DNA from: Patescibacteria group bacterium
GTDB taxonomy: Bacteria > Patescibacteriota > Microgenomatia > UBA1400 > PJMF01
DNA: 64,000 nucleotides
Direction of reading: 5' to 3'
NCBI GenBank assembly: GCA_049322655.1
Contig: JBMORP010000002.1
Location: 172,915-236,914, forward strand
In this document: positions 1 through 64,000 of the stretch, in pieces
How the letters are laid out: each line of letters opens with the position of its first letter
How positions within the stretch are numbered: position 1 is the stretch's first letter
Made by a program: the position numbers and the translations under genes
The notes under the pieces: model-generated
The model's input: the letters and a program-made list of their open reading frames with translations, nothing else
The model's database searches: none
What the model was told of the DNA's origin: nothing

Positions 1-1
1 A

Positions 2-427
2 TGGAAAACCTACTCTTTAGCTGCTGACAATGATTTCCCTACTCCATTCCTAAATATTTTTAATCAAATAGAGTTAGTTGGTTTTACTGAATCTGATCAG
101 CCAACCGAAGCTGGCAGAATGATTATCTACTGTACTGATAACCCAGATGGAAAAGCTGTTTTAGATTTAAAAAATAAAATTACCACCGAGCTTGAAACTA
201 ACGAAGATCTTAAAGAAATTACTATTGTTTCTAGTTTAGAAAAAAAACTTTGGGGTAAAGCTAGTTTAGAGTTAGTTTTTTCTGGTAGAAATCTTGATGG
301 CCAAATTTTTTATGCAACTGCGACTAATAAGCATTTCTACTTAATTGGTAAACAAGTTACTAATCCTGATGAAAATGTTAAAAAAGATCTTGAGCGTATG
401 TTTAACGGTATTATCTTTTTGGACTAG
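2..427 (+). CDS. hypothetical protein, probably 5'-partial (frame open from window start; first in-window Met at 119)
   Basis: The ORF track gives 119..427. The same frame has no stop codon back to nt 2, which is unlikely by chance in AT-rich DNA. I recognise no motif. Confidence 0.4.
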   Translation, partial: WKTYSLAADNDFPTPFLNIFNQIELVGFTESDQPTEAGRMIIYCTDNPDGKAVLDLKNKITTELETNEDLKEITIVSSLEKKLWGKASLELVFSGRNLDGQIFYATATNKHFYLIGKQVTNPDENVKKDLERMFNGIIFLD

Positions 428-429
428 TG

Positions 430-502
430 TGGACCACAGGAGAATCGAACTCCTGACCTTTGCAATGCGAATGCAACGCTCTACCAACTGAGCTAGTGGC
501 CC
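430..502 (-). tRNA. tRNA-Ala (anticodon CGC), no encoded CCA
   Basis: The reverse complement folds as a cloverleaf: GGGCCAC acceptor stem with a G3:U70 pair, GCTCAGTTGGTAGAGC D-arm, anticodon loop TTCGCAT and a GGTTCGATTCC T-arm. Confidence 0.85.
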
Positions 503-569
503 GAATGTTGTTATTTTAACACTCTCATCTGCTTGACTAATCACTTGTTTTTTTATAGGATATATTAGT

Positions 570-672
570 TATGACAAAAGTAGCTGTTAAACTAGCTCAC
601 CATCATTCCCTCCGCTAAAGTGTGGGTAATGGTTGTTATTGTCTAAAATACCCGCACCAAGCGGGTTTTTTC
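570..672 (+). promoter_or_regulatory. candidate hisS attenuator: leader ORF MTKVAVKLAHHHSLR (570..617) plus antiterminator and terminator
   Basis: An AGGA motif sits 9 nt upstream of the ATG at 570. Codons CAC CAT CAT occupy 597..605 and the stop is at 615..617. gtgtgggta (619..627) can pair with tacccgcac (648..656), which is the 5' half of the terminator hairpin acccgc-accaa-gcgggt followed by TTTTT (649..670). This lies 55 nt before the hisS ATG. Confidence 0.4.
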
Positions 673-727
673 ATGGCAAACTGCCAACAAAACAATTTTA
701 AAAATCAGTACAATACAGAAAGAAGAT

Positions 728-1972
728 ATGACAAAACCACAAATACAAACCCTCAAAGGCTTTAGAGATTTTTTACCCAGAGAAAAAAGAGCTCGTAACT
801 TTGTGATGGCCAAAGTAACCGAAACATTTGAAACCTTTGGTTTTCAACCTTTGGAAACACCAACTTTGGAGTATGCTGCCCTATTACTTGGTAAATATGG
901 CGATGAAGCAGACAAACTAGTCTACAATTTTGAGGATCGTGGCGGACGAAAAATTGGCTTGCGTTATGACCAAACCGTCCCTAGCGCTAGAGTTTTGGCT
1001 CAATATCAAAGCCAGTTACCAAAATACTTTCGTCGTTACCAAATTCAAAATGTTTTCCGAGCAGAAAAACCTCAAAAAGGCAGATTCAGAGAATTTACTC
1101 AATGTGATATCGATATCTTTGGTAGTAATTCTCCCCTAGCCGATGCTGAAATCATGACTTGTACTTATCAAGCTTTCAAAAATGTTGGTTTTAAAAATGT
1201 CATTTTGAAGTTTAATGATCGAGAAACTCTGATTAAAACCTTAACTCCTTTTTCCAACACCCAAGTTAACGTCTTTTCGATCATTCAAAGTATTGATAAA
1301 TTAGATAAAATTAAACCCGAAGATGTAATCACTGAATTAGTTAAAAAAGGCCTAGAAAAAAACACCGCAGAAAAAACTTTGACATCAATAAAAGGTGCTG
1401 AAAAATCAGCAAATTTAAAAGAAATTGAACAAATTTCCATTAATTTGGGTATACCTAAAGAAGCTATCCAATTTACACCCACTTTGGCTCGTGGTTTAGA
1501 TTACTATACTGGCATGATTTTTGAAGTGATCATCCCAGAGTACTCAGCTGGCTCTTGTGGTGGTGGTGGTCGTTATGACAACCTAATTAAAGATTTGGGC
1601 GGCCCTCAAATTCCAGCCACTGGGATTGCTTTCGGGTTTGACCGCATGGTTGAAGCAGCCCAATCCCTACAAATCATTCCTGAAAATCAAGGCGTTGAGG
1701 TCTTGATGGCTAACTTTGACCAGCAAGCCCTTGCCACTGCCCTACAAGTAACAAATAAATTAAGACAGCTAAGCATTAAAACCGAGCTTTACCCAAACAT
1801 TGATAAGCTAGGTAAACAATTTAAATACGCTGATCAAAATAAAATACCTTATGTTTTTATCGTAGGTGAAGAGGAAATAAAAAACCAAACTATCTCGATT
1901 AAAAACATGCAAACAGGTGAACAAAAAGTTATTAGTGTTGAACAACTTGATTCATTCAGACAGGCTTGGTAA
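728..1972 (+). CDS. hisS: histidyl-tRNA synthetase
   Basis: Class II aaRS motifs (LRYDQT, GGGGRYD) with end-to-end HisRS-like sequence. Confidence 0.95.
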   Translation: MTKPQIQTLKGFRDFLPREKRARNFVMAKVTETFETFGFQPLETPTLEYAALLLGKYGDEADKLVYNFEDRGGRKIGLRYDQTVPSARVLAQYQSQLPKYFRRYQIQNVFRAEKPQKGRFREFTQCDIDIFGSNSPLADAEIMTCTYQAFKNVGFKNVILKFNDRETLIKTLTPFSNTQVNVFSIIQSIDKLDKIKPEDVITELVKKGLEKNTAEKTLTSIKGAEKSANLKEIEQISINLGIPKEAIQFTPTLARGLDYYTGMIFEVIIPEYSAGSCGGGGRYDNLIKDLGGPQIPATGIAFGFDRMVEAAQSLQIIPENQGVEVLMANFDQQALATALQVTNKLRQLSIKTELYPNIDKLGKQFKYADQNKIPYVFIVGEEEIKNQTISIKNMQTGEQKVISVEQLDSFRQAW

Positions 1973-1986
1973 AAACAGTTGGTCCA

Positions 1987-1995
1987 TGATATAAT
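1987..1995 (+). promoter_or_regulatory. extended -10 element TGATATAAT upstream of rpmE
   Basis: Perfect TGnTATAAT about 40 nt upstream of the rpmE ATG. AAGGAAA lies before the start. Confidence 0.4.
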
Positions 1996-2034
1996 CTCTT
2001 TCTTCGAGATAGATATCTTATTTTAAGGAAAAAA

Positions 2035-2391
2035 ATGAAAACAAATATACATCCTCAGTGGCACCATGACACTACCGTTACTTGTAGTTGTGGTAACACT
2101 TTTACCACTGGTTCCACCAAACAAAACATCACTGTAGATATTTGTAGTGCTTGTCACCCTTTCTTTACCGGTGAAATGAAGTTTGTTGATCGTCAAGGTC
2201 GTGTGGATCGCTTTATGGCAAAAATGAGGTTGGCTCAAGATAAACAAGCTACTGCCAAAAAGAAAACTAAAGCTGCTAATGACAAAACCAATCAACCAAA
2301 ATCTTATCAAGAGATTTTGCGTGAACAAAAATCAACTCTTCAACAATCAGCTAAAGCTACTGCCGAAGAAATCAAAGCTTCCCAAAATTAG
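2035..2391 (+). CDS. rpmE: ribosomal protein L31 with Lys-rich C-terminal tail
   Basis: CxxC...CxxC zinc ribbon and the HPFFTG motif typical of L31. Confidence 0.9.
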
Positions 2392-2437
2392 CTCATCAAA
2401 CTAGGCTTAAACTCATCTCTACCAATTAAGAGGTATA

Positions 2438-3406
2438 ATGAGTTTTATCTTTTCTATGCATAATCCCTATCTTGAACAAATTAACCAGCTATCAACAAAA
2501 ATTGCTGAAAATCAGGCTTTACTTACTGATCCTGATTTAGGTGAATTGGCTCAAGCGGAAATTACTGAGCTTGAAATTCAAAAAAAAGCCTTAGAAGACG
2601 CCGCTGAAGAGCTATTACAAGGCTCCAAAGGTAGTGAGAGTGGTGAGACAGATACTTCTAAATCTAGTGCTATTTTGGAAATAAGAGGTGGAGCTGGTGG
2701 TGATGAGGCTAAAATCTGGGCCAATGATTTGTTGCGCATGTATCTAAGGTTTATTGAGAACAATAACCTTAAAATGGAATACATCGATGACCTGGTAATC
2801 AAGATTCGTGGTCGTATCGAGTTAGGTGAAGAAACTCTTTATGCTTATGATTTATTCAAATATGAGTCAGGAGTTCACCGAGTCCAAAGAGTCCCTGAAA
2901 CAGAAGCCCAAGGTAGAATTCATACTTCGACAGCTTCAGTGGCTGTTTTGCCAGAAATTAAGGAGAATGCGATTGAAATTAGAGATGAAGATTTAGACTG
3001 GCAATTTATGCGAGCCGGTGGAGCTGGTGGCCAATCAGTGAATAAGACTAGTAGTGCTGTCCGTTTAACCCATACCCCCTCTGGAATTGTCGTAACTTCC
3101 AGTCAAGAGAGAAAACAAGCTCAAAATCGCCAAATTGCTTTGGAGTTACTTAGAGCCCAACTCTGGGAAATTGAAGAAGAAAAGAAACAAGCTGCTTTAG
3201 GAAATGCTCGAAAAGCCATCGGTCGTAACATGAGAGCTGAGAAGATTCGTACTTACAACTACCCTCAAAATCGAGTCACTGATCACCGGATTAATGTTTC
3301 TTGGCATAGCTTAGAAACTATTATTGAAGGCGACATTAAAAAAATGTTGCTAGAGGTGAGGCAAAAGCTAGAAACTCCAGAAGAAGAAACTAATCAGAGT
3401 GAGTAG
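2438..3406 (+). CDS. prfA: peptide chain release factor 1
   Basis: GGQ motif (RAGGAGGQSVNKT) and an RF1-type PxT tripeptide (PET) in VQRVPETEAQGRIHTS. Confidence 0.9.
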   Translation: MSFIFSMHNPYLEQINQLSTKIAENQALLTDPDLGELAQAEITELEIQKKALEDAAEELLQGSKGSESGETDTSKSSAILEIRGGAGGDEAKIWANDLLRMYLRFIENNNLKMEYIDDLVIKIRGRIELGEETLYAYDLFKYESGVHRVQRVPETEAQGRIHTSTASVAVLPEIKENAIEIRDEDLDWQFMRAGGAGGQSVNKTSSAVRLTHTPSGIVVTSSQERKQAQNRQIALELLRAQLWEIEEEKKQAALGNARKAIGRNMRAEKIRTYNYPQNRVTDHRINVSWHSLETIIEGDIKKMLLEVRQKLETPEEETNQSE

Positions 3407-3931
3407 TAAACTAAAAAAAACCTTTTCCTCACCCTAATCTCCCATTTTCTCCTAAAAAATCAACAAAGTCTTACCATAACTCAGACTGGCCTAACTGTAG
3501 CTAAAAAAACCATAAAAAATAACTTTTTAATATTTTTCCTGACCCAAACAACTTGACTAAGTCCTAATAATATGATATTATAGGATAATATTTTAAACTG
3601 CTCTTTAACATCCTACTGTAGGAAGACATTGGTTGTGATTAAGCCAAAAATCAATGCGATTTTTTACTTTTAATCACTCCCAAAAATCACAATCGATTTG
3701 CTTCCTACAATTTTACAGACCATATATTTCAGCGTCTGCTTTTCTTGAAGAGGATGTTTTTCTAACTTATAGATTTTTAAATGACTATTACTTATTATAT
3801 TTTTTATTTCATTTAAATCTAAGTTTTTTCATTGTCTTCAATAAAGCGGACGCTGAGATCTAGCTATTCGGCCAGATCACAGTCAGTGTAACCTGGAAGT
3901 CCGACTAAAAAACCAAGAAAGTATTTCAATC

Positions 3932-4984
3932 ATGAAACATCAGCTTAAAGTTGTAGGAATTCTGTTCCTCACTTTAGCCGTTTTCCTCTCCGCCTGTGCC
4001 CCTAGCGCTGGCGTTGCTCCGGCTGCTCCCGCGACCGGTAATGTCGAATCCTCCCCTGTTCTACCCGATGGGTCAGTTGGCCAACCGGCCGGCGTGTATG
4101 TTTACGCCGACCTCAAGCCGTATTTCGCCGACCCAATGGTCTCGGCTTGTATCGAAGCTATCGCCTACACAAGCATGACTTATGAAGAGCGCGGCGCTTA
4201 CTGCGTCCCACGCTACCTCAAGCCCAAAGCCCAAACCATGACGGCGGCAGAACTGTCCCAGTCCATGGGACTGGCCACGGTTTACGCCATCCGGCAGAAC
4301 GCCTGGCAAATTGCCACTCCTGAATCTGTAGCCCTGCCTTCCCTGTCCTGGCTGGGCCCAACTTTAATCGGTCTGGGGTATGCGCTTGGTGTAGGTACCA
4401 CCTATGCCTACATCGCTACTTCAGAAACCTATGCCGCGAAAGTGGCAAGTTGGGAAATGGAGGCGCTGACTCCGGAAACTCAAGTCATCGTCCTTGGGTA
4501 TGAAGGAGTCATCACTACCTCCTACCCCATGACTGGCGAAATCCCCAGCATTACTAGCTGGGAACAGGCAAATGCTGAGTGGGATAAGTTGTACGCAACC
4601 GCGTCAACTATTCCGTTGACAGCAACTGCCAACATCGGAATGGACCAAAAAACCTTCAAAGGTCCAGCTGGTTCAACCTTTACCCTGACCTATATCGGTT
4701 TATCCAGCATGTGCTACATGAACCTTTTCACCCATCTGATGTGGTGGGACGGGAACCAGTGGCAACATAAGATGTTCGAATCCAACATCAACCGGTCTGA
4801 TGGCCCTTGCAAGCCGTGGGACTTTGTGGACATTTTCAGACAACTAGCTGACAAAATCAGCGAATTTGCCAAAAAACTAACCACAGAGCAATGGTTTTCT
4901 AGCAATGCCTACAAGGTCATTGAAGACCTGATGTACTTCGCCTTTAAGATGATTACAACCATCCTCAAGGGCATGGTCCCGTAA
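3932..4984 (+). CDS. lipoprotein of unknown function encoded on a high-GC island
   Basis: Signal peptide with lipobox FLSAC. The coding DNA is visibly GC-rich (gcc/ggc/ccg-rich) unlike all neighbours. Confidence 0.7.
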   Translation: MKHQLKVVGILFLTLAVFLSACAPSAGVAPAAPATGNVESSPVLPDGSVGQPAGVYVYADLKPYFADPMVSACIEAIAYTSMTYEERGAYCVPRYLKPKAQTMTAAELSQSMGLATVYAIRQNAWQIATPESVALPSLSWLGPTLIGLGYALGVGTTYAYIATSETYAAKVASWEMEALTPETQVIVLGYEGVITTSYPMTGEIPSITSWEQANAEWDKLYATASTIPLTATANIGMDQKTFKGPAGSTFTLTYIGLSSMCYMNLFTHLMWWDGNQWQHKMFESNINRSDGPCKPWDFVDIFRQLADKISEFAKKLTTEQWFSSNAYKVIEDLMYFAFKMITTILKGMVP

Positions 4985-5057
4985 AGCAAATCGAGCGTGA
5001 ATCAGAAGTCTCGCTGTCGGTATCAACTGACAGCGGGGCTTCCCGCTCATATAAAAT

Positions 5058-5083
5058 ACACCACTTTAATAAGTGGTTTTTTT
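5058..5083. terminator. bidirectional rho-independent terminator between the convergent lipoprotein and MFS genes
   Basis: accact-ttaata-agtggt followed by a T7 run. Two further hairpins lie at 5012..5050. Confidence 0.6.
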
Positions 5084-6278
5084 AAGTCAATTTACCCAAT
5101 GAAGACAGTTGTTTATATCTGATTAATTGTGGCACCAATAACCCAATCATCACTAACCCCAGAATCCACGCAAACTCATTAGGAGAACTTTGTTCAATCA
5201 TGTCACCAATAAAATAAGCTAATAAAACAAATGGTAAATCAGATAATAACGCCATTGTTGATAAAGCAGTCGCTCGGTTTTTTGAGTCAATAAACTCATT
5301 TAATAATAAAGATTTCGAATTATTAAAAGTAGTCGAGCTACTAATTCTGATAAAGATCAAAAACATGCCCCCAATTGCTCCCACCCATTTGGCACCCAAG
5401 AAAGAAACCACCAAAAATAATGAAGCCAAAACAGCCAGTTTACCAGCAGAAAACCTAGCTTTTACTCTGGGATAGTAGTGAGCGGCTAAAGCCGCTACTA
5501 AATAACCAAAACCAAATAATAAGCCGACTTCTTTACCACCCAAACCGTATTCTCTAGCTTGAGAGATTCCCAAGATTTTAGCTGCAATCACATAACCTGC
5601 CGCAATAGTAATTAAAATGAAAGTAATTGAGCGGTTTTTTTTCTGAGCAAAAAGTTCTTTAAAACCAGTTAAGTTTTGTTTCAGATAGGTTTTAAAAGAA
5701 AAAACTTGTGAATCAATTTTTGGTTCAACTAAAAAGAAACTCAAACCGAGTGCCACCAAAGTAAAGATTAAAGTAACTACATAAGGTAAGGTTGGATCAA
5801 GATCGAACATCAAGCCACCCAAAATTGCCGAGATAAACAGTGCTAACCAACTAAGAGTCTCATTTTTAGCTACAACCTGCACAAATTGACCTTCATTTTT
5901 TTCGTCCTTTAAAGTGTCATATTGCAAAGATTCCAACGCACCTGACCATAAAGCCTGAGACAAACCTTGGATTAATCTAGCCACTAAAAACCACCAAAAA
6001 GTCTTGCCCACAATAATTAGTAAAAAAGAAATTGCACCAAAAACTCTTGATAGAATCAGGGTTTTCTTTCTGCCAACCACATCAGCAATTGCCCCGGTAG
6101 GAATTTCTAACAAGCTCCCAGCAATCGTGGTAGCAGCACCAATTAAAGCGACTTCTTTAAAATCTAGAAAACGCAAAAAATAAAATATCCAGATAGCAAT
6201 CGGAAAATAAAGTTCCCACTGAAACACTAATAACCAAGAAATCAGGATATTTCTTGAATACTTTAGTTTGGCAGTCAT
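5082..6278 (-). CDS. MFS transporter
   Basis: Twelve-TM-like hydrophobic profile and MFS-like loop motifs. Confidence 0.8.
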   Translation of the reverse strand: MTAKLKYSRNILISWLLVFQWELYFPIAIWIFYFLRFLDFKEVALIGAATTIAGSLLEIPTGAIADVVGRKKTLILSRVFGAISFLLIIVGKTFWWFLVARLIQGLSQALWSGALESLQYDTLKDEKNEGQFVQVVAKNETLSWLALFISAILGGLMFDLDPTLPYVVTLIFTLVALGLSFFLVEPKIDSQVFSFKTYLKQNLTGFKELFAQKKNRSITFILITIAAGYVIAAKILGISQAREYGLGGKEVGLLFGFGYLVAALAAHYYPRVKARFSAGKLAVLASLFLVVSFLGAKWVGAIGGMFLIFIRISSSTTFNNSKSLLLNEFIDSKNRATALSTMALLSDLPFVLLAYFIGDMIEQSSPNEFAWILGLVMIGLLVPQLIRYKQLSSLGKLT

Positions 6279-6282
6279 GTTT

Positions 6283-7590
6283 TTATAAAGATTCGATACC
6301 CTTTAACAACACCTCATCTTGTTCTGTCTCTGGATTATTTTTGATCTCAACATCCACAGGAATTCCCTCTTCATGAATCCATTCTCCTTCAGGCATTAAC
6401 CAACGACCAATTGTGATGTGAACTCCTCCACCATTAGACAATTCTCTTCTGTCCTGCACAGTTCCCTTGCCAAAAGTTCTTTCTCCCACTAGTTTTGCCC
6501 CAACATTGTCCTTTAATGCTCCAGCTACAATCTCAGAAGCAGAGGCGCTGCCTTTATTGACAAGCACCACTGTTGGAATGCCGACTAATCTAGCCTTACC
6601 TCTAGCACTAAAATCTCTGGTTTGAACTTTACCTTTTTGCGAAACAACTATCCCACTTTTAAAAAACTCACTAGCTACTGTAATAGAAGTATCAAAGAAA
6701 CCACCGGGATTATTTCTGACATCCAATACTATGCCTGAGAGAGTCGATTTATTGGCCAAAATCTTCTCGACAGCGTCATCCCATTCAGCCTCGGTTCTTT
6801 CACCAAACCTAGTTAATTTAAGATGAGCAACTTTTTTACCAGCATGTTCCACAAATTCTAATTCTACTGATTTAACAACAATCTCATCTCTGATGATTTC
6901 GATCTCAAAAGTCCCTCTTTCTTTATCGGTAGGTCGATAAAGAGTTAAAATAACTGGTTCTCCCTTGCCACCTCTAATACTATTAACTGCTTTATTTAAA
7001 GACCAACCAGTCGTATCTTCATCCAAACCAGTTTGCTGATCTTCAACATGAATAATCAAGTCTCCAGCTTCTACTCCAGCTTTTTGAGCTGGACTATCAT
7101 CAAGCGGAGCCACTACTGCCAAAGTATTATCAATATAACCAAGTTCAATACCCACTCCATAAAAACTACCAGCTAAATCCTCTCCGTTTCGTTGATTATC
7201 CTCTGGAGGTAAATAAGCAGTATAGGGATCACCCAATGAAGCAGTCATCCCAGCAATTGCTCCATGAACCATTTTTTCAGCATCAAGTTTTTCTGGTTCT
7301 AGGTATTCTTTTTCAAGATAACCCCATACTTCCCAAAAAGTATTAAAATTAACAGAATCATCTTGTGGCTTAGGATCTCCAGTTAGCCTTGAAGACTGCC
7401 TAGTTTGTTCTTTGGAAATTGAGCTAGCAATAAAAGCAACTTTTTCCAAACTAAAAGGTAATTTACCTGTTTTAGAAAATTGGAAACCAATTAACGCTCC
7501 TACCCACAACAATAAAATAACCACCACTGTATTGAGTAGGTTTTGCAGATTAAAAATCTGATTTTTTTTGGGTAAAGTAATTGATTTCAT
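6283..7590 (-). CDS. ctpA: carboxyl-terminal processing protease (S41)
   Basis: PDZ segment and S41 catalytic block GSASASEIVAGAL. Confidence 0.85.
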   Translation of the reverse strand: MKSITLPKKNQIFNLQNLLNTVVVILLLWVGALIGFQFSKTGKLPFSLEKVAFIASSISKEQTRQSSRLTGDPKPQDDSVNFNTFWEVWGYLEKEYLEPEKLDAEKMVHGAIAGMTASLGDPYTAYLPPEDNQRNGEDLAGSFYGVGIELGYIDNTLAVVAPLDDSPAQKAGVEAGDLIIHVEDQQTGLDEDTTGWSLNKAVNSIRGGKGEPVILTLYRPTDKERGTFEIEIIRDEIVVKSVELEFVEHAGKKVAHLKLTRFGERTEAEWDDAVEKILANKSTLSGIVLDVRNNPGGFFDTSITVASEFFKSGIVVSQKGKVQTRDFSARGKARLVGIPTVVLVNKGSASASEIVAGALKDNVGAKLVGERTFGKGTVQDRRELSNGGGVHITIGRWLMPEGEWIHEEGIPVDVEIKNNPETEQDEVLLKGIESL

Positions 7591-7637
7591 ATGAACGACT
7601 TATTGTAACCCTTCAGCCTCATCAGGTACAGAGAAAT

Positions 7638-9419
7638 TTATTTGACAGTCACACTTTTAGCTAGATTTCTTGGTTTATCAGGATCATTGCCTAATTTAAT
7701 CGCCAAGTAGTAAGCCAAAAGCTGAAAAGGAATAACCTTAGTAATTGGGTCAAGTTCTCCAAGCTCAGGTGCAACCAAATGCACATCAAAAAAATCATTG
7801 TTTTCTTGAGCAATACCGACTACCTTAGCACCTCTAGCCTTAACTTCCGCCAAAGCACTAATAACTTCATGTTGTTCCTGAATATCTCCTCCCACAATAC
7901 CAATTACAAAAGTGCCTTTTTCAATCAAAGCAATTACCCCATGTTTTAGTTCTCCAGCTGAAAAACCTTCAAAGTGCTTATAACTGATCTCCTTGATTTT
8001 TAAAGCACCCTCCAAAGCAGTATAAAAATGCTGATTTTTACCCAAAACAAAGACGTGTTCTTGATTGGCTAATTGTTGGGCTAGTTTTTTAAATACTGTT
8101 TGGTGATGGTGATCTGAAAAGTATGCTTGAAGTTGGTCAGCCAGTTGACGAATATTTTGTTGAGCTTGATCATATCTTCCCATGACTGTTTGAGCTAATA
8201 AATAACCCCAAACCAACTGAGACGTATAAGCTTTAGTGGAAGCAACACAAATTTCTGGACCTGATCTGGAAAAAAATTGGTAATCAGAAAATCTAGTCAA
8301 AGTTGAACCAACCATATTAACAATACTAGCCACCTCAACTTGTTTTTCTTTCAATTGTTCAATAACTGCTAACGTATCGGCTGTTTCTCCACTTTGACTA
8401 ACCGCAATCACCAAATCTTTTTGGGTAATTAGGGGCAAATAATTTGCTGATTCATAAGCTTTAAGTTCAAAAGCATTAATCCCAACCATCCTTAAAAACC
8501 TAGCAATTTGCCCAGCAGCGAAAGCCGCTGTACCAGCTCCCAGTGTATAAACTTTGTCAGCCATCTTGATTTTATTAACCAACTTAGAAAAATCTTGCTC
8601 ACTATAACTAGCTGCTTCGATTACCGTGTGTTGTTGCTCAAAAATCTCCTTGACCATAAAGTGCGGAAAGCCATCTTTATCTATCTTTTCTGCTTGTTGG
8701 GTTAAGAGATGTTTCTTAAAATTAAGTTTTTTGCCTGTTTTGACAGCAAACAATTGCACATTCCCATGACTAATTTTCACTAATTGGCCATCTAATACAT
8801 AAATTAGTTCAGGCACATTGCCCAATAAAGGCATCGTGTCAGAAGCCAAATAAACTTCTTGTCGGCCGACTCCCACTACCAACGGAGAACCTTGCCGAAC
8901 AGCAATAATTGTTTCGGTTAATTTATCCAAAACTACAAAAGTATTTCTGCCTGTTAACTGCAAAAAAGTTTGGCTAACAGCAACTCTCAAATCTTTAGTC
9001 TGCTGTAGCTGATAGTGCAGTAAATGTACAATTACCTCGGTATCGGTTTGGGTGGTAAATTTATAGCCAAGTTTTTTAAGTTGGTCTTTGAGTGGCAAAA
9101 AATTTTCAACAATACCATTTTGTACTACTGCAAATCTGCCATCAATTGATAAATGAGGGTGAGCATTATTCTTAGTCACGCCACCATGAGTTGCCCACCG
9201 AGTGTGACCAATCCCAAGCAAAGAAGGTTTTTTGTTTTTAGCAGCCAAACCAGTAATTTGGCCAGTTTTTTTATCAATAAAAATACCATGATCAGTAGTT
9301 AGAGCTACGCCCCAAGAGTCATAACCACGATACTCCATAGTCTTAAGCCCCGTAATAATTTTATTTGCTACTTGGGTTTGGTTGTTGAGATTACTACTGT
9401 AACCAATAATGCCACACAT
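7638..9419 (-). CDS. glmS: glutamine--fructose-6-phosphate aminotransferase
   Basis: MCGIIGY N-terminus and SIS domains. I trimmed the start to the Met preceding the catalytic Cys, because the longer ORF would bury Cys1. Confidence 0.95.
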   Translation of the reverse strand: MCGIIGYSSNLNNQTQVANKIITGLKTMEYRGYDSWGVALTTDHGIFIDKKTGQITGLAAKNKKPSLLGIGHTRWATHGGVTKNNAHPHLSIDGRFAVVQNGIVENFLPLKDQLKKLGYKFTTQTDTEVIVHLLHYQLQQTKDLRVAVSQTFLQLTGRNTFVVLDKLTETIIAVRQGSPLVVGVGRQEVYLASDTMPLLGNVPELIYVLDGQLVKISHGNVQLFAVKTGKKLNFKKHLLTQQAEKIDKDGFPHFMVKEIFEQQHTVIEAASYSEQDFSKLVNKIKMADKVYTLGAGTAAFAAGQIARFLRMVGINAFELKAYESANYLPLITQKDLVIAVSQSGETADTLAVIEQLKEKQVEVASIVNMVGSTLTRFSDYQFFSRSGPEICVASTKAYTSQLVWGYLLAQTVMGRYDQAQQNIRQLADQLQAYFSDHHHQTVFKKLAQQLANQEHVFVLGKNQHFYTALEGALKIKEISYKHFEGFSAGELKHGVIALIEKGTFVIGIVGGDIQEQHEVISALAEVKARGAKVVGIAQENNDFFDVHLVAPELGELDPITKVIPFQLLAYYLAIKLGNDPDKPRNLAKSVTVK

Positions 9420-9800
9420 GGTGTTCCCTTCTTTTTTGCAGACAAAACCTGCAAAAAACATTTGTTAAAAATGCTAGAACAAAGTAACTCCACCAAAAGC
9501 AGTGAATTCACTTAATACCTAGCTATAAAGGGAAAAATGAAGGGGTGTGAAGTTGTCTTTGGCCCAAAATTTACAGATTGGTTTTAAACTTCTTCTTGAG
9601 GTATACCCATACCTGAGGGTTTCCGCAGATGCTCTCTTTTGTGATTAGTAAAAGAAGCCCGATTGTTACCTTTTAAGGCAACCCCTCTTCCTCGTTTTCC
9701 GGGTTTCTATACAAAACCTGGACCACACGCTCTTTTTTGCAAGCAACATTTGCTCACCTTTGAAAGAAGCATAACAACCTCCAAGCAAAATGTCAAAAAC
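9420..9800 (-). promoter_or_regulatory. unusually long glmS 5' leader with GC-enriched structured core; possible glmS-ribozyme-like element
   Basis: The leader is about 380 nt in a compact genome. The segment cccggaaaACGAGGAaGAGGGG...CCCUC resembles the ACGAGGA / GGAGG...CCUCC core of the glmS ribozyme. A 10-bp hairpin lies just 5' of the RBS (9431..9457). Confidence 0.3.
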
Positions 9801-9807
9801 TCTGACT

Positions 9808-9839
9808 AAAATAAATTCCGCACCATCAAGGGTGCGGAA
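9808..9839 (-). terminator. rho-independent terminator after rpsR
   Basis: ttccgcacc-cttgat-ggtgcggaa followed by TTTATTTT on the minus strand. Confidence 0.6.
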
Positions 9840-9868
9840 CTCATTACTTACAAAATTGAAACAAACTT

Positions 9869-10066
9869 TTAAACAGTTTGAGTAAATGGTAACATCGCTA
9901 AGTGTCTAGCTCTCTTAATTGCCTTTTCCAAACGACGTTGTTGTTTTTGAGTTAAACCAGTCTTTGAACGTGGCACAATCATGCCTTGCTCAGTGACAAA
10001 TCTCTTCAACTCTTCTGGTCGAGTATAAGAGAAATCGGTTACTCTTGGTCTTCTTTTATTTAACAT
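9869..10066 (-). CDS. rpsR: ribosomal protein S18
   Basis: Sequence typical of S18. Confidence 0.9.
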
Positions 10067-10085
10067 AATTTATTCTTTCTAAAAT

Positions 10086-10544
10086 TTAAAATGGGATGTC
10101 GTCAGCAACATCTTCAACCTCTGCCACTTGGTCTTCAGCGACAGATCCTTCTGCTGGAGCAACAACAGCCTCACTACCTTCATCACTACTGGTGGAACCA
10201 CCCCTAGAATTACTAAGTAGCATCATGTTGTCGATTACAATCTCGGTGACTCTTCTATCTTCACCACTTTCGGTTTTCCAATCTCTAGTTTGAATTCTAC
10301 CTTCGACGTAAACCTTATCACCTTTGTGGAGTAATTGACCACAAATTTCAGCTAATTTTGACCAAGCAACGATATTATGAAAATCAACTCGTTCCTGTTT
10401 TTCGCCACCTTCAGCTGAAGTCCAGGATCTATTGGTAGCCAAACCAAAAGAACAAACAGCGGTGCTGTTTGGCGTAAAACGAAGATTTGGATCTCTGGTA
10501 AGATTTCCGATAAGCATAACTTTGTTTAAAGATCTAACTGACAT
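10086..10544 (-). CDS. ssb: single-stranded DNA-binding protein
   Basis: OB-fold SSB sequence with an acidic DDIPF tail. Confidence 0.9.
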   Translation of the reverse strand: MSVRSLNKVMLIGNLTRDPNLRFTPNSTAVCSFGLATNRSWTSAEGGEKQERVDFHNIVAWSKLAEICGQLLHKGDKVYVEGRIQTRDWKTESGEDRRVTEIVIDNMMLLSNSRGGSTSSDEGSEAVVAPAEGSVAEDQVAEVEDVADDIPF

Positions 10545-10625
10545 ATTTTCCTTTCGCTCTCTTGTGTCTATTAATGGTTTTTAGTTTAACTTGCCAAAAT
10601 GACACAAAAGTAACTTTTCCCTATC

Positions 10626-10982
10626 TTAATTTTCTGGTGAGGCTTGTACCTCTGTTGCCTCGCTACTACCTACTACCATGAGATGTCGAATAATTGAGTT
10701 ATGGAGATAAACTCCTTGTTCAAATTCTGGAGCTTGTTCTGCCACTAAACTCAATCTAAGGTGAACGTAATAAGCTTCATCATAAGATTTGCCAGCTTTA
10801 CGAACTGTATAAGCTAAGGGTTTTTTACCCCACATTGTTTCGGAGATAACTTCTCCTTTATATTTTTTGACCAATGCTAAGACTTCTTCTTGAACTTTTT
10901 TGAGTTCGCTGTCGGTATAACCTCCAGAGACCAAATAGGTCAATTCGTAAGTATTAGTCTTGGTTTCGGTCTTCAGCTTCAT
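10626..10982 (-). CDS. rpsF: ribosomal protein S6
   Basis: S6-like sequence in the conserved rpsF-ssb-rpsR order. Confidence 0.85.
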   Translation of the reverse strand: MKLKTETKTNTYELTYLVSGGYTDSELKKVQEEVLALVKKYKGEVISETMWGKKPLAYTVRKAGKSYDEAYYVHLRLSLVAEQAPEFEQGVYLHNSIIRHLMVVGSSEATEVQASPEN

Positions 10983-11074
10983 GTTTTCCTTTCGCTGTGA
11001 GCCCTCTGTTTACCTAACTAGAGAGGGAACCAAGTTTTTACTAGGGGTGTATTATAGCAGATCATTTAGAATAA

Positions 11075-11731
11075 TTATCGTTGAAACCAAAAATTAATTC
11101 CTTTTTTGATTTGCTCAACATTATCAACATCAACATGCCAAGCTCCATCCATCCTTCTTACGGTTTCAGTATCCTCACCACCCAAATCATCAGTGAGTGG
11201 AAAAAGCTTATGTTCATGGACAGCATATTCAACTAAGTTCTTAAAATAGGAATCAGCATCTAACCCAGGAGAAATAATTATGAAAACTCTTGTTGCCTTT
11301 GAAACAAAATATTTCATAGCTGCTTCTTTAAATTTCAGCTCAACATCTCTTAAAAAAAGATCTTCAACATTAATAAATTCAACATTATTATCAAGCAAAA
11401 TTTTCTCCATTTTTTTACCTGACAATCTAGCTTCATCAGCGTATAAAACTAAACCAAACTGACCAGAAACTCTAACTTTTTCAGCTGTGGCCATAATTCC
11501 GACTTCATTTGGAGCAGCCCCACATTGAGCACAAGTGCCGTCTGGAAAAATGGTTTCATAATTTATATTACCAGCACCACAACTTGGACAAACAAATAAA
11601 TTTCTTTTAATCTCCATTTCTTTATGGTCTGGTGGTGCTCCACAATGAGAACAGGTATTATTTGCATAAAGGGTAACAGCTCTTCCATCTGATCCGCAGT
11701 TTGGACAAAACTTTTTTGAAAATTCAACCAT
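11075..11731 (-). CDS. tandem zinc-ribbon protein with C-terminal TIR-like domain
   Basis: Two CPxCG...C(S/A)xCG ribbons. The C-terminal about 130 aa follow the TIR strand/helix pattern: GLVLYADE, KILLDNNVEFI, RVFIIISPGLDADSYFKNLVEYAVHE with a candidate catalytic Glu, then KLFPLTDD. Confidence 0.55.
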   Translation of the reverse strand: MVEFSKKFCPNCGSDGRAVTLYANNTCSHCGAPPDHKEMEIKRNLFVCPSCGAGNINYETIFPDGTCAQCGAAPNEVGIMATAEKVRVSGQFGLVLYADEARLSGKKMEKILLDNNVEFINVEDLFLRDVELKFKEAAMKYFVSKATRVFIIISPGLDADSYFKNLVEYAVHEHKLFPLTDDLGGEDTETVRRMDGAWHVDVDNVEQIKKGINFWFQR

Positions 11732-11746
11732 AAAAATCCTTTATTT

Positions 11747-12841
11747 TTACTTACCAATCATGAACTCAACCACGTCACCCTCGTGCATCACATAATCACG
11801 ACCTTCTTGACGAATTTTGCCAGCATCTTTCAATCCTGACCAACCTTTTAAGTTCACAAAATCATCATAATTTGCCACTCTGGCAGTAATAAAATGTTTT
11901 TCAAAATCAGTATGAATTACACCAGCAGCTTGTGGAGCAGTCATTCCTTGTTTAATGGTCCAGGCTCTAACTTCTTTTTCTCCAGCAGTTAAGAAACTTT
12001 GCAAATTAAGTGTTTGATAGGCAACTTTTGCCAATCTTTCTAGACCGCTTTCAGTTAAACCAAGTTCTGATAAATAAAGTTCTTGATCTTCAGTGGTTAA
12101 AACAGCAATTTCACTTTCAATCTTTGCACTTACCATCACTATTTGTTCTGCTTTTACCTCTAAAATCTTAGCCCACTCACTTGCTTTATTAAGTTCATCT
12201 TTCAAAACATCTTCATCAACATTAAGTACAAAAATTTCTGGTTTAGAGGTTAATAAATTAAGCTCTCTAGCATATTTAACTGCATTTTTTTCATCACCAT
12301 AAGTTGTCATATCTGCACTTAACATTCGACCTGCTGCCAAAGTTTTTTGGAACTTCTGGACATACTCCCAACGAATAAATAATTCTTTGTCTACTCCTCC
12401 CTTTGGTGGTTTTTGTTTTTCCAAAGTCGCCAAGTCAGCTAGTTGTAACTCTGTTCTAATTGTCTCCAAGTCTTCCTCTGGAGAAACTGCTCCTTCACGA
12501 ATTACATTCTTATCACTAAAAGCTCTTAACACATGACAAATAGCATCGGTTTCTCTGATGTGAGAAAGAAATTGATTGCCTAAACCCTCACCCTTTGAAG
12601 CACCCCTAACTAAGCCAGCGATATCAGTAAACTCCACCACGGCTGGTTTAATCACCGTAGTTTTAACTACTTCTGCCAATACAATCAATCTTTTGTCTGG
12701 TACTTCAGCAATCCCATTATTGGGTTCAATCGTCGCAAAAGGATAGTTAGCTGCTAAAGCTACCTGTTTTTTCAATAAAGCATTAAATAAAGTAGACTTA
12801 CCGACATTAGGTAAACCAACAATTCCAATTGATAAAGACAT
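11747..12841 (-). CDS. ychF: ribosome-binding ATPase YchF
   Basis: GxPNVGKST P-loop with Obg-like, TGS-domain architecture. Confidence 0.9.
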   Translation of the reverse strand: MSLSIGIVGLPNVGKSTLFNALLKKQVALAANYPFATIEPNNGIAEVPDKRLIVLAEVVKTTVIKPAVVEFTDIAGLVRGASKGEGLGNQFLSHIRETDAICHVLRAFSDKNVIREGAVSPEEDLETIRTELQLADLATLEKQKPPKGGVDKELFIRWEYVQKFQKTLAAGRMLSADMTTYGDEKNAVKYARELNLLTSKPEIFVLNVDEDVLKDELNKASEWAKILEVKAEQIVMVSAKIESEIAVLTTEDQELYLSELGLTESGLERLAKVAYQTLNLQSFLTAGEKEVRAWTIKQGMTAPQAAGVIHTDFEKHFITARVANYDDFVNLKGWSGLKDAGKIRQEGRDYVMHEGDVVEFMIGK

Positions 12842-12871
12842 ATGTGTATTGTACTTGATGTTTAGAAAAAA

Positions 12872-13963
12872 TTATTGAGAAAATAATTGCAAATACTTAG
12901 CAAAATCTTGAACAAACAAGTGAGGCTCTTTAGTGAACCACTGTCTCAACTCTTCAAGCTTTAACCACTTGATCTTAGCGATTTCATTTTTATTAAAATT
13001 AATTTCACTATTCTCTACTGAACTTATAAACCACTGACAAAAAAATTGATTGTCTCCTGATAAAAACAACTTTGTCTTTTTCTCTAAAGCTAAGTTTTTT
13101 AAATCTAATTCATTTTCAGCAGCCTTAACTATCGCTTGTTCATAAGTTTGGTCACTCTCCACAAAACTGGCAGCCGCTGGTCCCCATTTTCCTGGATCAT
13201 TCTTTTTATGAAAAGCTCTTTGAGCTAACAATACTTCACCTGTTTGATTCTTTAACCACAAACTTGAGACCCTAAAAATATCTTTTTCTGCTACTGCCTC
13301 TTTTAGTTTTTCGGCAACTACTTCATCCTGATGGTTAACTATGGCATATTTCTTTTTGGTATCAACATCTAGAATAATATCTAGTTTTTCAGCAACAGCT
13401 TGAAAAATTTTCTCATGACCAACCACATTGGGATGTAAACCATCAGCAAAGTCTGTATCAGTCAAAATAGCTTGTAAATCAATAAAGGTAAAATTTTCTT
13501 TTTCACAAACTTTTTTTATTACCTGTGAGTACTGATTAAGATTCGCTTTATCGTAACTCTTTCCAGTCGTACTCTGAGGCAAAGGGTTAGTTATTTGGTC
13601 ATCACCTTTGGCCAAACCAACAAAAATAATTCTAGAAGTATGTTTTTTTGCCAACCCACTCAATAAGTTTAGGTTTTCTCTGAAAATATTTATTGGAGTA
13701 ATAGGTTGTTCTTTGACTCTGATGAAGGCAGCATCATTAGTCCCTATAGCAAAAATAATCACTGCTGGGTTTCTAGCCTGAGCTTCTTGATCAAAACGTT
13801 TTAATAAATCCGTTGAAGTATTTTTATCTATTCCCAAATCATAAACAGAGAAAAATTCATCACTGACTTTTTCTAAATGGTTACGTAATAAATTAGCCCA
13901 ACCAACTCTAAAAGGTAGTTTAGCTCCCCAAGTAATACTGTCACCAAAGACACAAATGTTCAT
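12872..13963 (-). CDS. SGNH/GDSL hydrolase fused to a Nudix-like domain with degenerate Nudix box
   Basis: FGDSIT, GTNDA and DGLHPN blocks. The C-terminal PGKWGPAAASFVESDQ...AAENELDL matches the Nudix fold but lacks the GG/E residues of the box. Confidence 0.7.
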   Translation of the reverse strand: MNICVFGDSITWGAKLPFRVGWANLLRNHLEKVSDEFFSVYDLGIDKNTSTDLLKRFDQEAQARNPAVIIFAIGTNDAAFIRVKEQPITPINIFRENLNLLSGLAKKHTSRIIFVGLAKGDDQITNPLPQSTTGKSYDKANLNQYSQVIKKVCEKENFTFIDLQAILTDTDFADGLHPNVVGHEKIFQAVAEKLDIILDVDTKKKYAIVNHQDEVVAEKLKEAVAEKDIFRVSSLWLKNQTGEVLLAQRAFHKKNDPGKWGPAAASFVESDQTYEQAIVKAAENELDLKNLALEKKTKLFLSGDNQFFCQWFISSVENSEINFNKNEIAKIKWLKLEELRQWFTKEPHLFVQDFAKYLQLFSQ

Positions 13964-14523
13964 TATTTACTCTTTTTTAAAGTTTTTTTGAATTCTAATT
14001 TTAATAAATCTTGACTAAAATGAGACAAACCAAATCTAATAGCAAAATCATCCCCGCTAAATTTTTGTTTAGCAAAAGCAACCATTTTGGCATAGGCCCT
14101 TAAAAAATTGTCTACACCAGTAAGTGGTGAAATTTGATTCAAACCAACAGATAAAATTGCTTCATCTTCAGATTGGACAACTTGCCAGTTTTGTTCGGGT
14201 TGAACTTCTTTATTGTCATCAAACAACAAAAATAAACCATAAACTTTGGCTCCAGAAAAACCAAACCTTATTCTCGAGGGATGTTTTTGAATTCCAGAAA
14301 GAAATGTCTCCACCTCAAGACCTAATTTTCTGGCAACAGCATATAACTTACTGGTAATTTCTACTGAATCTTCTTTTCTAACCGGACTTCCCCATGACAC
14401 TACCAAACCAACACCATGCTCGATAACTACCTCATAGTCAAAACCTGTTAATTCTCGTTCTAACGCTTGTAAAAAATTATGCTTAATGGCTTCTTGTTGT
14501 TCTATTGGTAAAACTTCATGCAT
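13963..14523 (-). CDS. hypothetical protein
   Basis: Intact ORF translationally coupled (TAATG overlap) within the operon. I recognise no motif. Confidence 0.55.
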   Translation of the reverse strand: MHEVLPIEQQEAIKHNFLQALERELTGFDYEVVIEHGVGLVVSWGSPVRKEDSVEITSKLYAVARKLGLEVETFLSGIQKHPSRIRFGFSGAKVYGLFLLFDDNKEVQPEQNWQVVQSEDEAILSVGLNQISPLTGVDNFLRAYAKMVAFAKQKFSGDDFAIRFGLSHFSQDLLKLEFKKTLKKSK

Positions 14524-14539
14524 AGTTTAATTATAACTT

Positions 14540-15100
14540 TTAAATAACCTTTGCTGCTTTTTTAATTAATCTCATCAAAGCATAATCTAGTTTATCACCT
14601 AATTCATATCCTTCTGAAAAACTAAGAAACTTTAAGTCTTGTGATTCATGTTCTGCTGGCTTAGGTAGCTTTTCTGCTTGGGTAAAAATTAAATAACGAA
14701 AATCCAGATGTAAGTGGGCTGGAATTCCTTTTTTTTCTGGAATAATTTGTACTTCTATATCTATCGGTTTATCTGTATAAAACTCCAAATCAGTTAAACC
14801 ACTTTCTTCCTTTGCTTCTTTCATCGCTACTTTAGCTAAATCAGTTTCCCCGTCTGCATGCCCACCAAACTGCAACCACTTATTGAGTTTTTTATGGTTA
14901 TGTAAAAGTATTTTTTGGGTGGTTGGATTAACCACTAATGCCGAACCAGTCAAATGAGCCTCTAAACAATCTCTAATAAAAATATTTTCATGCTTGGTTA
15001 CCAACTCTATAATTTTTTTAACGTCAGCTAATTCTCTAGAATCACTAGTTTCAAACCAATTCAATAATTCAATTATTTTATTTCTTGGTTGGCTCAACAT
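14540..15100 (-). CDS. Nudix hydrolase
   Basis: Nudix box GGHADGETDLAKVAMKEAKEESGL. Confidence 0.8.
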   Translation of the reverse strand: MLSQPRNKIIELLNWFETSDSRELADVKKIIELVTKHENIFIRDCLEAHLTGSALVVNPTTQKILLHNHKKLNKWLQFGGHADGETDLAKVAMKEAKEESGLTDLEFYTDKPIDIEVQIIPEKKGIPAHLHLDFRYLIFTQAEKLPKPAEHESQDLKFLSFSEGYELGDKLDYALMRLIKKAAKVI

Positions 15101-15713
15101 AAGTTCTTAAAAATAATTTTTCTACTTTATCTTTAAGATAATCTAAATCAAAGATATTAGGAATAAACAAAACATTGACTGGATATTTATGAACTGCCTG
15201 TAAAAAATCATCATGAACAAAGAACCGCTCAAAAGCTTCGTTTGGGCAAAAGAAAGACTCAAACACAGTAGCATCTTTACTGAGAGGTGGTCGCTGTTGA
15301 TTCCTCTGTCTTCTTGCTTCAACCGGTGAATAAATATAAACAAATAACGATGTTTTTTTTAGGTTTTCAGATAATTGAGAAAACAAGTGATGGTAAGAAA
15401 AATCAACTACGCCTTGTTCATCAAAACCTCTGGAAATTTCTATTACTTTGTTTTTATCTGAAAGTTGAGCTTTTTCAACCAGTTGAGCTACAGAATAATA
15501 AACTGGCTCTGAATCTTTCAAGACAAAACTATCCGGAGTCGGTTTATGGTGATGTTTTTGTTCAACATCACGTTTAATAAACTCAACCATTTCCAATGAA
15601 TCATTCAAGTAATTTACCTTTTTGCCCAAAGATTGATTGACCAATCTTAAAACAGTTGTTTTTCCTGAAGCGGCTAACCCGCAAAACCAAATATTTTGAT
15701 AGGCATCAAACAT
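15078..15713 (-). CDS. P-loop kinase (AAA_33/KTI12-PSTK-like)
   Basis: Walker A GLAASGKTT near the N-terminus. Arg-rich lid RRQRNQQR. Confidence 0.6.
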   Translation of the reverse strand: MFDAYQNIWFCGLAASGKTTVLRLVNQSLGKKVNYLNDSLEMVEFIKRDVEQKHHHKPTPDSFVLKDSEPVYYSVAQLVEKAQLSDKNKVIEISRGFDEQGVVDFSYHHLFSQLSENLKKTSLFVYIYSPVEARRQRNQQRPPLSKDATVFESFFCPNEAFERFFVHDDFLQAVHKYPVNVLFIPNIFDLDYLKDKVEKLFLRTYVEPTKK

Positions 15714-15718
15714 TTTTT

Positions 15719-16450
15719 CTATTGGCCAAGATACTGCCCTCCTGTTGCATTGATAATCGAACCTGTCAAAAATCCAGATTGCTTATCATCAGTCAGAAAA
15801 GCCACGATTTGGGCTATTTCCGCAGGGGCAGCGATTCTCCCAATAGGAGTATTTGAAGCAATTTTATTTCTAGTTTCCTCATCCCAGTCAGCAGTCATGG
15901 GTGTATCCATGGCTCCTGGGTAAATGGCGTTACAACGAAGATTGGGCCCAACTTGTAAAGCAACTGCTTTGGTTAAACCCAATAAACCAGCCTTTGATGC
16001 AGCATAGCCGGGTTTTTTGGTTCCAATTACGCCAACCATTGAAGAAATATTAACAATTGAGCCTTTAATATTGAACTCTGCTGAGTTTTGAGCAAACAGC
16101 TGACTCAAAACAAAAGGAGCTGTCAAGTTAATATTCATCATTAAATTCCAGTGATCCAAAGTACCATCAATTAGTTTTCCACCAACACTTAAACCAGCAT
16201 TATTAACCAATACAGTCCAGTTTTTATTGGGTAAAAATTTGGCCAAAGAATTTTTTATTGTTTCTGGTTTAGAAAAATCAACTCCACCAATTGCTAATTC
16301 TAAATTATCTTTCAATTCAGCTAGATTCTGTTTAAGAGTTTCTGTTTCTAATAAATCAACCGCAACAATTTTGAAACCTTTTTCAACCAAAGCTTTACAA
16401 ACCTCTTTACCCAAACCGCCTGATGCTCCAGTAACTAAAGCTAATTTCAT
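15719..16450 (-). CDS. short-chain dehydrogenase/reductase (FabG-like)
   Basis: TGASGGLG, NNAG and YAASKAG motifs. Confidence 0.85.
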   Translation of the reverse strand: MKLALVTGASGGLGKEVCKALVEKGFKIVAVDLLETETLKQNLAELKDNLELAIGGVDFSKPETIKNSLAKFLPNKNWTVLVNNAGLSVGGKLIDGTLDHWNLMMNINLTAPFVLSQLFAQNSAEFNIKGSIVNISSMVGVIGTKKPGYAASKAGLLGLTKAVALQVGPNLRCNAIYPGAMDTPMTADWDEETRNKIASNTPIGRIAAPAEIAQIVAFLTDDKQSGFLTGSIINATGGQYLGQ

Positions 16451-17451
16451 TATTCAAATCTCCTTTCATAAGCCATATCAATCACTCTCATGATTCTCAT
16501 GTTGTGACTAATATTCTGTGACCAAATTGATTTATCATTGGCTAAAAACTGCTCAAAAGCCTTGATAACAGCATCAGTACCGTCACTAGCAAAACTGTAG
16601 TGGTTTAATTCTTTCCCTTGAACATCATAAACCGTTAAATCTGACTTAGTTACTACAAACCTACCCTTAGTTCCCCTAACTTCAATTGATTCTTCTTTGG
16701 GACCGCTTAGCACTGCCAATTGAAAAACTCCTTGAACGCCAGTAGGATGCCAGTTGTGTAAGCTAGCAGCATCTTCAACCTCATAAGTATAATTTGGTTT
16801 GGCAATATTTGACCAATGAAGATTGGCCTCACTCACTTCACCAAAATATCTCATAATTACATCAAGTAAATGGTAACCCATATCAATTAATGCACCACCA
16901 CCAGCAGCTTGAATAGCACTTCTCCAACCCTCATAAAGATTGCCATGAGGAATAAAATGACGAGCATTATACATATAAGGTGTACCAATCACTCCATCAT
17001 GTAATAATTGCAAACCCATGGCATATGATGGATAGAACTGTCTTTTGGTGACAGTGTAAATTTGAACATTATCTTTCATTGCCAAAGTGCTAAGTGCTTT
17101 AGCTTCTTCTAGATTAAGAGCAAATGGCTTCTCTTTAAAAACAGTCACATTATTGGCTACTGCTAATTCAATAATATCCTTGTACAAGAAGTGAGGAACC
17201 GACAACACTGCTCCATCAAGCTTAAGCTCTTTTTTACTAACCTTAGCAAATAAATCTTTATAGTCACTATAAACTTTAACCTGTTCTGAATTGGGCAATA
17301 ATTCTTGAGCCAAAGTAATAAATTCTTGACTAATGTCACAAATAGCTGCAATCTCACATTGATCAGCCAATCTTAATAAAGCGGGAATAAGCTCACTCCT
17401 AGACTGACCTCCAAGGCCAATGATTGCGAGTCTCTTTTTTTTGTTTTCCAT
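16450..17451 (-). CDS. Gfo/Idh/MocA family oxidoreductase
   Basis: N-terminal Rossmann IIGLGG with a C-terminal Gfo/Idh/MocA-like domain. Confidence 0.85.
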   Translation of the reverse strand: MENKKKRLAIIGLGGQSRSELIPALLRLADQCEIAAICDISQEFITLAQELLPNSEQVKVYSDYKDLFAKVSKKELKLDGAVLSVPHFLYKDIIELAVANNVTVFKEKPFALNLEEAKALSTLAMKDNVQIYTVTKRQFYPSYAMGLQLLHDGVIGTPYMYNARHFIPHGNLYEGWRSAIQAAGGGALIDMGYHLLDVIMRYFGEVSEANLHWSNIAKPNYTYEVEDAASLHNWHPTGVQGVFQLAVLSGPKEESIEVRGTKGRFVVTKSDLTVYDVQGKELNHYSFASDGTDAVIKAFEQFLANDKSIWSQNISHNMRIMRVIDMAYERRFE

Positions 17452-17572
17452 TGTTCCCTCCTTCGATGTGTTTAGGAAAACGAATATTATACCACATTAT
17501 GGGACAAGCTTTGTAAAAAAATGTACAGAGTTTATTTAAAAGCCAAACTAAAAGGTGTATAACTGTTGATAT

Positions 17573-17995
17573 ATGCAATGGATGATTTATGCTCTATTGG
17601 CTGCTGTTTTTGCTGCTGCTACTTCCATCTTGGCTAAAATTGGGATCAAAGATGTTGACTCCAACCTGGCCACAGCGATTAGAACAACAGTGATTCTAAT
17701 TTTTACCTGGGGAATCGCTTTTGCCCAAAAATCTACGAGTCAACTGGGATCAATAAATAAAAACTCAATGCTTTTTTTAATTTTATCTGGAATTGCCACT
17801 GGCTTATCCTGGTTATTTTATTTTAGAGCTCTCCAACTAGGACCAGCCAGTAGAGTGGTTCCGATTGATAAGTTAAGTTTAGTGATTACGCTTGTGCTGG
17901 CTGCTATTTTTCTTAAAGAGAATCTAACTTTACCAGTAATTATCGGTGCGCTACTGATGACAGCAGGAACACTGATTATTGCAACAGCAAAATAA
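17573..17995 (+). CDS. small EamA-like (DMT family) membrane protein
   Basis: Four predicted TM helices and an EamA-like half-transporter sequence. Confidence 0.6.
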   Translation: MQWMIYALLAAVFAAATSILAKIGIKDVDSNLATAIRTTVILIFTWGIAFAQKSTSQLGSINKNSMLFLILSGIATGLSWLFYFRALQLGPASRVVPIDKLSLVITLVLAAIFLKENLTLPVIIGALLMTAGTLIIATAK

Positions 17996-18028
17996 ACCTA
18001 GTATTTAACTAAGAAAGAAAGGACTTTC

Positions 18029-18415
18029 ATGACTGGATATTATGCGCCTATAGAAAAAGAGACTTTGACAAATGAAAATTTTCGTCAAGTTTTATTTACT
18101 GGCAAAAACATGCAATTGGTCTTGATGACTCTTCAGCCACAAGAAGAAATTGGTTTGGAAACCCATGAAGGTCACGACCAATTTTTCCGTTTCGAAGCTG
18201 GTTTCGGTAAAGTGATAATTAATGATAATGAATATGAAGTTAAAGATGGAGATGCTGTTATCGTTCCAGCAGGAACACAGCACAATGTGATTAATACCTC
18301 AGTAACAGAAACTTTAAAACTTTATACCATCTATGCTCCACCAGAACATGCCGATGGTACTATTCATCTTACTAGGGCTGATTCCTTGGCTGATGATGAG
18401 CACTATGATGGTTAA
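18029..18415 (+). CDS. cupin domain protein
   Basis: Cupin motifs G(X)5HxH...G and PxGxxHxxxN. Confidence 0.7.
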   Translation: MTGYYAPIEKETLTNENFRQVLFTGKNMQLVLMTLQPQEEIGLETHEGHDQFFRFEAGFGKVIINDNEYEVKDGDAVIVPAGTQHNVINTSVTETLKLYTIYAPPEHADGTIHLTRADSLADDEHYDG

Positions 18416-18501
18416 ATTTAACCTAAAATAACCTAGCTTTATCTTGTAACTAGTGGTTTTTTATTAATGAAGAAAGTTATTTTTCAGGTACAATTGGCTT
18501 C

Positions 18502-19887
18502 GTGGCAAAACCCACTTTACAGCCAACTATCTTGATTTTAGGTTCTGGACCAACTGGCTTAGGAGCAGCTTATAGACTCCAAGAGTTGGGTTATGAGAAT
18601 TTCTTAGTTCTAGAAAAAAATAATTTTGTTGGCGGTTTGGCGACTTCATTTGTTGATGACAAAGGGTTTACTTGGGATATTGGGGGTCACGTAGTTCACT
18701 CTCATTACCAATATTTTGATCAGGTTTTTGCTAAACATGTGTTAAAAAAAGCAAACACTCTTCAACGTGAGGCCTGGGTCTGGTTGTATAACACCTTTGT
18801 TCCCTACCCCTTTCAATATAACCTTCATTATTTACCAAAAAAAATTCAGCAAGAATGTGTTGCTGAATTAAAAAAAATTAAAACTAAACATAAACCAGCA
18901 AACTTTCTGGAATGGATCAATTATAACTTTGGCCAAGGCATTGCCAAACACTTTATGATCCCTCAAAATCTTAAAACCTGGGGTTATGATTTAAAAACCA
19001 TTAATGCTGATTGGGTGGGAGACCGTGTAGCTACCGTAGATCTAGCTAGGACTTTGAAAAATATTGCCAATAAAAGAGATGATGTCTCCTGGGGACCAAA
19101 TAATGTCTTTCATTTTCCTAAAAAAGGAGGTACTAGTTATATTTGGCAACAAATTGCCAAAACTATTGCCAAAGAAAAAATTAAACTAGGCAAACAAGTT
19201 ACTAAAGTAGATTACAAAAAAAAGATCGTTACTACCAGAGATGGTAAAACTTACCAGTATGATTTTTTAATCTCTTCATTACCAGTTACTAAACTCCTAG
19301 AAATTGCTGCTCATCCATTAACTACAACAGCCAAAAACCATCTCTTTTCTTCGGCAGTCCATATAGTTGGACTTGGATTAAAAGGCAAAACACCAACAAA
19401 ACTTAAGACAAAATGTTGGATGTACTTTCCAGAAAAAGATATTCCTTTTTTTAGAGCTACAGTTTTCTCTAATTATTCAAAAAACAATGTACCAGACTAT
19501 AAAACTCAATGGTCCTTAATGTGTGAAGTAGCACAAACACCTCATACTACTTTTCAGAATTCAAAAGGAGTTATCAATGAAGTCATCAAAGGAGTTATTA
19601 AAGCTCAATTAATTAAAAATAAACAACAAATTATTCATTCATGGAGTCACTCTGAACAACTTGGCTACCCCACGCCAACTATTTCCAGAAATAAAGTCAT
19701 TGATAAAATCTTGAAAAATTTACTGAAAGAAAAAATCTACTCTAGAGGTAGATTTGGTGCTTGGAAATATGAAGTTTCCAATATGGACCATACTTTTATG
19801 CAAGGCGTAGAAGCAGTTGATCATATTCTTCACCAGAAACCTGAAATTACCGTCTGGCAACCAAATAAAGTTAATCAAAAAAAATAA
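18502..19887 (+). CDS. FAD-dependent oxidoreductase, UDP-galactopyranose mutase-like
   Basis: GSGPTGLGAAYRL dinucleotide-binding motif. The C-terminal SRGRFGAWKYEVSNMDH resembles the UGM signature. Confidence 0.55.
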   Translation: MAKPTLQPTILILGSGPTGLGAAYRLQELGYENFLVLEKNNFVGGLATSFVDDKGFTWDIGGHVVHSHYQYFDQVFAKHVLKKANTLQREAWVWLYNTFVPYPFQYNLHYLPKKIQQECVAELKKIKTKHKPANFLEWINYNFGQGIAKHFMIPQNLKTWGYDLKTINADWVGDRVATVDLARTLKNIANKRDDVSWGPNNVFHFPKKGGTSYIWQQIAKTIAKEKIKLGKQVTKVDYKKKIVTTRDGKTYQYDFLISSLPVTKLLEIAAHPLTTTAKNHLFSSAVHIVGLGLKGKTPTKLKTKCWMYFPEKDIPFFRATVFSNYSKNNVPDYKTQWSLMCEVAQTPHTTFQNSKGVINEVIKGVIKAQLIKNKQQIIHSWSHSEQLGYPTPTISRNKVIDKILKNLLKEKIYSRGRFGAWKYEVSNMDHTFMQGVEAVDHILHQKPEITVWQPNKVNQKK

Positions 19888-19891
19888 TTTT

Positions 19892-21001
19892 TCAAACTGA
19901 CAGTGCTTGATTAATTACTGCCAATAATAATTCTTTCGAGTTGATGTTAGTAGTTTTTACTTTTTGTAAATTTGGTTTATAAGAAAGTAATAAACTTGGT
20001 TTGTCAATGAATTTTTCTAGTTTTTGCCAAGCTTTTTCTAATTGATTTTCAACCAAACCCAACTGGTAATTAATTATTAGTTCCTGATTGCCTTTTTCTT
20101 GAGCTCCACCATAGTTAATTGCCATAAAAGGTGTTAACGTCGCAGTGGCCTCAAACAAAGTATTTGGTCCTGATTTACCAATCACTAAGTCAGCAGCTTT
20201 CATATATTTATCCATTTCATCAGTAAAACCAAACACCTTAAAGGTTAAGTTTTTATTTTTAAGAAATGAACTTTTAAAACCATTAGCGATATCTTTCAAA
20301 AACTCATTACTACCACAAATCATTACTACTTGGAGTGGTTTTTTAATAGTCAAAAACTTAGGTAAAAATTGAGCTGGACCGATATTTCCCAAAGATCCAG
20401 AACTCAATAAAAACAAAGGTATCTCTGGTTTAAAACCCAATTCTTTTTTTAACTTCTGTTGCTGGTAAACCTCTTCAAAAATAGGTTTAACAAACCAACC
20501 AACTACTTTAGTTTTAGCCTGCGGATACATTTGAACTATTTTTTCGGCTTGCCACCGATCAAAAACAAAATTAACATCAGCTTGAGGTGAAGGATTCATT
20601 AAAATCATTGTTTTAGGATCAGTAATTAAGTTAATAAAATAAAAATTATATTTCTTTTTGAGTCTTTCAAGTGCTGGATTAAGCAAATAAAAAGTTGAAA
20701 TTACTACTTTGGGTTGATGTTTTTTAAGTTGCTTTTCCACCAAAGCTTCAAACATCCAGCCAGTCACAAATCTGGAAAGTTTCAATACATGTTTATTTGC
20801 TATTGGTTTGGATAATAGTCTCATCAGCCTGGGAGCATAACGATGCAACAGCACATGAAGACTTAAGTCTGGAAAATACTTAAAAATTCCAACCGTAAAC
20901 TTGGTCTTGGTAGTAATTGTTTCTGCCACAACTTTAGCCAAAGACTCATGACCCTGACCAGTAGTAAAAATTAATATGTCAGTATTTTTCATCAAACTCA
21001 C
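19892..21001 (-). CDS. GT28 glycosyltransferase (MGDG synthase/UgtP-like)
   Basis: N-terminal GQGH and C-terminal IGKSGPNTLFEATA(T)L...P motif as in MGD/UgtP. Confidence 0.7.
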   Translation of the reverse strand: MSLMKNTDILIFTTGQGHESLAKVVAETITTKTKFTVGIFKYFPDLSLHVLLHRYAPRLMRLLSKPIANKHVLKLSRFVTGWMFEALVEKQLKKHQPKVVISTFYLLNPALERLKKKYNFYFINLITDPKTMILMNPSPQADVNFVFDRWQAEKIVQMYPQAKTKVVGWFVKPIFEEVYQQQKLKKELGFKPEIPLFLLSSGSLGNIGPAQFLPKFLTIKKPLQVVMICGSNEFLKDIANGFKSSFLKNKNLTFKVFGFTDEMDKYMKAADLVIGKSGPNTLFEATATLTPFMAINYGGAQEKGNQELIINYQLGLVENQLEKAWQKLEKFIDKPSLLLSYKPNLQKVKTTNINSKELLLAVINQALSV

Positions 21002-21033
21002 AGATTTTATTCTAGCAGGTTATAATTCTCCTC

Positions 21034-22149
21034 ATGAATTCAAAAACAACGCTCACCAAAACTAAAATCTTGGGCAAAGAATACCAATTTCCAATTTACT
21101 TGCCTGATGCCACTTTGGGGGTGGTAAGAGGTTTAGATAGTAAAACTGTGGCCAAAACCGGCATCAACGGAGTGGTTATCAACACTTATCATTTAATGAC
21201 TAATCCTGGTACGGAAGTCTTAGATCAAGTTGGTGGCATTAAAAAATTCATGAACTGGAATGGTTTAACAGCTTCTGATTCCGGTGGTTTTCAATTATTT
21301 TCTTTGCTTCACAAAAACCCCAAGCTAGGCAAAATTACTGATGATGGAGTTGTACTTTATAGTGGCGAAAAACAACAGAAAAAGATTTTATTTACCCCAG
21401 AAGACTCCATTCGCATTCAGTTCTCAATCCAAAGTGACATTATGATTTGTTTGGATGATTTTTCACCAATCGATGCTTCAGCAAAAAGACTACGTGAAAG
21501 TATTGATCGGACTGTTGCTTGGGCAAAGCGTTGCAAAGCAGAATTTACCAAACAATGCCACCAACTTGGCTATAATGATGAAAATAGACCATTATTAATT
21601 GGAGTCGTACAGGGTCATAATAATCATGAATTGAGAAAAGAATGTGCTCAAAAATTAGAAGCGATTGGCTTTGATGGTTATGGTTTGGGTGGCTGGCCTT
21701 TCAAAGCCGATGGTTCATTTGACTATGACATGTGTCAAATCACCGCTGACGTCACACCCAACAATAAAATTAGATTTGCTCTGGGAATTGGTAGTCCAGA
21801 AAATATCGTGAGACTTTATCAAATGGGCTATAACATTTTCGACTGTGTGCTCCCCACTAGAGATGCTAGACATCAAAGACTCTACACTTTTACCAAAAAT
21901 CCAACAACCATAGACTTTAACCGAGCTGAAAATTGGTATGACTACTTGTACATTGGTCGTGGATCATTCAAGCAAGATATCCAACCAATTGACCAATATT
22001 GTGACTGTCATACTTGTCAAAACTACTCTAGATCATACTTAAACCACTTATTTAAAGTTAAAGATAACTTGGCCTTTCATTTGGCAACCATTCACAACCT
22101 TCGCTTTTATGCCAAATTGATGGAGCTATTAAAAAACTTGTCAGTTTAA
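21034..22149 (+). CDS. tgt: queuine tRNA-ribosyltransferase
   Basis: TGT fold with the C-terminal zinc site CDCHTC...H. Confidence 0.9.
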   Translation: MNSKTTLTKTKILGKEYQFPIYLPDATLGVVRGLDSKTVAKTGINGVVINTYHLMTNPGTEVLDQVGGIKKFMNWNGLTASDSGGFQLFSLLHKNPKLGKITDDGVVLYSGEKQQKKILFTPEDSIRIQFSIQSDIMICLDDFSPIDASAKRLRESIDRTVAWAKRCKAEFTKQCHQLGYNDENRPLLIGVVQGHNNHELRKECAQKLEAIGFDGYGLGGWPFKADGSFDYDMCQITADVTPNNKIRFALGIGSPENIVRLYQMGYNIFDCVLPTRDARHQRLYTFTKNPTTIDFNRAENWYDYLYIGRGSFKQDIQPIDQYCDCHTCQNYSRSYLNHLFKVKDNLAFHLATIHNLRFYAKLMELLKNLSV

Positions 22150-22169
22150 CTGGTTAAACTTGTGATTTA

Positions 22170-22811
22170 GTGAAACCAAAACTAAGAGAAAAACTTGAAC
22201 TTTTTGGAGCAAGGAACTTAACTAATAGCGAGCTCCTAACTATTTTACTGAGTACTGGCAACAAACAACTTTCAGCCAATCAAACTGCGCAAAGATTATT
22301 AAAAAAATTCCCACTGAAAAAATTACAACTCCTCAAACCCAGTGAACTAACTGAACACCAAGGAATTGGAGTTGCTAAAGCCAGTCAAATTATTTCAGCC
22401 ATTGAGTTGGGTAGAAGAAATGCCTTGCCAATTACAGATAAAATCACCTCGCCAACCACAGCATTACCTTATCTAACCAAACTTAGAAAAAAACAAAAAG
22501 AATGGGCTATTTGCTTATACCTCAATGCTCTTTCAGAGTTAATTCATAGTGAAATGATTGCTTTGGGTGGCTTAAATTATTTGCTGCTAGAACCAAAAGA
22601 TCTTCTTTATCCTGCCATTACTCTGCCTGCTGCTAGCTTTATTTTGGCTCATAATCACCCTTCAGGCAGTACCGAACCAAGCTTAGCTGACAAAAAAACC
22701 ACGCAAAAAATTAGTCAAGTTTGTCAGTTGTTGGGGGTTAATTTTTTGGATCACTTAATCATTAGCAAAAAGGCCCACTTCTCTTTTAAAGAAGCAGGCC
22801 TAATGAAATGA
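22170..22811 (+). CDS. radC: RadC-like JAB/MPN domain protein (GTG start)
   Basis: HNHPSG JAMM motif with an HhH N-terminus. Ends with TGA. Confidence 0.85.
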   Translation: MKPKLREKLELFGARNLTNSELLTILLSTGNKQLSANQTAQRLLKKFPLKKLQLLKPSELTEHQGIGVAKASQIISAIELGRRNALPITDKITSPTTALPYLTKLRKKQKEWAICLYLNALSELIHSEMIALGGLNYLLLEPKDLLYPAITLPAASFILAHNHPSGSTEPSLADKKTTQKISQVCQLLGVNFLDHLIISKKAHFSFKEAGLMK

Positions 22812-22817
22812 TAAATT

Positions 22818-23564
22818 TTATTTTTTAACCTGTTTACTAAATGAGTCAAAGGCTTTTAAAACCTCGACCGGTAAAGCAAAAATAACTGTGTTTGATTGAT
22901 CAGAAGAAATATCATTGATTGAGTTAAGCGTTCTCAAGTGTAAAGCACCAGGGCTTGAGCTCATCAACTCTGCTGCTTTTTTGAGGTTACCAGCTGCAAC
23001 AACTTCTCCTTCAGAATTAATAATGGTAGCTCTTTTTTCTCTCTCTGCTTCAGCCTGTTTGGCCATGGTTCGCACCATTGTTTCTGGTAACTCAATATCC
23101 TTTAACTCAACTGTTTCTACCTCTATTCCCCACTTATCAGTGACTGGGTCAATTGTTTCTAAAATTTCTTTGGCGATTTTTTCCCGGTTAGAGAGTAGTT
23201 CATCTAAGGTAACTTCACCAGCAATTCTTCTCATAGTGGTTTGAGCTAACTGAGAGACAGCCCAAAAAACATTCTCTACCTCATTAATAGCTTTACCAGC
23301 ATCAGATACTTTGTAGTAAATCACCGCATTCATTTTGCAAGAAACATTATCTTTGGTAATCGTTTCTTGTTTGGGTACATCAACAGCTTTAGTACGAATA
23401 TCGACTTTTCTAAAACTTTGAAAAACAGGCAAGATAAAGACCCAACCCGGACCAACTACACCAGAAAACTTACCCATGGTATAAACTACCCCCCGTTCAT
23501 ACTGGTTGATTTGCTTCAAAGAGATTAAAAACAAAATAATAATAAAAATAATTAATCCAGACAT
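22818..23564 (-). CDS. SPFH/band-7 (stomatin/prohibitin-like) membrane protein
   Basis: N-terminal TM segment followed by an SPFH domain sequence. Confidence 0.85.
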   Translation of the reverse strand: MSGLIIFIIILFLISLKQINQYERGVVYTMGKFSGVVGPGWVFILPVFQSFRKVDIRTKAVDVPKQETITKDNVSCKMNAVIYYKVSDAGKAINEVENVFWAVSQLAQTTMRRIAGEVTLDELLSNREKIAKEILETIDPVTDKWGIEVETVELKDIELPETMVRTMAKQAEAEREKRATIINSEGEVVAAGNLKKAAELMSSSPGALHLRTLNSINDISSDQSNTVIFALPVEVLKAFDSFSKQVKK

Positions 23565-23575
23565 TTGCCCTTTCT

Positions 23576-24991
23576 TTACTTTTTAGTAATTTCTTGACCC
23601 GTTACTCCATCTTTAACTTGATAACCAAATTGTTCTAGCTGGTTTCTCAACTCATCTGCTAACTGCCAATTTTGGGTCATTCTAGCGTTAACTCTTTCGT
23701 TTGCTAATTCTTGAATATTTTCTGGTAAAGTCTCTTCTACTAAAAGATCTATTCTTGCCAACCCCAACCCCAGAATTTCGTCGAAACTAAGCAATAAACG
23801 ATACTTCTGTTGAGCTAACAAATCACTTGATAACACTTCCCACATTAATGCTACTGCTTCTGGTGTATGCAGATCGTTTTCGATGGCAGTAAAAAATCTC
23901 TTCTTAAACTCTTGTTCTTTGGCTAAAGCTTCAGCAGTTGGTTCAACCTCAGTTTCTTTATCTTTGATTAATTTTCTGATTTTGTCAGTTAGTTTTTCCC
24001 AAGAAACTTGAGCCCCCTCCATATTATCCCAAGTAAAATTCATTTCAGAACGATAGTGAGCTGAGAGCAATAAAAGTCTAAAAGCCATCGGGTCATAACC
24101 TTTTTTCTCTAAATCATCTAGAGTAAAAAAATTATTGAGCGACTTACTCATTTTTTGACCTTCGACTGACAAGAAGTTATGGTGAACCCAATATTTAACA
24201 AAAGGTTTTTTACCTGTAGCCGCTTCACTCTGAGCAATCTCATTAGTGTGATGAACTGGGATATGATCGATACCACCAGTATGAATATCGATTTGCTCAC
24301 CCAAGTGCTCCATGCTAATTGCCGAACACTCGATGTGCCAACCAGGAAAACTTCTGGGATGCCAAGGACTGGCCCAAGCCATAGCTCGATTCTCACCTGA
24401 TCTTTCAAATTTCCATAAAGCAAAATCAGTGGGATTTTTCTTTCCGGCTACTTTCTCTACTCTAGCTCCTTCTTGCAAGTGTTCTCGATCTAAGTGAGCC
24501 AATTTGCCATAGTCAGGCAGTTTGCTAGTATCAAAATAAACTCCATCATCTGGAATAACATAAGTGAAACCCCTTTCTTCCAGTTTTTTAACTAACTCTA
24601 ACTGATTTTGAATGTGTTCGGTCACTCTGCTGGTAATATTTGGCCTAACATTACCAACTTTATCCATACTGTGATGAAAATAGTCTTCAAACTTTCTAGC
24701 AATATCCCAAGCAGTCATACCATATTTTTTGGCACCTTTTTCTAATTTATCCTCACCTGTGTCGGCATCTGAAGACAAATGACCAACATCAGTAATATTA
24801 CGCACAAACTTCACTTCATAACCAGCATGACGTAAAGCTCTCACCAAAACATCATCCATAGTATATTTTCTGACGTGACCAATATGGGTGTAGTCATAAA
24901 CAGTGGGGCCACAAGCATAAAGCGTCACTAAATCAGGATTTCTGGGAGAAAATTCTTCTACTTTTCTGGAAAGAGTGTTGTAGAGTTTCAT
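23576..24991 (-). CDS. cysS: cysteinyl-tRNA synthetase
   Basis: HIGH (YTHIGH) and KMSKS motifs with zinc-binding cysteines. Confidence 0.95.
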   Translation of the reverse strand: MKLYNTLSRKVEEFSPRNPDLVTLYACGPTVYDYTHIGHVRKYTMDDVLVRALRHAGYEVKFVRNITDVGHLSSDADTGEDKLEKGAKKYGMTAWDIARKFEDYFHHSMDKVGNVRPNITSRVTEHIQNQLELVKKLEERGFTYVIPDDGVYFDTSKLPDYGKLAHLDREHLQEGARVEKVAGKKNPTDFALWKFERSGENRAMAWASPWHPRSFPGWHIECSAISMEHLGEQIDIHTGGIDHIPVHHTNEIAQSEAATGKKPFVKYWVHHNFLSVEGQKMSKSLNNFFTLDDLEKKGYDPMAFRLLLLSAHYRSEMNFTWDNMEGAQVSWEKLTDKIRKLIKDKETEVEPTAEALAKEQEFKKRFFTAIENDLHTPEAVALMWEVLSSDLLAQQKYRLLLSFDEILGLGLARIDLLVEETLPENIQELANERVNARMTQNWQLADELRNQLEQFGYQVKDGVTGQEITKK

Positions 24992-25080
24992 AATTTTTTA
25001 GCTAGCTTTTATTGTGATTAATGGTGAGAGATATCATACCGTAAAAACAAACAATCTGGAACGAAATAAGTCACAAAAAA

Positions 25081-25728
25081 CTAGTTAGCGCTCTGAACTT
25101 TACCAATAGTCTGTCGACTTTGTTGAATTAACTGTGCTGTTTGTTGCTTCTTGGAACCAGCTGGTCCCACCGCTCCTTTTTTGGGGCTAGATGGTGGCGC
25201 AATCGAAGAAGACTGCTTAGCAGCCTCTTCTTTTTGTTTCTGAGCTTGCTTGGCTTCCTCTTCAGCTTTCTGCCGTTGCATTTTCTCCTGATATTTTTTT
25301 TGAGCTACTTGTTTTTGCTCATCAGTAAGTTTGTTGAATCTTTCTAAAACAGATTGCTTTTGTTGTTTTTCTTCTGGAGTATCCTCGTTTTTAATCTCTA
25401 GTAAACTATGAAGACTAAAAAATCCTTTCAGTTCATCAAGCACATCTTTAACTGCTCTTTTGCCTTCTTCTTTAATGGTATCAACTTCTCTTGGCGGTTG
25501 TTTTTGGTGTGGTGTTTCCTGAGAAACACCACCTTGTTGAATGGCTGAACCACCAGTCGTTTGTTGAGCTGCATTGCTGGTTTGTTGAGTCAATTGATGT
25601 TGCTGAGAAGCTCCAGCTAAAGCCTGTTGCTCTAGGTGTTCTTCGTTAAAATGGCCAAATCCAGAACGAAAGCCCCCTCCTTGCCTAGCAGCCATCCCTG
25701 GTTTTGATCCTGGCCCCGAACTCATCAT
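25081..25728 (-). CDS. Gln/Lys/Glu-rich low-complexity (disordered/coiled-coil) protein
   Basis: Intact ORF, translationally coupled to the upstream partner via a TAA-A-ATG junction. Confidence 0.5.
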   Translation of the reverse strand: MMSSGPGSKPGMAARQGGGFRSGFGHFNEEHLEQQALAGASQQHQLTQQTSNAAQQTTGGSAIQQGGVSQETPHQKQPPREVDTIKEEGKRAVKDVLDELKGFFSLHSLLEIKNEDTPEEKQQKQSVLERFNKLTDEQKQVAQKKYQEKMQRQKAEEEAKQAQKQKEEAAKQSSSIAPPSSPKKGAVGPAGSKKQQTAQLIQQSRQTIGKVQSAN

Positions 25729-25729
25729 T

Positions 25730-26080
25730 TTAAACCTTGGTATGTCCCAACTGTCTAATTTGGTACTGACTCTGTTCCTCTTGTTGATGGTGTTCTGTCT
25801 CGACTCGTTGTTCGTTTTGGGCTAACCGAGCCTGTTCTTGGGGAGTGTCACTAATTTTTTTCAAATTCTCGATTTGAGCTTGAATTTCCTCAGCATCTCT
25901 TTGCTTTTGCTGTTCTTCCAAAGCAATTATTTCTTGTTTTTTTTGTTCTTCGGCCACCGCTTCTGCTTGTTGCGATTCTTGATCACCATCAGCAGCTGGT
26001 TGACTGGCTCCAGCTCCCTTGGAATCTTGAAGTAGTTCTTCTAAAGCAGCTAATGGATCTTGTTGTTGTGGATCTGACAT
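25730..26080 (-). CDS. Gln/Glu-rich acidic low-complexity protein
   Basis: Intact ORF immediately upstream of 25081..25728 on the same strand. Confidence 0.5.
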   Translation of the reverse strand: MSDPQQQDPLAALEELLQDSKGAGASQPAADGDQESQQAEAVAEEQKKQEIIALEEQQKQRDAEEIQAQIENLKKISDTPQEQARLAQNEQRVETEHHQQEEQSQYQIRQLGHTKV

Positions 26081-26156
26081 ATGTATCTACGATACTAAAG
26101 AGCTTGCCCCAGAACAAGGAGCTAATCAAATTTTGCCAGCTAAAAACTTGCTTAAA

Positions 26157-26507
26157 CTATTCTTCTAAATCTCTAACCATCTCCCGCTGTCTTTTTCTGA
26201 GTCTAGTAACTTGCTTTTCTTTTCTTTTTCTCACTTGTCTTAAGACATCTTGGGAAACCTCTATTACAGCCTGATAAAGATCATAGGCATGACTTTTAAC
26301 AGAAACTTTTTTCTTACCCTTAATTTCAACATCTACTACGGCTGTTGCCCGATGTGGGTCACTATCTTTTCTAGCAATATTTTCCAAAAATACCCTCACT
26401 TGTCTAATTGGCACACCTAACTTTTCAACTTTGATGAGTTGATTTTTAATAAAAGAACGTAGGGCCTGAGAAGCTTCTCCATTTTTGGCTTGAACAATAA
26501 TGTCCAT
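26157..26507 (-). CDS. hpf: ribosome hibernation promoting factor (RaiA/HPF family)
   Basis: Sequence pattern MDIIVQAKNGEASQALRSFIKNQLIKVEK. I set the start at the second Met, which has an AAAGGAA RBS 6 nt upstream. Confidence 0.8.
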   Translation of the reverse strand: MDIIVQAKNGEASQALRSFIKNQLIKVEKLGVPIRQVRVFLENIARKDSDPHRATAVVDVEIKGKKKVSVKSHAYDLYQAVIEVSQDVLRQVRKRKEKQVTRLRKRQREMVRDLEE

Positions 26508-26633
26508 TACATTCCTTTCTGGCTCCCGATCCAACCGTTAATCGAGAACAAAAAAACCGACCCTTTCTCAATCGAGAAAAAATCGGCATATTTTCACTAC
26601 TCGGCTGTTAACCATGTTGTACTAATCAGTATA

Positions 26634-27251
26634 TCACGAAGCTACTTCTCTTCTACCCTCCAAAGCTCTGGCCAAAGTTACGCCATCTGCATACTCAATA
26701 TCGGCTCCAATGGGCAAACCATGACCAATTCTAGTAATTTTAATCTGGCTAATTGCCGGTTGGCTACTTTTTTTAATCAACTCAGTCAAATAGAGAGCAG
26801 TAGCCTCCCCTTCCATAGTGGGATTAGTGGCTAAAATTAGCTCTTCCACCCCCTCCAAACGCTTAAGAATATCTTTTAAATAAAGTTGATCTGGTCCAAT
26901 ATTATTTAAAGGAGAAATCGCCCCATGAAGCACATGATATTGACCAGCAAAAATATCAGATCTTTCTATCGCCAATAAATCTAGTGGTTGCTCTACTACA
27001 CACATCACTTGTTTATTTCTAGTTTCATCAGCGCAAATTGAGCAAGGTGATTCTTCCGCCACATTGTGACACTGTTCGCACATTACGGTATTTTTTTTCA
27101 AGGCAACAAGCTTGTCAGCAAAATCAGTTAACTCATGATCAGGATTATGAAGTAAATAAAAAACTAATCTCTGAGCAGACTTGGGACCAATGCCAGGTAA
27201 ACGTTCAAATTTTTCAATTAATCTAGTAACTGCTTTGGGAAGTTTTTGCAT
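26634..27251 (-). CDS. recR: recombination protein RecR
   Basis: HhH, C4 zinc finger (CEQCHN...CSIC) and Toprim segments. Confidence 0.9.
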   Translation of the reverse strand: MQKLPKAVTRLIEKFERLPGIGPKSAQRLVFYLLHNPDHELTDFADKLVALKKNTVMCEQCHNVAEESPCSICADETRNKQVMCVVEQPLDLLAIERSDIFAGQYHVLHGAISPLNNIGPDQLYLKDILKRLEGVEELILATNPTMEGEATALYLTELIKKSSQPAISQIKITRIGHGLPIGADIEYADGVTLARALEGRREVAS

Positions 27252-27256
27252 AAAGC

Positions 27257-27898
27257 TTAGGCTAAGTCATCGATTTTGGCTTTAACTTCTTTCCATAGAG
27301 CTTTAGCCACTTGGTCAACAGTTTTTTCTGCATTAATAATTCGCCAACGACCTGTTTGGTCCTCTTTAGCCAAAGTTAAGTAGGCAGTTCTTACTTGTTG
27401 GTGAAAATCAGCTGCTTCCAGATCTAACCTGTCCATCTTGCCAGAGTCAGCTCTTCTAGCTAGACCTGTCTTAACCGATACATCCAAAAGCAACGTTAAA
27501 TGTGGAACGGTTTTTTGAGTAGAAATATCATTGAGTTTTTCGATTTTACTTCGACCAACACCTCTCACCAGGCCTTGGTAAACCACACTACTATCACGAG
27601 TTCGGTCCATAATTACTACTTTACCAGTTTCCAAGGCCGGAATAACGACTTCTTGGTAAATTTGAGCTCTAGCTGCTTGAAAAAGCAAAACTTCAGTTAA
27701 ATCGGTAATACCTTGGTTTTTACTAGATAACACTACTTCTCTGATCTGCTCACTAATCACCGTCCCACCAGGCTCACGAACAGCTACTACTTCTCTACCT
27801 GCTTGTTCCAGCTTTTCTTTCAAAAGGATAGTTTGAGTTGTTTTTCCACCACCCTCACCACCTTCCAGTGAAATAAGAATACCCTTAAGATTTTTCAT
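27257..27898 (-). CDS. tmk: thymidylate kinase
   Basis: P-loop ISLEGGEGGGKTTQ with a DR(Y/T)-like block. Confidence 0.9.
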   Translation of the reverse strand: MKNLKGILISLEGGEGGGKTTQTILLKEKLEQAGREVVAVREPGGTVISEQIREVVLSSKNQGITDLTEVLLFQAARAQIYQEVVIPALETGKVVIMDRTRDSSVVYQGLVRGVGRSKIEKLNDISTQKTVPHLTLLLDVSVKTGLARRADSGKMDRLDLEAADFHQQVRTAYLTLAKEDQTGRWRIINAEKTVDQVAKALWKEVKAKIDDLA

Positions 27899-27916
27899 AA
27901 CCTCCCCACTCTATAT

Positions 27917-29008
27917 TTATTCAGCTTCAAAAACAACAACCTCTTTTTGGGTAAGTGTTGCTCTTTTAGTCTCTGCCCAATCTTCAATTTGGCGCAAAAT
28001 ATTCATTGCTGGCATGCCAGAAATTTGAAAAATAACCAAAAACTTAAAAAAGGCTGGATCGGTTTCCTTGATTGTTGCTAAAACTTGTTGACTCTCTTTG
28101 TCTAAAGAAGAAAAAATCTCTTCAGCAGACTCCCAATTTTGATTTTGTTGAGAAGCTCCACCACCACCCTGGTCAAACACCGGCCGATAGTTGGCAAAAA
28201 ATTCTTCATCAATAGTACTCTTAATTATGGCCTGCCAAATCCTAACTAACTCTTCCTCACCAGTACTTAATAATTCCAGAATAGCGATCGCATTAGTATG
28301 AACTAAATCAAAACCCTCAATAAAGTTTTCTTTGGTGTAAGCTGCAAAAAAACTAGCCTCTTGCCAACTAAAAACTTTTTCTCCTAGTTTTCTAATAAGA
28401 TCTATCTTGGAGTTCATTAACCAATTTTGCTGGGGATAATCAGGGTGATTCATTGGTTTACCAAGCCCATCTTCTCCATTAGAGATCTCACCATTTTTAT
28501 CTCTGTCCAAAAAATCTACAGTGTCAGTTGAAACAATCAAGACATTTCTACCTTTATAGTCTCTTTGACCTGACATCCATAAAGCTTTGTTGACTGCTTC
28601 TGCCTTGGGATTATTACCCGCTGTTTCTCCAGCAGCGGCAGACTCAGCAAACACAGGTACACCATGAAATTCTCCCAAAAAAGTCTTGCCTTTTAATGAC
28701 CCATCACCGTTATAAATTGAGCGAACAATAAAATCCTGAAAATCCATCGCTTGTCTGAGTGGAATCTCTATCTCATTAAGTACCACACTCATCATAAAAG
28801 CTTTTCTGGTACTACCAGTAGCAATAATGATTTCTTCAGGTGCCTTTTCACCCCAAAAATCAACCTCAGGGGTTAATTTTCCTGGGTCAACCAACTCTGT
28901 TGCCCCTTTGCCAGCCAAGATATCTTTAACTAAGTTATAAAAAGGATGATCAACCTCTCGCCAATTTTCTGGAAAAGCTGGTATCGCTGGTAATTTTTCT
29001 CTACTCAC
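27917..29008 (-). CDS. divergent Maf-like (Maf/Ham1 superfamily) nucleotide pyrophosphatase homolog with N- and C-terminal extensions
   Basis: IIIATGSTRKAFMM matches the Maf LILASxSPRR block. VLIVSTDTV...GLGKP matches the Maf VIGADTVV...ILGKP block. The region between them is about 25 aa longer than in Maf. Confidence 0.5.
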   Translation of the reverse strand: MSREKLPAIPAFPENWREVDHPFYNLVKDILAGKGATELVDPGKLTPEVDFWGEKAPEEIIIATGSTRKAFMMSVVLNEIEIPLRQAMDFQDFIVRSIYNGDGSLKGKTFLGEFHGVPVFAESAAAGETAGNNPKAEAVNKALWMSGQRDYKGRNVLIVSTDTVDFLDRDKNGEISNGEDGLGKPMNHPDYPQQNWLMNSKIDLIRKLGEKVFSWQEASFFAAYTKENFIEGFDLVHTNAIAILELLSTGEEELVRIWQAIIKSTIDEEFFANYRPVFDQGGGGASQQNQNWESAEEIFSSLDKESQQVLATIKETDPAFFKFLVIFQISGMPAMNILRQIEDWAETKRATLTQKEVVVFEAE

Positions 29009-29350
29009 AAATTTTATCTATAAAACACAACATGTTGTGTTTGTGTAACGCAAAGCGCTACTACTACTTGTATCTATGGTGATTATTCATACAGGAAAAA
29101 AAAACAGCACACAATACAAAGAATTCCCAAAAATAAAAACTTGGTTTCTAAATAAAAAAACTAAGATCAGCAAATCAGTCTTTTCTTGTAAAAAGAACAA
29201 AAAAAGTGTTTATTGAAAAAAATAAAACTAAAAAAATTACCACCACACCCCGCTTCCCCCGTGGGTAAGTGTCTCACCTCAAACTGAATCAAAACTGACA
29301 ATCCAACTAGCCAGTTATTTTTTATCACAGAAACCAAAGTAAACACGAAG

Positions 29351-29779
29351 TTACTTGCCAGTACTCCCAAAACCGCCTCTATTTTCAGCTCCAAATTGAT
29401 CAAGCTCTTCAAACTCGACGCTCTCTCTAGACATAATAATCATCTGCACCAATCTATCTCCTTTTTTAACCACAACTTCTTGATCAGTAAAATTGAGTAA
29501 AGCTGCTTTGTATTCGTCGCCATCTCCTCGATAATCATAATCACCCACCCCAATCCCGTTCGCTACCATCAAACCCATCTTATGAAGTGAGCTCCTAGCA
29601 GATAATAAAGCCCAGTGGTCTACTGGTAACTGGATAGCAATATTTAATGGCACTAACTTTACTTGATGAGCTGGAATAAGTGTCTCTTCTCTGGCATAGA
29701 GATCAAAAGCAGCGGCTCCCTCAGTTTTGTATTCTGGCAAAGGCAAACTTTTATCAAAACGCTTAATTAAAACCTTCAT
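29351..29779 (-). CDS. dut: dUTPase
   Basis: Trimeric dUTPase motifs AAFDLYA, GLMVANGIGVGDYDYRG and RGGFGSTG. Start set at the internal ATG (MKVLIKRF). The hand count is off by 1 nt against the ORF track here. Confidence 0.9.
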   Translation of the reverse strand: MKVLIKRFDKSLPLPEYKTEGAAAFDLYAREETLIPAHQVKLVPLNIAIQLPVDHWALLSARSSLHKMGLMVANGIGVGDYDYRGDGDEYKAALLNFTDQEVVVKKGDRLVQMIIMSRESVEFEELDQFGAENRGGFGSTGK

Positions 29780-30372
29780 CTTGTTTCCTTTCCTCTGGCT
29801 CGCCACTCTTGAAGCAGCGTTCCTTGATTATTGAGGGGCTTTTCCTGAGCCAGTTTAAAACTATCAGCCAAAACTTGCTCTAAATCTTGACCAGCAAACA
29901 AAGGAATTCCTTCACCAAGCTTCACGTTAGTTTCTCTAGTTAAATATAGCGTCTCTAATAAACCTGCCAATAAAAATTGAGTATAAATACTGGTTCCACC
30001 ACAGATAGCCAGTTCACTAAAACCAAGTTCTTGAGCATCTTGCTCGGCCTTGGCTAATAACTCTGCCGGGGCTAGGTTTGTGTACTCCAATTTAGCTAGT
30101 GGATATTGACTTTCAGCCTGCCACTTGGTTGGATCACCAGTCAAAACATAGTTCTTTCTGTTGGGTAGCGGCGTATAAGGTCTTCGAGTCGCCCCAAAAG
30201 TCTTTCTCCCCATCACAATTGCTCCAGCTTGCTCAGTTCTAGTCCAAAACCACTCACTATCTTCCTTACTAGTCCATTCCATCGAGTTGTGAGCTTCATC
30301 ACGACCCAAAAAACCATCACCACTTAAAGCCGCAATTAAAAAAACATTCACTTTGACCCTCCTTTTTTCCAC
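29776..30372 (-). CDS. folA: dihydrofolate reductase family protein (GTG start, TGA stop)
   Basis: VFLIAALSGDGFLG and IVMGRKTF...NRKNYVLT blocks. Confidence 0.7.
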   Translation of the reverse strand: MEKRRVKVNVFLIAALSGDGFLGRDEAHNSMEWTSKEDSEWFWTRTEQAGAIVMGRKTFGATRRPYTPLPNRKNYVLTGDPTKWQAESQYPLAKLEYTNLAPAELLAKAEQDAQELGFSELAICGGTSIYTQFLLAGLLETLYLTRETNVKLGEGIPLFAGQDLEQVLADSFKLAQEKPLNNQGTLLQEWRARGKETR

Positions 30373-31103
30373 TCTGCATTCATTAACACTGGAGCATAAA
30401 CATCATCTGCTAACTCAATAACTAGTTCTTGTAGTTCTTGAGCTGTGGGCGGTCTGTCTTGCCAGACAATTGGTTGATGAAAATCAGTTACTACTGCCAA
30501 AGGTCGTTGTTCATTGCCTTCCCCCATCTCAAACACACCAGCAATCGCCACTGCTTCTGCTACCTGAATTTGAGTCATTTCCAGTTTTTTACCAAAAATA
30601 TCTTTGCCCCCTCTTTTATCGATCAAAGCCTTAAAGCCACAGTGGGCAATCGCTGTCCCAGTCACCCCCCAACGTAGAGGCATGGTTTTACTATCAGTCA
30701 CTACTACTCCTAATTTTCTGACTTTAAATGTTTTTCTTAAGTATTGCCAAAGTTCATCAGTTACTTGTTGTAAGTTCTCTGGCCAAAGAATATATTTACC
30801 AGCTGAATTTGACTCATCTATACCAGCATTAACTGCTAATAACGAGTTTTTAATCGTTAACATCACTCCATATTTAGAAAGATTTGGCTCCAAATATAAA
30901 TCTGCTTCATTTCTAGCTAATTGCTGTTTTTCAGCCCTAGTACCTTGCTGAATGTTGGCTGTGCGTTGTTGAGCAAAACTAATAATTTTAGACGTAACTA
31001 CAACAATAGTTTCTTCCTCTAAAGAGCCGACCTGATTTTTAATAAAAGAAAAAAGGTCGTCACCAAACTGAAAAATATTTGTTCTAATAGCCTTTACTTT
31101 CAT
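30348..31103 (-). CDS. CofE-like (F420-0:gamma-glutamyl ligase family) protein
   Basis: N-terminal pattern MKVKAIRT...GDDLFSFI...VVVTSKIISFAQQR resembles CofE. Confidence 0.5.
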   Translation of the reverse strand: MKVKAIRTNIFQFGDDLFSFIKNQVGSLEEETIVVVTSKIISFAQQRTANIQQGTRAEKQQLARNEADLYLEPNLSKYGVMLTIKNSLLAVNAGIDESNSAGKYILWPENLQQVTDELWQYLRKTFKVRKLGVVVTDSKTMPLRWGVTGTAIAHCGFKALIDKRGGKDIFGKKLEMTQIQVAEAVAIAGVFEMGEGNEQRPLAVVTDFHQPIVWQDRPPTAQELQELVIELADDVYAPVLMNAEWKKGGSK

Positions 31104-31173
31104 CTTGTTCAGATTGTACCGTAAAAAAGTATATTTTTAATGGGTTATCAGTTACAATCTGCTCATTCAGTCT

Positions 31174-31749
31174 ATGACAAAAAAACAAAATGGCCATAAA
31201 ATTGCCAGAGATTACCAACTAGTTGCTGATTACGTCAAACAACAACGTCAAAGAAACAAAAAAATAGTTTTAACTCAAGGCTCTTTTGATATGCTCCATA
31301 TTGGTCATGCTAGATACTGCAAAGAAGCCAAGAGCTATGGCAACATCTTGATTGTGGGAGTTGATAGTGACCAAAAAATCAAAGCCAGAAAAGGCGAAGA
31401 TCGACCGATTGTTCCTGAAGATGAAAGACTTGAAATGCTCACTTACCTATCTTCGGTCGACTTAGTTGTTCTTAAAAAACTCACCGCTCCCAAATGGGAA
31501 TTAATTAAAATCATTAAACCAGACGTGCTAATTGCCACCAAAGAAACTTACCAACCTGACCAGATTGCCAAACTAGAAAAAATTTGTGGCCAAGTGGTCA
31601 TCTTAGATCCCATGGCAGTAACTTCTACCAGTGCCAAAATTAGATTACTGCAAATGGGAGCAGCCAAAAAAATCAAATCTGTCTTAACCAATAAATTAAT
31701 TAACACTATTGAGGAGGTTCTCAGTGAACTCAAAGGCGAAAAAAAGTAG
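31174..31749 (+). CDS. cytidylyltransferase-like nucleotidyltransferase
   Basis: (H/T)xGH-type motif GSFDMLHIGH, as in TagD/HldE-C. Confidence 0.7.
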   Translation: MTKKQNGHKIARDYQLVADYVKQQRQRNKKIVLTQGSFDMLHIGHARYCKEAKSYGNILIVGVDSDQKIKARKGEDRPIVPEDERLEMLTYLSSVDLVVLKKLTAPKWELIKIIKPDVLIATKETYQPDQIAKLEKICGQVVILDPMAVTSTSAKIRLLQMGAAKKIKSVLTNKLINTIEEVLSELKGEKK

Positions 31750-32590
31750 CTTGATTTTAGTGAGCTATGTTCCAGTTCTACACCAAGGCTATCTGGATTT
31801 TTTTATTAAAAATATCAAAAAAAATAAAATTACTGAACTCTGGCTTATTAGTAATCAGTTAGCTCATGAACTAAGAGCTTTACAAAAAGATATTCGAGCA
31901 ATCGATGTCAATCTTACCAAAGACTTAATCGAAACATTAAGATTATTTAAATCAGTCAAGATCTTAAACCAGGATAATTTAAAAAATTTACAATCTTCTC
32001 AAAATGCCTTGATTTTTTCTGACGAGACTCTCAGCCACTACCTAGTAGAAAAATATTTTCCTAAAAACAAGGTCAAATTTGACTCCACCTTTTTAATGTG
32101 GGATGAAAAATCATCAATAAAAGAGATTGATTTAGCAAAATATAAAGTTAAAAAGAACAAAAAAAGTATTCTTGACGTTGTGGTTAAAGCTAATACGGAA
32201 AAAACCCAAAGCGATGATTGGTGGCGACACGTTGGAGCGGTTGCTTTCAAGGGTTCCAAAGTTCTATTAGCCCACCACAATCAACATGTACCCACTGAGT
32301 ATCAAACCGCCTATGAAGGTGATCCTAGAGCTAATTTTCACAAGGGCGAATACCTCAAAGTTTCAACCGCCATCCATGCTGAAGCTTTACTGATTGCTGA
32401 TGCGGCTAAACAAGGCATTTCACTCGATGGAGCTGAACTCTTAGTCACCACTTTTCCCTGTCCAGTTTGTGCCAAACAAATCGCTTACAGTGGTGTCAAA
32501 AAAGTTTACTTTATTGATGGTTATAGCGTTCTAGACGGCGAAAGAATCTTGAAAGATAACAATATTAAGATCGAGAAGATTGAACTCTAA
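31709..32590 (+). CDS. fusion protein: degenerate cytidylyltransferase-like N-domain plus dCMP deaminase C-domain
   Basis: The C-terminus has the zinc site HAE...PCPVC of CMP/dCMP deaminases. The N-terminal LILVSYVPVLHQGY echoes the preceding gene's GSFDMLHIGH. The genes overlap by 41 nt. Confidence 0.7.
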   Translation: MRRFSVNSKAKKSSLILVSYVPVLHQGYLDFFIKNIKKNKITELWLISNQLAHELRALQKDIRAIDVNLTKDLIETLRLFKSVKILNQDNLKNLQSSQNALIFSDETLSHYLVEKYFPKNKVKFDSTFLMWDEKSSIKEIDLAKYKVKKNKKSILDVVVKANTEKTQSDDWWRHVGAVAFKGSKVLLAHHNQHVPTEYQTAYEGDPRANFHKGEYLKVSTAIHAEALLIADAAKQGISLDGAELLVTTFPCPVCAKQIAYSGVKKVYFIDGYSVLDGERILKDNNIKIEKIEL

Positions 32591-32618
32591 ATTTTTTGCT
32601 CCAGTTTGGAAAAACCAA

Positions 32619-33089
32619 TTAACCTTTACCAATTTTAAATCTGACTGGTTTGAAGTCAGTTTTTTCGATATCTGGCACAATAAATTGAGCGTGAATGTGC
32701 TTGACTGTCCCAGCTGAGTAATTAGTATCACCAAATCTCATAGCAAAACCACCACCAGGCAATTTATAGGTTTGCTCAACCCACCGAAATAGTTCAATTA
32801 ATTCTTCTCCAGCCCCAGCTGGAATTTCTTGCAAATTCTCAGCGTGAGTCTTGAGAATCGCCAAAAAATGGTACTTGGTATTCTCATAAGGCCAACGATT
32901 AGGCGTAATCAACCAGAATTGACCTTCTTTTAGGACGTCTTGTTGATGGTATTTTTGGAAGTTTTCTAAACAAAATGGACAACCACCATCTTCAATAATC
33001 TGCTCCATCACTACTACTTGTTCTGCTTCTCGAGAGTTATCGATATCAACAAAAGTGGCTGGTCCAGTGTATCTTTGTGATTTTGCCAT
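32619..33089 (-). CDS. HIT-superfamily protein, GalT/Ap4A-phosphorylase branch (HxHxQ)
   Basis: HIHAQ motif with an N-terminal CPFC. Confidence 0.7.
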   Translation of the reverse strand: MAKSQRYTGPATFVDIDNSREAEQVVVMEQIIEDGGCPFCLENFQKYHQQDVLKEGQFWLITPNRWPYENTKYHFLAILKTHAENLQEIPAGAGEELIELFRWVEQTYKLPGGGFAMRFGDTNYSAGTVKHIHAQFIVPDIEKTDFKPVRFKIGKG

Positions 33090-33101
33090 AGTAAAAACTT
33101 T

Positions 33102-34004
33102 CTAAATCGCGACTGGAATATTCCAAATCCCAGGATGTGGTTCATAGTCAGCTAAGGTAAAGTCTTCCACTCGATAATCAAAGAAGTCTTCATGTTTCTT
33201 CATCTTCATCGTGGGTAAAACCTTATCTTCTCTTGCCAACATTTCTTCGACGTAAGGTAATTGATCAACATAAATATGGGCATCAGAAAAGCTATGGACG
33301 TACTCATACGCTTCGTAACCAGTGGCTTCCGCAATCATCATGGTCAAAGCAGCATATTGGGCCAAGTTAGCTGGCAAGCCAATCGGCGTATCACTACTTC
33401 TCTGGAACATATGCAAAGTCAGTTTATTATTGATAATTCTAATATGAATCCAACCGTGACAAGGACAAACCACCACTTTTTGTTGTTTGCCTTTGCCCCG
33501 GATTGTATACTGAGGCACCCAAGGACTAATAAAATGAGTTCTTAGATGTGGTCTTTCCTTAATTTGTTCAATAATGTTTTGAAATTGGTTATAAGTTGGA
33601 CCTTCAGTGGTGGGAAAATCGTGAAAGGCTGCTCCATAACTACCTGGACCCATGTCACCAGTCTCTAAACCTCTCTTTTTACACTTAGCCTCGGTCACCC
33701 AATCCTTCCACCAATGACAACCATAACTGGACAGTTCTTCCTGAGTTCTAGCTCCATTAACAAAACCAATAATCTCACCAATTGCTTGTTGCCAAATCTT
33801 GTCACTAATCTTGCGTTCAGTGATAATCGGAAAACCATTTTCTAGTTTGAAGTGCAGTGAATGTGGAGCAATCAAAGTCAGTGCATCAACACCCTGTTGA
33901 GATTTGGTTCTCACTCCCTCTTTTAGAATCTGTCTCAATAAATCTTTGTACTGATGATCTGGAGTTCTTTTATCTAAAGGTAAATAGCTAAACATATTAG
34001 TCAA
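33102..34004 (-). CDS. thyA: thymidylate synthase
   Basis: Aligns along its full length to ThyA (CPCH, QRSSD, GLPANLAQYA with Asn retained, C-terminal DYEPHPGI...PVAI). Confidence 0.9.
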   Translation of the reverse strand: MTNMFSYLPLDKRTPDHQYKDLLRQILKEGVRTKSQQGVDALTLIAPHSLHFKLENGFPIITERKISDKIWQQAIGEIIGFVNGARTQEELSSYGCHWWKDWVTEAKCKKRGLETGDMGPGSYGAAFHDFPTTEGPTYNQFQNIIEQIKERPHLRTHFISPWVPQYTIRGKGKQQKVVVCPCHGWIHIRIINNKLTLHMFQRSSDTPIGLPANLAQYAALTMMIAEATGYEAYEYVHSFSDAHIYVDQLPYVEEMLAREDKVLPTMKMKKHEDFFDYRVEDFTLADYEPHPGIWNIPVAI

Positions 34005-34195
34005 TGTAACGAAAAAAGAAAAAAAAATCTAGTCTGTTGTGAAAACAATGAAAAATTAAACTTCTTATACTAAAATTTTTTGAGTAAATTTGAGGAGATC
34101 AGTTAGTTGTGATTTCAACTAAAAATAACTTTTATCGACGAGATTATGCAACACAAAACAATTTTAATATAAGAAGTTTAAAATTATAGTTGTTT

Positions 34196-34951
34196 TTACA
34201 AACAATAAGGCACCTCTTGTTTAAACTGCATAGCCCTGATTCGATCAATAATTTTTTTAACTTTATCGAGATCAACTCCAATAATTTCTTCTATCGTTTT
34301 ATGTTGATCCAAATATTGTGCCATCACTAGATCAGCCTCTTGGTAAGAAAAACCTAATTCCTGTTCATCTGTTTGCTGTGACCATAGACCAGCACTAGGA
34401 GCTTTGGTTAAAAAAACTGTTGGTAAACCAAATGTTTCAGCCACTATTCTCACTTGAGTTTTGTATAAACTAGTAATTGGCTCGATGTCTGAAGCTCCAT
34501 CACCAAACCGAGTAAAATAGCCTAAGTATTTCTCTGATTTGTTTTCCGTCCCACAAACTAAAGCATCGAGTTTTTTGGCCAAATCAAAAACAGCAATCAT
34601 TCTAGTTCTAGCCATGACATTACCTAGACGAACTTGATCAGTAATCTCAAGAGCTTGAGCAATTTGCTCAACAATTGGTTTAATCTGTACCGTAGTGAGA
34701 TTTGTTTGTGGAATATCGTTCCAATCAATCACAGTCTGAGCATCAGTCATATCCTGATCTTGATAAGGCAGTAAAATTGGGAAAACATTTTCTGGCCCGA
34801 TTGCTTTAACCACCAAAGATAAAGCCACAGCACTATCAATCCCACCAGAAACAGCAATCACTGCTTTGGTTTTACCAGCCTTGGCAAAAGTCTCTCGAAG
34901 AGAAACAACTAAACGATTAATAGTTTGAGAAGCGTTAAATTCTGACATCAT
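34196..34951 (-). CDS. nadE: NAD+ synthetase (ammonia-dependent)
   Basis: PP-loop SGGIDS. Start trimmed to the internal Met. Confidence 0.85.
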   Translation of the reverse strand: MMSEFNASQTINRLVVSLRETFAKAGKTKAVIAVSGGIDSAVALSLVVKAIGPENVFPILLPYQDQDMTDAQTVIDWNDIPQTNLTTVQIKPIVEQIAQALEITDQVRLGNVMARTRMIAVFDLAKKLDALVCGTENKSEKYLGYFTRFGDGASDIEPITSLYKTQVRIVAETFGLPTVFLTKAPSAGLWSQQTDEQELGFSYQEADLVMAQYLDQHKTIEEIIGVDLDKVKKIIDRIRAMQFKQEVPYCL

Positions 34952-34988
34952 AGGAAGTATTATAAACAAGATTTTTACCAACTTTTAA

Positions 34989-35300
34989 CTAGTTGATAGT
35001 TTTCTTCACTCTCACCCCAACTTTATCAATCAAAGGAAATGTTTTTCTAGCTTCAGCCCAAAATTTTTCTGAAAGTTTTTGTGAATACTGACTAAATGCT
35101 CCTCGACCCATCGCCGAACACAAGCGCCGATCCCAATCCCTGATCAAATCCACTACTTGTTGACCAACTTGATGAAATTTAGCTTCATGTTTGGCTCCTT
35201 CTAACTCAAATAGTTGGTGAATACGAAAAAAATCAGCAAATAACTGCTTATTTTGTTCTTCCATCAAGATGAAATATTGTTTGTATTTGGCTTGAGACAT
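34989..35300 (-). CDS. hypothetical protein
   Basis: Intact ORF between nadD and nadE. No motif recognised. Confidence 0.5.
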   Translation of the reverse strand: MSQAKYKQYFILMEEQNKQLFADFFRIHQLFELEGAKHEAKFHQVGQQVVDLIRDWDRRLCSAMGRGAFSQYSQKLSEKFWAEARKTFPLIDKVGVRVKKTIN

Positions 35301-35306
35301 TTTGGA

Positions 35307-35885
35307 CTACCTATACAAATTGTTATTTTTAATATATTCAATAATTTCGTCTTTAACCACAGCAGAAATATCTTCTCCATTAGCTACTTTTTGTCTGACT
35401 AAAGTTGAAGAAACCTCTATTTCTTGCATATTTGTCAAAGAAGTCATGTTGTCATAAAGAGGTGAAAAAGGATAACCTTTCCTGGGATAAACAAAAAAAT
35501 GATATTTAGCTAACATTTGCTTGAAATCACGACCTAGACTATCTCCCCAGAGGTGAAACTTAGCTAGATTATCTGAACCAATTAACCATGAAAACTCATG
35601 TTCTGGATATTTTTGAGCCAAAGCATCTAGCGTTTCATGGGAGTAACTAATACCTGCTTTATCAAGTTCATAAGTTTCGATTTTAGTTCTAGGATCATCA
35701 GCTACTAGGAACTCTAACATTGCCAAACGATGATGGTCGGCAGTAAGCTTTTTGGCAAAGGGATGAGTCTTGGCCGGGACATACCAAACCTGATCAGCAA
35801 TAACCAAATCAAGAATATTTTTAGTAATTGAATGATGACCTAAATGAGGTGGATCAAAAGCTCCTCCAAAGAGAATTATTTTCAT
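35307..35885 (-). CDS. nadD: nicotinate-nucleotide adenylyltransferase
   Basis: GGAFDPPHLGH motif. Confidence 0.9.
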   Translation of the reverse strand: MKIILFGGAFDPPHLGHHSITKNILDLVIADQVWYVPAKTHPFAKKLTADHHRLAMLEFLVADDPRTKIETYELDKAGISYSHETLDALAQKYPEHEFSWLIGSDNLAKFHLWGDSLGRDFKQMLAKYHFFVYPRKGYPFSPLYDNMTSLTNMQEIEVSSTLVRQKVANGEDISAVVKDEIIEYIKNNNLYR

Positions 35886-35900
35886 GATATTGAAACTATT

Positions 35901-38069
35901 TTAAGCCTTTTTTTTCTTGCTAGTTTTTCTTGCTTTGGTCTTAGCTGGTTTTGATTTAGGAGCATTTTTTTTGTCACCAAAACGTTTTTTCTTACGTTCT
36001 TCTCTGGCTTTTTTCATCTCTTCCCAGGCTTGTTTAGAGATCTTTAGGTCTGGCTCTGGCTTAGACCAACTAGCCCAATCACACTTTGGGTAATTGCCAC
36101 AACCATAGAAAGATTTGCCCCAACGACTTGGCTTGATAATGATTTCTCCTTGACCACAAACAGGACACATTTGACCAGATAATTTTTCAACGATGTTCTC
36201 GGTGAATTTACACTCAGGGTAACGGCTACAACTCTTGAAACGGCCAAACCGACCATCTCGAATCACAATCTCACCTTTTTCTGTTTTACCACAATCTGGA
36301 CAAGGCTCACCAGTTTTCTCTACTGGAATTTCAGCTCTGTCAGCAGCTTTTTCTACTTCTTTAATCTTGGTGGCTAATGGGTTAAAAAAAGTTTTAACTA
36401 CTTTTTTCCATTCTTTCTCACCCCGAGCAATACGATCCAAATCCTCTTCTATCTCTGCAGTAAAGTCATAGTTCATGATTTCTGGAAAGTTTTTTAACAA
36501 GAAATCACTCACCACCATCCCAATTTTAGTAGCAAAAAATCTTTTTTCTTCTCGATTAACATAACCACGATCAACAATCACTGAGATAATACTGGCATAG
36601 GTACTAGGCCGACCAATTCCTCTTTTCTCTAGCTCTTTGACCAAAGAAGCATCATTATATCTAGCAGGAGGTTGAGTGAATTTTTGATTAGCTCGTAAAT
36701 CAGACTCAAATAAGCTTTGGCCTTTGGTTAAATTTGGTAATAAGGTGTCACCATTGCCGGCAAATAGTTCTGTCCAACCGGCGAATTCTTTAATCGAACC
36801 ATTAGCTTGTAACAAAGCTTGATATTGGTCATTTTTTGCTACAACTATTACCTTAGTTTGCTGATAAACAGCAGACTCCATTTGTGAAGCCACAAATCTC
36901 CTCCAAATTAAGTCATAGAGTTTTTGTTGTTGTGGAGTTAAATTAGTCACTTGTTCCGGCAAGTGACTAGCATGAGTTGGCCTAATTGCTTCGTGAGCTT
37001 CTTGAGCATTTTTTGATTTAGTGGCAAAAATTCTTGGCTGAGTTGGTAAATATTTATTGCCAAATTTACTTGTAATTAACTCTCGAGCAGCTGCAATCGA
37101 TTCACTGGCCAGATTGACTGAGTCAGTGCGATGATAAGTAATCAAACCTTCTTCATAAAGTTGTTGGGCTAAAGACATGGTTTGTTTGGCTGAATAACCA
37201 AACTTATTAGCAGCAGCTTGTTGCAAAGTAGAAGTTGTAAATGGAGGTAAACTTTGACGCTTTCGTTGTTTTTGTTCAATGTCTTGAACAAGATAGCTGG
37301 CTTTTGCTAAAAATTTAGTCACATCAACTACATCAGCTTCTGTTTTGGGTTCATACTTCTTTTTTTGCCAATCGGTAACTTGAGCTATAAAAACATTTTC
37401 TGGAAGCTCTTTGAGTTCCCTACCTTCTTGATCAAAAGTCTTCAGCTGTTTATTCTCAGTATTTAGTCCAACCATTACTTCCCAATATTCTTCTGGAACA
37501 AAAGCAGCGATTTCTTTTTCTCTTTCAGCAATTAATCTCAACGCTACTGATTGAACTCGACCAGCAGACAAACCTCGACGAACTTTTTTCCACAAAACAG
37601 GAGAAACCTTATAACCAACCAAACGATCAACTACTCTTCTAGCTTGCTGAGCATCTACCAAATCCAAAACAATCTTACCTGGCTGCTCAATTGCTTTTAA
37701 AACCGCCTCTTTGGTGATCTGATGGAAAGTCGATCTTAAAAACTTTAAATTGAGTTTTTTGTCATCTAACAAATGTTTGACATGCCAAGCAATTGCTTCC
37801 CCTTCTCGGTCAGGATCCATAGCCAGATAAACAGTATCTGATTGTTTGGCTGCTTTTTTTAATTGAGCCAGAACCTTTTTTTTGTTAGGGCTGACTTCAT
37901 ATTCTGGTTCAAAATCATTTTTAAGATCAACACCCAAACTTTTAGAGGGCAAATCTCTAATATGACCAACTGAAGCCTCAATAATAAAATCTTTACCCAA
38001 ATACCCACGAAGCTTTCTTGCCTTGGTGGGAGACTCAACAATCACTAGTTTAGCTTTTTTACTCGCCAT
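35901..38069 (-). CDS. topA: DNA topoisomerase I with C-terminal zinc ribbons and Lys-rich tail
   Basis: Toprim domain, catalytic Tyr region and multiple CxxC ribbons. Confidence 0.95.
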   Translation of the reverse strand: MASKKAKLVIVESPTKARKLRGYLGKDFIIEASVGHIRDLPSKSLGVDLKNDFEPEYEVSPNKKKVLAQLKKAAKQSDTVYLAMDPDREGEAIAWHVKHLLDDKKLNLKFLRSTFHQITKEAVLKAIEQPGKIVLDLVDAQQARRVVDRLVGYKVSPVLWKKVRRGLSAGRVQSVALRLIAEREKEIAAFVPEEYWEVMVGLNTENKQLKTFDQEGRELKELPENVFIAQVTDWQKKKYEPKTEADVVDVTKFLAKASYLVQDIEQKQRKRQSLPPFTTSTLQQAAANKFGYSAKQTMSLAQQLYEEGLITYHRTDSVNLASESIAAARELITSKFGNKYLPTQPRIFATKSKNAQEAHEAIRPTHASHLPEQVTNLTPQQQKLYDLIWRRFVASQMESAVYQQTKVIVVAKNDQYQALLQANGSIKEFAGWTELFAGNGDTLLPNLTKGQSLFESDLRANQKFTQPPARYNDASLVKELEKRGIGRPSTYASIISVIVDRGYVNREEKRFFATKIGMVVSDFLLKNFPEIMNYDFTAEIEEDLDRIARGEKEWKKVVKTFFNPLATKIKEVEKAADRAEIPVEKTGEPCPDCGKTEKGEIVIRDGRFGRFKSCSRYPECKFTENIVEKLSGQMCPVCGQGEIIIKPSRWGKSFYGCGNYPKCDWASWSKPEPDLKISKQAWEEMKKAREERKKKRFGDKKNAPKSKPAKTKARKTSKKKKA

Positions 38070-38122
38070 ACAACCAACGACTATACACTATCCGGCAAGT
38101 ATTTCCCAACAACGACTCTTTA

Positions 38123-39205
38123 TTAAAGCTTGGAAAACCACCATATGCCTTGCTCCTTAACCAAATTTTTTAGTTGTAAATTCAACAAACTTGTTTGTAA
38201 ATCAACTATAGAGAGACGAGTTGCCATAAGTAACTCATCAAAACAACAGCGCTTAGTTTGTAAAACTGCTAAAGTTTTCTGTTCATGTTCATTCAAAATC
38301 GAGACCAATTGATGATTTTTATCTGGAAAACCTAATAAAGTTTGTTCAATATCAGCTGGAACCCTCACCAAGCCAGCTCCTTGTTTAAGTAACTCTTGAA
38401 CTCCTTCAGAGAAAGGACTAAAAATCGAACCTGGTACAGCCCAAACATCTCGTCCTAGCTCAGCAGCAACTGTTGCTGTTAACAAACTACCACTATTAAT
38501 AGCTGCCTCAATTACACACAAATCTTGTGAAAGACCAGCCACCAAGATGTTTCTAGCAGGAAAATTACCCGGTCTTGGTGCAACATGGGGAGCAAAAGGA
38601 GAAATAAAACTAGCTCCTCGATTCAAAAAATCAACAAAAGGTCGTCGATGAGTAGCTGGATACATAAAATCAAAACCAAAACCTAAAACTCCAACTGTTT
38701 TCCCTCCAGAATCAAGTGCTGTTTGTTGAGCAATAACATCAACTCCATACATAAAACCAGAAATAATAACCCTGGTCATTGCCAAGTCAGGGATCAAGAA
38801 CTTAATTACTTGTTCACCATAAGGAGTAATCTTTCTTGTGCCCACCACTCCTAAAGTTTGGTTTAACTCTAGTTTTCCACCTTTAACAAATAAAACTGGC
38901 GGATAAAAATCGAGATTCTTAAGTAAAACTGGATATTCTTGATCGTGATGAAACACTACCCGAATATTTTTGGCTAATAATTGCTGATAATATGAGTAAC
39001 TATTATTTTCTTTTTTAAATCTAAAGATTGAATTTTCAATATTTTTATTTATAGATAAATTCTGCCAGACTGCACCCTTGTTAACCCAAAAATCGGCCTC
39101 AGTTACTTCGTGTTTAGTTAGGTAATTTAAAATTTTTAAATAACGCTTAACACCCACTCCATCTAAAGAGTAAAGAGCTGTTCTAAATTCTCTGGAATAA
39201 ACCAT
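38123..39205 (-). CDS. dprA: DNA processing protein DprA/Smf
   Basis: DprA Rossmann core VVGTRK...G(V/I)D. Conserved dprA-topA synteny. Confidence 0.85.
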   Translation of the reverse strand: MVYSREFRTALYSLDGVGVKRYLKILNYLTKHEVTEADFWVNKGAVWQNLSINKNIENSIFRFKKENNSYSYYQQLLAKNIRVVFHHDQEYPVLLKNLDFYPPVLFVKGGKLELNQTLGVVGTRKITPYGEQVIKFLIPDLAMTRVIISGFMYGVDVIAQQTALDSGGKTVGVLGFGFDFMYPATHRRPFVDFLNRGASFISPFAPHVAPRPGNFPARNILVAGLSQDLCVIEAAINSGSLLTATVAAELGRDVWAVPGSIFSPFSEGVQELLKQGAGLVRVPADIEQTLLGFPDKNHQLVSILNEHEQKTLAVLQTKRCCFDELLMATRLSIVDLQTSLLNLQLKNLVKEQGIWWFSKL

Positions 39206-39240
39206 TTAAACTCAAGATAGCAGATAAAAATGACAAGAAT

Positions 39241-41109
39241 TTAGTTTTCTAAACCAAGTAGCCACTGCCAAATTCCGTAGGCCACTGGTGCAGCATCTCT
39301 GGAGCCTTCCATAAAAGGTTGGTTATCATCACTCTCTACCAAAACCACTATGGCAATAGTATCTGGAAAACCATGTAGCTTAATTTGCTGTAACCAGTGT
39401 TGTTTTTCTTGAGCTAAATCTTTTTCTTCTTCTGAAGTGATATCAATAACTGGGGATTGTTTTGGACTAGTTTCTCCTAAAACTTTAAGTTGGGCTGCCA
39501 CTAAATCATTAATCCCTCCCACTGTCATCGCAAACCAAGCATGAGTTCGACGATAACCTCTTTCATCTTCTCCACCAAACTCTGCTGTCCCTGTCTTACA
39601 AGCCACCACTCCATTACTAATTAATTTGTTGGCTGGTAAATCACCCACTTCGGCCAAACGTTGCTGATTCCAAGAAAAAAACGGGTAGGCTGTTCCGCCA
39701 GGGGAACAAGCTTCAATCATACCTTGTTCAATCGTTAAGAGATGGGTTTCAGTCGCTCCCAAAGTACTACATTTACTAGTGGCATCAGTAAATAAAGTAG
39801 GTTTACATAATTTACCACCATTGCCAAAAGCTTGAACCATTTGCGCTTGTTGTAAAGGTGTAACCAACAAATCACCTTGCCCAATTCCCATATGAAAAGT
39901 ATTGCCCAAAAACCATCTTTCACCCAAAGTTTTTTCTTTCCAAATCGGGCTAGGAACCAAACCAGCTTTTTCACCTTTTAATTCAATGCCTGTTAATTGA
40001 CCGAAACCGAGCTCTTCAGCTTGCTCCACCAAAGCCTCTACCCCCGTCCATTCAGCAGCTCGATAGAAGAAAGTGTCATTACTCCTAGCGATTGCCTTAA
40101 CTAAGGAGATTAAGCCTTCTGTTCGGCCATATTGAGTGTAGTACCAGTTGGCATAACGATACTCACCCACTTCCAAGATTCCCTGATCATCAACCGAAGT
40201 TTCAGCATCGAAAGCCCCTGTCTCTAAACCTGCTAAAGCAGTCACCAATTTAAAAATTGATCCAGGAGGGTAAGTCCCATTGATGGCTCGATTGAAAAAT
40301 AATTTTTTTTCATCTGCCAAAGCCAGTCTAAGTTGATTGAGCTTTTGTTTTTGTTCAGTCTCAATATTAGAGGGACTAAATAAATTGCTATTAAATGATG
40401 GTGTACTGAGTAAGGTTAAAACTTGACCAGTATTAGCATCCAAAATCACCACCGCTCCAGTTTTATTTTCCATTTTTTTCCAGGCCACTGTTGATAAATA
40501 AGGATCCAATGACGTAGTCAGATTTTTGCCTCTGACTGGTTCAACCACCGTTGCTTCAGTTAGTTTTTTGCCTAAAGCATTAATTTCAAACTCTCGATAG
40601 CCTTTTCTTCCTTTAATCACCTCATCATAAGCAGCTTCCAAACCTAGCCGACCAACTTGATCAGTCAGTTGGTAATTTTTCTGCTTTAAATCTTCGGCTG
40701 TTACGCTAGTGACATAACCCAAAACATGCGATAAGGAAAATGGTCTTAAATAGTATCTTTGTAGGCTATAACTTACTTCATAAGGGTTAGCAACTTGCAA
40801 GGCCAAAGCTTCCTGTTTACTGAGGGGCTTTTTTTCTGGATAAATAGCGGTTGGATCCAACAGTTGGTAATATGATCGTTGATTAATTAATAGTGGCTGA
40901 CCAAACCTATCAAGGAAAACTCCTCTTTCAGCCGGCATTTCTGCCCTAAAAACTCGATTTTGATGAGAAATATCAGCAAATTGACTGCCTTGAAAACCTT
41001 GCAAGTCAATCACCCTAAAAACTAATAAGCTTAAAGCAAATAATAAACTCAAAAAAACAAACTGAACTAACTGATTTTTTCGTTGTTTTTCCATATTCTC
41101 GGCCACCAA
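39241..41109 (-). CDS. mrdA: penicillin-binding protein 2 (elongasome transpeptidase)
   Basis: SxxK (SIFK), SxN (SND) and KTGT motifs with an N-terminal TM segment. Confidence 0.9.
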   Translation of the reverse strand: MVAENMEKQRKNQLVQFVFLSLLFALSLLVFRVIDLQGFQGSQFADISHQNRVFRAEMPAERGVFLDRFGQPLLINQRSYYQLLDPTAIYPEKKPLSKQEALALQVANPYEVSYSLQRYYLRPFSLSHVLGYVTSVTAEDLKQKNYQLTDQVGRLGLEAAYDEVIKGRKGYREFEINALGKKLTEATVVEPVRGKNLTTSLDPYLSTVAWKKMENKTGAVVILDANTGQVLTLLSTPSFNSNLFSPSNIETEQKQKLNQLRLALADEKKLFFNRAINGTYPPGSIFKLVTALAGLETGAFDAETSVDDQGILEVGEYRYANWYYTQYGRTEGLISLVKAIARSNDTFFYRAAEWTGVEALVEQAEELGFGQLTGIELKGEKAGLVPSPIWKEKTLGERWFLGNTFHMGIGQGDLLVTPLQQAQMVQAFGNGGKLCKPTLFTDATSKCSTLGATETHLLTIEQGMIEACSPGGTAYPFFSWNQQRLAEVGDLPANKLISNGVVACKTGTAEFGGEDERGYRRTHAWFAMTVGGINDLVAAQLKVLGETSPKQSPVIDITSEEEKDLAQEKQHWLQQIKLHGFPDTIAIVVLVESDDNQPFMEGSRDAAPVAYGIWQWLLGLEN

Positions 41110-41510
41110 ATAACTCCCTTTGTATAAAAAATCAAAAAAAGAAGGCTTAAAATCGACTGAACTACTATCCCCATCGAATAGTGAGTCAAACTAGTCACAC
41201 TAGTTGCTACCACAATACTCAAATAAATTAGCCACCACCAAAAACTTCTGATGTTTTGGTAAAGCCATAATACAATCAAAAAACTAAAGATTAACAGTAG
41301 TGAGTTAGAAAAAGCAGTACTTAGTAAAAAACTACTTATAATAATAATTGCCCAAGCTGAAACCACTGATGATCTAACAATAATTTGTTGAAGAAAAAAG
41401 ACACTTAACCAAGGAAAACCAAACGTCGCTTCAAAAGAAACCAAAATCACCAATAAAAACAAATGAATTGATAAACGATAAAAGCTATTTAATTTCATTG
41501 AATTGATCAT
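41067..41510 (-). CDS. mreD: rod shape-determining protein MreD-like membrane protein
   Basis: Small polytopic membrane protein sitting between mreC and PBP2. Confidence 0.55.
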   Translation of the reverse strand: MINSMKLNSFYRLSIHLFLLVILVSFEATFGFPWLSVFFLQQIIVRSSVVSAWAIIIISSFLLSTAFSNSLLLIFSFLIVLWLYQNIRSFWWWLIYLSIVVATSVTSLTHYSMGIVVQSILSLLFLIFYTKGVIWWPRIWKNNEKIS

Positions 41511-42286
41511 CTTATCTCCACAACTGAACTTTCAAAAAAAGACACATACTGTTCAATAATTGCTGTTTGGACTGAACTTGCTAAATCTTGATTAATAAAC
41601 GAAATTTGACCAAGCAAAACCCCTTGTTCAACTTGACTTTGTCCCAAAGTATAAATTTTTTCTCCCACCCTAAGTTGATCGGTTTTATTTACTTCAGTAA
41701 ATAAAATCTTTCTACCATCTCCCCTTATAATCCCTTCAACTCCTGATTCAGTTTTGGCCAAGATTGGAGTGGCTTCTTTTTCATGAAGCAAAACAACCTG
41801 AGACTCGTGCTCATTGATTTTACTTAATTGGCCAAGTAGTGTCTCTCGACTAATAACTAAAGCACCTGTTTCTAAATTAAGGTCTTTCCCGCCAGCTACA
41901 GCTGGTTTGGCCAATGAAACTACTGGTCTTGTTAAAATTGTTCTAGTTTGAGGTCGATCAGTATTTTCTAGTAAAAATCTAAGTTCTTGGTTCTCTCTTT
42001 TTAAGGTTTCCAACTCTGTTAGTGAAGCTGAAGCCGCCGCCAATTTCAATTCTAAATCCTGAATATGAACAGCATAGTTAAAAACCTTTTTAACTGAACT
42101 TGATTTTGCAATAAACTGATTAGTAAGCTGAACCCACCAATTTTTACTTGGTTCAATTAAACCATGATAAATAGTTTGTTGAACCGGCCTAACCAAACCA
42201 GTAAGTTCCATAATCAAGATTACCCCACCAATTAAAAGAATCTGCTCCCAAGTAGTAGTCAGAAACAAATTCTTCTTCATAACCAC
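41507..42286 (-). CDS. mreC: rod shape-determining protein MreC
   Basis: N-terminal TM segment, coiled coil and MreC beta-domain pattern. Confidence 0.8.
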   Translation of the reverse strand: MVMKKNLFLTTTWEQILLIGGVILIMELTGLVRPVQQTIYHGLIEPSKNWWVQLTNQFIAKSSSVKKVFNYAVHIQDLELKLAAASASLTELETLKRENQELRFLLENTDRPQTRTILTRPVVSLAKPAVAGGKDLNLETGALVISRETLLGQLSKINEHESQVVLLHEKEATPILAKTESGVEGIIRGDGRKILFTEVNKTDQLRVGEKIYTLGQSQVEQGVLLGQISFINQDLASSVQTAIIEQYVSFFESSVVEIR

Positions 42287-43149
42287 TCTACTCCTTGCAT
42301 CAAGTCAAACTCAGTTTTTAATCTTAATGATTTTTCACCCAAATGATCTAGGCTTTTCTTGAAAAAATCATCTCCCAAAATCACCCATTTATCTGCGCCA
42401 ATTTGTTTAAAAAGATTATTTTGCACGATAGAATCTAACTCTTTGGTAATTTTTCGTTGCAAAGAACTAGCAAGCGGTTCAACATCTTTAAAAAGAAAAC
42501 TCATTGTTTGTAAATCTTTAGTACGACTATTTCTACCGCGAACAACTAAAGAAAATTTTTCTCCTTGATTACCAATCTCTTGATACAAAGCAAAAGCTAC
42601 TTTTTCTGCAAGTTCAAATAAATGTTTCTCTCTAAAAAAATAAATCGTTTCATCAATCGCTTCTCTCAGTGAATAGTAAACTATAAAACTTTGCTGAGCA
42701 GCCCGATCAAAAACTCCAATTTCACTAATTTCTTGGCCAATATACACAAAACTACCTTTGTCTAGGTCTTGCTTGGCTAAAAAAGCTCTAAATGCCGTAG
42801 CATAATTAATTAACTCAACACCAAAAAATCCAGCTTGTTTGAATAGTTTGGTAAAAAGCTCTCTTTCCAGAGGAGAGCTATTGGTAGGAATAAAAATAAT
42901 TGCTTTATTTCTAACTAATAAATTACCAAAATCGATGTTGTTTTCTCGACAAATTTTTTTAATACTAGCCAAAGCTTGAGTAAAATCTGCAACCTTGTTT
43001 TCAATAAAACCAGTGGCAGTATTAAATTGGTGAACCTTACGTTTTTTTGCAGTAACTACCAAAATACTCTGACCATTAATCCAAAATAGAGTCTGGGGGC
43101 TCTGATTATTTTGAGTAGAAAAAAACTTAAAACTAGGTAACTTTCTCAT
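42277..43149 (-). CDS. MreB homolog with degenerate nucleotide-binding motifs
   Basis: Aligns to MreB (VADF, IFIPTNSSPLERELF...AGFFGVELINYATAAF, VRGRN). Phosphate-1 DLGTAN is replaced by INGQSI, phosphate-2 DIGGGTT by YIGQEIS, and the adenosine motif GGGALL by GDDFFK. Confidence 0.7.
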   Translation of the reverse strand: MRKLPSFKFFSTQNNQSPQTLFWINGQSILVVTAKKRKVHQFNTATGFIENKVADFTQALASIKKICRENNIDFGNLLVRNKAIIFIPTNSSPLERELFTKLFKQAGFFGVELINYATAFRAFLAKQDLDKGSFVYIGQEISEIGVFDRAAQQSFIVYYSLREAIDETIYFFREKHLFELAEKVAFALYQEIGNQGEKFSLVVRGRNSRTKDLQTMSFLFKDVEPLASSLQRKITKELDSIVQNNLFKQIGADKWVILGDDFFKKSLDHLGEKSLRLKTEFDLMQGVEWL

Positions 43150-43195
43150 CTATCTGAGATTAGCAGACTTGAAACAAAATAACAAACCAACCAGC

Positions 43196-44122
43196 CTAAA
43201 AAGAATTTAGCAGTTTTGTGCCACTGTGCCAACGACCAGCCTTAAAATGCTGCTCGGCTTCATCTAATTTTGTTTGATCCTGGTTGTTCTGCTTGAAGCT
43301 TTCCCTAATTCCTGCCAACCTTTCCCAGAGCATATCTTCTTTTAAAGCTAAAGCCTTCTCTAACATGATCTCCTCAATATCTGGAACAAACTGCTCAATC
43401 TTCTCAATTAAAGCAGCCTGCTTCTTCTCCTCAGCCAAACTAACATCATTTTTAACCTTCTCGATTTCAGCTAATTCTGATTCAGTAACTAACAAAGCCA
43501 AATCTTTGGCCAAAAAATCATCCCACAAGGCTTGTTGTAGCTCATCTAAAAATGATTCTTTTTCCTGATCAGTGGCATCACTTACTCCAAGTAAATCAAA
43601 AATGTTTTGTTCTTCAATACTTTCAGTTTCACTAGCTGGCTGGTCAACTTTAGTTGATTCAGAAACAACCGGCTGCTCAGCTTTGACTTTATTTTCCTCA
43701 GTAGCCAAAGCTTGTTCGAAGCTAGCTAAAGAGACCTTGTCTGAGACTGACTTCCCTTCTGGTGTAGTAGGTTGAGACTGTTTGGCCTCTGCAACTCGTT
43801 GTTTATATTTTTGTTCGTATGCTTCAAGAGCTTTTTCTAACTCAGCCAAAGGATCAACTTGTTGAGCGGTCTGAATGGCCTCTTTAGTTTTATTTTCAGC
43901 CAATTGTTGCAAATTTTCGACATCAGCCAATTGCTGTGATTTTTGTTCATCTTTTTTAGTTTCAAATTCCGTCACTAACTCTTCTAGTTTTTTTAGTGGA
44001 TCAAAATCAACTTGCTTAGTGCTAGTCATTGGTTGAGAAGTGGAAGGCTGACTACCACTGGTAGGTGGAACATAAGAATCGACGTAAGATTGGTTTTGAT
44101 TGTTTAAGGCAGGATCTGACAT
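43196..44122 (-). CDS. acidic coiled-coil protein of unknown function
   Basis: Intact ORF upstream of the mreB-like gene on the same strand. Glu/Gln/Lys-rich. Confidence 0.5.
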   Translation of the reverse strand: MSDPALNNQNQSYVDSYVPPTSGSQPSTSQPMTSTKQVDFDPLKKLEELVTEFETKKDEQKSQQLADVENLQQLAENKTKEAIQTAQQVDPLAELEKALEAYEQKYKQRVAEAKQSQPTTPEGKSVSDKVSLASFEQALATEENKVKAEQPVVSESTKVDQPASETESIEEQNIFDLLGVSDATDQEKESFLDELQQALWDDFLAKDLALLVTESELAEIEKVKNDVSLAEEKKQAALIEKIEQFVPDIEEIMLEKALALKEDMLWERLAGIRESFKQNNQDQTKLDEAEQHFKAGRWHSGTKLLNSF

Positions 44123-44218
44123 AGTTGTTGAAATAAACCTAGTTTTTAATGACTAACTAAATATAGCAGAAAATAGAACATTAGCTAAAGGCTCAATTGT
44201 GAGGTTACAATATAATCA

Positions 44219-46285
44219 ATGTTTGTAAAAATCTTTAGTTTCCTCTATCACTGCCTGTTTTTAGTTACTCCTTTACTTTTTTTCTGGGGTAACAGTGAAC
44301 TTTTCGAGTTAAATAAAATGTTATTTATTTATGTGGTAGCTGTTTTAGTTGCTGGTTTATGGTTAATCAGATCAGTTATCAATAAAAAAATTTATTGGAA
44401 AAATCACCCTCTAATCTGGTTAATTCTTACTTTTTTGGCTGGACAAGTTATTTCCACTCTATTTTCTATCCACTGGCCAACTTCTTTGTGGGGTTACTAT
44501 AGCCGACTTAATGGTGGCCTAATTTCTGCTCTAGCTTTTACTGTTCTAACTTTGGGTCTTTGGAATAATATTCCCAAAGAAAAACTACTTACTTTCTTTA
44601 TTAGTCATGGTTTGGGTTTACTGTTAGTCAGTTTATATGCTCTACCAGAACACTTTGGTTTTTCTCCAAGCTGCGTCCTACTTCAACAAACCTTTGATAC
44701 CACTTGTTGGAAACAAGATGTCCAAACTAGAGTTTTTGGTACTTTTGGCCAACCAAATTGGCTAGCCAGTTACATTATTGGTGTTTTCCCTTTAGTGATT
44801 TTTCTTAGAGAACAATATAAAAACAAATTGCCCTGGTTAACAGAAATAACTTTAGTTATAGCTGGTTTAGTTGTTTGGTACACCAAATCTAGATCAGGTA
44901 TTTTTGGTTTGATCTTAGTTGGTTTGCTAGTTGCTTTTCTTTATTCATACAAAAAAATTAAAGTGATCAAAAAAATTTGGCAAAACAAACTCTTTTTGCC
45001 TTTTACCTTAACTTTCTCTATATTAGTAATAATCGTTGGCGGCTCTCTACTCCACCAGAGAACACAAGACGATTTGCAGCACCTTGACTTAGCACAAGGC
45101 ACTGATTCTTTTTCTATTAGGACTATTGTTTGGGAAGGCGCCCTCAAAGTTTGGCAACGCTATCCTTTAGTTGGTTCCGGACCGGCTACTTTTGCCTATA
45201 GTTTTTACCAAGATCGGCCCGCTCTACACAACCTAGTCTCAGAATGGGATTTTTTGTACAACAAAGCTCACAACGAATTCCTCAACTATTTGGCTGAGAC
45301 AGGTTTGCTTGGCTTCTCTACTTACTTAATTTTTTTATTAGGAACTCTCTACTTACTCTGGAAAAACGGTCATAAATATAAATCTTGGGCTAACTCTAGC
45401 TGGCTGGTAATGGTGAGTTTACTGGGCTTATCTGCTGTGCATTTTTTTGGTTTTTCGATCGCCATCACTAACCTCTTACTCTTTACTTTGCCAGTGATTA
45501 CGCTCAGTGAAGACAAACAACCAGCAAAAAAAATAACAAACCAACTTTCCAAAAAAGAAAGTTGGCAAATTACTAGCTGGTGGCAATATCTAGCTATCGT
45601 GCTAGTAGGCATAGTTGCTCTTAAATCACTAGTTTCACTGTTGAATTTTTGGCAAGCTGACCGACTTTATAAAAAAAGCAAAGAGCAACAAGCAACCGCA
45701 CAATATTTGGCTGCTGCCAAATCTTTGGAAAAAGCATTAGCACTATCACCCAAAGAAGCACTTTTTTATGATGAGTTCGCAGATGTCTATAGTATCCTAT
45801 CTTTTCAATACGGAGTAGTTAATAATCAAGAGGTTGCTAATCAATTAGCTAAGGCTGCCATTGATAATTCTAACTACGCCATCCTACTCAATCCTAGACA
45901 TCTAAACTTTTACAAAACTAGAGCTAGAATTTTTTTGGTTTTGGCACAAAATAATCCCAAATATTATGCTGATGCAGAACATACGCTGATTTCTGCCTTA
46001 GAACTATCACCAACTGATGCCAAACTCTACTACAACTTAGGTCTAGTCAGAAAAGAAATGATCAAAATGACTGAGGCTCAACAATCTTTAGAAAAAGCCG
46101 TAGAACTAAAACCTAATTATCTTAAAGCTCGAGAAGAATTGGCCTCGCTCTATGCTGAAACCAATCAGCCCACTAAGTCTCTCGAACAATTTTCCTTTAT
46201 CCTTAAGCACTTAGCTGTCGATGAGCCTGCTTTTTGGCAAAAATACTATCAAGTGGAAGCTACTGCTTCAGGAACAACTAACTAG
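44219..46285 (+). CDS. O-antigen ligase-like (Wzy_C) membrane protein with C-terminal TPR repeats
   Basis: Polytopic N-terminus with the AHNEFLNYLAETGLLG motif. The C-terminus carries TPR-like repeats. Confidence 0.8.
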   Translation: MFVKIFSFLYHCLFLVTPLLFFWGNSELFELNKMLFIYVVAVLVAGLWLIRSVINKKIYWKNHPLIWLILTFLAGQVISTLFSIHWPTSLWGYYSRLNGGLISALAFTVLTLGLWNNIPKEKLLTFFISHGLGLLLVSLYALPEHFGFSPSCVLLQQTFDTTCWKQDVQTRVFGTFGQPNWLASYIIGVFPLVIFLREQYKNKLPWLTEITLVIAGLVVWYTKSRSGIFGLILVGLLVAFLYSYKKIKVIKKIWQNKLFLPFTLTFSILVIIVGGSLLHQRTQDDLQHLDLAQGTDSFSIRTIVWEGALKVWQRYPLVGSGPATFAYSFYQDRPALHNLVSEWDFLYNKAHNEFLNYLAETGLLGFSTYLIFLLGTLYLLWKNGHKYKSWANSSWLVMVSLLGLSAVHFFGFSIAITNLLLFTLPVITLSEDKQPAKKITNQLSKKESWQITSWWQYLAIVLVGIVALKSLVSLLNFWQADRLYKKSKEQQATAQYLAAAKSLEKALALSPKEALFYDEFADVYSILSFQYGVVNNQEVANQLAKAAIDNSNYAILLNPRHLNFYKTRARIFLVLAQNNPKYYADAEHTLISALELSPTDAKLYYNLGLVRKEMIKMTEAQQSLEKAVELKPNYLKAREELASLYAETNQPTKSLEQFSFILKHLAVDEPAFWQKYYQVEATASGTTN

Positions 46286-46933
46286 ATGACTACTCAACAA
46301 ATATTTGACCATTTTAATATTCCACCAGGCTTACAACAGCACATGTATACCGTGGCTGGAGTTGGTAAATATATTACAGATAACTGGCTTGGAGAAAAAA
46401 TTAATCAACAAGCAATAGTAACTGCGCTACTAATCCACGATTTAGGCAATTTAGTTAAGTTCGATTTATCACCTGGAGCCAAAGTTTATGACCCAACTTT
46501 GGCTACTGATCAATGGCGTAAAAACCAACAAATAACGATTGAGCAATATGGTTCAGACGCTCACCAAGCCACCTTAATTATGGCCAAAAAAATAGTCAGT
46601 GACCCGTTAGTTTTAAAGTTAATTAATAGTATGGATGCGACTAATCTAGTTAAAACTTTCAACCAAAGCTGGGAAGAGAAAATTTGTGAATACGCCGACT
46701 TAAGAGTAACCCCATTTGGAATTACCTCTTTAGAAAACCGCTTAAACGACATACACCAAAGATATAAACAACATTCCCAAGCCTGGGCTGATGAACAACT
46801 TTTAACCCAGAATAAATCTTTTGGACAAAAAATTGAGCAACAGCTACAAACTAATACTAAAGTTGATATCATCACTATTCCAGCAGAAAAAATAGCCACT
46901 TATCTGGTAGAATTACCAGATTACCAAATTTAA
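46286..46933 (+). CDS. HD-domain phosphohydrolase
   Basis: H...H...LLIHDLG motif. The ATG directly abuts the preceding stop codon. Confidence 0.7.
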   Translation: MTTQQIFDHFNIPPGLQQHMYTVAGVGKYITDNWLGEKINQQAIVTALLIHDLGNLVKFDLSPGAKVYDPTLATDQWRKNQQITIEQYGSDAHQATLIMAKKIVSDPLVLKLINSMDATNLVKTFNQSWEEKICEYADLRVTPFGITSLENRLNDIHQRYKQHSQAWADEQLLTQNKSFGQKIEQQLQTNTKVDIITIPAEKIATYLVELPDYQI

Positions 46934-46935
46934 AT

Positions 46936-47493
46936 ATGAAAATCATTACTATTCCCCATCCAACTTTGCGAGAAAAGGCTAGCTTGGTGGAGAAAAATAC
47001 CGATCAATTTAGCAAGTTCCTTGGTGATTTAAAAGAAACTTTGCTCAATGCTGATAATCCCAAGGGAGTTGGCTTGGCCGCCCCTCAGGTTGATACTCTT
47101 TATCGAGTTTTTTTGACTTTGGTGGATGATCACCAAAAAACTCCTCAAGAGTTCATCAATCCAGTCATCACCAAACATAGTGACAAACAAACTTTCGGGC
47201 CAGATCCCGAAAATCCAAGATTAGAGGGCTGCTTATCAATGCCGGGTCTCTATGGACCAATCCCTCGTTGGGAATGGGTGGAACTTGAGTTTGAAAAAAT
47301 CGAGCATGGTTTGTTTGTTCCAGACAAACAAAAATTTTTTGGCTTTCATGCTCGGGTCATTCAACATGAGATAGATCATTTAGACGGCATTTTATTTACT
47401 GACTATTCTCTCCAATATGGCCTCCCGGTTTATCTTGAAAAGAAAAAACAACTAATTGAAATCGAAGATCGTAGGGCTCTAGAGCTGTACTAA
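46936..47493 (+). CDS. def: peptide deformylase
   Basis: GVGLAAPQ, EGCLS and HEIDHLDG motifs. Confidence 0.9.
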   Translation: MKIITIPHPTLREKASLVEKNTDQFSKFLGDLKETLLNADNPKGVGLAAPQVDTLYRVFLTLVDDHQKTPQEFINPVITKHSDKQTFGPDPENPRLEGCLSMPGLYGPIPRWEWVELEFEKIEHGLFVPDKQKFFGFHARVIQHEIDHLDGILFTDYSLQYGLPVYLEKKKQLIEIEDRRALELY

Positions 47494-47513
47494 AATAAAA
47501 CTGACAACCAAAT

Positions 47514-48401
47514 ATGTATAAAATCTGGATCGCCGGTTCTACCCATCGCACCAAACAAGTTGCAGCAACAATTAAAGCTGACAAAAAATTCAAAATCGAG
47601 TTAATCATTACTCCCCAGCCTAGACAAGTGGGTCGTAAACAAACAACCGTAATTAATCCTCTTCACCAATTTGCTCTCGATCACCAAATTAAAAATATTT
47701 TGGTCGATAAAAAAATTGACCAACAAGTTAACCAACAGTTAAAACGACTAGCTCCACCAGATTTACTAATCGTTGTAGACTTTGGTTTTTTGATTCCGGA
47801 CTGGTTATTAACATTACCTCAAAAAGCCTCTCTCAACATTCACCCTTCTTTGCTCCCCAAATGGCGAGGGAGCTCTCCAGGTCAAAATGTCATCTTGCAT
47901 GGAGAAACTGACTCAGCTGTAACTTTGATGCAGATTGTTAAACAAATGGATGCCGGTCCAATTTTAGTGCAACTCCCCTTTGAAGTTAAAGAAAGTTGGC
48001 ATAGTAATGATTATTATCAACATGCCTTTGACTTAATCTGCCGCCAACTCACTACCTATTTAGTCGATTTTTTAGAAGGAAAAATCACTCCCCAACCTCA
48101 GCCACTTCATTCACCAACTCCTTTGGCCACTAAAATCACCAAAGATCAAGCTTTTTTTAGCTGGGATGATTTAAAAAAGGCGATGGAAACAGGTGAAAAA
48201 GCCAAAACAATAGAACGAGCTAGTAAAGCTTACTATCCATGGCCAAAACTATGGACCAAAGTACCAACCAGCCAAGGTGAAAAAAGATTAATCATTCATC
48301 AAGCTGCTATAAACAATCGCAAACTAGTTTTGGATCAAGTTCAGTTGGAAGGTAAAGATCCTACCCATTGGCAAACCATTAAAGCTAACATCTTGAAATA
48401 G
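47514..48401 (+). CDS. fmt: methionyl-tRNA formyltransferase
   Basis: NIHPSLLPKWRG motif plus the C-terminal domain. Confidence 0.9.
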   Translation: MYKIWIAGSTHRTKQVAATIKADKKFKIELIITPQPRQVGRKQTTVINPLHQFALDHQIKNILVDKKIDQQVNQQLKRLAPPDLLIVVDFGFLIPDWLLTLPQKASLNIHPSLLPKWRGSSPGQNVILHGETDSAVTLMQIVKQMDAGPILVQLPFEVKESWHSNDYYQHAFDLICRQLTTYLVDFLEGKITPQPQPLHSPTPLATKITKDQAFFSWDDLKKAMETGEKAKTIERASKAYYPWPKLWTKVPTSQGEKRLIIHQAAINNRKLVLDQVQLEGKDPTHWQTIKANILK

Positions 48402-48403
48402 AA

Positions 48404-48433
48404 AAACAGGCCCATGGTAGGGCCTGTTTAGTT
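48404..48433. terminator. bidirectional rho-independent terminator
   Basis: aacaggccc-atggtag-ggcctgtt 9-bp stem with T-runs on both strands. Confidence 0.6.
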
Positions 48434-48445
48434 CACTTCTTAGAT

Positions 48446-48628
48446 TTAATGACCCTTGGTTAAACTTGCTATTTCTTCTTCTGTAGCAAGTCTGTAGTGC
48501 AATGGATGTTGGTCGCACTCCAGGTAAACCCTAGGTGGAACTTCCCGGATACGCAGAATCCCAACACTACAAAATGGACAAAAGTCATTTTCTTTCGAAG
48601 TTTTTGGTAATTCCCTGACCTTAGTCAT
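48446..48628 (-). CDS. small (60 aa) putative zinc-binding protein
   Basis: Strong RBS AAAAGGAGG 6 nt upstream. CPFC...CDQHPLH motif. A nested hairpin lies in the 5' UTR (48635..48700). Confidence 0.5.
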   Translation of the reverse strand: MTKVRELPKTSKENDFCPFCSVGILRIREVPPRVYLECDQHPLHYRLATEEEIASLTKGH

Positions 48629-48785
48629 GAACTACCTCCTTTTGTTGTCACATGATTAGCAACGCCTTGTTGCTGGTGACAAGGCTAATATTCTAACAAA
48701 TAACTTAAATAAAGCAAATTATGGGATAAAAAAACACCACTCTTGTTTAAGTGGCGTTTCAAATTACAGTAAAAAAACTACCTAA

Positions 48786-49040
48786 TTACTCAGCAACTTG
48801 CTCTTTTTTATAGTGAGAAGTAACACCAGACTTTTTGAGCATTCTCAACATCTTGGTTGGTACTCTAAAGCGTTTTTTGACACCATCAATATTAACAGTC
48901 ACAGTGTGTAAGTTATACTTAAATCCACGCTTCTTTCTGTTTTTAGCGTGTGATACAGAGTGACCAACATGAGACACTCTTGGAAATTTAAACGAAAATC
49001 TTTTCATAGCCAGAGTGGGATTGTAACATTTATCAATCAA
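48786..49040 (-). CDS. rpmB: ribosomal protein L28 (true start may be the internal Met at 49007)
   Basis: VSHVGHSVSHAKNRKKRGFKYNLH matches the L28 core. A terminator lies downstream (48744..48772). Confidence 0.75.
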   Translation of the reverse strand: MIDKCYNPTLAMKRFSFKFPRVSHVGHSVSHAKNRKKRGFKYNLHTVTVNIDGVKKRFRVPTKMLRMLKKSGVTSHYKKEQVAE

Positions 49041-49111
49041 ATGAGCAAATAGCAGTTGGATTGGACTTTAATATAAAACTTTATTTCGTATAATAGTTAT
49101 CCATCTTAATT

Positions 49112-49729
49112 ATGTTAGAAATTTTATTTTCATCACCAATTGCCTTTATTATTATTTTTGGTGGCCTGTTGATGTCGATTACCATCCATGAGTTTGCTCA
49201 CTGCTGGGTAACTGATAAACTCGGTGACCCCACTCCTAGAGCTCGAGGCAGATTGACTTTAGATCCTAGAGCTCACTTAGAACCACTGGGGGTAATTGCT
49301 ATCCTTTTAACTAGATTTGGTTGGGGTAAACCAGCTCCTTTTGACCCTTATAATTTGAAAAATCCTGTTAAAGATGCAGCTTTGATTGCTGCTGCCGGGC
49401 CTCTATCTAACATTATCGTAGCAGTCTTACTCTCTAGTTTGCTCCAACTAGGCCTTATTCCCTTTTTATGGTTACAGTTGGCTATTTTCCAGATTATGGC
49501 TATTAATATTATGTTGGCAGTTTTCAATTTACTGCCAGTCTATCCTCTAGATGGGAGCAAGATTTTAATGGCTATTTTGCCTCAATCAACAGCCATGGAA
49601 TATGAAAACATTATGACTAGATACGGAACAATCATTCTTCTTTTCTTGATCTTACCTTTTGGTGGTGTTTCTCCAGCATCGCAACTTTTATCACCGATCA
49701 TTAACCTAATAATGGGGTTACTAATTTAA
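49112..49729 (+). CDS. M50-family (site-2 protease-like) zinc metallopeptidase
   Basis: HEFAH plus LDG motifs in a polytopic membrane protein. Confidence 0.7.
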   Translation: MLEILFSSPIAFIIIFGGLLMSITIHEFAHCWVTDKLGDPTPRARGRLTLDPRAHLEPLGVIAILLTRFGWGKPAPFDPYNLKNPVKDAALIAAAGPLSNIIVAVLLSSLLQLGLIPFLWLQLAIFQIMAINIMLAVFNLLPVYPLDGSKILMAILPQSTAMEYENIMTRYGTIILLFLILPFGGVSPASQLLSPIINLIMGLLI

Positions 49730-50491
49730 AACCGTACCAATAAAATCTTGACCAGCTTTGAGTTTCTCTAAGTTGGCCAGATCTTTACTCACTAAAATTA
49801 AAGTAATTCCATTTTCTTGAGCTAATTGAGCGGCTTTTAAATCAAAAGGAGTATTAACTCCTGGTCGATGCTCTACTGCAAATTTTTCAAGATATTCTGT
49901 TAAAGGAAGTTCTTTGATCAATTGACTTCTATCAAGTTCACCGGCTGGTGTTAAAGCAAACAATCCTGGAGTATTACTAATATTAACCACTACTTTAGCG
50001 CCGGTTTTGATGGCTGCTTCTACAGCTACATAATCAGTGCTATGACCAGGCTCTGTTCCACCTCTTACATAGATTTTACCTGACTCAAACTTAGCTTTTT
50101 TACTCTTTAGTTTTTTGCTTTTTAGTCTTTCGGCTGGAATACCATTCCTCAATAAAACAGCTAATAAAGCTGCTGAGTTAGTTTCGCTTACGCCAATCCC
50201 AATATAATCAAGTTGTCGATCATCAACATCATGCTCTCCACCGAAACTTCTTGCATCATCTACTCTAACTCTAGCCACAGCTCCACCACCCACAATGATT
50301 GCAGTGGTGTAGTCTTCTTCAGCTAAATTTCTAAGGAAATCTAACATTCCTGAGACAAAAACTCTGTCAAATTCAACTAAACTAGTTGTATCACACTCTT
50401 CTAGCTCTCCAAACAAAACACTTCCGCCAATACTAGCTGTAAATCTTTTTTCCTTGTCAAACGAAGGAATTGGTTTCTTTTTTTCTGCCAT
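49721..50491 (-). CDS. pyrH: UMP kinase, archaeal type
   Basis: IGGSVL, VVGGG, GGTEPGHSTD and further blocks align to archaeal PyrH. Start set at the MAEKKK Met, which has an upstream GAAGGAAA. Confidence 0.75.
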   Translation of the reverse strand: MAEKKKPIPSFDKEKRFTASIGGSVLFGELEECDTTSLVEFDRVFVSGMLDFLRNLAEEDYTTAIIVGGGAVARVRVDDARSFGGEHDVDDRQLDYIGIGVSETNSAALLAVLLRNGIPAERLKSKKLKSKKAKFESGKIYVRGGTEPGHSTDYVAVEAAIKTGAKVVVNISNTPGLFALTPAGELDRSQLIKELPLTEYLEKFAVEHRPGVNTPFDLKAAQLAQENGITLILVSKDLANLEKLKAGQDFIGTVLN

Positions 50492-50605
50492 ATCCATTTT
50501 TCCTTCTGAGTATTTTAATCCTAAAAACCAAAAAAAACAGAGAGATTTATTACAACTCAATAAATTATTTTAATTCATCGATAAATAGTAGTAAAAAAAA
50601 TATCT

Positions 50606-51313
50606 TTGCTGGTTGGTGTGAAAATCTGTGTTTTTACTGAACAAAAACTTAGTAACTATTACTGGCAAAAATTAAACAAAAAATTTAACTGTCAATTTTT
50701 TAGCTTTAATCACTGTGCTTTTAAATATCTCAAAAATAACAATTTCAACTGTGATTTGACTATTATCAAAGTAAACAAATCATCTTTATATTTAAAAAAA
50801 TGCCTAACAAGTTTAAAAATGAAACAGATTAATTTGCCGATTTTCCTTCATCTCAAAAAAAGCCACTCATCAGAAAGAGCTAACTATCTAAAAATGGGAA
50901 TTAAAGATTGTTTTTCTGGTCAAGTTTGTTTTGAAGAGCTTTTGATTAGAATTAAACTTTTTTCCGAAAATAAGGCAAACTTATTTGAACTTCATGACAC
51001 TTTTTTTTGGCAAGATTTTCATTTTTGTTTTAAATCAAAAATAGCTACATATAAAGAAAAAGAAATAAAATTGAACAAAAAAGAATTACTATTACTGACA
51101 GAGTTATTAAAAAAATCAAATCGGGTCGTACCCAGAAATGTTCTTTACGAAAAAATTTGGCAAAATGGTCAGCTACCAAAATCAAACTCTCTAGAAACTT
51201 ATATCTGTAGTTTGAGAAAAAAATTAAACAAAAAATGTGGCTTTCAATTAATAAAAACCGTTTGTGGTATTGGTTACAGAATCAAAATCCCTCCCAAAAA
51301 GGCCTCCCATTAA
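50606..51313 (+). CDS. atypical orphan OmpR/PhoB-family response regulator (receiver lacks phospho-acceptor Asp)
   Basis: C-terminal winged helix LTELLKKSNRVVPRNVLYEKIW...SLRKKL...IKTVCGIGYRI. The receiver-like N-terminus has no DD pair or D57 equivalent. The gene is markedly AT-rich. Confidence 0.6.
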   Translation: MLVGVKICVFTEQKLSNYYWQKLNKKFNCQFFSFNHCAFKYLKNNNFNCDLTIIKVNKSSLYLKKCLTSLKMKQINLPIFLHLKKSHSSERANYLKMGIKDCFSGQVCFEELLIRIKLFSENKANLFELHDTFFWQDFHFCFKSKIATYKEKEIKLNKKELLLLTELLKKSNRVVPRNVLYEKIWQNGQLPKSNSLETYICSLRKKLNKKCGFQLIKTVCGIGYRIKIPPKKASH

Positions 51314-51329
51314 TAAGGAGGCCTTTTAT
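51301..51329. terminator. rho-independent terminator overlapping the regulator stop codon
   Basis: ggcctcc-cattaataa-ggaggcc followed by TTTTAT. Confidence 0.5.
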
Positions 51330-51350
51330 AAAATCAACTAAAAACTTATT

Positions 51351-52646
51351 TTACTGCTGAAGCAACTGCATAAAATTCATGGGCATATTACTGCCTGGTA
51401 CACTGCCAGCTGGTAAAGTTTGAGGCGGATAAGTTGGTAACTCTACTCCACCATTGTTAACTGGATAAGTTCCTTGATTCATTCTAGGCTGAGTTTGTTG
51501 TTGCATCATCATATATTGGTACATCAATGGAGCCATTTCAGACTCAATGTAAGTTAAGACCTGATCCCACTCAACCACTGGGTATGGGGCTACCACTTTA
51601 GCTGCGGAACCGTAATCATCAAAAGTAATCGTCATAAACTTAACAGATTCACCTTCTTTAACCCCTTTGTCTGGTTGAAAATAACTGGTCAGTTGGGAAA
51701 GCTGAGCCATTAACGGAGATTTAGCCTGAGATTCTTGTTCAATAACCTCTTGGAATGATTCACTAGTACCTTGAGGAGCATATAAATCCACCATGCGGAG
51801 GTAACCATCCATATCTAGATAAACAACCGCCAAGGTCTCTTTTAACTCTCCCATGTCTTCAATAGCTTTTTTAAAGTTATTAATATCAGAGACCTCAGTA
51901 CTAAGATCCAAATTCTTTAACTCGTCGATTGCCTCCAAAAGCTTCTCTTTTTCCACTCCAAGAGAAATGACATTGTATTTTTCACCACTCACTTGAACTT
52001 TTTTTTGAAAGTCTTTAATGACTAGAGCAGCTGCCAGTTTCTCACCAAATTTTTCATATTCTGCTGCATATTCTTCTGGATCTGTAGTAACTTGATCTTC
52101 TGCTGGCACCAACATATGCAACCATGATTTTCCGGTGATAACAGGCTTTAGTAAAGCATAAGTCTGGGTAGAACTAATTCCAGGAACCATTAAATCAGCC
52201 TGGGAGAGTATAGCTTCCATCAACGAATAATTCATTTGAAAATAAACATCATCTATGTCAACGATAAAATTTAAGTCAAATTCATGCCAAACTCCTTCTT
52301 CTTCAAGACCAATTTTAAAATCCATTTGTGAAAAATCCTCTTCATGAGCAATCATCATTCCAGAAACAGTTACTCCTTCTGCTTCTGCTTCAAAACCTAG
52401 CTTAATTGAATCAACATCCATTTTTTCAAAGGCTTCTTTGATCATTCTCTCTGGAGGCATGAAATAGTTAGCATAAACCCAATAGCCAGCAAAAGCCAAG
52501 AGAACTACCCCCAAAACTCCACCAAGAACACGTTTGAGATTTTTGAATTTACTAAACAAAGGATTGCCTTGAGAAATTTCCTGATTTAAATCATCAGGCA
52601 CCGGAGGTGGGGTCATGTTCATGGCTGGGGTTTGGCTTTCAGACAT
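51351..52646 (-). CDS. membrane-anchored protein of unknown function
   Basis: Single N-terminal TM segment with a Gln/Met/Pro-rich C-terminus. Intact ORF. Confidence 0.5.
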   Translation of the reverse strand: MSESQTPAMNMTPPPVPDDLNQEISQGNPLFSKFKNLKRVLGGVLGVVLLAFAGYWVYANYFMPPERMIKEAFEKMDVDSIKLGFEAEAEGVTVSGMMIAHEEDFSQMDFKIGLEEEGVWHEFDLNFIVDIDDVYFQMNYSLMEAILSQADLMVPGISSTQTYALLKPVITGKSWLHMLVPAEDQVTTDPEEYAAEYEKFGEKLAAALVIKDFQKKVQVSGEKYNVISLGVEKEKLLEAIDELKNLDLSTEVSDINNFKKAIEDMGELKETLAVVYLDMDGYLRMVDLYAPQGTSESFQEVIEQESQAKSPLMAQLSQLTSYFQPDKGVKEGESVKFMTITFDDYGSAAKVVAPYPVVEWDQVLTYIESEMAPLMYQYMMMQQQTQPRMNQGTYPVNNGGVELPTYPPQTLPAGSVPGSNMPMNFMQLLQQ

Positions 52647-52712
52647 TGAAAATATCCATTCTGTATAAACAAAATACTGACAATAAATATAACAGAATCT
52701 AGGAAATTAATA

Positions 52713-53414
52713 CTACTCTGGTTTTACAACTAGATATTTTCTCATTTCAGCCAGGTGTTTGATCACTATATGGTTGTTCATAATTCCCTCTAACTCTGGA
52801 TCAACTAAAAAAGTTAAAAAACCAAGCTCTGCTGCAACATCAGCTTCCCGCCAGTTATTATCAACATAGATAGTCTCTTGTGGATTAATTGCTAGCCGTT
52901 CAGCCATTTCTTCATAGGCAGCCCGCTGTGGTTTTCTAGCTTTTTTCATCTTGTCTCCAGAAAGAATATTGTTCTCTAATTCATGGGCCAATTCACCAAC
53001 AACTGCTTCCAAAGCCTTAAAAACTCTATCCATGGCGGACGAAGAAAATAAATAAACAGGTACATGCTGCATTAGTTCCTGAATAAAATCAGCTAGCTGT
53101 TGGTCAAATTGCAAATATTCAGCTAAATTTACATCATTAATAATGGCATCAAACTCTTCATCATTTCCTCCATATTTTTTAAAAGTAACTCGCCAACCAT
53201 TAACCAAAGCCTCATCAACAAAATCTTGTAATCTTCGACCAAAAACCATGCCATTAACACTGGTTTTACCTTCTGCCTCAAAGGTTTTTTGTACCAATCT
53301 TAATCTGGCATCTTTCCAAACTTTCTTTTGAAATTCTTTATTGGGAACGTAAAAAGTACCGTTAAAATCAAAAACTGCCGCCGAAATGGTTTTTCCATCA
53401 ATCTCAATCGACAT
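52713..53414 (-). CDS. HAD-superfamily hydrolase-like protein with non-canonical motif I (DFNGT)
   Basis: DFNGT, LFSSS, K...P and VDNN blocks in HAD order. Confidence 0.55.
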   Translation of the reverse strand: MSIEIDGKTISAAVFDFNGTFYVPNKEFQKKVWKDARLRLVQKTFEAEGKTSVNGMVFGRRLQDFVDEALVNGWRVTFKKYGGNDEEFDAIINDVNLAEYLQFDQQLADFIQELMQHVPVYLFSSSAMDRVFKALEAVVGELAHELENNILSGDKMKKARKPQRAAYEEMAERLAINPQETIYVDNNWREADVAAELGFLTFLVDPELEGIMNNHIVIKHLAEMRKYLVVKPE

Positions 53415-53467
53415 TCAGAGAAATTATATATACAAAAAAGTAAATTTCTATATCAAAATAAAAAAAT

Positions 53468-53641
53468 TTAGTTTTCACCAGTTACTGGTTCGTCGGCCTC
53501 ACCTTTGTAAAGCAAATAAGCCGTAATAACTTCTGGTTTCAAAACTTTTAACCAATATTGTCGCCAATTCTCCCCTAAAATCGGTCTCGTTGAGTCGATG
53601 GCTGTAAAAACAGCCGTTCTATCTGGTTTGGTTTCTGCCAT
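53468..53641 (-). CDS. small protein (57 aa), not in the ORF track
   Basis: ATG preceded by AAAGGAGG with 6-nt spacing. Translates to MAETKPDRTAVFTAIDSTRPILGENWRQYWLKVLKPEVITAYLLYKGEADEPVTGEN. Confidence 0.45.
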   Translation of the reverse strand: MAETKPDRTAVFTAIDSTRPILGENWRQYWLKVLKPEVITAYLLYKGEADEPVTGEN

Positions 53642-53694
53642 AACAAACCTCCTTTAAAAGAATATTATAGCAAGGCTGAAATTTTTTGTATTTG

Positions 53695-53766
53695 CAGGGC
53701 CACGAGGACTTGAACCCCGGCGAAAGGTTTTGGAGACCTTCATGCTACCAACTACATCATGGCCCT
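53695..53766 (-). tRNA. tRNA-Trp (anticodon CCA)
   Basis: Cloverleaf with AGGGCCA acceptor stem, anticodon loop CTCCAAA and TTCAAGT T-loop. Confidence 0.85.
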
Positions 53767-53829
53767 AACTAAGTAGAGCCTTATTATAACTGAAAATCAC
53801 TAAGATTAAGGAGAAATTTACTCTCACTC

Positions 53830-55254
53830 TTGCCTCAAAACCAAAAAACATCTAGGCTAATATATATGCCCATGCTGAATAGTTCTCTCAGAAAAACCAA
53901 GAAATTAGATAGAAAATATTTAGCCAAAACTAAATTTCCTTTCATTACTGTTTCTGGAACTTATCGTGAAGACCTTAAAGGCCTTCACCAACTTAAAGAA
54001 AATGATCTTACTAGAGATATTGTCCTCTCCAGAGCCCATTACTCAATGACCATTGGTGTAGCAGTAGAGGCCTGGAAGAACAAACTAGACCCTCATCAGG
54101 CTTGGATTGTTGATCCTACAAATTATGTGACCAACCAAAACTGGAAAACTATTATTATTACTGAAACAATCGGTAAAATCTTGGCTCGCTTTCCTTTGCT
54201 AAAAAAACTTAAAGACTTTGTCGATAAATTCGGTCGCCAAAAACTACCTATTTTGGAAAGCATTAGACAACCATTAATCACTTTGACTAAAGATATTAAT
54301 AAGCCGATTCTGTCTTTCCACATTGCTGCTGGAAATATTCTTTTAGATAAAGGAAAAACTGTTTTTCAAATGATTACCGACCCTCACGTCAGAGAAGACT
54401 ACCTGGCTAATTGTGATAAAGAACATGCTTTCTATGGAGTTTTTGACGAAAAAACTAAACAAGAATTCCTGGAAAAAGCCGAAAAACTAGGTAAAACAGC
54501 CAATCCTAAAAGAGTGATTGTCACTGGTCCTCCAATTGATCCCAGAGTAATTGAGTCCAGAAACCACAAATCTCCCTGGAATAACAAAAAGCCACTTAGA
54601 ATTTGTCTAACTACTGGTGGTTTAGGTACTAATAAGCCAGAAATCAAACAAATCTTGACACAACTTTTACCAGAATTGAAAAAAGATCAACCTAGATTTG
54701 AATTGGTAGTTTATGCAGGCACTCAAGCAGATATCAAAAACATGGTTATTGATCTAGCCAGGAGAGAAGAAGTTAATTATGCAGAAATCAATCCTGTCGA
54801 TCCGGCTCAGTTTGAGATAGGTAAGAAAGTCGCTCTAAAACCAGAATTATATAAACATTTTACTCAACCACTGAGAATCCTTTATCATCCGCAAATAATT
54901 GATGCTAACGAACTACTCATTGCGTACGGTTTCCCTTGGGCAGATCTATTTATTAGTAAACCTTCTGGAGATATGGCTTATGATGCTGTGGCTAGTGGAG
55001 CTGCGTTGCTAACTTTGGCTGAGTGGGGTGAATGGGAACACAATATTAAAGTTAAGTTTCAAGGTCATGAAGTAGCACAAGAAGCAAATGTTGAACAGAT
55101 TGTTAAACAACTGGAAAAAATTACTCACGCCACTCCAACAAAATCAGCCTGGATTCAACACGCTCAACATTTGGCTAGAACGATTGAAAAACATGACCAA
55201 TACTTTATGGTTGGTGCCAAAAATATCTTAAAAACAGCCGCAAAACTAAAATAA
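53830..55254 (+). CDS. GT28-like glycosyltransferase (MGDG synthase/UgtP-like), start uncertain (TTG 53830 or ATG 53866)
   Basis: C-terminal LFISKPSGDMAYDAVASGAALLTL matches the UgtP/MGD ITKPGG...EALA motif. Confidence 0.65.
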   Translation: MPQNQKTSRLIYMPMLNSSLRKTKKLDRKYLAKTKFPFITVSGTYREDLKGLHQLKENDLTRDIVLSRAHYSMTIGVAVEAWKNKLDPHQAWIVDPTNYVTNQNWKTIIITETIGKILARFPLLKKLKDFVDKFGRQKLPILESIRQPLITLTKDINKPILSFHIAAGNILLDKGKTVFQMITDPHVREDYLANCDKEHAFYGVFDEKTKQEFLEKAEKLGKTANPKRVIVTGPPIDPRVIESRNHKSPWNNKKPLRICLTTGGLGTNKPEIKQILTQLLPELKKDQPRFELVVYAGTQADIKNMVIDLARREEVNYAEINPVDPAQFEIGKKVALKPELYKHFTQPLRILYHPQIIDANELLIAYGFPWADLFISKPSGDMAYDAVASGAALLTLAEWGEWEHNIKVKFQGHEVAQEANVEQIVKQLEKITHATPTKSAWIQHAQHLARTIEKHDQYFMVGAKNILKTAAKLK

Positions 55255-55305
55255 AACTAAAAACCCCGCCATTTGGCGGGGTTTAGATTAACAATTTAAC
55301 AACTC

Positions 55306-55509
55306 TTATTTGAGTTTTTTCATCATTTTGTGTTCAGTATGTTTTCTACATACATTACAGTATTTATTGATAGGAAATGTTCCTTGACCTTCTGATTGCT
55401 TCTTTAAAATGTCATTGTTTTTATTGTATTCGGTCACATAACCAAAGTGTTTACACACGGTACATTGCAAACCTGCAATCTGTCTTGGTCCTTTTTTCTT
55501 TTTTGCCAT
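55306..55509 (-). CDS. rpmG: ribosomal protein L33
   Basis: MAKKKKG N-terminus with CxxC...CxxC zinc ribbon. Confidence 0.85.
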   Translation of the reverse strand: MAKKKKGPRQIAGLQCTVCKHFGYVTEYNKNNDILKKQSEGQGTFPINKYCNVCRKHTEHKMMKKLK

Positions 55510-55559
55510 ATATCTCCTCTGAATTTGCTAGGCAGGTATTATATCACAACCTAATTCTG

Positions 55560-55632
55560 AGCCAACTGTGGGACTCGAACCCACGACCTACGGTTTACAA
55601 AACCGTTGCTCTACCAACTGAGCTAAGTTGGC
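55560..55632 (-). tRNA. tRNA-Thr (anticodon UGU)
   Basis: GCCAACT acceptor stem, anticodon loop TTTGTAA and GGTTCGAGTCC T-arm. Confidence 0.85.
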
Positions 55633-55659
55633 GGTAGAGTCGGCTCTAATGAGAGCCAA

Positions 55660-55684
55660 TCATGTGCCAAGGGAAGGATTCACT
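55660..55684 (-). repeat. direct repeat of the last about 20 nt of tRNA-Tyr (atgtgccaagggaaggattc); att-like scar
   Basis: The 20-mer is identical at 55663..55682 and 55796..55815. Confidence 0.5.
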
Positions 55685-55765
55685 GACTCAGGCTCGTTCT
55701 ATACTTTAAAAATATAGGGCTCGCTTGAGGCAGTATAAACTTCTCATCCCACCTTTATATTATTT

Positions 55766-55793
55766 TAAAAATCACCAATGGTGATTTTTAAAA
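55766..55793 (-). terminator. hairpin plus T-run immediately 3' of tRNA-Tyr
   Basis: aaaaatcacc-aat-ggtgattttt 10-bp stem followed by TTTTTAATAAT on the minus strand. Confidence 0.4.
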
Positions 55794-55798
55794 CAATG

Positions 55799-55881
55799 TG
55801 CCAAGGGAAGGATTCGAACCTACGAAGGCGAAAGCCAGCAGTTTTACAGACTGCCCTGTTTGACCACTTCAGTACCTTGGC
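55799..55881 (-). tRNA. tRNA-Tyr (anticodon GUA), class II with long variable arm
   Basis: GCCAAGG acceptor stem, anticodon loop CTGTAAA and GGCTTTCGCC variable arm. One mismatch in the T-stem. Confidence 0.75.
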
Positions 55882-55895
55882 ATAACTAATTCTTG

Positions 55896-55968
55896 AGCCT
55901 TTGTCGGGGTTCGAACCCGAGACCTCAGTCTTACCAAGACTGCGCTCTGCCACCTGAGCTACAAAGGC
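55896..55968 (-). tRNA. tRNA-Thr (anticodon GGU)
   Basis: GCCTTTG acceptor stem, anticodon loop TTGGTAA and GGGTTCGAACCCC T-arm. Confidence 0.85.
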
Positions 55969-56082
55969 ATTTCAATCTCTATATTGTACCTCAAAAAAAG
56001 ACCCACAGAGATCTGTATATTATATGAATAAATAGGAAACGAACAAGTAATAACTTAAAACTCTTTATAAATAAGTTTTTTG

Positions 56083-56241
56083 CCTTAACAACCCAGCGCG
56101 AGGGGGAGAACAGTTTTCCCCGGTAAAACCAAGGTGGGCAGAGTGACTGAAACTCCACGAAGCCCCAATACGCCTCATAAGCCCTTAAACAAGCTGTTGA
56201 GAAATTTTTTGGTTCTCTCCCCTCCCGCAGGATTGTTAAGG
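56083..56241. ncRNA. GC-rich structured element (candidate small ncRNA or MITE-like inverted-repeat element); strand unknown
   Basis: An imperfect helix of about 25 bp (ccttaacaa..gagggggagaac pairing with gttctctcccctc..ttgttaagg) encloses roughly 100 nt of GC-rich sequence with internal hairpins, in an otherwise AT-rich spacer. Confidence 0.35.
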
Positions 56242-56360
56242 TTCTACTAATAAAGATACTACAAAATAGTGACAACAACAAGTTCAATTCCAGAGGTAGA
56301 AACAAAAAAACCCACCCCAACCGATTATATCTTCGGGGTGGCTAAATTGCTGTATTTATT

Positions 56361-57278
56361 CTAACTTTTATCTGTTAGTTCTTGCAACCATCCTACTACC
56401 TTGGGACCATAGTCTTCATAATCAAGCACATATTTTAAATGTGCTTTAAAGTAATTTTCTGGGTCACCAGTAGTCATCCATTTGGTTGAGTTTTTAGCTA
56501 CTAAAACCTTCCCACCATCCTTGTTCAAATGACCAATTGCGTCTGCAGTCCAAAGTTCTCCATCTTTACCAGTATTACCTGCATCTAAATATTTAAAGAT
56601 TTTAGGAGTGAGTAAATACCGTCCATATGAGGCTAAAGTTGTTGGTGCTTCTTCTGCTTTTGGCTTTTCAACAATTCCAACCAATATATTTTCTTGATTT
56701 TCTCGATACTCATTATCTTTCAATGAAACAGCCGCATACTTACTGATTTGATCTCTTGGTAAATCCTCAACCATAATAACTGCATCAGCACTAGAGTATT
56801 TCTCATAAGTATCAACTAGCGTTCTAGCTGATCCTGGTTTACCAAACACCACATCATCACTGTACAAAGCAAGAAAAGCCTCTTCACCTTCAACAAAAGC
56901 TCTGGCTGAAGCAATTGGTGAACCGTTACCGTAAGGTAAGCTTGGGTCTTGAGTAATTACGATGATTTTAGGAAAATCTAAAACTTCCTGGACAGAAGCA
57001 TAACGATCTTCTTTTCCCTGAGCTGAAAGTTGTTTTCTGATACGATTAACATTGTTGTTGAAGTAATCTTCATAAATTGGCTTACCCTCTGGAGTAGCCA
57101 CAATAATGATTTCTTCAATCCCAGCCTCTACACATTCCTCAATTACAATCTGCATGATGGGTCTATTACCCAAAGGAAGCATCGCTTTAGGTACTGTTTT
57201 GGTAATGGGCAAATACCTGCTAGCAAAACCAGCGTCGGTAATGATTGCTTTACGCACTTTTTTGTTTGCTGAAAGCAT
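56361..57278 (-). CDS. galU: UTP--glucose-1-phosphate uridylyltransferase
   Basis: The N-terminal A(I)ITDAGFASRYLPITK matches the G(A)GxGTR(F)LP nucleotidyltransferase motif. Confidence 0.85.
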   Translation of the reverse strand: MLSANKKVRKAIITDAGFASRYLPITKTVPKAMLPLGNRPIMQIVIEECVEAGIEEIIIVATPEGKPIYEDYFNNNVNRIRKQLSAQGKEDRYASVQEVLDFPKIIVITQDPSLPYGNGSPIASARAFVEGEEAFLALYSDDVVFGKPGSARTLVDTYEKYSSADAVIMVEDLPRDQISKYAAVSLKDNEYRENQENILVGIVEKPKAEEAPTTLASYGRYLLTPKIFKYLDAGNTGKDGELWTADAIGHLNKDGGKVLVAKNSTKWMTTGDPENYFKAHLKYVLDYEDYGPKVVGWLQELTDKS

Positions 57279-57572
57279 TGTTTGTCCTTATTATTTCTTA
57301 TTACTAATCTTCTCTACCAGAAGAAAAACTCTTTCTTAATGAAAGAGGTAGTGACAGTATACTACATCATCAAAAATCTTTCCTTTTTTCTTAAAAAACA
57401 AGTAAAATACAAAGCCATATCAATAAAAAATCCATAAATACTCGAGCCATTTATAGATTCAAATTTATATATCTAAATGGTTGGCAAAGGTATGGCGGCG
57501 AATCTCTTAATAACCAGTTATTTCCAAAATAAGAAAATATTTAAAATTCCCTCTGAAAAAAAAGCTGTTTTC

Positions 57573-57581
57573 TGATAGAAT
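57573..57581 (+). promoter_or_regulatory. extended -10 TGATAGAAT about 10 nt before the secE ATG (leaderless mRNA)
   Basis: TGnTAnAAT ends 9 nt before the ATG at 57591. No SD is present. Confidence 0.35.
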
Positions 57582-57590
57582 GTTCTGTCT

Positions 57591-57773
57591 ATGCAACGAC
57601 TTCTCCAATACTTCAGAGAGGTAATCCAAGAAATCAAGAAGGTTTCTTGGCCAACCAAGGAACAAACTTATAACAAGACTTTCTTGGTGGTAGTAGTCTC
57701 CCTAGTTGCAGCTTTATATATAGGCGGGCTAGATTACGTTTTTGCCAGATTAATGGCTATTGTACTAAGGTAA
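57591..57773 (+). CDS. secE: preprotein translocase subunit SecE
   Basis: 60 aa with a single C-terminal TM segment, directly upstream of nusG. Confidence 0.8.
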   Translation: MQRLLQYFREVIQEIKKVSWPTKEQTYNKTFLVVVVSLVAALYIGGLDYVFARLMAIVLR

Positions 57774-57777
57774 AAAT

Positions 57778-58410
57778 ATGACAGATAACACACAACAACC
57801 AGAAGATAAGAATTTGATTCCTCCAGAGGAACAAGAAGTTAAGGTGGAATCACCCAACTTGGTTCGTATCTCTGAAGAAGAGAACAAAAAAGCTCGTTGG
57901 TACGTCGTTCATGCTTATTCTGGTCACGAAAAAAAAGTGGCTGAGGCATTGAAGCAACGTGCTCAAACTCTACATTTGACCAATAAAATCTTAACCGTCT
58001 TGATTCCAAGTCAAGAAAAAATTCAAATCAAGCGTGGCCAACGCAAAACCGTGAGAGAAAAAATCTTTCCAGGTTATATGTTGGTCCAAATGGAAATGAC
58101 CGATGATGCTTGGTTGGCAGTTAGAACTACTCAAGGTGTCACAGGCTTTGTAGGGATGAGTAGTAAACCAACTCCACTACCAAGACATGAAGTAGAAGCT
58201 ATCCAAAAATATATGGATCAAGCAGAGCCTCAATTCAAAGCAGACTTTGTTGAAGGTGAAGCCGTCAAGATTACCGATGGTCCATTTGCTGAATTTTTGG
58301 GTACGGTTGACTCCATTGATGAAGAAAAAGGCCAAGTTAAGGTCTTGATTAACATCTTCGGTCGTGAAACACCAGTGGAAATGGACTTCTTACAAGTACA
58401 GAAAGTCTAG
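57778..58410 (+). CDS. nusG: transcription antiterminator NusG
   Basis: NGN domain plus C-terminal KOW (GEAVKITDGPFAEFLGTV). Confidence 0.9.
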   Translation: MTDNTQQPEDKNLIPPEEQEVKVESPNLVRISEEENKKARWYVVHAYSGHEKKVAEALKQRAQTLHLTNKILTVLIPSQEKIQIKRGQRKTVREKIFPGYMLVQMEMTDDAWLAVRTTQGVTGFVGMSSKPTPLPRHEVEAIQKYMDQAEPQFKADFVEGEAVKITDGPFAEFLGTVDSIDEEKGQVKVLINIFGRETPVEMDFLQVQKV

Positions 58411-58449
58411 ACTGCTGTGTTAGAATAGCGAATCTATAATAAGGAAAAT

Positions 58450-58875
58450 ATGGCAAAAAAAGTACAACAAGTTTTAAAGCTCAATCTACAGGGTGGTAGT
58501 GCCACTCCTGCTCCTCCAGTTGGTCCAGCTCTTGGTCAAACTGGGATTAACATGATGGACTTTTTAAAACAATATAATGATGCTACCAAAGATAAGCGTG
58601 GTCAGGTTATTCCTGCAGAAATCACTGTTTATCAAGATAAATCATTTACTTTTGTTTTAAAACTACCTCCAGTTTCTGACATGATTAAGAAAACCCTTAA
58701 TCTTAAAAAGGGTAGCAGTAACCCAAGCAGAGAATCTGCTGGCACTTTAACTATGGATCAAGTAAGAGAAATTGCTCAAGAAAAACTTCCAGACCTCAAT
58801 ACCAATAGTATTGATAGTGCTATTAACTCTGTTAAAGGCGCTGCTAGAAGTATGGGAATTCAGATAAAGGAATAA
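58450..58875 (+). CDS. rplK: ribosomal protein L11
   Basis: PPVGPALGQ motif. Confidence 0.95.
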   Translation: MAKKVQQVLKLNLQGGSATPAPPVGPALGQTGINMMDFLKQYNDATKDKRGQVIPAEITVYQDKSFTFVLKLPPVSDMIKKTLNLKKGSSNPSRESAGTLTMDQVREIAQEKLPDLNTNSIDSAINSVKGAARSMGIQIKE

Positions 58876-58879
58876 AACT

Positions 58880-59575
58880 ATGGGTAGCACAAAAAATGTA
58901 GACATGTCTAGCCAAGAAACTGAAGTCAAAGTCGTCGAGGCTCCTGATCAGGCTGACAAAAAAATAACAACAAAAACTAAAACTAGAACTCACAGCAAAA
59001 AATACGTAGCTGTTAAATCTAAAGTCGATAAAACCAAAAAATATGATCTTTTGGCAGCTATTGAATTGGTCAAACAACTTTCTTACAGTTCTTTTGCTGG
59101 CACTATTTCTGCTGAACTAATGGTTAAAGAGGCCGGCGTTACTGCCGAGGTTACTTTGCCCCACCAAACAGGACAAAGCAAAAAAGTAGTAATCGCTAGT
59201 GATGAAGTCTTAAAAGATATTGAAGCAGGTAATATTAATTTTGATATTTTGATTAGTTCCCCAGATTTTATGCCCAAATTAGCCAAGTTTGCTAGAGTTT
59301 TAGGTCCAAAGGGTTTAATGCCAAATCCCAAAAATGGTACTTTAACTTCCAATCCAGAAAGAGCTATTAAAGAGTTGTCTGCTGGAAAAATGTTAATCAA
59401 AACCGAAAGAAAAGCTCCATTAATGCACGTTTCTGTTGGTAAAGTCTCAATGGATAGTAAAGACATTAAAGAAAATATTGAAGCTTTAGTAAAACCAATA
59501 AAAACTAAACTCGTTAGATTAGCACTCTCAGCCTCAATGAGTCCGGGTGTTAAAGTTGATTTAGAAACTGTTTAA
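58880..59575 (+). CDS. rplA: ribosomal protein L1
   Basis: L1 fold sequence following rplK. Confidence 0.9.
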   Translation: MGSTKNVDMSSQETEVKVVEAPDQADKKITTKTKTRTHSKKYVAVKSKVDKTKKYDLLAAIELVKQLSYSSFAGTISAELMVKEAGVTAEVTLPHQTGQSKKVVIASDEVLKDIEAGNINFDILISSPDFMPKLAKFARVLGPKGLMPNPKNGTLTSNPERAIKELSAGKMLIKTERKAPLMHVSVGKVSMDSKDIKENIEALVKPIKTKLVRLALSASMSPGVKVDLETV

Positions 59576-59600
59576 ATTGTTTTAATTTAATTGACATTGA

Positions 59601-59631
59601 AAGCCACCGTTTAAAATCGGTGGCTTTTTTT
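59601..59631 (+). terminator. rho-independent terminator after rplA
   Basis: aagccaccg-tttaaaat-cggtggctt followed by T6. Confidence 0.7.
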
Positions 59632-59688
59632 ATAAAAAACTTACTTATGTTGGATCAAATAACACCTTCGACCTGAAAAGAGAAAAAA

Positions 59689-60243
59689 TTGAAGTACAAT
59701 AGACCAGTGACAAATATTTATAATTATATTGTCGGAAAAAATAAAGACGAATATCTTGTTGGTAATGAATTAAATGGTGGGTTTTTATTACAAATGATTG
59801 AGTTTGCCCATACTGATCAACAGATTATAGATCACACTTCTGATACTCAACGGTTTTCTTCTCTGGAAAACGCTCAAAAGTGGTTAAAAAAAGCTTCAAA
59901 ATACTTTTTTACTCTTTCCCCTATTAAAAATCGAAATCATTTAGCCGGAATCATTTGGTTTGAAAACTTGGAGTTGCCCAAAATACTAAAAGATAAATAT
60001 TCTACTAGTAATTGGACCTTTGGAATTAGAATTTATCAGTTTCACCGGGGCAATGGTTTGGCACTCCCATTTATGCAAACTGCTTTCAAAAAGTTCTTGA
60101 AACAATTTCCTCATCAACCAGTTTGGTTAAGCACTCAACTTAGCAATCAAACTGCTACAAATCTTTATCAAAAATTTGGTTTTAAAAAAATCGGTGAAGT
60201 TAACAATAAGGCTTACTTTTTATATGAACTGGATAATCGCTAG
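59689..60243 (+). CDS. GNAT family N-acetyltransferase
   Basis: C-terminal YQKFGFKKIGE acetyl-CoA binding pattern. Confidence 0.7.
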   Translation: MKYNRPVTNIYNYIVGKNKDEYLVGNELNGGFLLQMIEFAHTDQQIIDHTSDTQRFSSLENAQKWLKKASKYFFTLSPIKNRNHLAGIIWFENLELPKILKDKYSTSNWTFGIRIYQFHRGNGLALPFMQTAFKKFLKQFPHQPVWLSTQLSNQTATNLYQKFGFKKIGEVNNKAYFLYELDNR

Positions 60244-61090
60244 TGGACTAATGTTCCTATCCTCAGTCATTACCTACTTATTCGTGAGGTTGGCTAATAA
60301 CCAAAACATAGATAACTCTTTCAAGAATTTAGCTATGTTTTTGATCCCTGTCATAATTTATTTAGGAATCTCTGCCAAACAGCTAGAAACTCTTAATGTC
60401 ACTGGTTATCAACTGTTAGTGATCATAATCATGTCAATTTTCTTTTCTTACTTGGGCAATAAACTATCATTGAAGAGTATTGAATTGGCTCCAAACCCCG
60501 GCTTCAGTTTGGTTGTTTCCAAAAGTTATGTAGTTTTTACCACTCTAGCCGCTATCTTTCTTTTCAGCTCACCACTCTCAATAAAAGCTGCTCTAGCTAT
60601 TGGTTTAATTATTGTTGGCTCTGCCTTAATTATGGTTGAAAAGAAAAAAAATAACCAAGAACAGAATAATCTCACCTGGTTCTGGTTAGCTTTAGGAGCT
60701 TTTTTTTGCTGGGGTATGTTAGCCCTAACTTCAAAATACTTACTAGATTTGGGAGTTTCCATTTTGGGTAGATTAATTTACTCCATGATTATCGTTTCTG
60801 GAATCATTTTTGTTGAAATTTATCAAAAAAAAGTAAGCTTAAAAATTACAAAAAAACAACTACTTACATTGATAACCATTGGCATTTTTGGTGCCGGATT
60901 TAACTACTTTATGCAACTAGCCTATCAGCTAACTCCCAATATTGGTTACGTTAATGCGCTCAATGCCTCATCGATTGCCGCCGTTACTTTATTGTCTGGG
61001 TTGATTTTTAAAGATGAGCTAAAAATTAGAAAACTACTTGGAGTAGGAGTGGTTATTTTAGGCATGATCTTATTAGTCCTTACAAAGTGA
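60224..61090 (+). CDS. EamA/DMT family transporter
   Basis: About 10 TM helices with EamA repeats. Start set at the internal ATG. Confidence 0.7.
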   Translation: MNWIIASGLMFLSSVITYLFVRLANNQNIDNSFKNLAMFLIPVIIYLGISAKQLETLNVTGYQLLVIIIMSIFFSYLGNKLSLKSIELAPNPGFSLVVSKSYVVFTTLAAIFLFSSPLSIKAALAIGLIIVGSALIMVEKKKNNQEQNNLTWFWLALGAFFCWGMLALTSKYLLDLGVSILGRLIYSMIIVSGIIFVEIYQKKVSLKITKKQLLTLITIGIFGAGFNYFMQLAYQLTPNIGYVNALNASSIAAVTLLSGLIFKDELKIRKLLGVGVVILGMILLVLTK

Positions 61091-61131
61091 CAGCCTGCCT
61101 AACTCCGGGTACAATGGCTGTTACCTAGATT

Positions 61132-62319
61132 ATGAACAACCCAGAAACAATGACTTCAAACATTTCTCAAGATAATAAAGTTAGCAACTTTATTAAAATT
61201 CCCTCTCTGGGTACGATCGCTTCTGCTTTGGCAATTATTTTTCTAGTTTATGCTTTTTTCTCTGGAATTTTGCATCAATTCTATGCTAGCTTTTTGTTTT
61301 TCTTTTACTCATTCACCAATAGAATGTGGATTTCGGTGATGATGCTGGGTGTTTTTCAAACATTATTAATGATCCCATTCAGAGTAATTAGAATTGCCAA
61401 ATCAAATAATATTCAAGAGTTTCAACACACAGTAGAAAAACTTAAAAAAGATTCAGAACAAACTTTTGTTTTAAAGAAAAAATTCCGTCAAGGTAATCCA
61501 ACTTTTTTATTCTATGCCGTTGATTTTGTCATGCAGATTGTCTCATATGTTTCACTTGGTCGATTGTTCTTAACAGACTTTTACGCTAATAAAATCAATC
61601 CCAATCACCTTTACAGCTGGGTTGAATATCCAAATTACCCCATCCAAGATACTTGGTTTAAAATTCCCTATCCTTATGTTACTGAAACTGTTGATTTTGG
61701 CTGGAAAGTGGTTGTTCCAGTTTGGATTGCCTTAGTAGTAATCCAATTGATTGTTATTATCTTCAAAAGAGCTAGTAAAAACAAACCGGTAGTTGATCCA
61801 GCAGAACAAACCCAAGAAGAACAAAAATTCAACGAAGTTACCGAAAAAATCAATAAATACACGACTGGCTATCTACTCTTATTCATGTTGATGGCTTGGT
61901 TTTTGGTTAGAAGTTTCCCTGTGGAGTGGCAAATTAATATTTTCAGTGGTGATGTTTCTATTCCCAACAGAACTTTTAATACCGTAACAGCAATTGCCAC
62001 TTTTATTACTATGATGTGGCATGGCATCCCTAGAATTGTGAGGAAAGGCGCTTTAGCAGAAAAACTAGGCATCCCAACCAAGATTATTGAAAAAACTCAA
62101 AAACAAATGTTTAAAGACTCTCTATTTACCGCTACTTTGGTTGGCTTAGGTGCATTTTTTATTACTAACCAAATTCCCAGTGCCTTTGAGTTATCGATTT
62201 TTACCCTTGAGGTTATCTCTCTTTTGTCTCCTTTTACTCTAGATAAAGTGGTACTGGGTAGTTTGTCGGTCAAGAAAAACGAAGTCACAGAAGAAGAAGT
62301 GAAAAAACAATTTAAGTAA
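61132..62319 (+). CDS. divergent YidC/Oxa1-like membrane insertase
   Basis: GVFQTLLMIPFRVIRI...NPTFLFYAVDFVMQIVSYVSL follows the YidC core pattern G..I.LLTI.VR...PL...NP...G.LP...Q.P.F.ALY. Confidence 0.55.
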   Translation: MNNPETMTSNISQDNKVSNFIKIPSLGTIASALAIIFLVYAFFSGILHQFYASFLFFFYSFTNRMWISVMMLGVFQTLLMIPFRVIRIAKSNNIQEFQHTVEKLKKDSEQTFVLKKKFRQGNPTFLFYAVDFVMQIVSYVSLGRLFLTDFYANKINPNHLYSWVEYPNYPIQDTWFKIPYPYVTETVDFGWKVVVPVWIALVVIQLIVIIFKRASKNKPVVDPAEQTQEEQKFNEVTEKINKYTTGYLLLFMLMAWFLVRSFPVEWQINIFSGDVSIPNRTFNTVTAIATFITMMWHGIPRIVRKGALAEKLGIPTKIIEKTQKQMFKDSLFTATLVGLGAFFITNQIPSAFELSIFTLEVISLLSPFTLDKVVLGSLSVKKNEVTEEEVKKQFK

Positions 62320-62329
62320 AAAAAGTTAG

Positions 62330-62475
62330 ATATGTTTAAAGATTTGTGGTCTTTTTTAATGGAAAACAAAAAATGGTGGCTTATTCCACCAGTAATTATT
62401 TTTACCATCTTTGGTTTGTTAATTGTTTTTTCATCATCTAATGCAGTGAGCCCTTTTATTTATATGATATTTTAG
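62330..62475 (+). CDS. small membrane protein (46 aa), DUF5989/SxtK-like partner of carbamoyltransferases; not in ORF track
   Basis: Translation MFKDLWSFLMENKKWWLIPPVIIFTIFGLLIVFSSSNAVSPFIYMIF has W.F...KKWWL.P.I...GLLIV....AV.PFIY as I recall for the family. Confidence 0.5.
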
Positions 62476-62479
62476 TAAC

Positions 62480-62695
62480 ATGATCTTTTTGACAAAAATA
62501 AAAATAGTCATAAAAAATATCCAGTTAATAGTATTTAAAATACTAAATATTGTTTCCTCACTGGCTTTTTACTTTCTGGGGATTGGTTCCACCAAAATTT
62601 TTGCAGTTATTTTTAGAAAGAAATTTTTAGAAAAGTCATTTTCAGCTTCTGCTTGGAAAAAATCGAGTAACTTTAGCCTGGAAAAACAATATTAA
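62480..62695 (+). CDS. small hydrophobic ORF between DUF5989 and the carbamoyltransferase (possibly an SxtJ-like remnant)
   Basis: ORF-track entry, tightly packed between two real genes. Weak evidence only. Confidence 0.3.
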   Translation: MIFLTKIKIVIKNIQLIVFKILNIVSSLAFYFLGIGSTKIFAVIFRKKFLEKSFSASAWKKSSNFSLEKQY

Positions 62696-62696
62696 T

Positions 62697-64000
62697 ATGA
62701 ATATTCTTGGAATTTCTTGTTATTACCATGATTCGGCAGCCTGCTTAATAACAGATGGATTAATCAAAGCGGCTGTTGCCGAAGAGAGGTTCACTAGAAA
62801 AAAACATGATAATAGTTTTCCTTTTAAAGCTATTGACTATTGCTTAAAAGAATTTAAAAAATCAATTAATGAGCTAGACGCCATAGTTTTTTATGAAAAA
62901 CCCATTATTAAATTTGAAAGAATAATTCATCAACATTTAGAAAATTTTCCTAAAAGTCTTCCGGCTGCTATAGAATCAATTCCTCAATGGTTTGATCAAA
63001 AACTTAGAATAGAAAAAATTTTGAAAGAAAAACTAAATTACTATGGAAAAATATATTACTCATCACACCACTTGTCTCACGCTGCTAGTACTTACTATTT
63101 ATCAGGATTTGAAAAATCTATAATCTTAACCATTGATGGTGTTGGAGAATGGGCAACTACCACATTGGGAGTTGGCAAAAACAAAAATATTAAAATTGAC
63201 CAAGAAATTAATTTTCCTCACTCTCTTGGCTTACTTTATAGCACTCTTACTACTTATCTTGGTTTTTCTGCCAATGATGCTGAATATAAGGTAATGGGTT
63301 TAGCTGCTTATGGAAATCCAGATAAATACATGGATAAATTTGATCAATTGATAACTCAATTTCCTGATGGTAGCTACCAGCTAAATCAAAAATACTTTGA
63401 TTTTGATTGGTCCAATAAAAAAATGTACTCCAAAAAACTTGTTAAGCTATTTGGTCATAAGCCTAGAAAACCAGAGAGTCATGCTTACAAGTATCACCAA
63501 GACATTGCTGCTTCACTGCAAAAAAAACTTGAAGAAATAGTGATTAATCTGCTGAACCAAGCTTATAAAAAATACAAGTTATCGAATCTTTGTTTATCTG
63601 GCGGAGTTGCCTTAAATTCTGTCTTGAATGGAAAAATACTTACATCAACTCCATTTAAAAGGTTGTATATCCCGCCTGATCCTGGTGATGCTGGTGGGGC
63701 CATGGGAGCAGCCCTTTATTTGGCCGCTCAAAAAGACAAACACCTCATTCAATGGAAAAAATTCACTCCATATTTGGGACCAGAATATGCTTGGTATGAT
63801 GTACAAAAAACTCTCAAAAAAATGAATATTGCTTACACCTTTTATCCAAATAAGGACAAGTTGATTAAAAGTGTTGCAAAAAAACTAAAAAAGCAAAAAA
63901 TCATTGGCTGGTTTCAAGGAAAAATGGAATGGGGTCCAAGGGCTCTAGGTAACAGAAGTATTTTGGCTTCTGCCACAAATATTAAGATGAGAGATATTAT
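62697..64000 (+). CDS. carbamoyltransferase (NodU/CmcH/TobZ family), 3'-partial at window end
   Basis: MNILGISCYYHDSAACLI, SHHLSHAAS, DGVGEWATT and GDAGG blocks. Runs off the window end. Confidence 0.85.
   Translation, partial: MNILGISCYYHDSAACLITDGLIKAAVAEERFTRKKHDNSFPFKAIDYCLKEFKKSINELDAIVFYEKPIIKFERIIHQHLENFPKSLPAAIESIPQWFDQKLRIEKILKEKLNYYGKIYYSSHHLSHAASTYYLSGFEKSIILTIDGVGEWATTTLGVGKNKNIKIDQEINFPHSLGLLYSTLTTYLGFSANDAEYKVMGLAAYGNPDKYMDKFDQLITQFPDGSYQLNQKYFDFDWSNKKMYSKKLVKLFGHKPRKPESHAYKYHQDIAASLQKKLEEIVINLLNQAYKKYKLSNLCLSGGVALNSVLNGKILTSTPFKRLYIPPDPGDAGGAMGAALYLAAQKDKHLIQWKKFTPYLGPEYAWYDVQKTLKKMNIAYTFYPNKDKLIKSVAKKLKKQKIIGWFQGKMEWGPRALGNRSILASATNIKMRDI

What the first reader, a model, noticed from the sequence alone, without database searches (positions are those of the whole stretch)
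42277..43149. MreB homolog in the canonical mreB slot with all three nucleotide-binding motifs degenerate
The gene immediately upstream of mreC-mreD-PBP2 aligns to MreB through the core (VADF, the IFIPTNSSPLERELF...AGF..ELINYATAAF block, VRGRN). Phosphate-1 (DLGTAN becomes INGQSI), phosphate-2 (DIGGGTT becomes YIGQEIS) and the adenosine motif (GGGALL becomes GDDFFK) are all degenerate. Part of subdomain IB is missing. This is either a pseudo-ATPase MreB paralog acting with a canonical MreB elsewhere in the genome, or the organism's only MreB has lost ATP binding. Either would be notable for elongasome biology.
Basis: partly seen in the sequence, partly recalled or inferred. Interest (0 to 1): 0.6.

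Follow-up and report, generated by a model that had tools for sequence, protein, structure and literature searches.

The report
Nucleotide-motif-less, truncated MreB ortholog in Pacebacteria
In a small clade of ultra-small "Pacebacteria" (CPR/Patescibacteria), the gene in the mreB position of the cell-wall elongation operon encodes a shortened actin-fold protein that has lost every ATP-binding signature and one subdomain but is still kept by selection, which suggests an MreB that works without ATP.

Summary
Window 42277-43149(-) encodes a 290-aa protein directly upstream of mreC (ATGA stop/start overlap), a putative mreD and PBP2. It is a true but very remote MreB homolog:
- Pfam 25 bits, below the 27-bit cutoff.
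- Family profile hits only MreBs in the PDB (E 6.5e-8).
- hhalign E 2e-18 to canonical MreB and 1.9e-23 to CPR-type MreB.

Phosphate-2 (DIGGGTTE to YIGQEISE), the adenosine motif (TGGGALL to LGDDFFK), the catalytic Glu and the GGD helix are all replaced. No D-x-G-[ST] phosphate-1 signature exists. About 30 residues, equivalent to subdomain IB, are missing.

The family is tiny: 16 clusters in 5.8 billion proteins, all from Pacebacteria-type MAGs. It is under purifying selection but evolves faster than MreC and PBP2. It occupies the same syntenic slot as a full-length MreB in a related Pacebacteria MAG, so it is a degenerated ortholog, not an added paralog.

I could not test whether a canonical MreB exists elsewhere in the genome. 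The most likely role is an ATP-independent scaffold of the Rod complex. This is a new variant of a known kind.

The parts
42277..43149 (-). Short MreB-like gene (290 aa): degenerate, IB-less positional ortholog of mreB
43096..43149 (-). Residues 1-18: basic, aromatic-rich N-terminal tail (MRKLPSFKFFSTQNNQSP), predicted disordered; possible membrane-binding tail
   Evidence: pLDDT below 50 for residues 1-15. Net charge +1 to +4 in all members. The amphipathicity test was inconclusive.
43027..43095 (-). Residues 19-41: N-terminal three-strand unit (QTLFWI / SILVV / RKVHQ). It occupies the place of the phosphate-1 hairpin, with no D-x-G-[ST] signature and no IB insertion after it
   Evidence: AF2 strands at 19-24, 28-33 and 36-41 with pLDDT about 90. 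No significant sequence alignment to the MreB N-terminus. MAFFT placement is ambiguous.
42790..42813 (-). Residues 113-120, LINYATAF: equivalent of MreB 'LIEEPMAA'. The catalytic Glu is replaced by N115 / invariant Y116
   Evidence: Alignments. Y116 and T118 are invariant or near-invariant.
42709..42750 (-). Residues 134-147, FVYIGQEISEIGVF: degenerate phosphate-2 hairpin (MreB VVDIGGGTTEVAVL). The Mg-binding Asp is replaced by invariant Y136, and GG is replaced by Q-E
   Evidence: HMMER alignment to 4cze. hhalign. Conservation.
42529..42543 (-). Residues 203-207, VRGRN: IIB hairpin motif retained from MreB (R204, G205 invariant; R206 nearly so)
42361..42387 (-). Residues 255-263, WVILGDDFF: degenerate adenosine motif (MreB xVLTGGGALL). 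GGG is replaced by G259-D260-D261
   Evidence: MAFFT alignment. G259 and D260 are invariant within the window protein's subfamily and nearly invariant across both subfamilies.
41507..42286 (-). mreC. The likely start is the ATG at 42280, overlapping the upstream TGA as ATGA, with GGAG 8 nt upstream
   Evidence: Pfam MreC 1.1e-14 and TIGR00219 4.3e-9. Sequence read.
41067..41510 (-). Putative mreD (147 aa, multi-TM), assigned by position and composition only
   Evidence: No Pfam or NCBIfam hit. An ORF of 144-158 aa with no Pfam hit occupies the same position in L001, L009 and L010.
39241..41109 (-). PBP2 (mrdA) with intact SxxK (SIFK), SxD (SND) and KTG motifs
   Evidence: TIGR03423 1.2e-116, plus Pfam Transpeptidase and PBP_dimer. 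Motifs read from the translation.
43196..44122 (-). Conserved upstream partner ORF (308 aa): acidic, with DPLAELEKAL repeats and a conserved 140-aa C-terminal domain of unknown fold
   Evidence: Present upstream of both short and full-length MreB in all loci examined. No family or PDB match.

Best explanation
The gene is the positional ortholog of mreB in a small clade of Pacebacteria-type Patescibacteria. It has evolved into a pseudo-ATPase.

**What was kept and lost.**
- It keeps the MreB version of the actin (ASKHA) fold: IA, IIA and IIB.
- It has lost subdomain IB (about 30 residues).
- It has lost every nucleotide-contacting signature: phosphate-1, the catalytic Glu, phosphate-2, the GGD helix start and the adenosine loop.
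- The phosphate-binding Asp and Gly positions are now bulky aromatic or acidic residues (F22/W23, Y136, E140, D260/D261). These residues are themselves conserved. The cleft is most likely filled or locked rather than nucleotide-binding.

**Likely role.** The gene is translationally coupled to mreC and co-conserved with mreC, mreD and PBP2, and it is under purifying selection. It most likely still serves as the cytoplasmic, membrane-proximal scaffold of the Rod (elongasome) complex, without ATP-controlled polymerisation.

**Shown:** homology, fold, motif loss, IB loss, positional orthology, operon coupling and selective constraint.

**Inferred:** no nucleotide binding, a scaffold role, and an unknown polymer state.
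For: **Homology and fold.**

**Motif replacement.** Replacements are conserved across 16 sequences in two subfamilies sharing 30-34% identity.

**Family size.** Only 16 clusters at 90% identity in 5.8e9 proteins, and 7 clusters at 50% identity in 1.84e9 representatives. A score gap then separates them from full-length MreBs.

**Source organisms.** Members come from Pacebacteria/Paceibacterota MAGs.

**Positional orthology.**
- Synteny is identical to the locus of full-length MreB P0021 in a Pacebacteria MAG and to subfamily 2.
- The NJ tree places family monophyly at 100% bootstrap, nested in the CPR-type MreB clade at 88%.
- hhalign is stronger to CPR-type than to canonical MreB.

**Selection.**
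- dN/dS is about 0.12-0.25 with dS saturated, similar to MreC and PBP2.
- Divergence is faster than the operon partners: 31.6% identity versus 49% and 54% to L010, and 19% versus 38% and 46% to the full-length-MreB locus L009.
- That pattern fits a released or changed constraint.

**Operon context.**
- ATGA overlap with mreC.
- PBP2 keeps its catalytic motifs.

**Gradual loss.** CPR-type full-length MreBs already lack the catalytic Glu and the phosphate-2 GG, which suggests stepwise degeneration.
Against: - No biochemical data exist, and nucleotide binding by non-canonical residues cannot be excluded from sequence.
- The former motif positions are still the best-conserved segments, which could also mean a ligand is bound there.
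- Only about 74 kb of the genome was visible, so a canonical MreB that does the ATP-dependent work may exist elsewhere. CPR MreBs form two clades and some species have both.
- RodA is not in the window, so the completeness of the Rod system is unknown.
- The structure is a prediction from a 16-sequence alignment.
Confidence: 0.6

Rival explanations
1. The short protein is a non-catalytic partner of a canonical (or CPR clade-A) MreB encoded elsewhere in the genome. It might cap, nucleate or regulate filaments, or link that MreB to MreC/MreD/PBP2. In this view the genome still has ATP-dependent MreB filaments.
For: - Takahashi et al. report two CPR MreB clades, with some CPR species carrying both.
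- Only about 74 kb of the genome was inspected.
- Accelerated evolution relative to MreC and PBP2 is typical of a gene whose core function is backed up.
Against: - The gene sits in the ancestral mreB slot, where a related MAG has a full-length MreB. It arose by degeneration of the operon copy and not by duplication nearby.
- No second MreB appears within 10 kb in any of 12 loci.
- Per, only four CPR species were reported with both MreB clades.
Confidence: 0.3
2. The protein still binds a nucleotide or another phosphorylated ligand through a remodelled pocket. The conserved N-G-Q, G-Q-E-x-S-E and G-D-D loops would form this pocket, making it an unconventional but active ASKHA protein.
For: - The former motif loops remain the most conserved segments of the family.
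- G138, E143 and G259 are retained from the MreB motifs.
Against: - Both Mg/phosphate-coordinating Asp residues and the catalytic Glu are gone.
- Acidic residues (E140, D260, D261) replace backbone-amide-donating glycines and would repel phosphates.
- Subfamily 2 uses different residues in the phosphate-1-equivalent loop (SSQ/SSR), so there is no common new signature.
Confidence: 0.07
3. The gene is a decaying remnant (pseudogene in progress) or an annotation/assembly artefact, with no function.
For: - It scores below the Pfam gathering threshold and NCBI annotates it as a hypothetical protein.
- It evolves faster than its neighbours.
Against: - The reading frame is intact at 276-292 aa across independent assemblies from many samples.
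- 72% mean column identity within subfamily 1, with many invariant residues.
- dN/dS is well below 1.
- The translational overlap with mreC is conserved.
- The fold is predicted with confidence.
Confidence: 0.02

Closest known systems
Canonical MreB (e.g. Caulobacter crescentus MreB, PDB 4CZE; Pfam PF06723)
   Same: - Retained blocks GVIADF, VPxxxSxxE, the IIB helices and VRGR.
- Same genomic slot upstream of mreC, mreD and PBP2.
   Different: - 290 aa versus about 335-350 aa.
- Subdomain IB is missing.
- Phosphate-1, phosphate-2, the adenosine motif, the catalytic Glu and the GGD motif are all replaced.
- Below the Pfam gathering score.
- 13-18% identity in structural alignments to solved MreB structures.
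CPR-type divergent MreB clade (Takahashi et al. 2020, bioRxiv 10.1101/2020.05.13.095042; here P0018-P0045, e.g. P0021 from a Pacebacteria MAG)
   Same: - Closest relatives by hhalign (E 1.9e-23) and by NJ tree (88% bootstrap).
- P0021 has identical synteny, including the upstream acidic protein.
- These proteins already lack the catalytic Glu and the GG of phosphate-2.
   Different: They are full length (about 340 aa) with subdomain IB. They keep the phosphate-1 D-x-G-S-x-x-T-R signature, the phosphate-2 Asp and a T-G-G-(G/A)-S adenosine loop.
Spiroplasma MreB3 (PDB 7E1C)
   Different: SMreB3 keeps the nucleotide pocket and all four subdomains, and it works alongside other MreB paralogs in a wall-less swimmer.
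FtsA and AlfA (actin-family proteins that lack a canonical subdomain)
   Different: Both retain ATP binding. Neither is encoded in the mre operon. Sequence profiles do not link the family to them.
TsaB/YeaZ-type nucleotide-free ASKHA scaffolds and ATP-insensitive Arps (comparison from general knowledge, not tested here)
   Same: The concept is shared: an ASKHA-fold protein that has lost nucleotide chemistry and acts as a structural partner in a complex.
   Different: These are unrelated subfamilies with different partners. No homology beyond the shared fold.

Membership tests
MreB/Mbl family (Pfam PF06723) | Scores above the curated family threshold (gathering score 27 bits) | tested here: not met
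   25 bits, E 1.1e-5, covering residues 53-241 only. NCBIfam MreBH 24.7 bits against a cutoff of 515. Some relatives carry a precomputed PF06723 hit.
MreB/Mbl family (Pfam PF06723) | Homology to MreB specifically rather than to other actin-fold families | tested here: met
   [not shown]
MreB/Mbl family (Pfam PF06723) | Four-subdomain actin architecture IA, IB, IIA, IIB | tested here: not met
   About 30 residues are missing between the N-terminal beta unit and GVIADF. The AF2 topology has no IB insertion. IA, IIA and IIB are present.
MreB/Mbl family (Pfam PF06723) | ASKHA nucleotide-binding signatures: phosphate-1 DxG[ST], phosphate-2 DxGGG[TS]xE, adenosine GGG, and the catalytic Glu/Thr | tested here: not met
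   YIGQEISE, LGDDFF and LINYA occupy the motif positions, and there is no DxG[ST] in the N-terminus. This holds across the family. It is a sequence-level test only.
MreB/Mbl family (Pfam PF06723) | ATP-dependent polymerisation into membrane-bound antiparallel double filaments | not testable with these tools
   Needs purified protein, lipid monolayer EM or multimer modelling.
Rod system / elongasome operon (mreB-mreC-mreD-mrdA) | Gene immediately upstream of, and co-oriented with, mreC, mreD and PBP2 | tested here: met
   MreC and PBP2 are confirmed by profiles, and MreD by position only. ATGA overlap with mreC. Synteny is conserved in L001-L012.
Rod system / elongasome operon (mreB-mreC-mreD-mrdA) | Presence of RodA (SEDS glycosyltransferase) in the genome | not tested
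   Not found among the window ORFs that were scanned, and the remaining window ORFs were not profile-scanned.
Pseudo-ATPase (catalytically dead homolog retained by selection) | Loss of catalytic/binding residues combined with purifying selection and conserved context | tested here: met
   Motif loss. dN/dS 0.12-0.25. 72% mean column identity. Conserved synteny. Actual lack of binding is not measurable here.

The most novel reading that the evidence does not exclude
This short protein is the only MreB-family protein in these Pacebacteria. If so, a Rod/elongasome system (MreC-MreD-PBP2) is organised by an MreB that binds no nucleotide and lacks subdomain IB. That would be a natural experiment showing that MreB's scaffold function can be separated from ATP-driven polymer dynamics.
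Probability: 0.4. Interest if true: 0.75.

Novelty: new variant of a known kind. Interest (0 to 1): 0.55.

Why it matters
MreB's ATP binding is regarded as necessary for its polymerisation and membrane binding, and so for rod-shape determination. Work held in the searched library reports ATP-driven membrane binding and polymerisation of Geobacillus MreB, for example (PMC13507481, listed).

Here a naturally occurring mreB ortholog sits in the mre operon and is under selection, yet it has lost every nucleotide signature and a whole subdomain. That would give a minimal, ATP-independent MreB. Such a protein could be used to dissect which elongasome functions need only the scaffold surface.

It also documents stepwise degeneration of MreB across CPR lineages:
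- canonical MreB;
- CPR-type MreB without the catalytic Glu;
- the short, motif-less form.

Finally, it flags that 'MreB present' calls in CPR genome surveys may cover proteins with very different biochemistry.

Tried and rejected
1. **Single-sequence searches.** phmmer/tblastn with E. coli MreB against the window, and phmmer of the protein against the PDB, gave no significant MreB match. Homology only appears with profiles.

2. **Third database search, for a canonical MreB in the same genomes.**
   - I searched the big protein database with an alignment of CPR-type MreBs, looking for hits that share contig-length fingerprints or organism names.
   - It returned only 8 hits and did not even recover most of its own query sequences, so it says nothing either way.

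3. **Extending the window.** I looked up proteins at the window ends. One end was not on record, and the other added about 10 kb with no MreB or RodA.

4. **Assigning the N-terminal 47 residues.** I tried to assign them to either the phosphate-1 hairpin or subdomain IB.
   - hhalign on N-terminal sub-alignments and an ungapped profile scan gave no significant placement (z below 3, all scores negative).
   - MAFFT placed them on the IB strands.
   - I therefore report 'phosphate-1 signature absent' rather than a residue-by-residue mapping.

5. **Membrane-binding helix.** A hydrophobic-moment test for an N-terminal amphipathic helix did not discriminate, even for E. coli MreB.

6. **AFDB search.** Foldseek against afdb50 was unavailable.

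7. **Promoter/terminator scan.** Counts were not above shuffled expectation.

8. **Literature.** Searches for a nucleotide-free or pseudo-ATPase MreB found nothing.

9. **Pseudogene or artefact.** Considered and rejected because of conservation and dN/dS.

10. **FtsA, PilM, ParM or Hsp70 identity.** Considered and rejected because profiles hit only MreB.
Full report
**The locus.**
- Window 42277-43149 (minus strand) is an intact 290-aa ORF.
- Downstream on the same strand lie:
  - MreC (41507-42286; Pfam MreC 1.1e-14).
  - A 147-aa multi-TM ORF in the MreD position with no profile hit.
  - PBP2 (39241-41109; TIGR03423 1.2e-116).
  - DprA and TopA.
- The ORF's TGA overlaps an ATG of mreC as ATGA, and a GGAG lies inside the conserved C-terminal MQGVEWL codons. 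This indicates translational coupling.
- PBP2 keeps SIFK, SND and KTG (translation).
- Upstream, after a 46-nt gap, is a 308-aa acidic repeat protein (43196-44122).
- The window has about 36% G+C.
- The protein is identical to NCBI MFZ5437646.1, 'hypothetical protein ACOZAK_01145 [Patescibacteria group bacterium]', on a 272-kb contig.

**Is it an MreB homolog?**
- A single-sequence comparison does not show it.
  - E. coli MreB against the window gives nothing significant.
  - phmmer of the protein against the PDB gives only chance hits.
  - Pfam MreB_Mbl matches residues 53-241 at E 1.1e-5 and 25 bits, just under the 27-bit gathering score.
- With relatives the signal becomes clear.
  - An 11-sequence family profile hits only MreBs in the PDB: 4cze at E 6.5e-8, plus Geobacillus, Spiroplasma and Thermotoga MreBs.
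  - hhalign gives 99.1% probability, E 2e-18, against canonical MreBs.
  - It gives 99.6% probability, E 1.9e-23, over nearly the full length against CPR-type MreBs.
  - Pairwise tblastn of CPR MreBs against the orthologous genes in related loci gives 1e-5 to 1e-10.
- Structure prediction agrees.
  - AF2 with the 16-sequence alignment gives pLDDT 87.9 and pTM 0.82.
  - Foldseek with the first, weaker model gave MreB for the top 25 hits.

**Motif status.**
- The HMMER and hhalign alignments map MreB VVDIGGGTTEVAVL onto F-V-Y136-I-G138-Q-E-I-S-E143-I-G-V-F.
  - The Mg-binding Asp is an invariant Tyr.
  - The two following glycines are Q/S and E/D.
- MAFFT maps xVLTGGGALL onto W-V-I-L-G259-D260-D-F-F.
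- The catalytic Glu of LIEEP corresponds to N115 and invariant Y116.
- The GGD at the start of the adenine-side helix is S-L-x-E-A.
- The replacements are conserved: in subfamily 1 as QTLFWINGQ, FVYxGQExSEIGVF and WVILGDDFF, and in subfamily 2 as VFWFSSxEL, GIYVGSDVSE and WVIVGDAFL.
- Phosphate-1 needs care.
  - Residues 1-47 have no significant alignment to any part of MreB, and MAFFT even places them on the IB strands.
  - No D-x-G-[ST] signature is present in the N-terminal region of any member.
  - AF2 predicts three strands (19-24, 28-33, 36-41; pLDDT about 90) followed directly by the GVIADF-equivalent and helix 56-69.
  - This is a bare beta-beta-beta-alpha-beta-alpha-beta-alpha domain I with no IB insertion.
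  - Counting from the first strand to the ADF anchor, the protein has about 30 fewer residues than P0021 or E. coli MreB.
- In summary, subdomain IB is absent and phosphate-1 is gone, whichever ancestral segment was deleted.

**Distribution and origin.**
- The family is very small.
  - There are 11, then 16, clusters at 90% identity among 5.8 billion proteins.
  - There are 7 clusters at 50% identity among 1.84 billion representatives.
  - The next hits are full-length (330-350 aa) divergent MreBs at E 2.7e-10 and weaker.
- Named sources are Candidatus Pacebacteria/Paceibacterota MAGs: CG2_30_36_39, SI047_bin131, GW2011_GWA1_46_10 and IT416.
- Synteny is conserved in all 12 related loci: fmt, def, unknown ORF, Wzy_C/TPR | acidic protein, short MreB, MreC, MreD, PBP2, DprA, TopA.
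- Positional orthology is direct.
  - P0021 is a 339-aa MreB from a Pacebacteria MAG.
  - It carries FVDFGSANTRL (phosphate-1 intact), IIDLGAQVTEL and LTGGASQLNG.
  - It occupies exactly the same slot, including the homologous upstream acidic protein.
- In an NJ tree with 200 bootstraps:
  - The two short subfamilies are monophyletic (100%).
  - They join a third short degenerate protein, P0028 (79%).
  - They nest inside the CPR-type MreB clade (88%), away from canonical MreBs.
  - The sample was chosen by similarity to the family, and long-branch effects are possible.
- CPR-type full-length MreBs already lack the catalytic Glu and the phosphate-2 GG. The short form looks like the end point of stepwise degeneration of the operon's own mreB.

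**Selection.**
- Within subfamily 1 the mean column identity is 72%, with 72 invariant positions.
- dN/dS against four orthologs is 0.12-0.25 with dS saturated, so these are rough. The values are similar to MreC (0.11-0.21) and PBP2 (0.08-0.15).
- Across deeper comparisons the gene diverges faster than its partners.
  - Against subfamily 2: 31.6% identity versus 49% (MreC) and 54% (PBP2).
  - Against the full-length-MreB locus: 19% versus 38% and 46%.
  - In ordinary bacteria MreB is the most conserved protein of the operon (general knowledge).
- The pattern is of a functional protein whose ancestral constraints (nucleotide pocket, IB interface) were released and replaced by new ones.

**Mechanism (inference).**
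- The phosphate loops carry bulky aromatic and acidic side chains instead of Asp, Gly and Thr, and both Mg/phosphate-coordinating Asp residues and the catalytic Glu are gone. Canonical ATP binding or hydrolysis is therefore very unlikely.
- IIA and IIB are kept, including the VRGR hairpin, and so is a basic, aromatic N-terminal tail (net charge +1 to +4). The amphipathicity test on that tail was inconclusive.
- Loss of IB removes half of the longitudinal protofilament contact known from MreB structures (general knowledge). FtsA and AlfA show that actin-family polymers can tolerate subdomain loss.
- I therefore favour a nucleotide-independent scaffold or adaptor of MreC-MreD-PBP2. Its polymer state is unknown.

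**What remains open.**
- I could not determine whether a canonical MreB exists elsewhere.
  - None is in the 64-kb window, in the extra 10 kb, or within 10 kb in any related locus.
  - The database search designed to detect one failed technically.
- Takahashi et al. report two CPR MreB clades, with four species carrying both. I give the partner-MreB scenario about 0.3.
- RodA was not seen among the window ORFs that were scanned.
- No paper in the searchable library describes a nucleotide-motif-less or IB-less MreB.

**Verdict.**
- This is a new variant of a known kind, of moderate to good interest.
- Interest would rise if whole-genome scans show it is the only MreB.

Noticed in passing
window 43196-44122 (-); homologs at L001 9084-9959, L006 8931-9956, L007 8681-9883, L008 8948-9898, L010 8937-9944, L009 4261-4872: The ORF upstream of the MreB-like gene is a conserved operon partner, found next to both short and full-length MreB. 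It has an N-terminal SYVDSYxPP motif, a variable number of DPLAELEKALxEYExKY repeats, and a strongly conserved acidic C-terminal domain of about 140 aa (IEEQNIFELLGV...FLDELQQALWEDFL...PDIEEIMLEKALELKEDMV). It has no Pfam, NCBIfam or PDB match. It may be a lineage-specific MreB/elongasome partner.
   Followed up: partly
window 25081-25728 (-) and 25730-26080 (-): Two adjacent low-complexity acidic, Q-rich ORFs. They weakly share the 'DPLAALEELL'-type N-terminal repeat with the protein upstream of the mre cluster (blastp E 2e-5 and 3e-3, without composition correction).
   Followed up: no
window 32314-53105 versus L005 (CAYSQA010000001.1): DNA identity to the closest MAG is mosaic, ranging from 68% to 100% per 500 nt. 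The MreB-like gene lies in a 99.5-100% patch (4 differences in 870 nt), while flanking genes show 3-8% divergence. This suggests recent recombination between strains or a co-assembly chimera. L005 and L006 are titled 'uncultured Pseudomonadales', which is evidently a mislabel for Patescibacteria MAGs.
   Followed up: partly
P0028 (300 aa, Logan contig of 8.9 kb; not in window): A third, even more degenerate short MreB-like protein (IWLNLEDE / LYLQDSYSE / VVITPQE). It groups with the family at 79% NJ bootstrap, which hints that IB-less, motif-less MreBs occur in more than one lineage.
   Followed up: partly
CPR-type full-length MreBs P0018-P0045 (not in window): Many canonical-length CPR MreBs lack the catalytic Glu of 'IEEP' (K, S or N instead) and the GG of phosphate-2 (D-x-G-x-[EQ]-x-T-E). 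Some also have degraded adenosine loops (TGAAS, SGGIS). Reduced ATPase competence may be widespread in this clade.
   Followed up: partly
window 41067-41510 (-): The ORF in the MreD position (147 aa, multi-TM) matches no Pfam or NCBIfam MreD model even at E up to 1. Its counterparts in related loci also carry no Pfam hit. It is either a very divergent MreD or a different small membrane protein.
   Followed up: no
window 39241-41109 / 41067-41510 (-): The mechanically called PBP2 start (TTG at 41109) overlaps the MreD-position ORF by 43 nt. An internal ATG (MEKQRKNQ, 5 codons downstream) may be the true start. Gene callers in related loci differ, giving 618 versus 622 aa.
   Followed up: no

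What the first reader, a model, noticed from the sequence alone, without database searches (positions are those of the whole stretch)
56083..56241. GC-rich structured element with long closing helix next to the tRNA cluster
An element of about 159 nt lies between galU and tRNA-Thr(GGU). Its ends form an imperfect helix of about 25 bp (ccttaacaa/ttgttaagg plus gagggggagaac/gttctctcccctc) enclosing roughly 100 nt of GC-rich sequence with internal hairpins. Strong GC enrichment in AT-rich non-coding DNA is typical of structured RNAs (6S RNA or another sRNA; it is too short for RNase P or tmRNA). A 25-bp terminal inverted repeat around a 100-bp core is also the signature of a MITE. The overlapping 109-aa ORF in the track is probably spurious.
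Basis: seen in the sequence. Interest (0 to 1): 0.55.

Follow-up and report, generated by a model that had tools for sequence, protein, structure and literature searches.

The report
Divergent 6S RNA gene of Patescibacteria
The GC-rich element is a real, conserved structured RNA gene, most likely this tiny-genome bacterium's version of 6S RNA (which mimics an open promoter and sequesters RNA polymerase); it is too divergent for the standard database model, so it is a useful annotation rather than a new kind of RNA.

Summary
Window 56083-56241 is a 159-nt RNA whose ends form a long closing helix. The functional strand is minus, the same as galU and the tRNA genes.

It is single-copy, so it is not a MITE. 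The 109-aa ORF over it is not conserved.

Homologs lie at the same place and on the same strand in 69 of 80 Patescibacteria galU loci. On 65 sequences, 95% of the cells in 41 pairs form standard pairs and 35 pairs show double changes. The slid control gives about 50% paired.

The consensus is a rod: a closing stem, a 5-6 bp helix P2, a 14/14-nt central bubble and an irregular apical arm. Most loci have their own -10-like box.

No Rfam family matches the window copy. Two family members do match Rfam 6S (RF00013) over its full length on the correct strand, at 22.4 and 35.3 bits (narrow-search E = 0.005 and 5e-6; threshold 46.4). The family's invariant GGG and CCCACCUGG fall on the 6S consensus bases that flank the bubble. 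An always-pyrimidine bubble position aligns with the E. coli pRNA start. A 3'-bubble hairpin competes with P2, as in 6S release.

Verdict: a divergent 6S RNA (ssrS), a new member of a known kind. RNA polymerase binding is untested.

The parts
56083..56241 (-). The RNA from the first to the last base of the closing stem (159 nt); candidate 6S RNA (ssrS). The covariance-model match spans 56077-56246.
   Evidence: Model R1 scores 131.9 bits on the minus strand and 34.1 on plus. MFE is -75.4 kcal/mol, z = -6.2. Coordinates were mapped.
56219..56241 (-). Closing stem, 5' strand (CCUUAACAAUCCUGCGGGAGGGG).
   Evidence: It pairs with 56083-56105. In the family all 18 closing-stem pairs show double (compensatory) changes.
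56083..56105 (-). Closing stem, 3' strand (CCCCUCGCGCUGGGUUGUUAAGG).
56212..56217 (-). Extension of the closing stem, 5' strand (GAGAAC, pairs with GUUCUC at 56106-56111). It is seen in the window and its three closest relatives (L002-L004); elsewhere this region is an internal loop.
   Evidence: Single-sequence fold; alignment rows of the window and L002-L004.
56106..56111 (-). Extension of the closing stem, 3' strand (GUUCUC).
56199..56204 (-). Helix P2, 5' strand (UUUCUC; family consensus UUUUCCUC). It corresponds to the 6S 'downstream' helix that pRNA synthesis would unwind.
   Evidence: Nearly invariant columns 51-56. P2 cells are 95% paired, and the last pair switches C:G (35) to G:C (12). 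It aligns to the P2 strand of the 6S model in homolog L028.
56116..56121 (-). Helix P2, 3' strand (GGGGAA). It is also the 3' arm of the alternative 3'-bubble hairpin.
56185..56198 (-). 5' strand of the central bubble (AACAGCUUGUUUAA). The C at 56196 is the predicted template start for a product RNA (pRNA 5'-GUUGAGAAAUUU...).
   Evidence: Column 59 is A in 65/65 sequences and column 60 is C/U in 65/65. In the L028 alignment to RF00013 this C falls on the model position that I map, from my recalled E. coli 6S sequence and from reports that I also recall (not checked here) that pRNA synthesis starts at U44, to that start site. The pRNA start is an inference.
56122..56135 (-). 3' strand of the central bubble (ACCUUGGUUUUACC). 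A at 56135 is the first unpaired base after the apical arm.
   Evidence: ACCU columns 134-137 are almost invariant. They coincide with the upper-case CCCACCU of the RF00013 consensus.
56118..56134 (-). Alternative hairpin CCUUGGU-UUU-ACCGGGG, formed by the 3' bubble strand with the 3' strand of P2. It is mutually exclusive with P2.
   Evidence: Local folds give such a hairpin in about three quarters of the 65 sequences, with varied inner pairs (GG/CC, GC/GC, CG/CG, AG/CU, GA/UC). RNAalifold picks its outer pairs on its own. One inner pair is paired in 48/63 sequences against 31 in shuffles.
56136..56184 (-). Apical arm: P3 GGGC/GCCC (56181-56184 / 56136-56139), P4 GAG/CUC (56174-56176 / 56141-56143), and a 10-bp apical hairpin at 56146-56169 with CGUG tetraloop at 56156-56159.
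   Evidence: All 10 apical-hairpin pairs and all 3 P4 pairs show double changes. The GGG:CCC pairs are 62-65/65 invariant.
56256..56261 (-). -10-like hexamer TAGTAT upstream of the RNA (putative own promoter), conserved in the three closest relatives.
   Evidence: Upstream sequences. A hexamer matching TATAAT at 5/6 or better lies within 55 nt upstream in 49/65 loci, against 27.2 +/- 3.7 in shuffles.
56304..56341 (-). Terminator-like hairpin plus U-run after galU (CCACCCC...GGGGUGG-GUUUUUUU), separating galU from the RNA gene.
   Evidence: Read from the sequence. The scan tool did not list it, probably because the loop of about 14 nt exceeds its limit.

Best explanation
The element is the gene for a divergent 6S RNA (ssrS) of a Patescibacteria (CPR) bacterium, transcribed on the minus strand, probably from its own promoter.

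Shown here:
- The RNA folds into a rod. It has a closing stem of about 22 bp, a short helix P2 (UUUUCCUC/GGGGAA), a central bubble of about 14 + 14 unpaired nucleotides, and an irregular apical arm closed by invariant GGG:CCC pairs.

Inferred by analogy with characterised 6S RNAs:
- The rod mimics an open promoter and occupies the active-site cleft of the housekeeping sigma-RNA polymerase holoenzyme.
- The 3' bubble strand (invariant A-CCU) plays the part of the -10 non-template strand.
- When NTPs are plentiful the polymerase uses the 5' bubble strand as template. It would start at the invariant pyrimidine of the AAC motif (window 56196) and copy into P2, giving a pRNA of roughly GUUGAGAAAUUU.
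- This unzips P2 and frees GGGG to pair with the CCU(N)GG of the 3' bubble strand. That hairpin collapses the bubble and releases the polymerase.
For: 1. It is a real conserved RNA. There is one copy on the same strand in 69 of 80 galU loci of Patescibacteria genomes. On 65 sequences 95.4% of pair cells are standard pairs, against 45-52% when partners are slid. 35 of 41 pairs carry double changes. The covariation score is 0.685 against 0.12-0.17. RNAalifold gives the same helices independently.

2. The architecture is that of 6S RNA as described in PMC8876501: a rod, a central bubble, and two imperfect helical arms.

3. There is direct similarity to the 6S family. RF00013 matches homolog L028:4951-5093 over model positions 1-187 at 22.4 bits, E = 0.0054. 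It matches family member L103:961-1113 at 35.3 bits, E = 6.6e-4 in a 25-kb search and 5e-6 in a narrow one. Both are on the strand and at the coordinates found by my model R1.

4. The family's invariant GGG and CCCACCUGG align to the highly conserved (upper-case) GGG and CCCACCU of the 6S consensus on either side of the bubble.

5. Position 3 of the 5' bubble strand is a pyrimidine in 65/65 sequences. In the alignment it falls on the model position that corresponds to the E. coli pRNA start. That mapping uses my recalled E. coli 6S sequence and the start site U44, also from memory.

6. A hairpin between the 3' bubble strand and the 3' strand of P2 is widespread and covaries. The same kind of rearrangement drives 6S release in E. 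coli (PMC8876501).

7. It behaves as an independent stable-RNA gene. There is a -10-like box upstream in 49/65 loci against 27 expected. A U-run follows the closing stem in many loci, or a tRNA starts 4-25 nt downstream. In a divergent subfamily the RNA sits in a different gene neighbourhood, away from both the tRNAs and galU.
Against: - The window copy gives no RF00013 hit even at E <= 10 in a 186-nt search. Neither does the divergent member L144.
- The two homolog hits are below the family's gathering score of 46.4 bits.
- My family model does not detect E. coli ssrS.
- The 5' bubble/P2 motif UUUUCCUSAAYA is much more sequence-conserved than is usual for 6S RNAs, whose sequence identity is described as limited (PMC8876501).
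- At about 160 nt the RNA is shorter than the roughly 200 nt given for 6S RNAs in PMC8876501.
- No expression, polymerase-binding or pRNA data exist for these uncultivated organisms.
- I could not scan whole genomes, so a second, canonical 6S gene elsewhere is not excluded.
Confidence: 0.8

Rival explanations
1. It is a distinct, lineage-specific stable RNA that shares only the rod-with-bubble shape with 6S. It serves another partner, for example as a scaffold or sponge for an RNA-binding protein, or as a trans-acting sRNA whose CU-rich motif UUUUCCUC pairs with purine-rich ribosome-binding sites.
For: There is no Rfam hit for the window copy or for L144. The UUUUCCUSAAYA motif is unusually strongly conserved. 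In part of the family this motif can be presented in the loop of a small hairpin with compensatory changes: 15 of 70 sequences have p <= 0.05 against about 3.5 expected, and CAUGAU/AUCAUG changes to CAAGAU/AUCUUG. Model R1 does not find E. coli 6S.
Against: Two family members hit the 6S model over its full length with significant E-values, at exactly the family coordinates and strand. The shared CCCACCUGG and GGG lie at homologous positions next to the bubble, which shape alone would not produce.
Confidence: 0.13
2. It is a cis-acting element: a 3'-UTR structure of galU, or a leader that controls the tRNA-Thr/Tyr/Thr operon downstream.
For: Its position between galU and tRNA-Thr(GGU) is conserved in most loci. 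In five loci the tRNA begins 4-25 nt after the element, so they are probably co-transcribed.
Against: A terminator-like hairpin follows galU, and a -10-like box precedes the element in 49/65 loci. Many loci have a U-run directly after the closing stem and a further -10 box before the tRNA. The element stays with galU when the tRNAs are more than 1 kb away (L029, L044, L056) and with the tRNA when galU is 1.4 kb away (L064). The divergent subfamily lies in a different gene neighbourhood, not next to a tRNA or galU.
Confidence: 0.04
3. It is a MITE or another mobile element with terminal inverted repeats.
For: It has 23-nt inverted arms around a 113-nt core.
Against: There is one copy in 64 kb, and one copy per locus at the same syntenic site and strand in 69 loci from different species. 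The arms differ between species but stay complementary through compensatory changes and G-U pairs, which work on one strand only.
Confidence: 0.01
4. The region encodes the 109-aa protein of the ORF at 55991-56320 (-).
For: The ORF exists in the window.
Against: A stop-free frame spans the element on that strand in only 16 of 65 loci, and not in the closest relatives L002-L004. Substitutions follow base-pairing, and there are many indels of non-triplet length.
Confidence: 0.01

Closest known systems
6S RNA / SsrS (Rfam RF00013), e.g. E. coli ssrS and B. subtilis 6S-1
   Same: Both are rod-shaped RNAs with a closing stem, a central bubble and an imperfect apical arm. Both have conserved GGG...CCCACCU flanking the bubble on the apical side. 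Both have a short 'downstream' helix P2 next to the bubble, a pyrimidine at the position aligned with the E. coli pRNA start, and a 3'-bubble hairpin that uses the 3' strand of P2. Both are independent stable-RNA genes. Two family members give full-length sub-threshold hits to RF00013.
   Different: This RNA is shorter (about 160 nt against about 185-200). The window copy is not detected by RF00013 at all, and the best family members stay below the gathering score (35.3 against 46.4 bits). The 5' bubble/P2 motif UUUUCCUSAAYA is nearly invariant across the sampled genomes. The genomic context is galU-6S-tRNA-Thr/Tyr/Thr rather than zapA-ssrS-fau as in E. coli. In some genomes it is probably co-transcribed with tRNAs.
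Ms1 RNA of Actinobacteria (6S-like, binds the RNA polymerase core)
   Same: Both are structured RNAs related in shape to 6S that standard 6S models miss (PMC9130861 abstract).
   Different: I made no sequence comparison with Ms1. This family shows direct similarity to the 6S consensus. From memory, Ms1 is about 300 nt.
Bacterial small SRP RNA (4.5S)
   Same: Both are small, GC-rich, hairpin-like housekeeping RNAs that can sit in stable-RNA gene clusters.
   Different: There is no Rfam SRP hit. Here the apical hairpin and its tetraloop vary freely, whereas in SRP RNA the apical region is the conserved Ffh-binding site (from memory).

Membership tests
6S RNA (RF00013) | A rod-shaped RNA of about 150-200 nt with a closing stem, a largely unpaired central bubble and an imperfect apical stem | tested here: met
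   The consensus structure from 44 and 65 sequences has a closing stem, P2, a 14/14-nt bubble and an apical arm. 95.4% of cells are paired and 35 of 41 pairs show double changes. The definition is taken from PMC8876501.
6S RNA (RF00013) | Score at or above the curated Rfam gathering threshold (46.4 bits) | tested here: not met
   The window copy has no hit at the gathering score or at E <= 10. Homolog L028 scores 22.4 bits and family member L103 35.3 bits. Both are full-length with significant E-values but below threshold. L144 has no hit.
6S RNA (RF00013) | Conserved nucleotides flanking the bubble (GGG on the 5' side and CCCACCU on the 3' side of the RF00013 consensus) | tested here: met
   GGG is present in 62-65 of 65 sequences and CCCACCU in 53-65 of 65. 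They align to the upper-case consensus letters in both cmscan alignments.
6S RNA (RF00013) | A template start site for pRNA in the 5' bubble strand next to P2 | tested here: inconclusive
   The third bubble position is C/U in 65/65 sequences and is preceded by an invariant A. It aligns with the model position of E. coli U44, though alignment confidence there is only moderate. The E. coli sequence and the U44 start site are from memory. No pRNA data exist.
6S RNA (RF00013) | A pRNA-driven rearrangement in which the 3' strand of P2 re-pairs within the bubble (E. coli-type 3'-bubble hairpin) | tested here: inconclusive
   The alternative hairpin CCUNN/NNGGG is predicted in about three quarters of sequences with covarying inner pairs, and it is mutually exclusive with P2. 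Whether it forms on release cannot be tested here.
6S RNA (RF00013) | Binds the housekeeping sigma-RNA polymerase holoenzyme and is abundant and stable | not testable with these tools
   There are no expression or binding data for these uncultivated bacteria. The only related evidence is promoter-like -10 boxes and terminator- or tRNA-defined 3' ends.
MITE | Multiple dispersed copies with conserved terminal inverted repeats and target-site duplications | tested here: not met
   There is a single copy in the window. It is single and syntenic in 69 loci. The arms covary instead of being conserved.
Bacterial SRP RNA | A match to the SRP covariance models, with a conserved apical Ffh-binding loop region | tested here: not met
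   There is no SRP hit at E <= 10. The apical hairpin sequence is variable.

The most novel reading that the evidence does not exclude
This could be a separate, CPR-specific branch of 6S-like RNAs with a conserved function beyond generic promoter mimicry. The nearly invariant template UUUUCCUSAAYA would yield the same product RNA (about GUUGAGGAAAA) across a very wide set of Patescibacteria, so the product RNA or the motif itself may act in trans. The frequent coupling to the tRNA-Thr/Tyr/Thr operon may also tie polymerase sequestration to stable-RNA synthesis in these reduced episymbionts. The more radical variant is that it is not a polymerase-binding RNA at all but a new RNP component that resembles 6S.
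Probability: 0.15. Interest if true: 0.55.

Novelty: new member of a known kind. Interest (0 to 1): 0.3.

Why it matters
6S RNA is a global regulator of transcription. If this assignment holds, the sampled Patescibacteria lineages (Paceibacterota, Microgenomates and relatives), with genomes of roughly 1 Mb or less, still keep it. That suggests growth-phase control of RNA polymerase is retained even in these streamlined bacteria.

In practice the gene is missed by the Rfam gathering threshold: neither the window copy nor any of the 16 homologous loci scanned at that threshold reached it. The 65-sequence alignment and covariance model made here could seed a Patescibacteria-aware 6S model and improve annotation of thousands of MAGs.

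It also removes a spurious 109-aa ORF. It is not a new kind of RNA.

Tried and rejected
- Rfam on the whole window at the gathering score, and on 951-nt and 186-nt stretches at E <= 10, gave nothing on the minus strand of the element. The same was true for divergent member L144.
- Rfam at the gathering score on 16 homologous loci found only tRNAs.
- BLASTN of the element against the window found no second copy, so the MITE reading was rejected.
- The reverse test, model R1 against E. coli ssrS with filters off, gave no meaningful hit. The narrow model cannot bridge that distance.
- A fixed-register count for the 3'-bubble hairpin was only partly informative, because the G-run allows several registers. 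I relied on per-sequence folds instead.
- Three literature searches pairing 6S RNA or structured noncoding RNA with Patescibacteria, CPR or candidate-division terms returned no paper that the listings show to describe such an RNA. The single paper holding both 'Patescibacteria' and '6S RNA' was not opened.
- I considered and dropped several other identities. SRP RNA does not fit because the apical region varies. RNase P RNA does not fit because the RNA is too short and lacks the P4 motifs (from memory). ARAGORN found no tmRNA. I also saw no tRNA-like module (so not a Y RNA), no reverse transcriptase or nuclease gene nearby (so not a retron or omega RNA), and a closing stem too long, with its own promoter, for a riboswitch. 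The 11-nt tetraloop receptor resemblance (UAUGG/CCUA) is only partial.

Full report
**1. The observation**

The two ends are 23-nt arms, 87% complementary, separated by 113 nt. In this sequence the helix continues with GAGAAC/GUUCUC. The stated ends are the outermost base pairs of that helix.

The minus strand folds to -75.4 kcal/mol, against -50.0 +/- 4.1 for dinucleotide shuffles (z = -6.2). The plus strand folds less well, at -61.0 kcal/mol (z = -4.1). G+C reaches 0.45-0.52 inside the element and is 0.31-0.37 in the flanking spacers.

The neighbours are a GalU-like nucleotidyltransferase gene at 56361-57278 (-) (Pfam NTP_transferase) and tRNA-Thr(GGU), tRNA-Tyr and tRNA-Thr(UGU) at 55968-55559 (-). 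Beyond them lie rpmG and, on the other side, secE/nusG/rplK/rplA.

**2. Where the window comes from, and whether the element is conserved**

A search of one genome per species with the GalU-like protein returned the window's own contig (CAYSQA010000001.1, 100% identity) and 79 other loci. Most of them carry Paceibacterota, Pacebacteria, Microgenomates or Patescibacteria-group titles, and the rest have other names.

nhmmer with the element found a homolog just downstream of galU, on the galU strand, in about 60 of the 80 loci. A profile built from the first twelve found 68. A covariance model (R1) found exactly one strong match per locus in 69 of the 80 loci. Full-length matches scored 42-148 bits on the galU strand; the mirror-image match on the other strand never exceeded 39 bits. 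The window scores 131.9 bits on minus and 34.1 on plus, so the gene is on the minus strand.

Inside the 64-kb window there is no second copy. That result, together with the strict synteny, excludes a MITE.

The 109-aa ORF over the element is open across the element in only 16 of 65 loci, and in none of the closest relatives. It is spurious.

**3. Structure**

RNAalifold on 44 and on 65 sequences gives the same picture, and so does pair counting on the model-based alignment A4. The elements are:

- a closing stem of about 18-22 bp;
- an internal loop, closed in the window's own clade by GAGAAC/GUUCUC;
- a 5-6 bp helix P2 (UUUUCCUC/GGGGAA);
- a bubble of about 14 + 14 nt;
- an apical arm made of GGGY:RCCC, a 3-bp helix and a 10-bp hairpin capped by a YNNG tetraloop.

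Of 2654 pair cells, 95.4% are standard pairs, against 45-52% when the 3' partners are slid by 1-3 columns. 35 of 41 pairs carry double changes. The covariation score is 0.685 against 0.12-0.17. Every pair of the closing stem and of the apical hairpin covaries.

P2 is almost invariant, but its last pair switches C:G (35 sequences) to G:C (12 sequences).

The unpaired strands hold the most conserved nucleotides: UUUUCCUS-AAYA on the 5' side and CCC-ACCU on the 3' side.

**4. A competing hairpin**

In about three quarters of the sequences the 3' bubble strand (CCUNN) can pair with the G-run that otherwise forms the 3' strand of P2. The inner pairs vary (GG/CC, GC/GC, CG/CG, AG/CU, GA/UC and longer variants). 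RNAalifold chooses the outer pairs of this hairpin without prompting. One inner pair is paired in 48 of 63 sequences against 31 in shuffles. In the window this hairpin is 56118-56134 and is mutually exclusive with P2.

A weaker hairpin that encloses the UUUUCCUSAAYA motif appears in part of the family. 15 of 70 sequences reach p <= 0.05, and there are clear compensatory changes in a divergent subfamily.

**5. It is a gene of its own**

A terminator-like hairpin with a U-run follows galU at 56304-56341. A hexamer matching TATAAT at 5/6 or better lies within 55 nt upstream of the closing stem in 49 of 65 loci, against 27.2 +/- 3.7 in shuffles. It ends 11-42 nt before the stem. In the window it is TAGTAT at 56256-56261, and it is shared with the three closest relatives.

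Downstream, many loci have a U-run directly after the closing stem. Others have a further -10 box before the tRNA. In five loci tRNA-Thr(GGU) starts only 4-25 nt after the stem, which implies co-transcription and a 3' end made by tRNA processing.

The element stays next to galU when the tRNAs are more than 1 kb away, and next to the tRNA when galU is 1.4 kb away.

A metagenome pattern scan added 13 further members. Four of them form a divergent subfamily that is not next to a tRNA or galU. In the two long loci examined (L144 and L153) it lies between an M50-type peptidase-like gene and a gene for a Nudix-like/RNase H-like fusion protein; those gene identities are my reading of motifs in the translations, not a family search.

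The association with galU and the tRNAs is therefore synteny, not a functional requirement.

**6. Identity**

No Rfam 15 family matches the window copy, even at E <= 10 in a 186-nt search. None of 16 homologous loci reaches a gathering score for anything but tRNA.

Two family members do match the 6S model RF00013 over its whole length, on the correct strand and at the coordinates found by R1:

- L028:4951-5093 at 22.4 bits, E = 0.0054;
- L103:961-1113 at 35.3 bits, E = 6.6e-4 in a 25-kb search and 5e-6 in a narrow one (R1 hit).

The gathering score is 46.4 bits. The alignments show where the similarity lies:

- The closing stems correspond.
- The family's P2 falls on the model's helix next to the bubble.
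- The invariant GGG and CCCACCUGG fall on the upper-case GGG and CCCACCU of the 6S consensus at the apical edge of the bubble.
- The always-pyrimidine third bubble position falls on the model position that, by my count from the recalled E. coli 6S sequence, is U44, where I recall E. coli pRNA synthesis being reported to start. Both the sequence and the start site are from memory. Alignment confidence at that point is moderate.

The architecture and the P2/3'-hairpin competition fit the description of 6S RNAs in PMC8876501: a rod with a central bubble, and in E. coli-type 6S a hairpin formed between the 3' bubble strand and the 3' strand of P2 once pRNA synthesis has opened P2.

**7. Mechanism (inferred)**

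The RNA would mimic an open promoter. The apical arm stands for upstream DNA. The 3' bubble strand stands for the -10 non-template strand, and its first unpaired base, an almost invariant A at 56135, sits where -11A sits in a promoter. P2 plus the closing stem stand for downstream DNA.

Bound polymerase would start at the template C at 56196 and copy into P2, making a pRNA of about 5'-GUUGAGAAAUUU. The freed GGGG would then form the 56118-56134 hairpin and the complex would dissociate.

The structure, the conservation and the similarity to 6S are shown here. Binding, pRNA synthesis and release are inferences.

**8. What argues against this**

- The window copy itself is invisible to RF00013, and the homolog hits are sub-threshold.
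- R1 does not find E. coli ssrS.
- The 5' bubble/P2 motif is far more conserved than is usual for 6S RNAs.
- The RNA is short, at about 160 nt.
- I could not scan whole genomes for a second, canonical 6S gene.

I therefore put the 6S assignment at about 0.8. About 0.13 goes to a distinct RNA class that resembles 6S, and small remainders go to a cis-acting role, a MITE and a coding reading.

**9. Novelty and score**

This is a new, divergent member (or subfamily) of a known kind. It is useful for annotating Patescibacteria genomes and for improving the 6S model, but it is not a new kind of RNA. Three searches of the held literature returned no paper describing 6S RNA in these lineages; that is absence of evidence only. 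Interest is 0.3.

Noticed in passing
window 55633-55797 (between tRNA-Tyr and tRNA-Thr(UGU), minus strand): This spacer carries about 110 nt of extra sequence that the closest relative L002 lacks; in L003 and L004 the spacer is only 8-14 nt. The extra sequence holds a perfect 20-nt copy of the 3' end of tRNA-Tyr (55662-55681 = 55796-55815) and a hairpin with 19-nt arms (55759-55797). It looks like the scar of an integration or partial duplication at tRNA-Tyr.
   Followed up: partly
window 9539-9742 (-): A glmS ribozyme/riboswitch match (RF00234) at 42.2 bits, above its gathering score of 37.
   Followed up: no
L144:1391-1549 (-), L153:8512-8665 (+), L158:1559-1713 (-), L105:864-1026 (-): A divergent subfamily of the same RNA in metagenome contigs (39-43 bits with R1), not next to a tRNA or galU. 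In L144 and L153 it lies between a membrane-protease-like gene (HExxH motif, M50-like) and a gene for a Nudix-like/RNase H-like fusion protein; these identities were read from the translations and not tested with a family search. Its UUUCCUGAAUA motif sits in the loop of a 6-8 bp hairpin with compensatory changes.
   Followed up: partly
L053, L040, L052, L064, L067 (downstream of the RNA): tRNA-Thr(GGU) begins only 4-25 nt after the closing stem, with no room for a promoter. In these genomes the 6S-like RNA and the tRNAs are probably one transcript, and RNase P would create the RNA's 3' end.
   Followed up: partly
window 53830-55254 (+): A 474-aa ORF between tRNA-Trp and rpmG has only a weak, below-cutoff match to DUF6938 (23.8 bits against a cutoff of 27). 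It is otherwise uncharacterised.
   Followed up: no
record titles of L001-L080: Many MAGs with this Patescibacteria-type locus are titled 'uncultured Pseudomonadales bacterium', and single ones 'TM6', 'Vitreimonas sp.' or 'Limisphaerales'. These names do not fit the gene order or the GalU-like protein similarity, so they are probably placeholder or wrong names.
   Followed up: no
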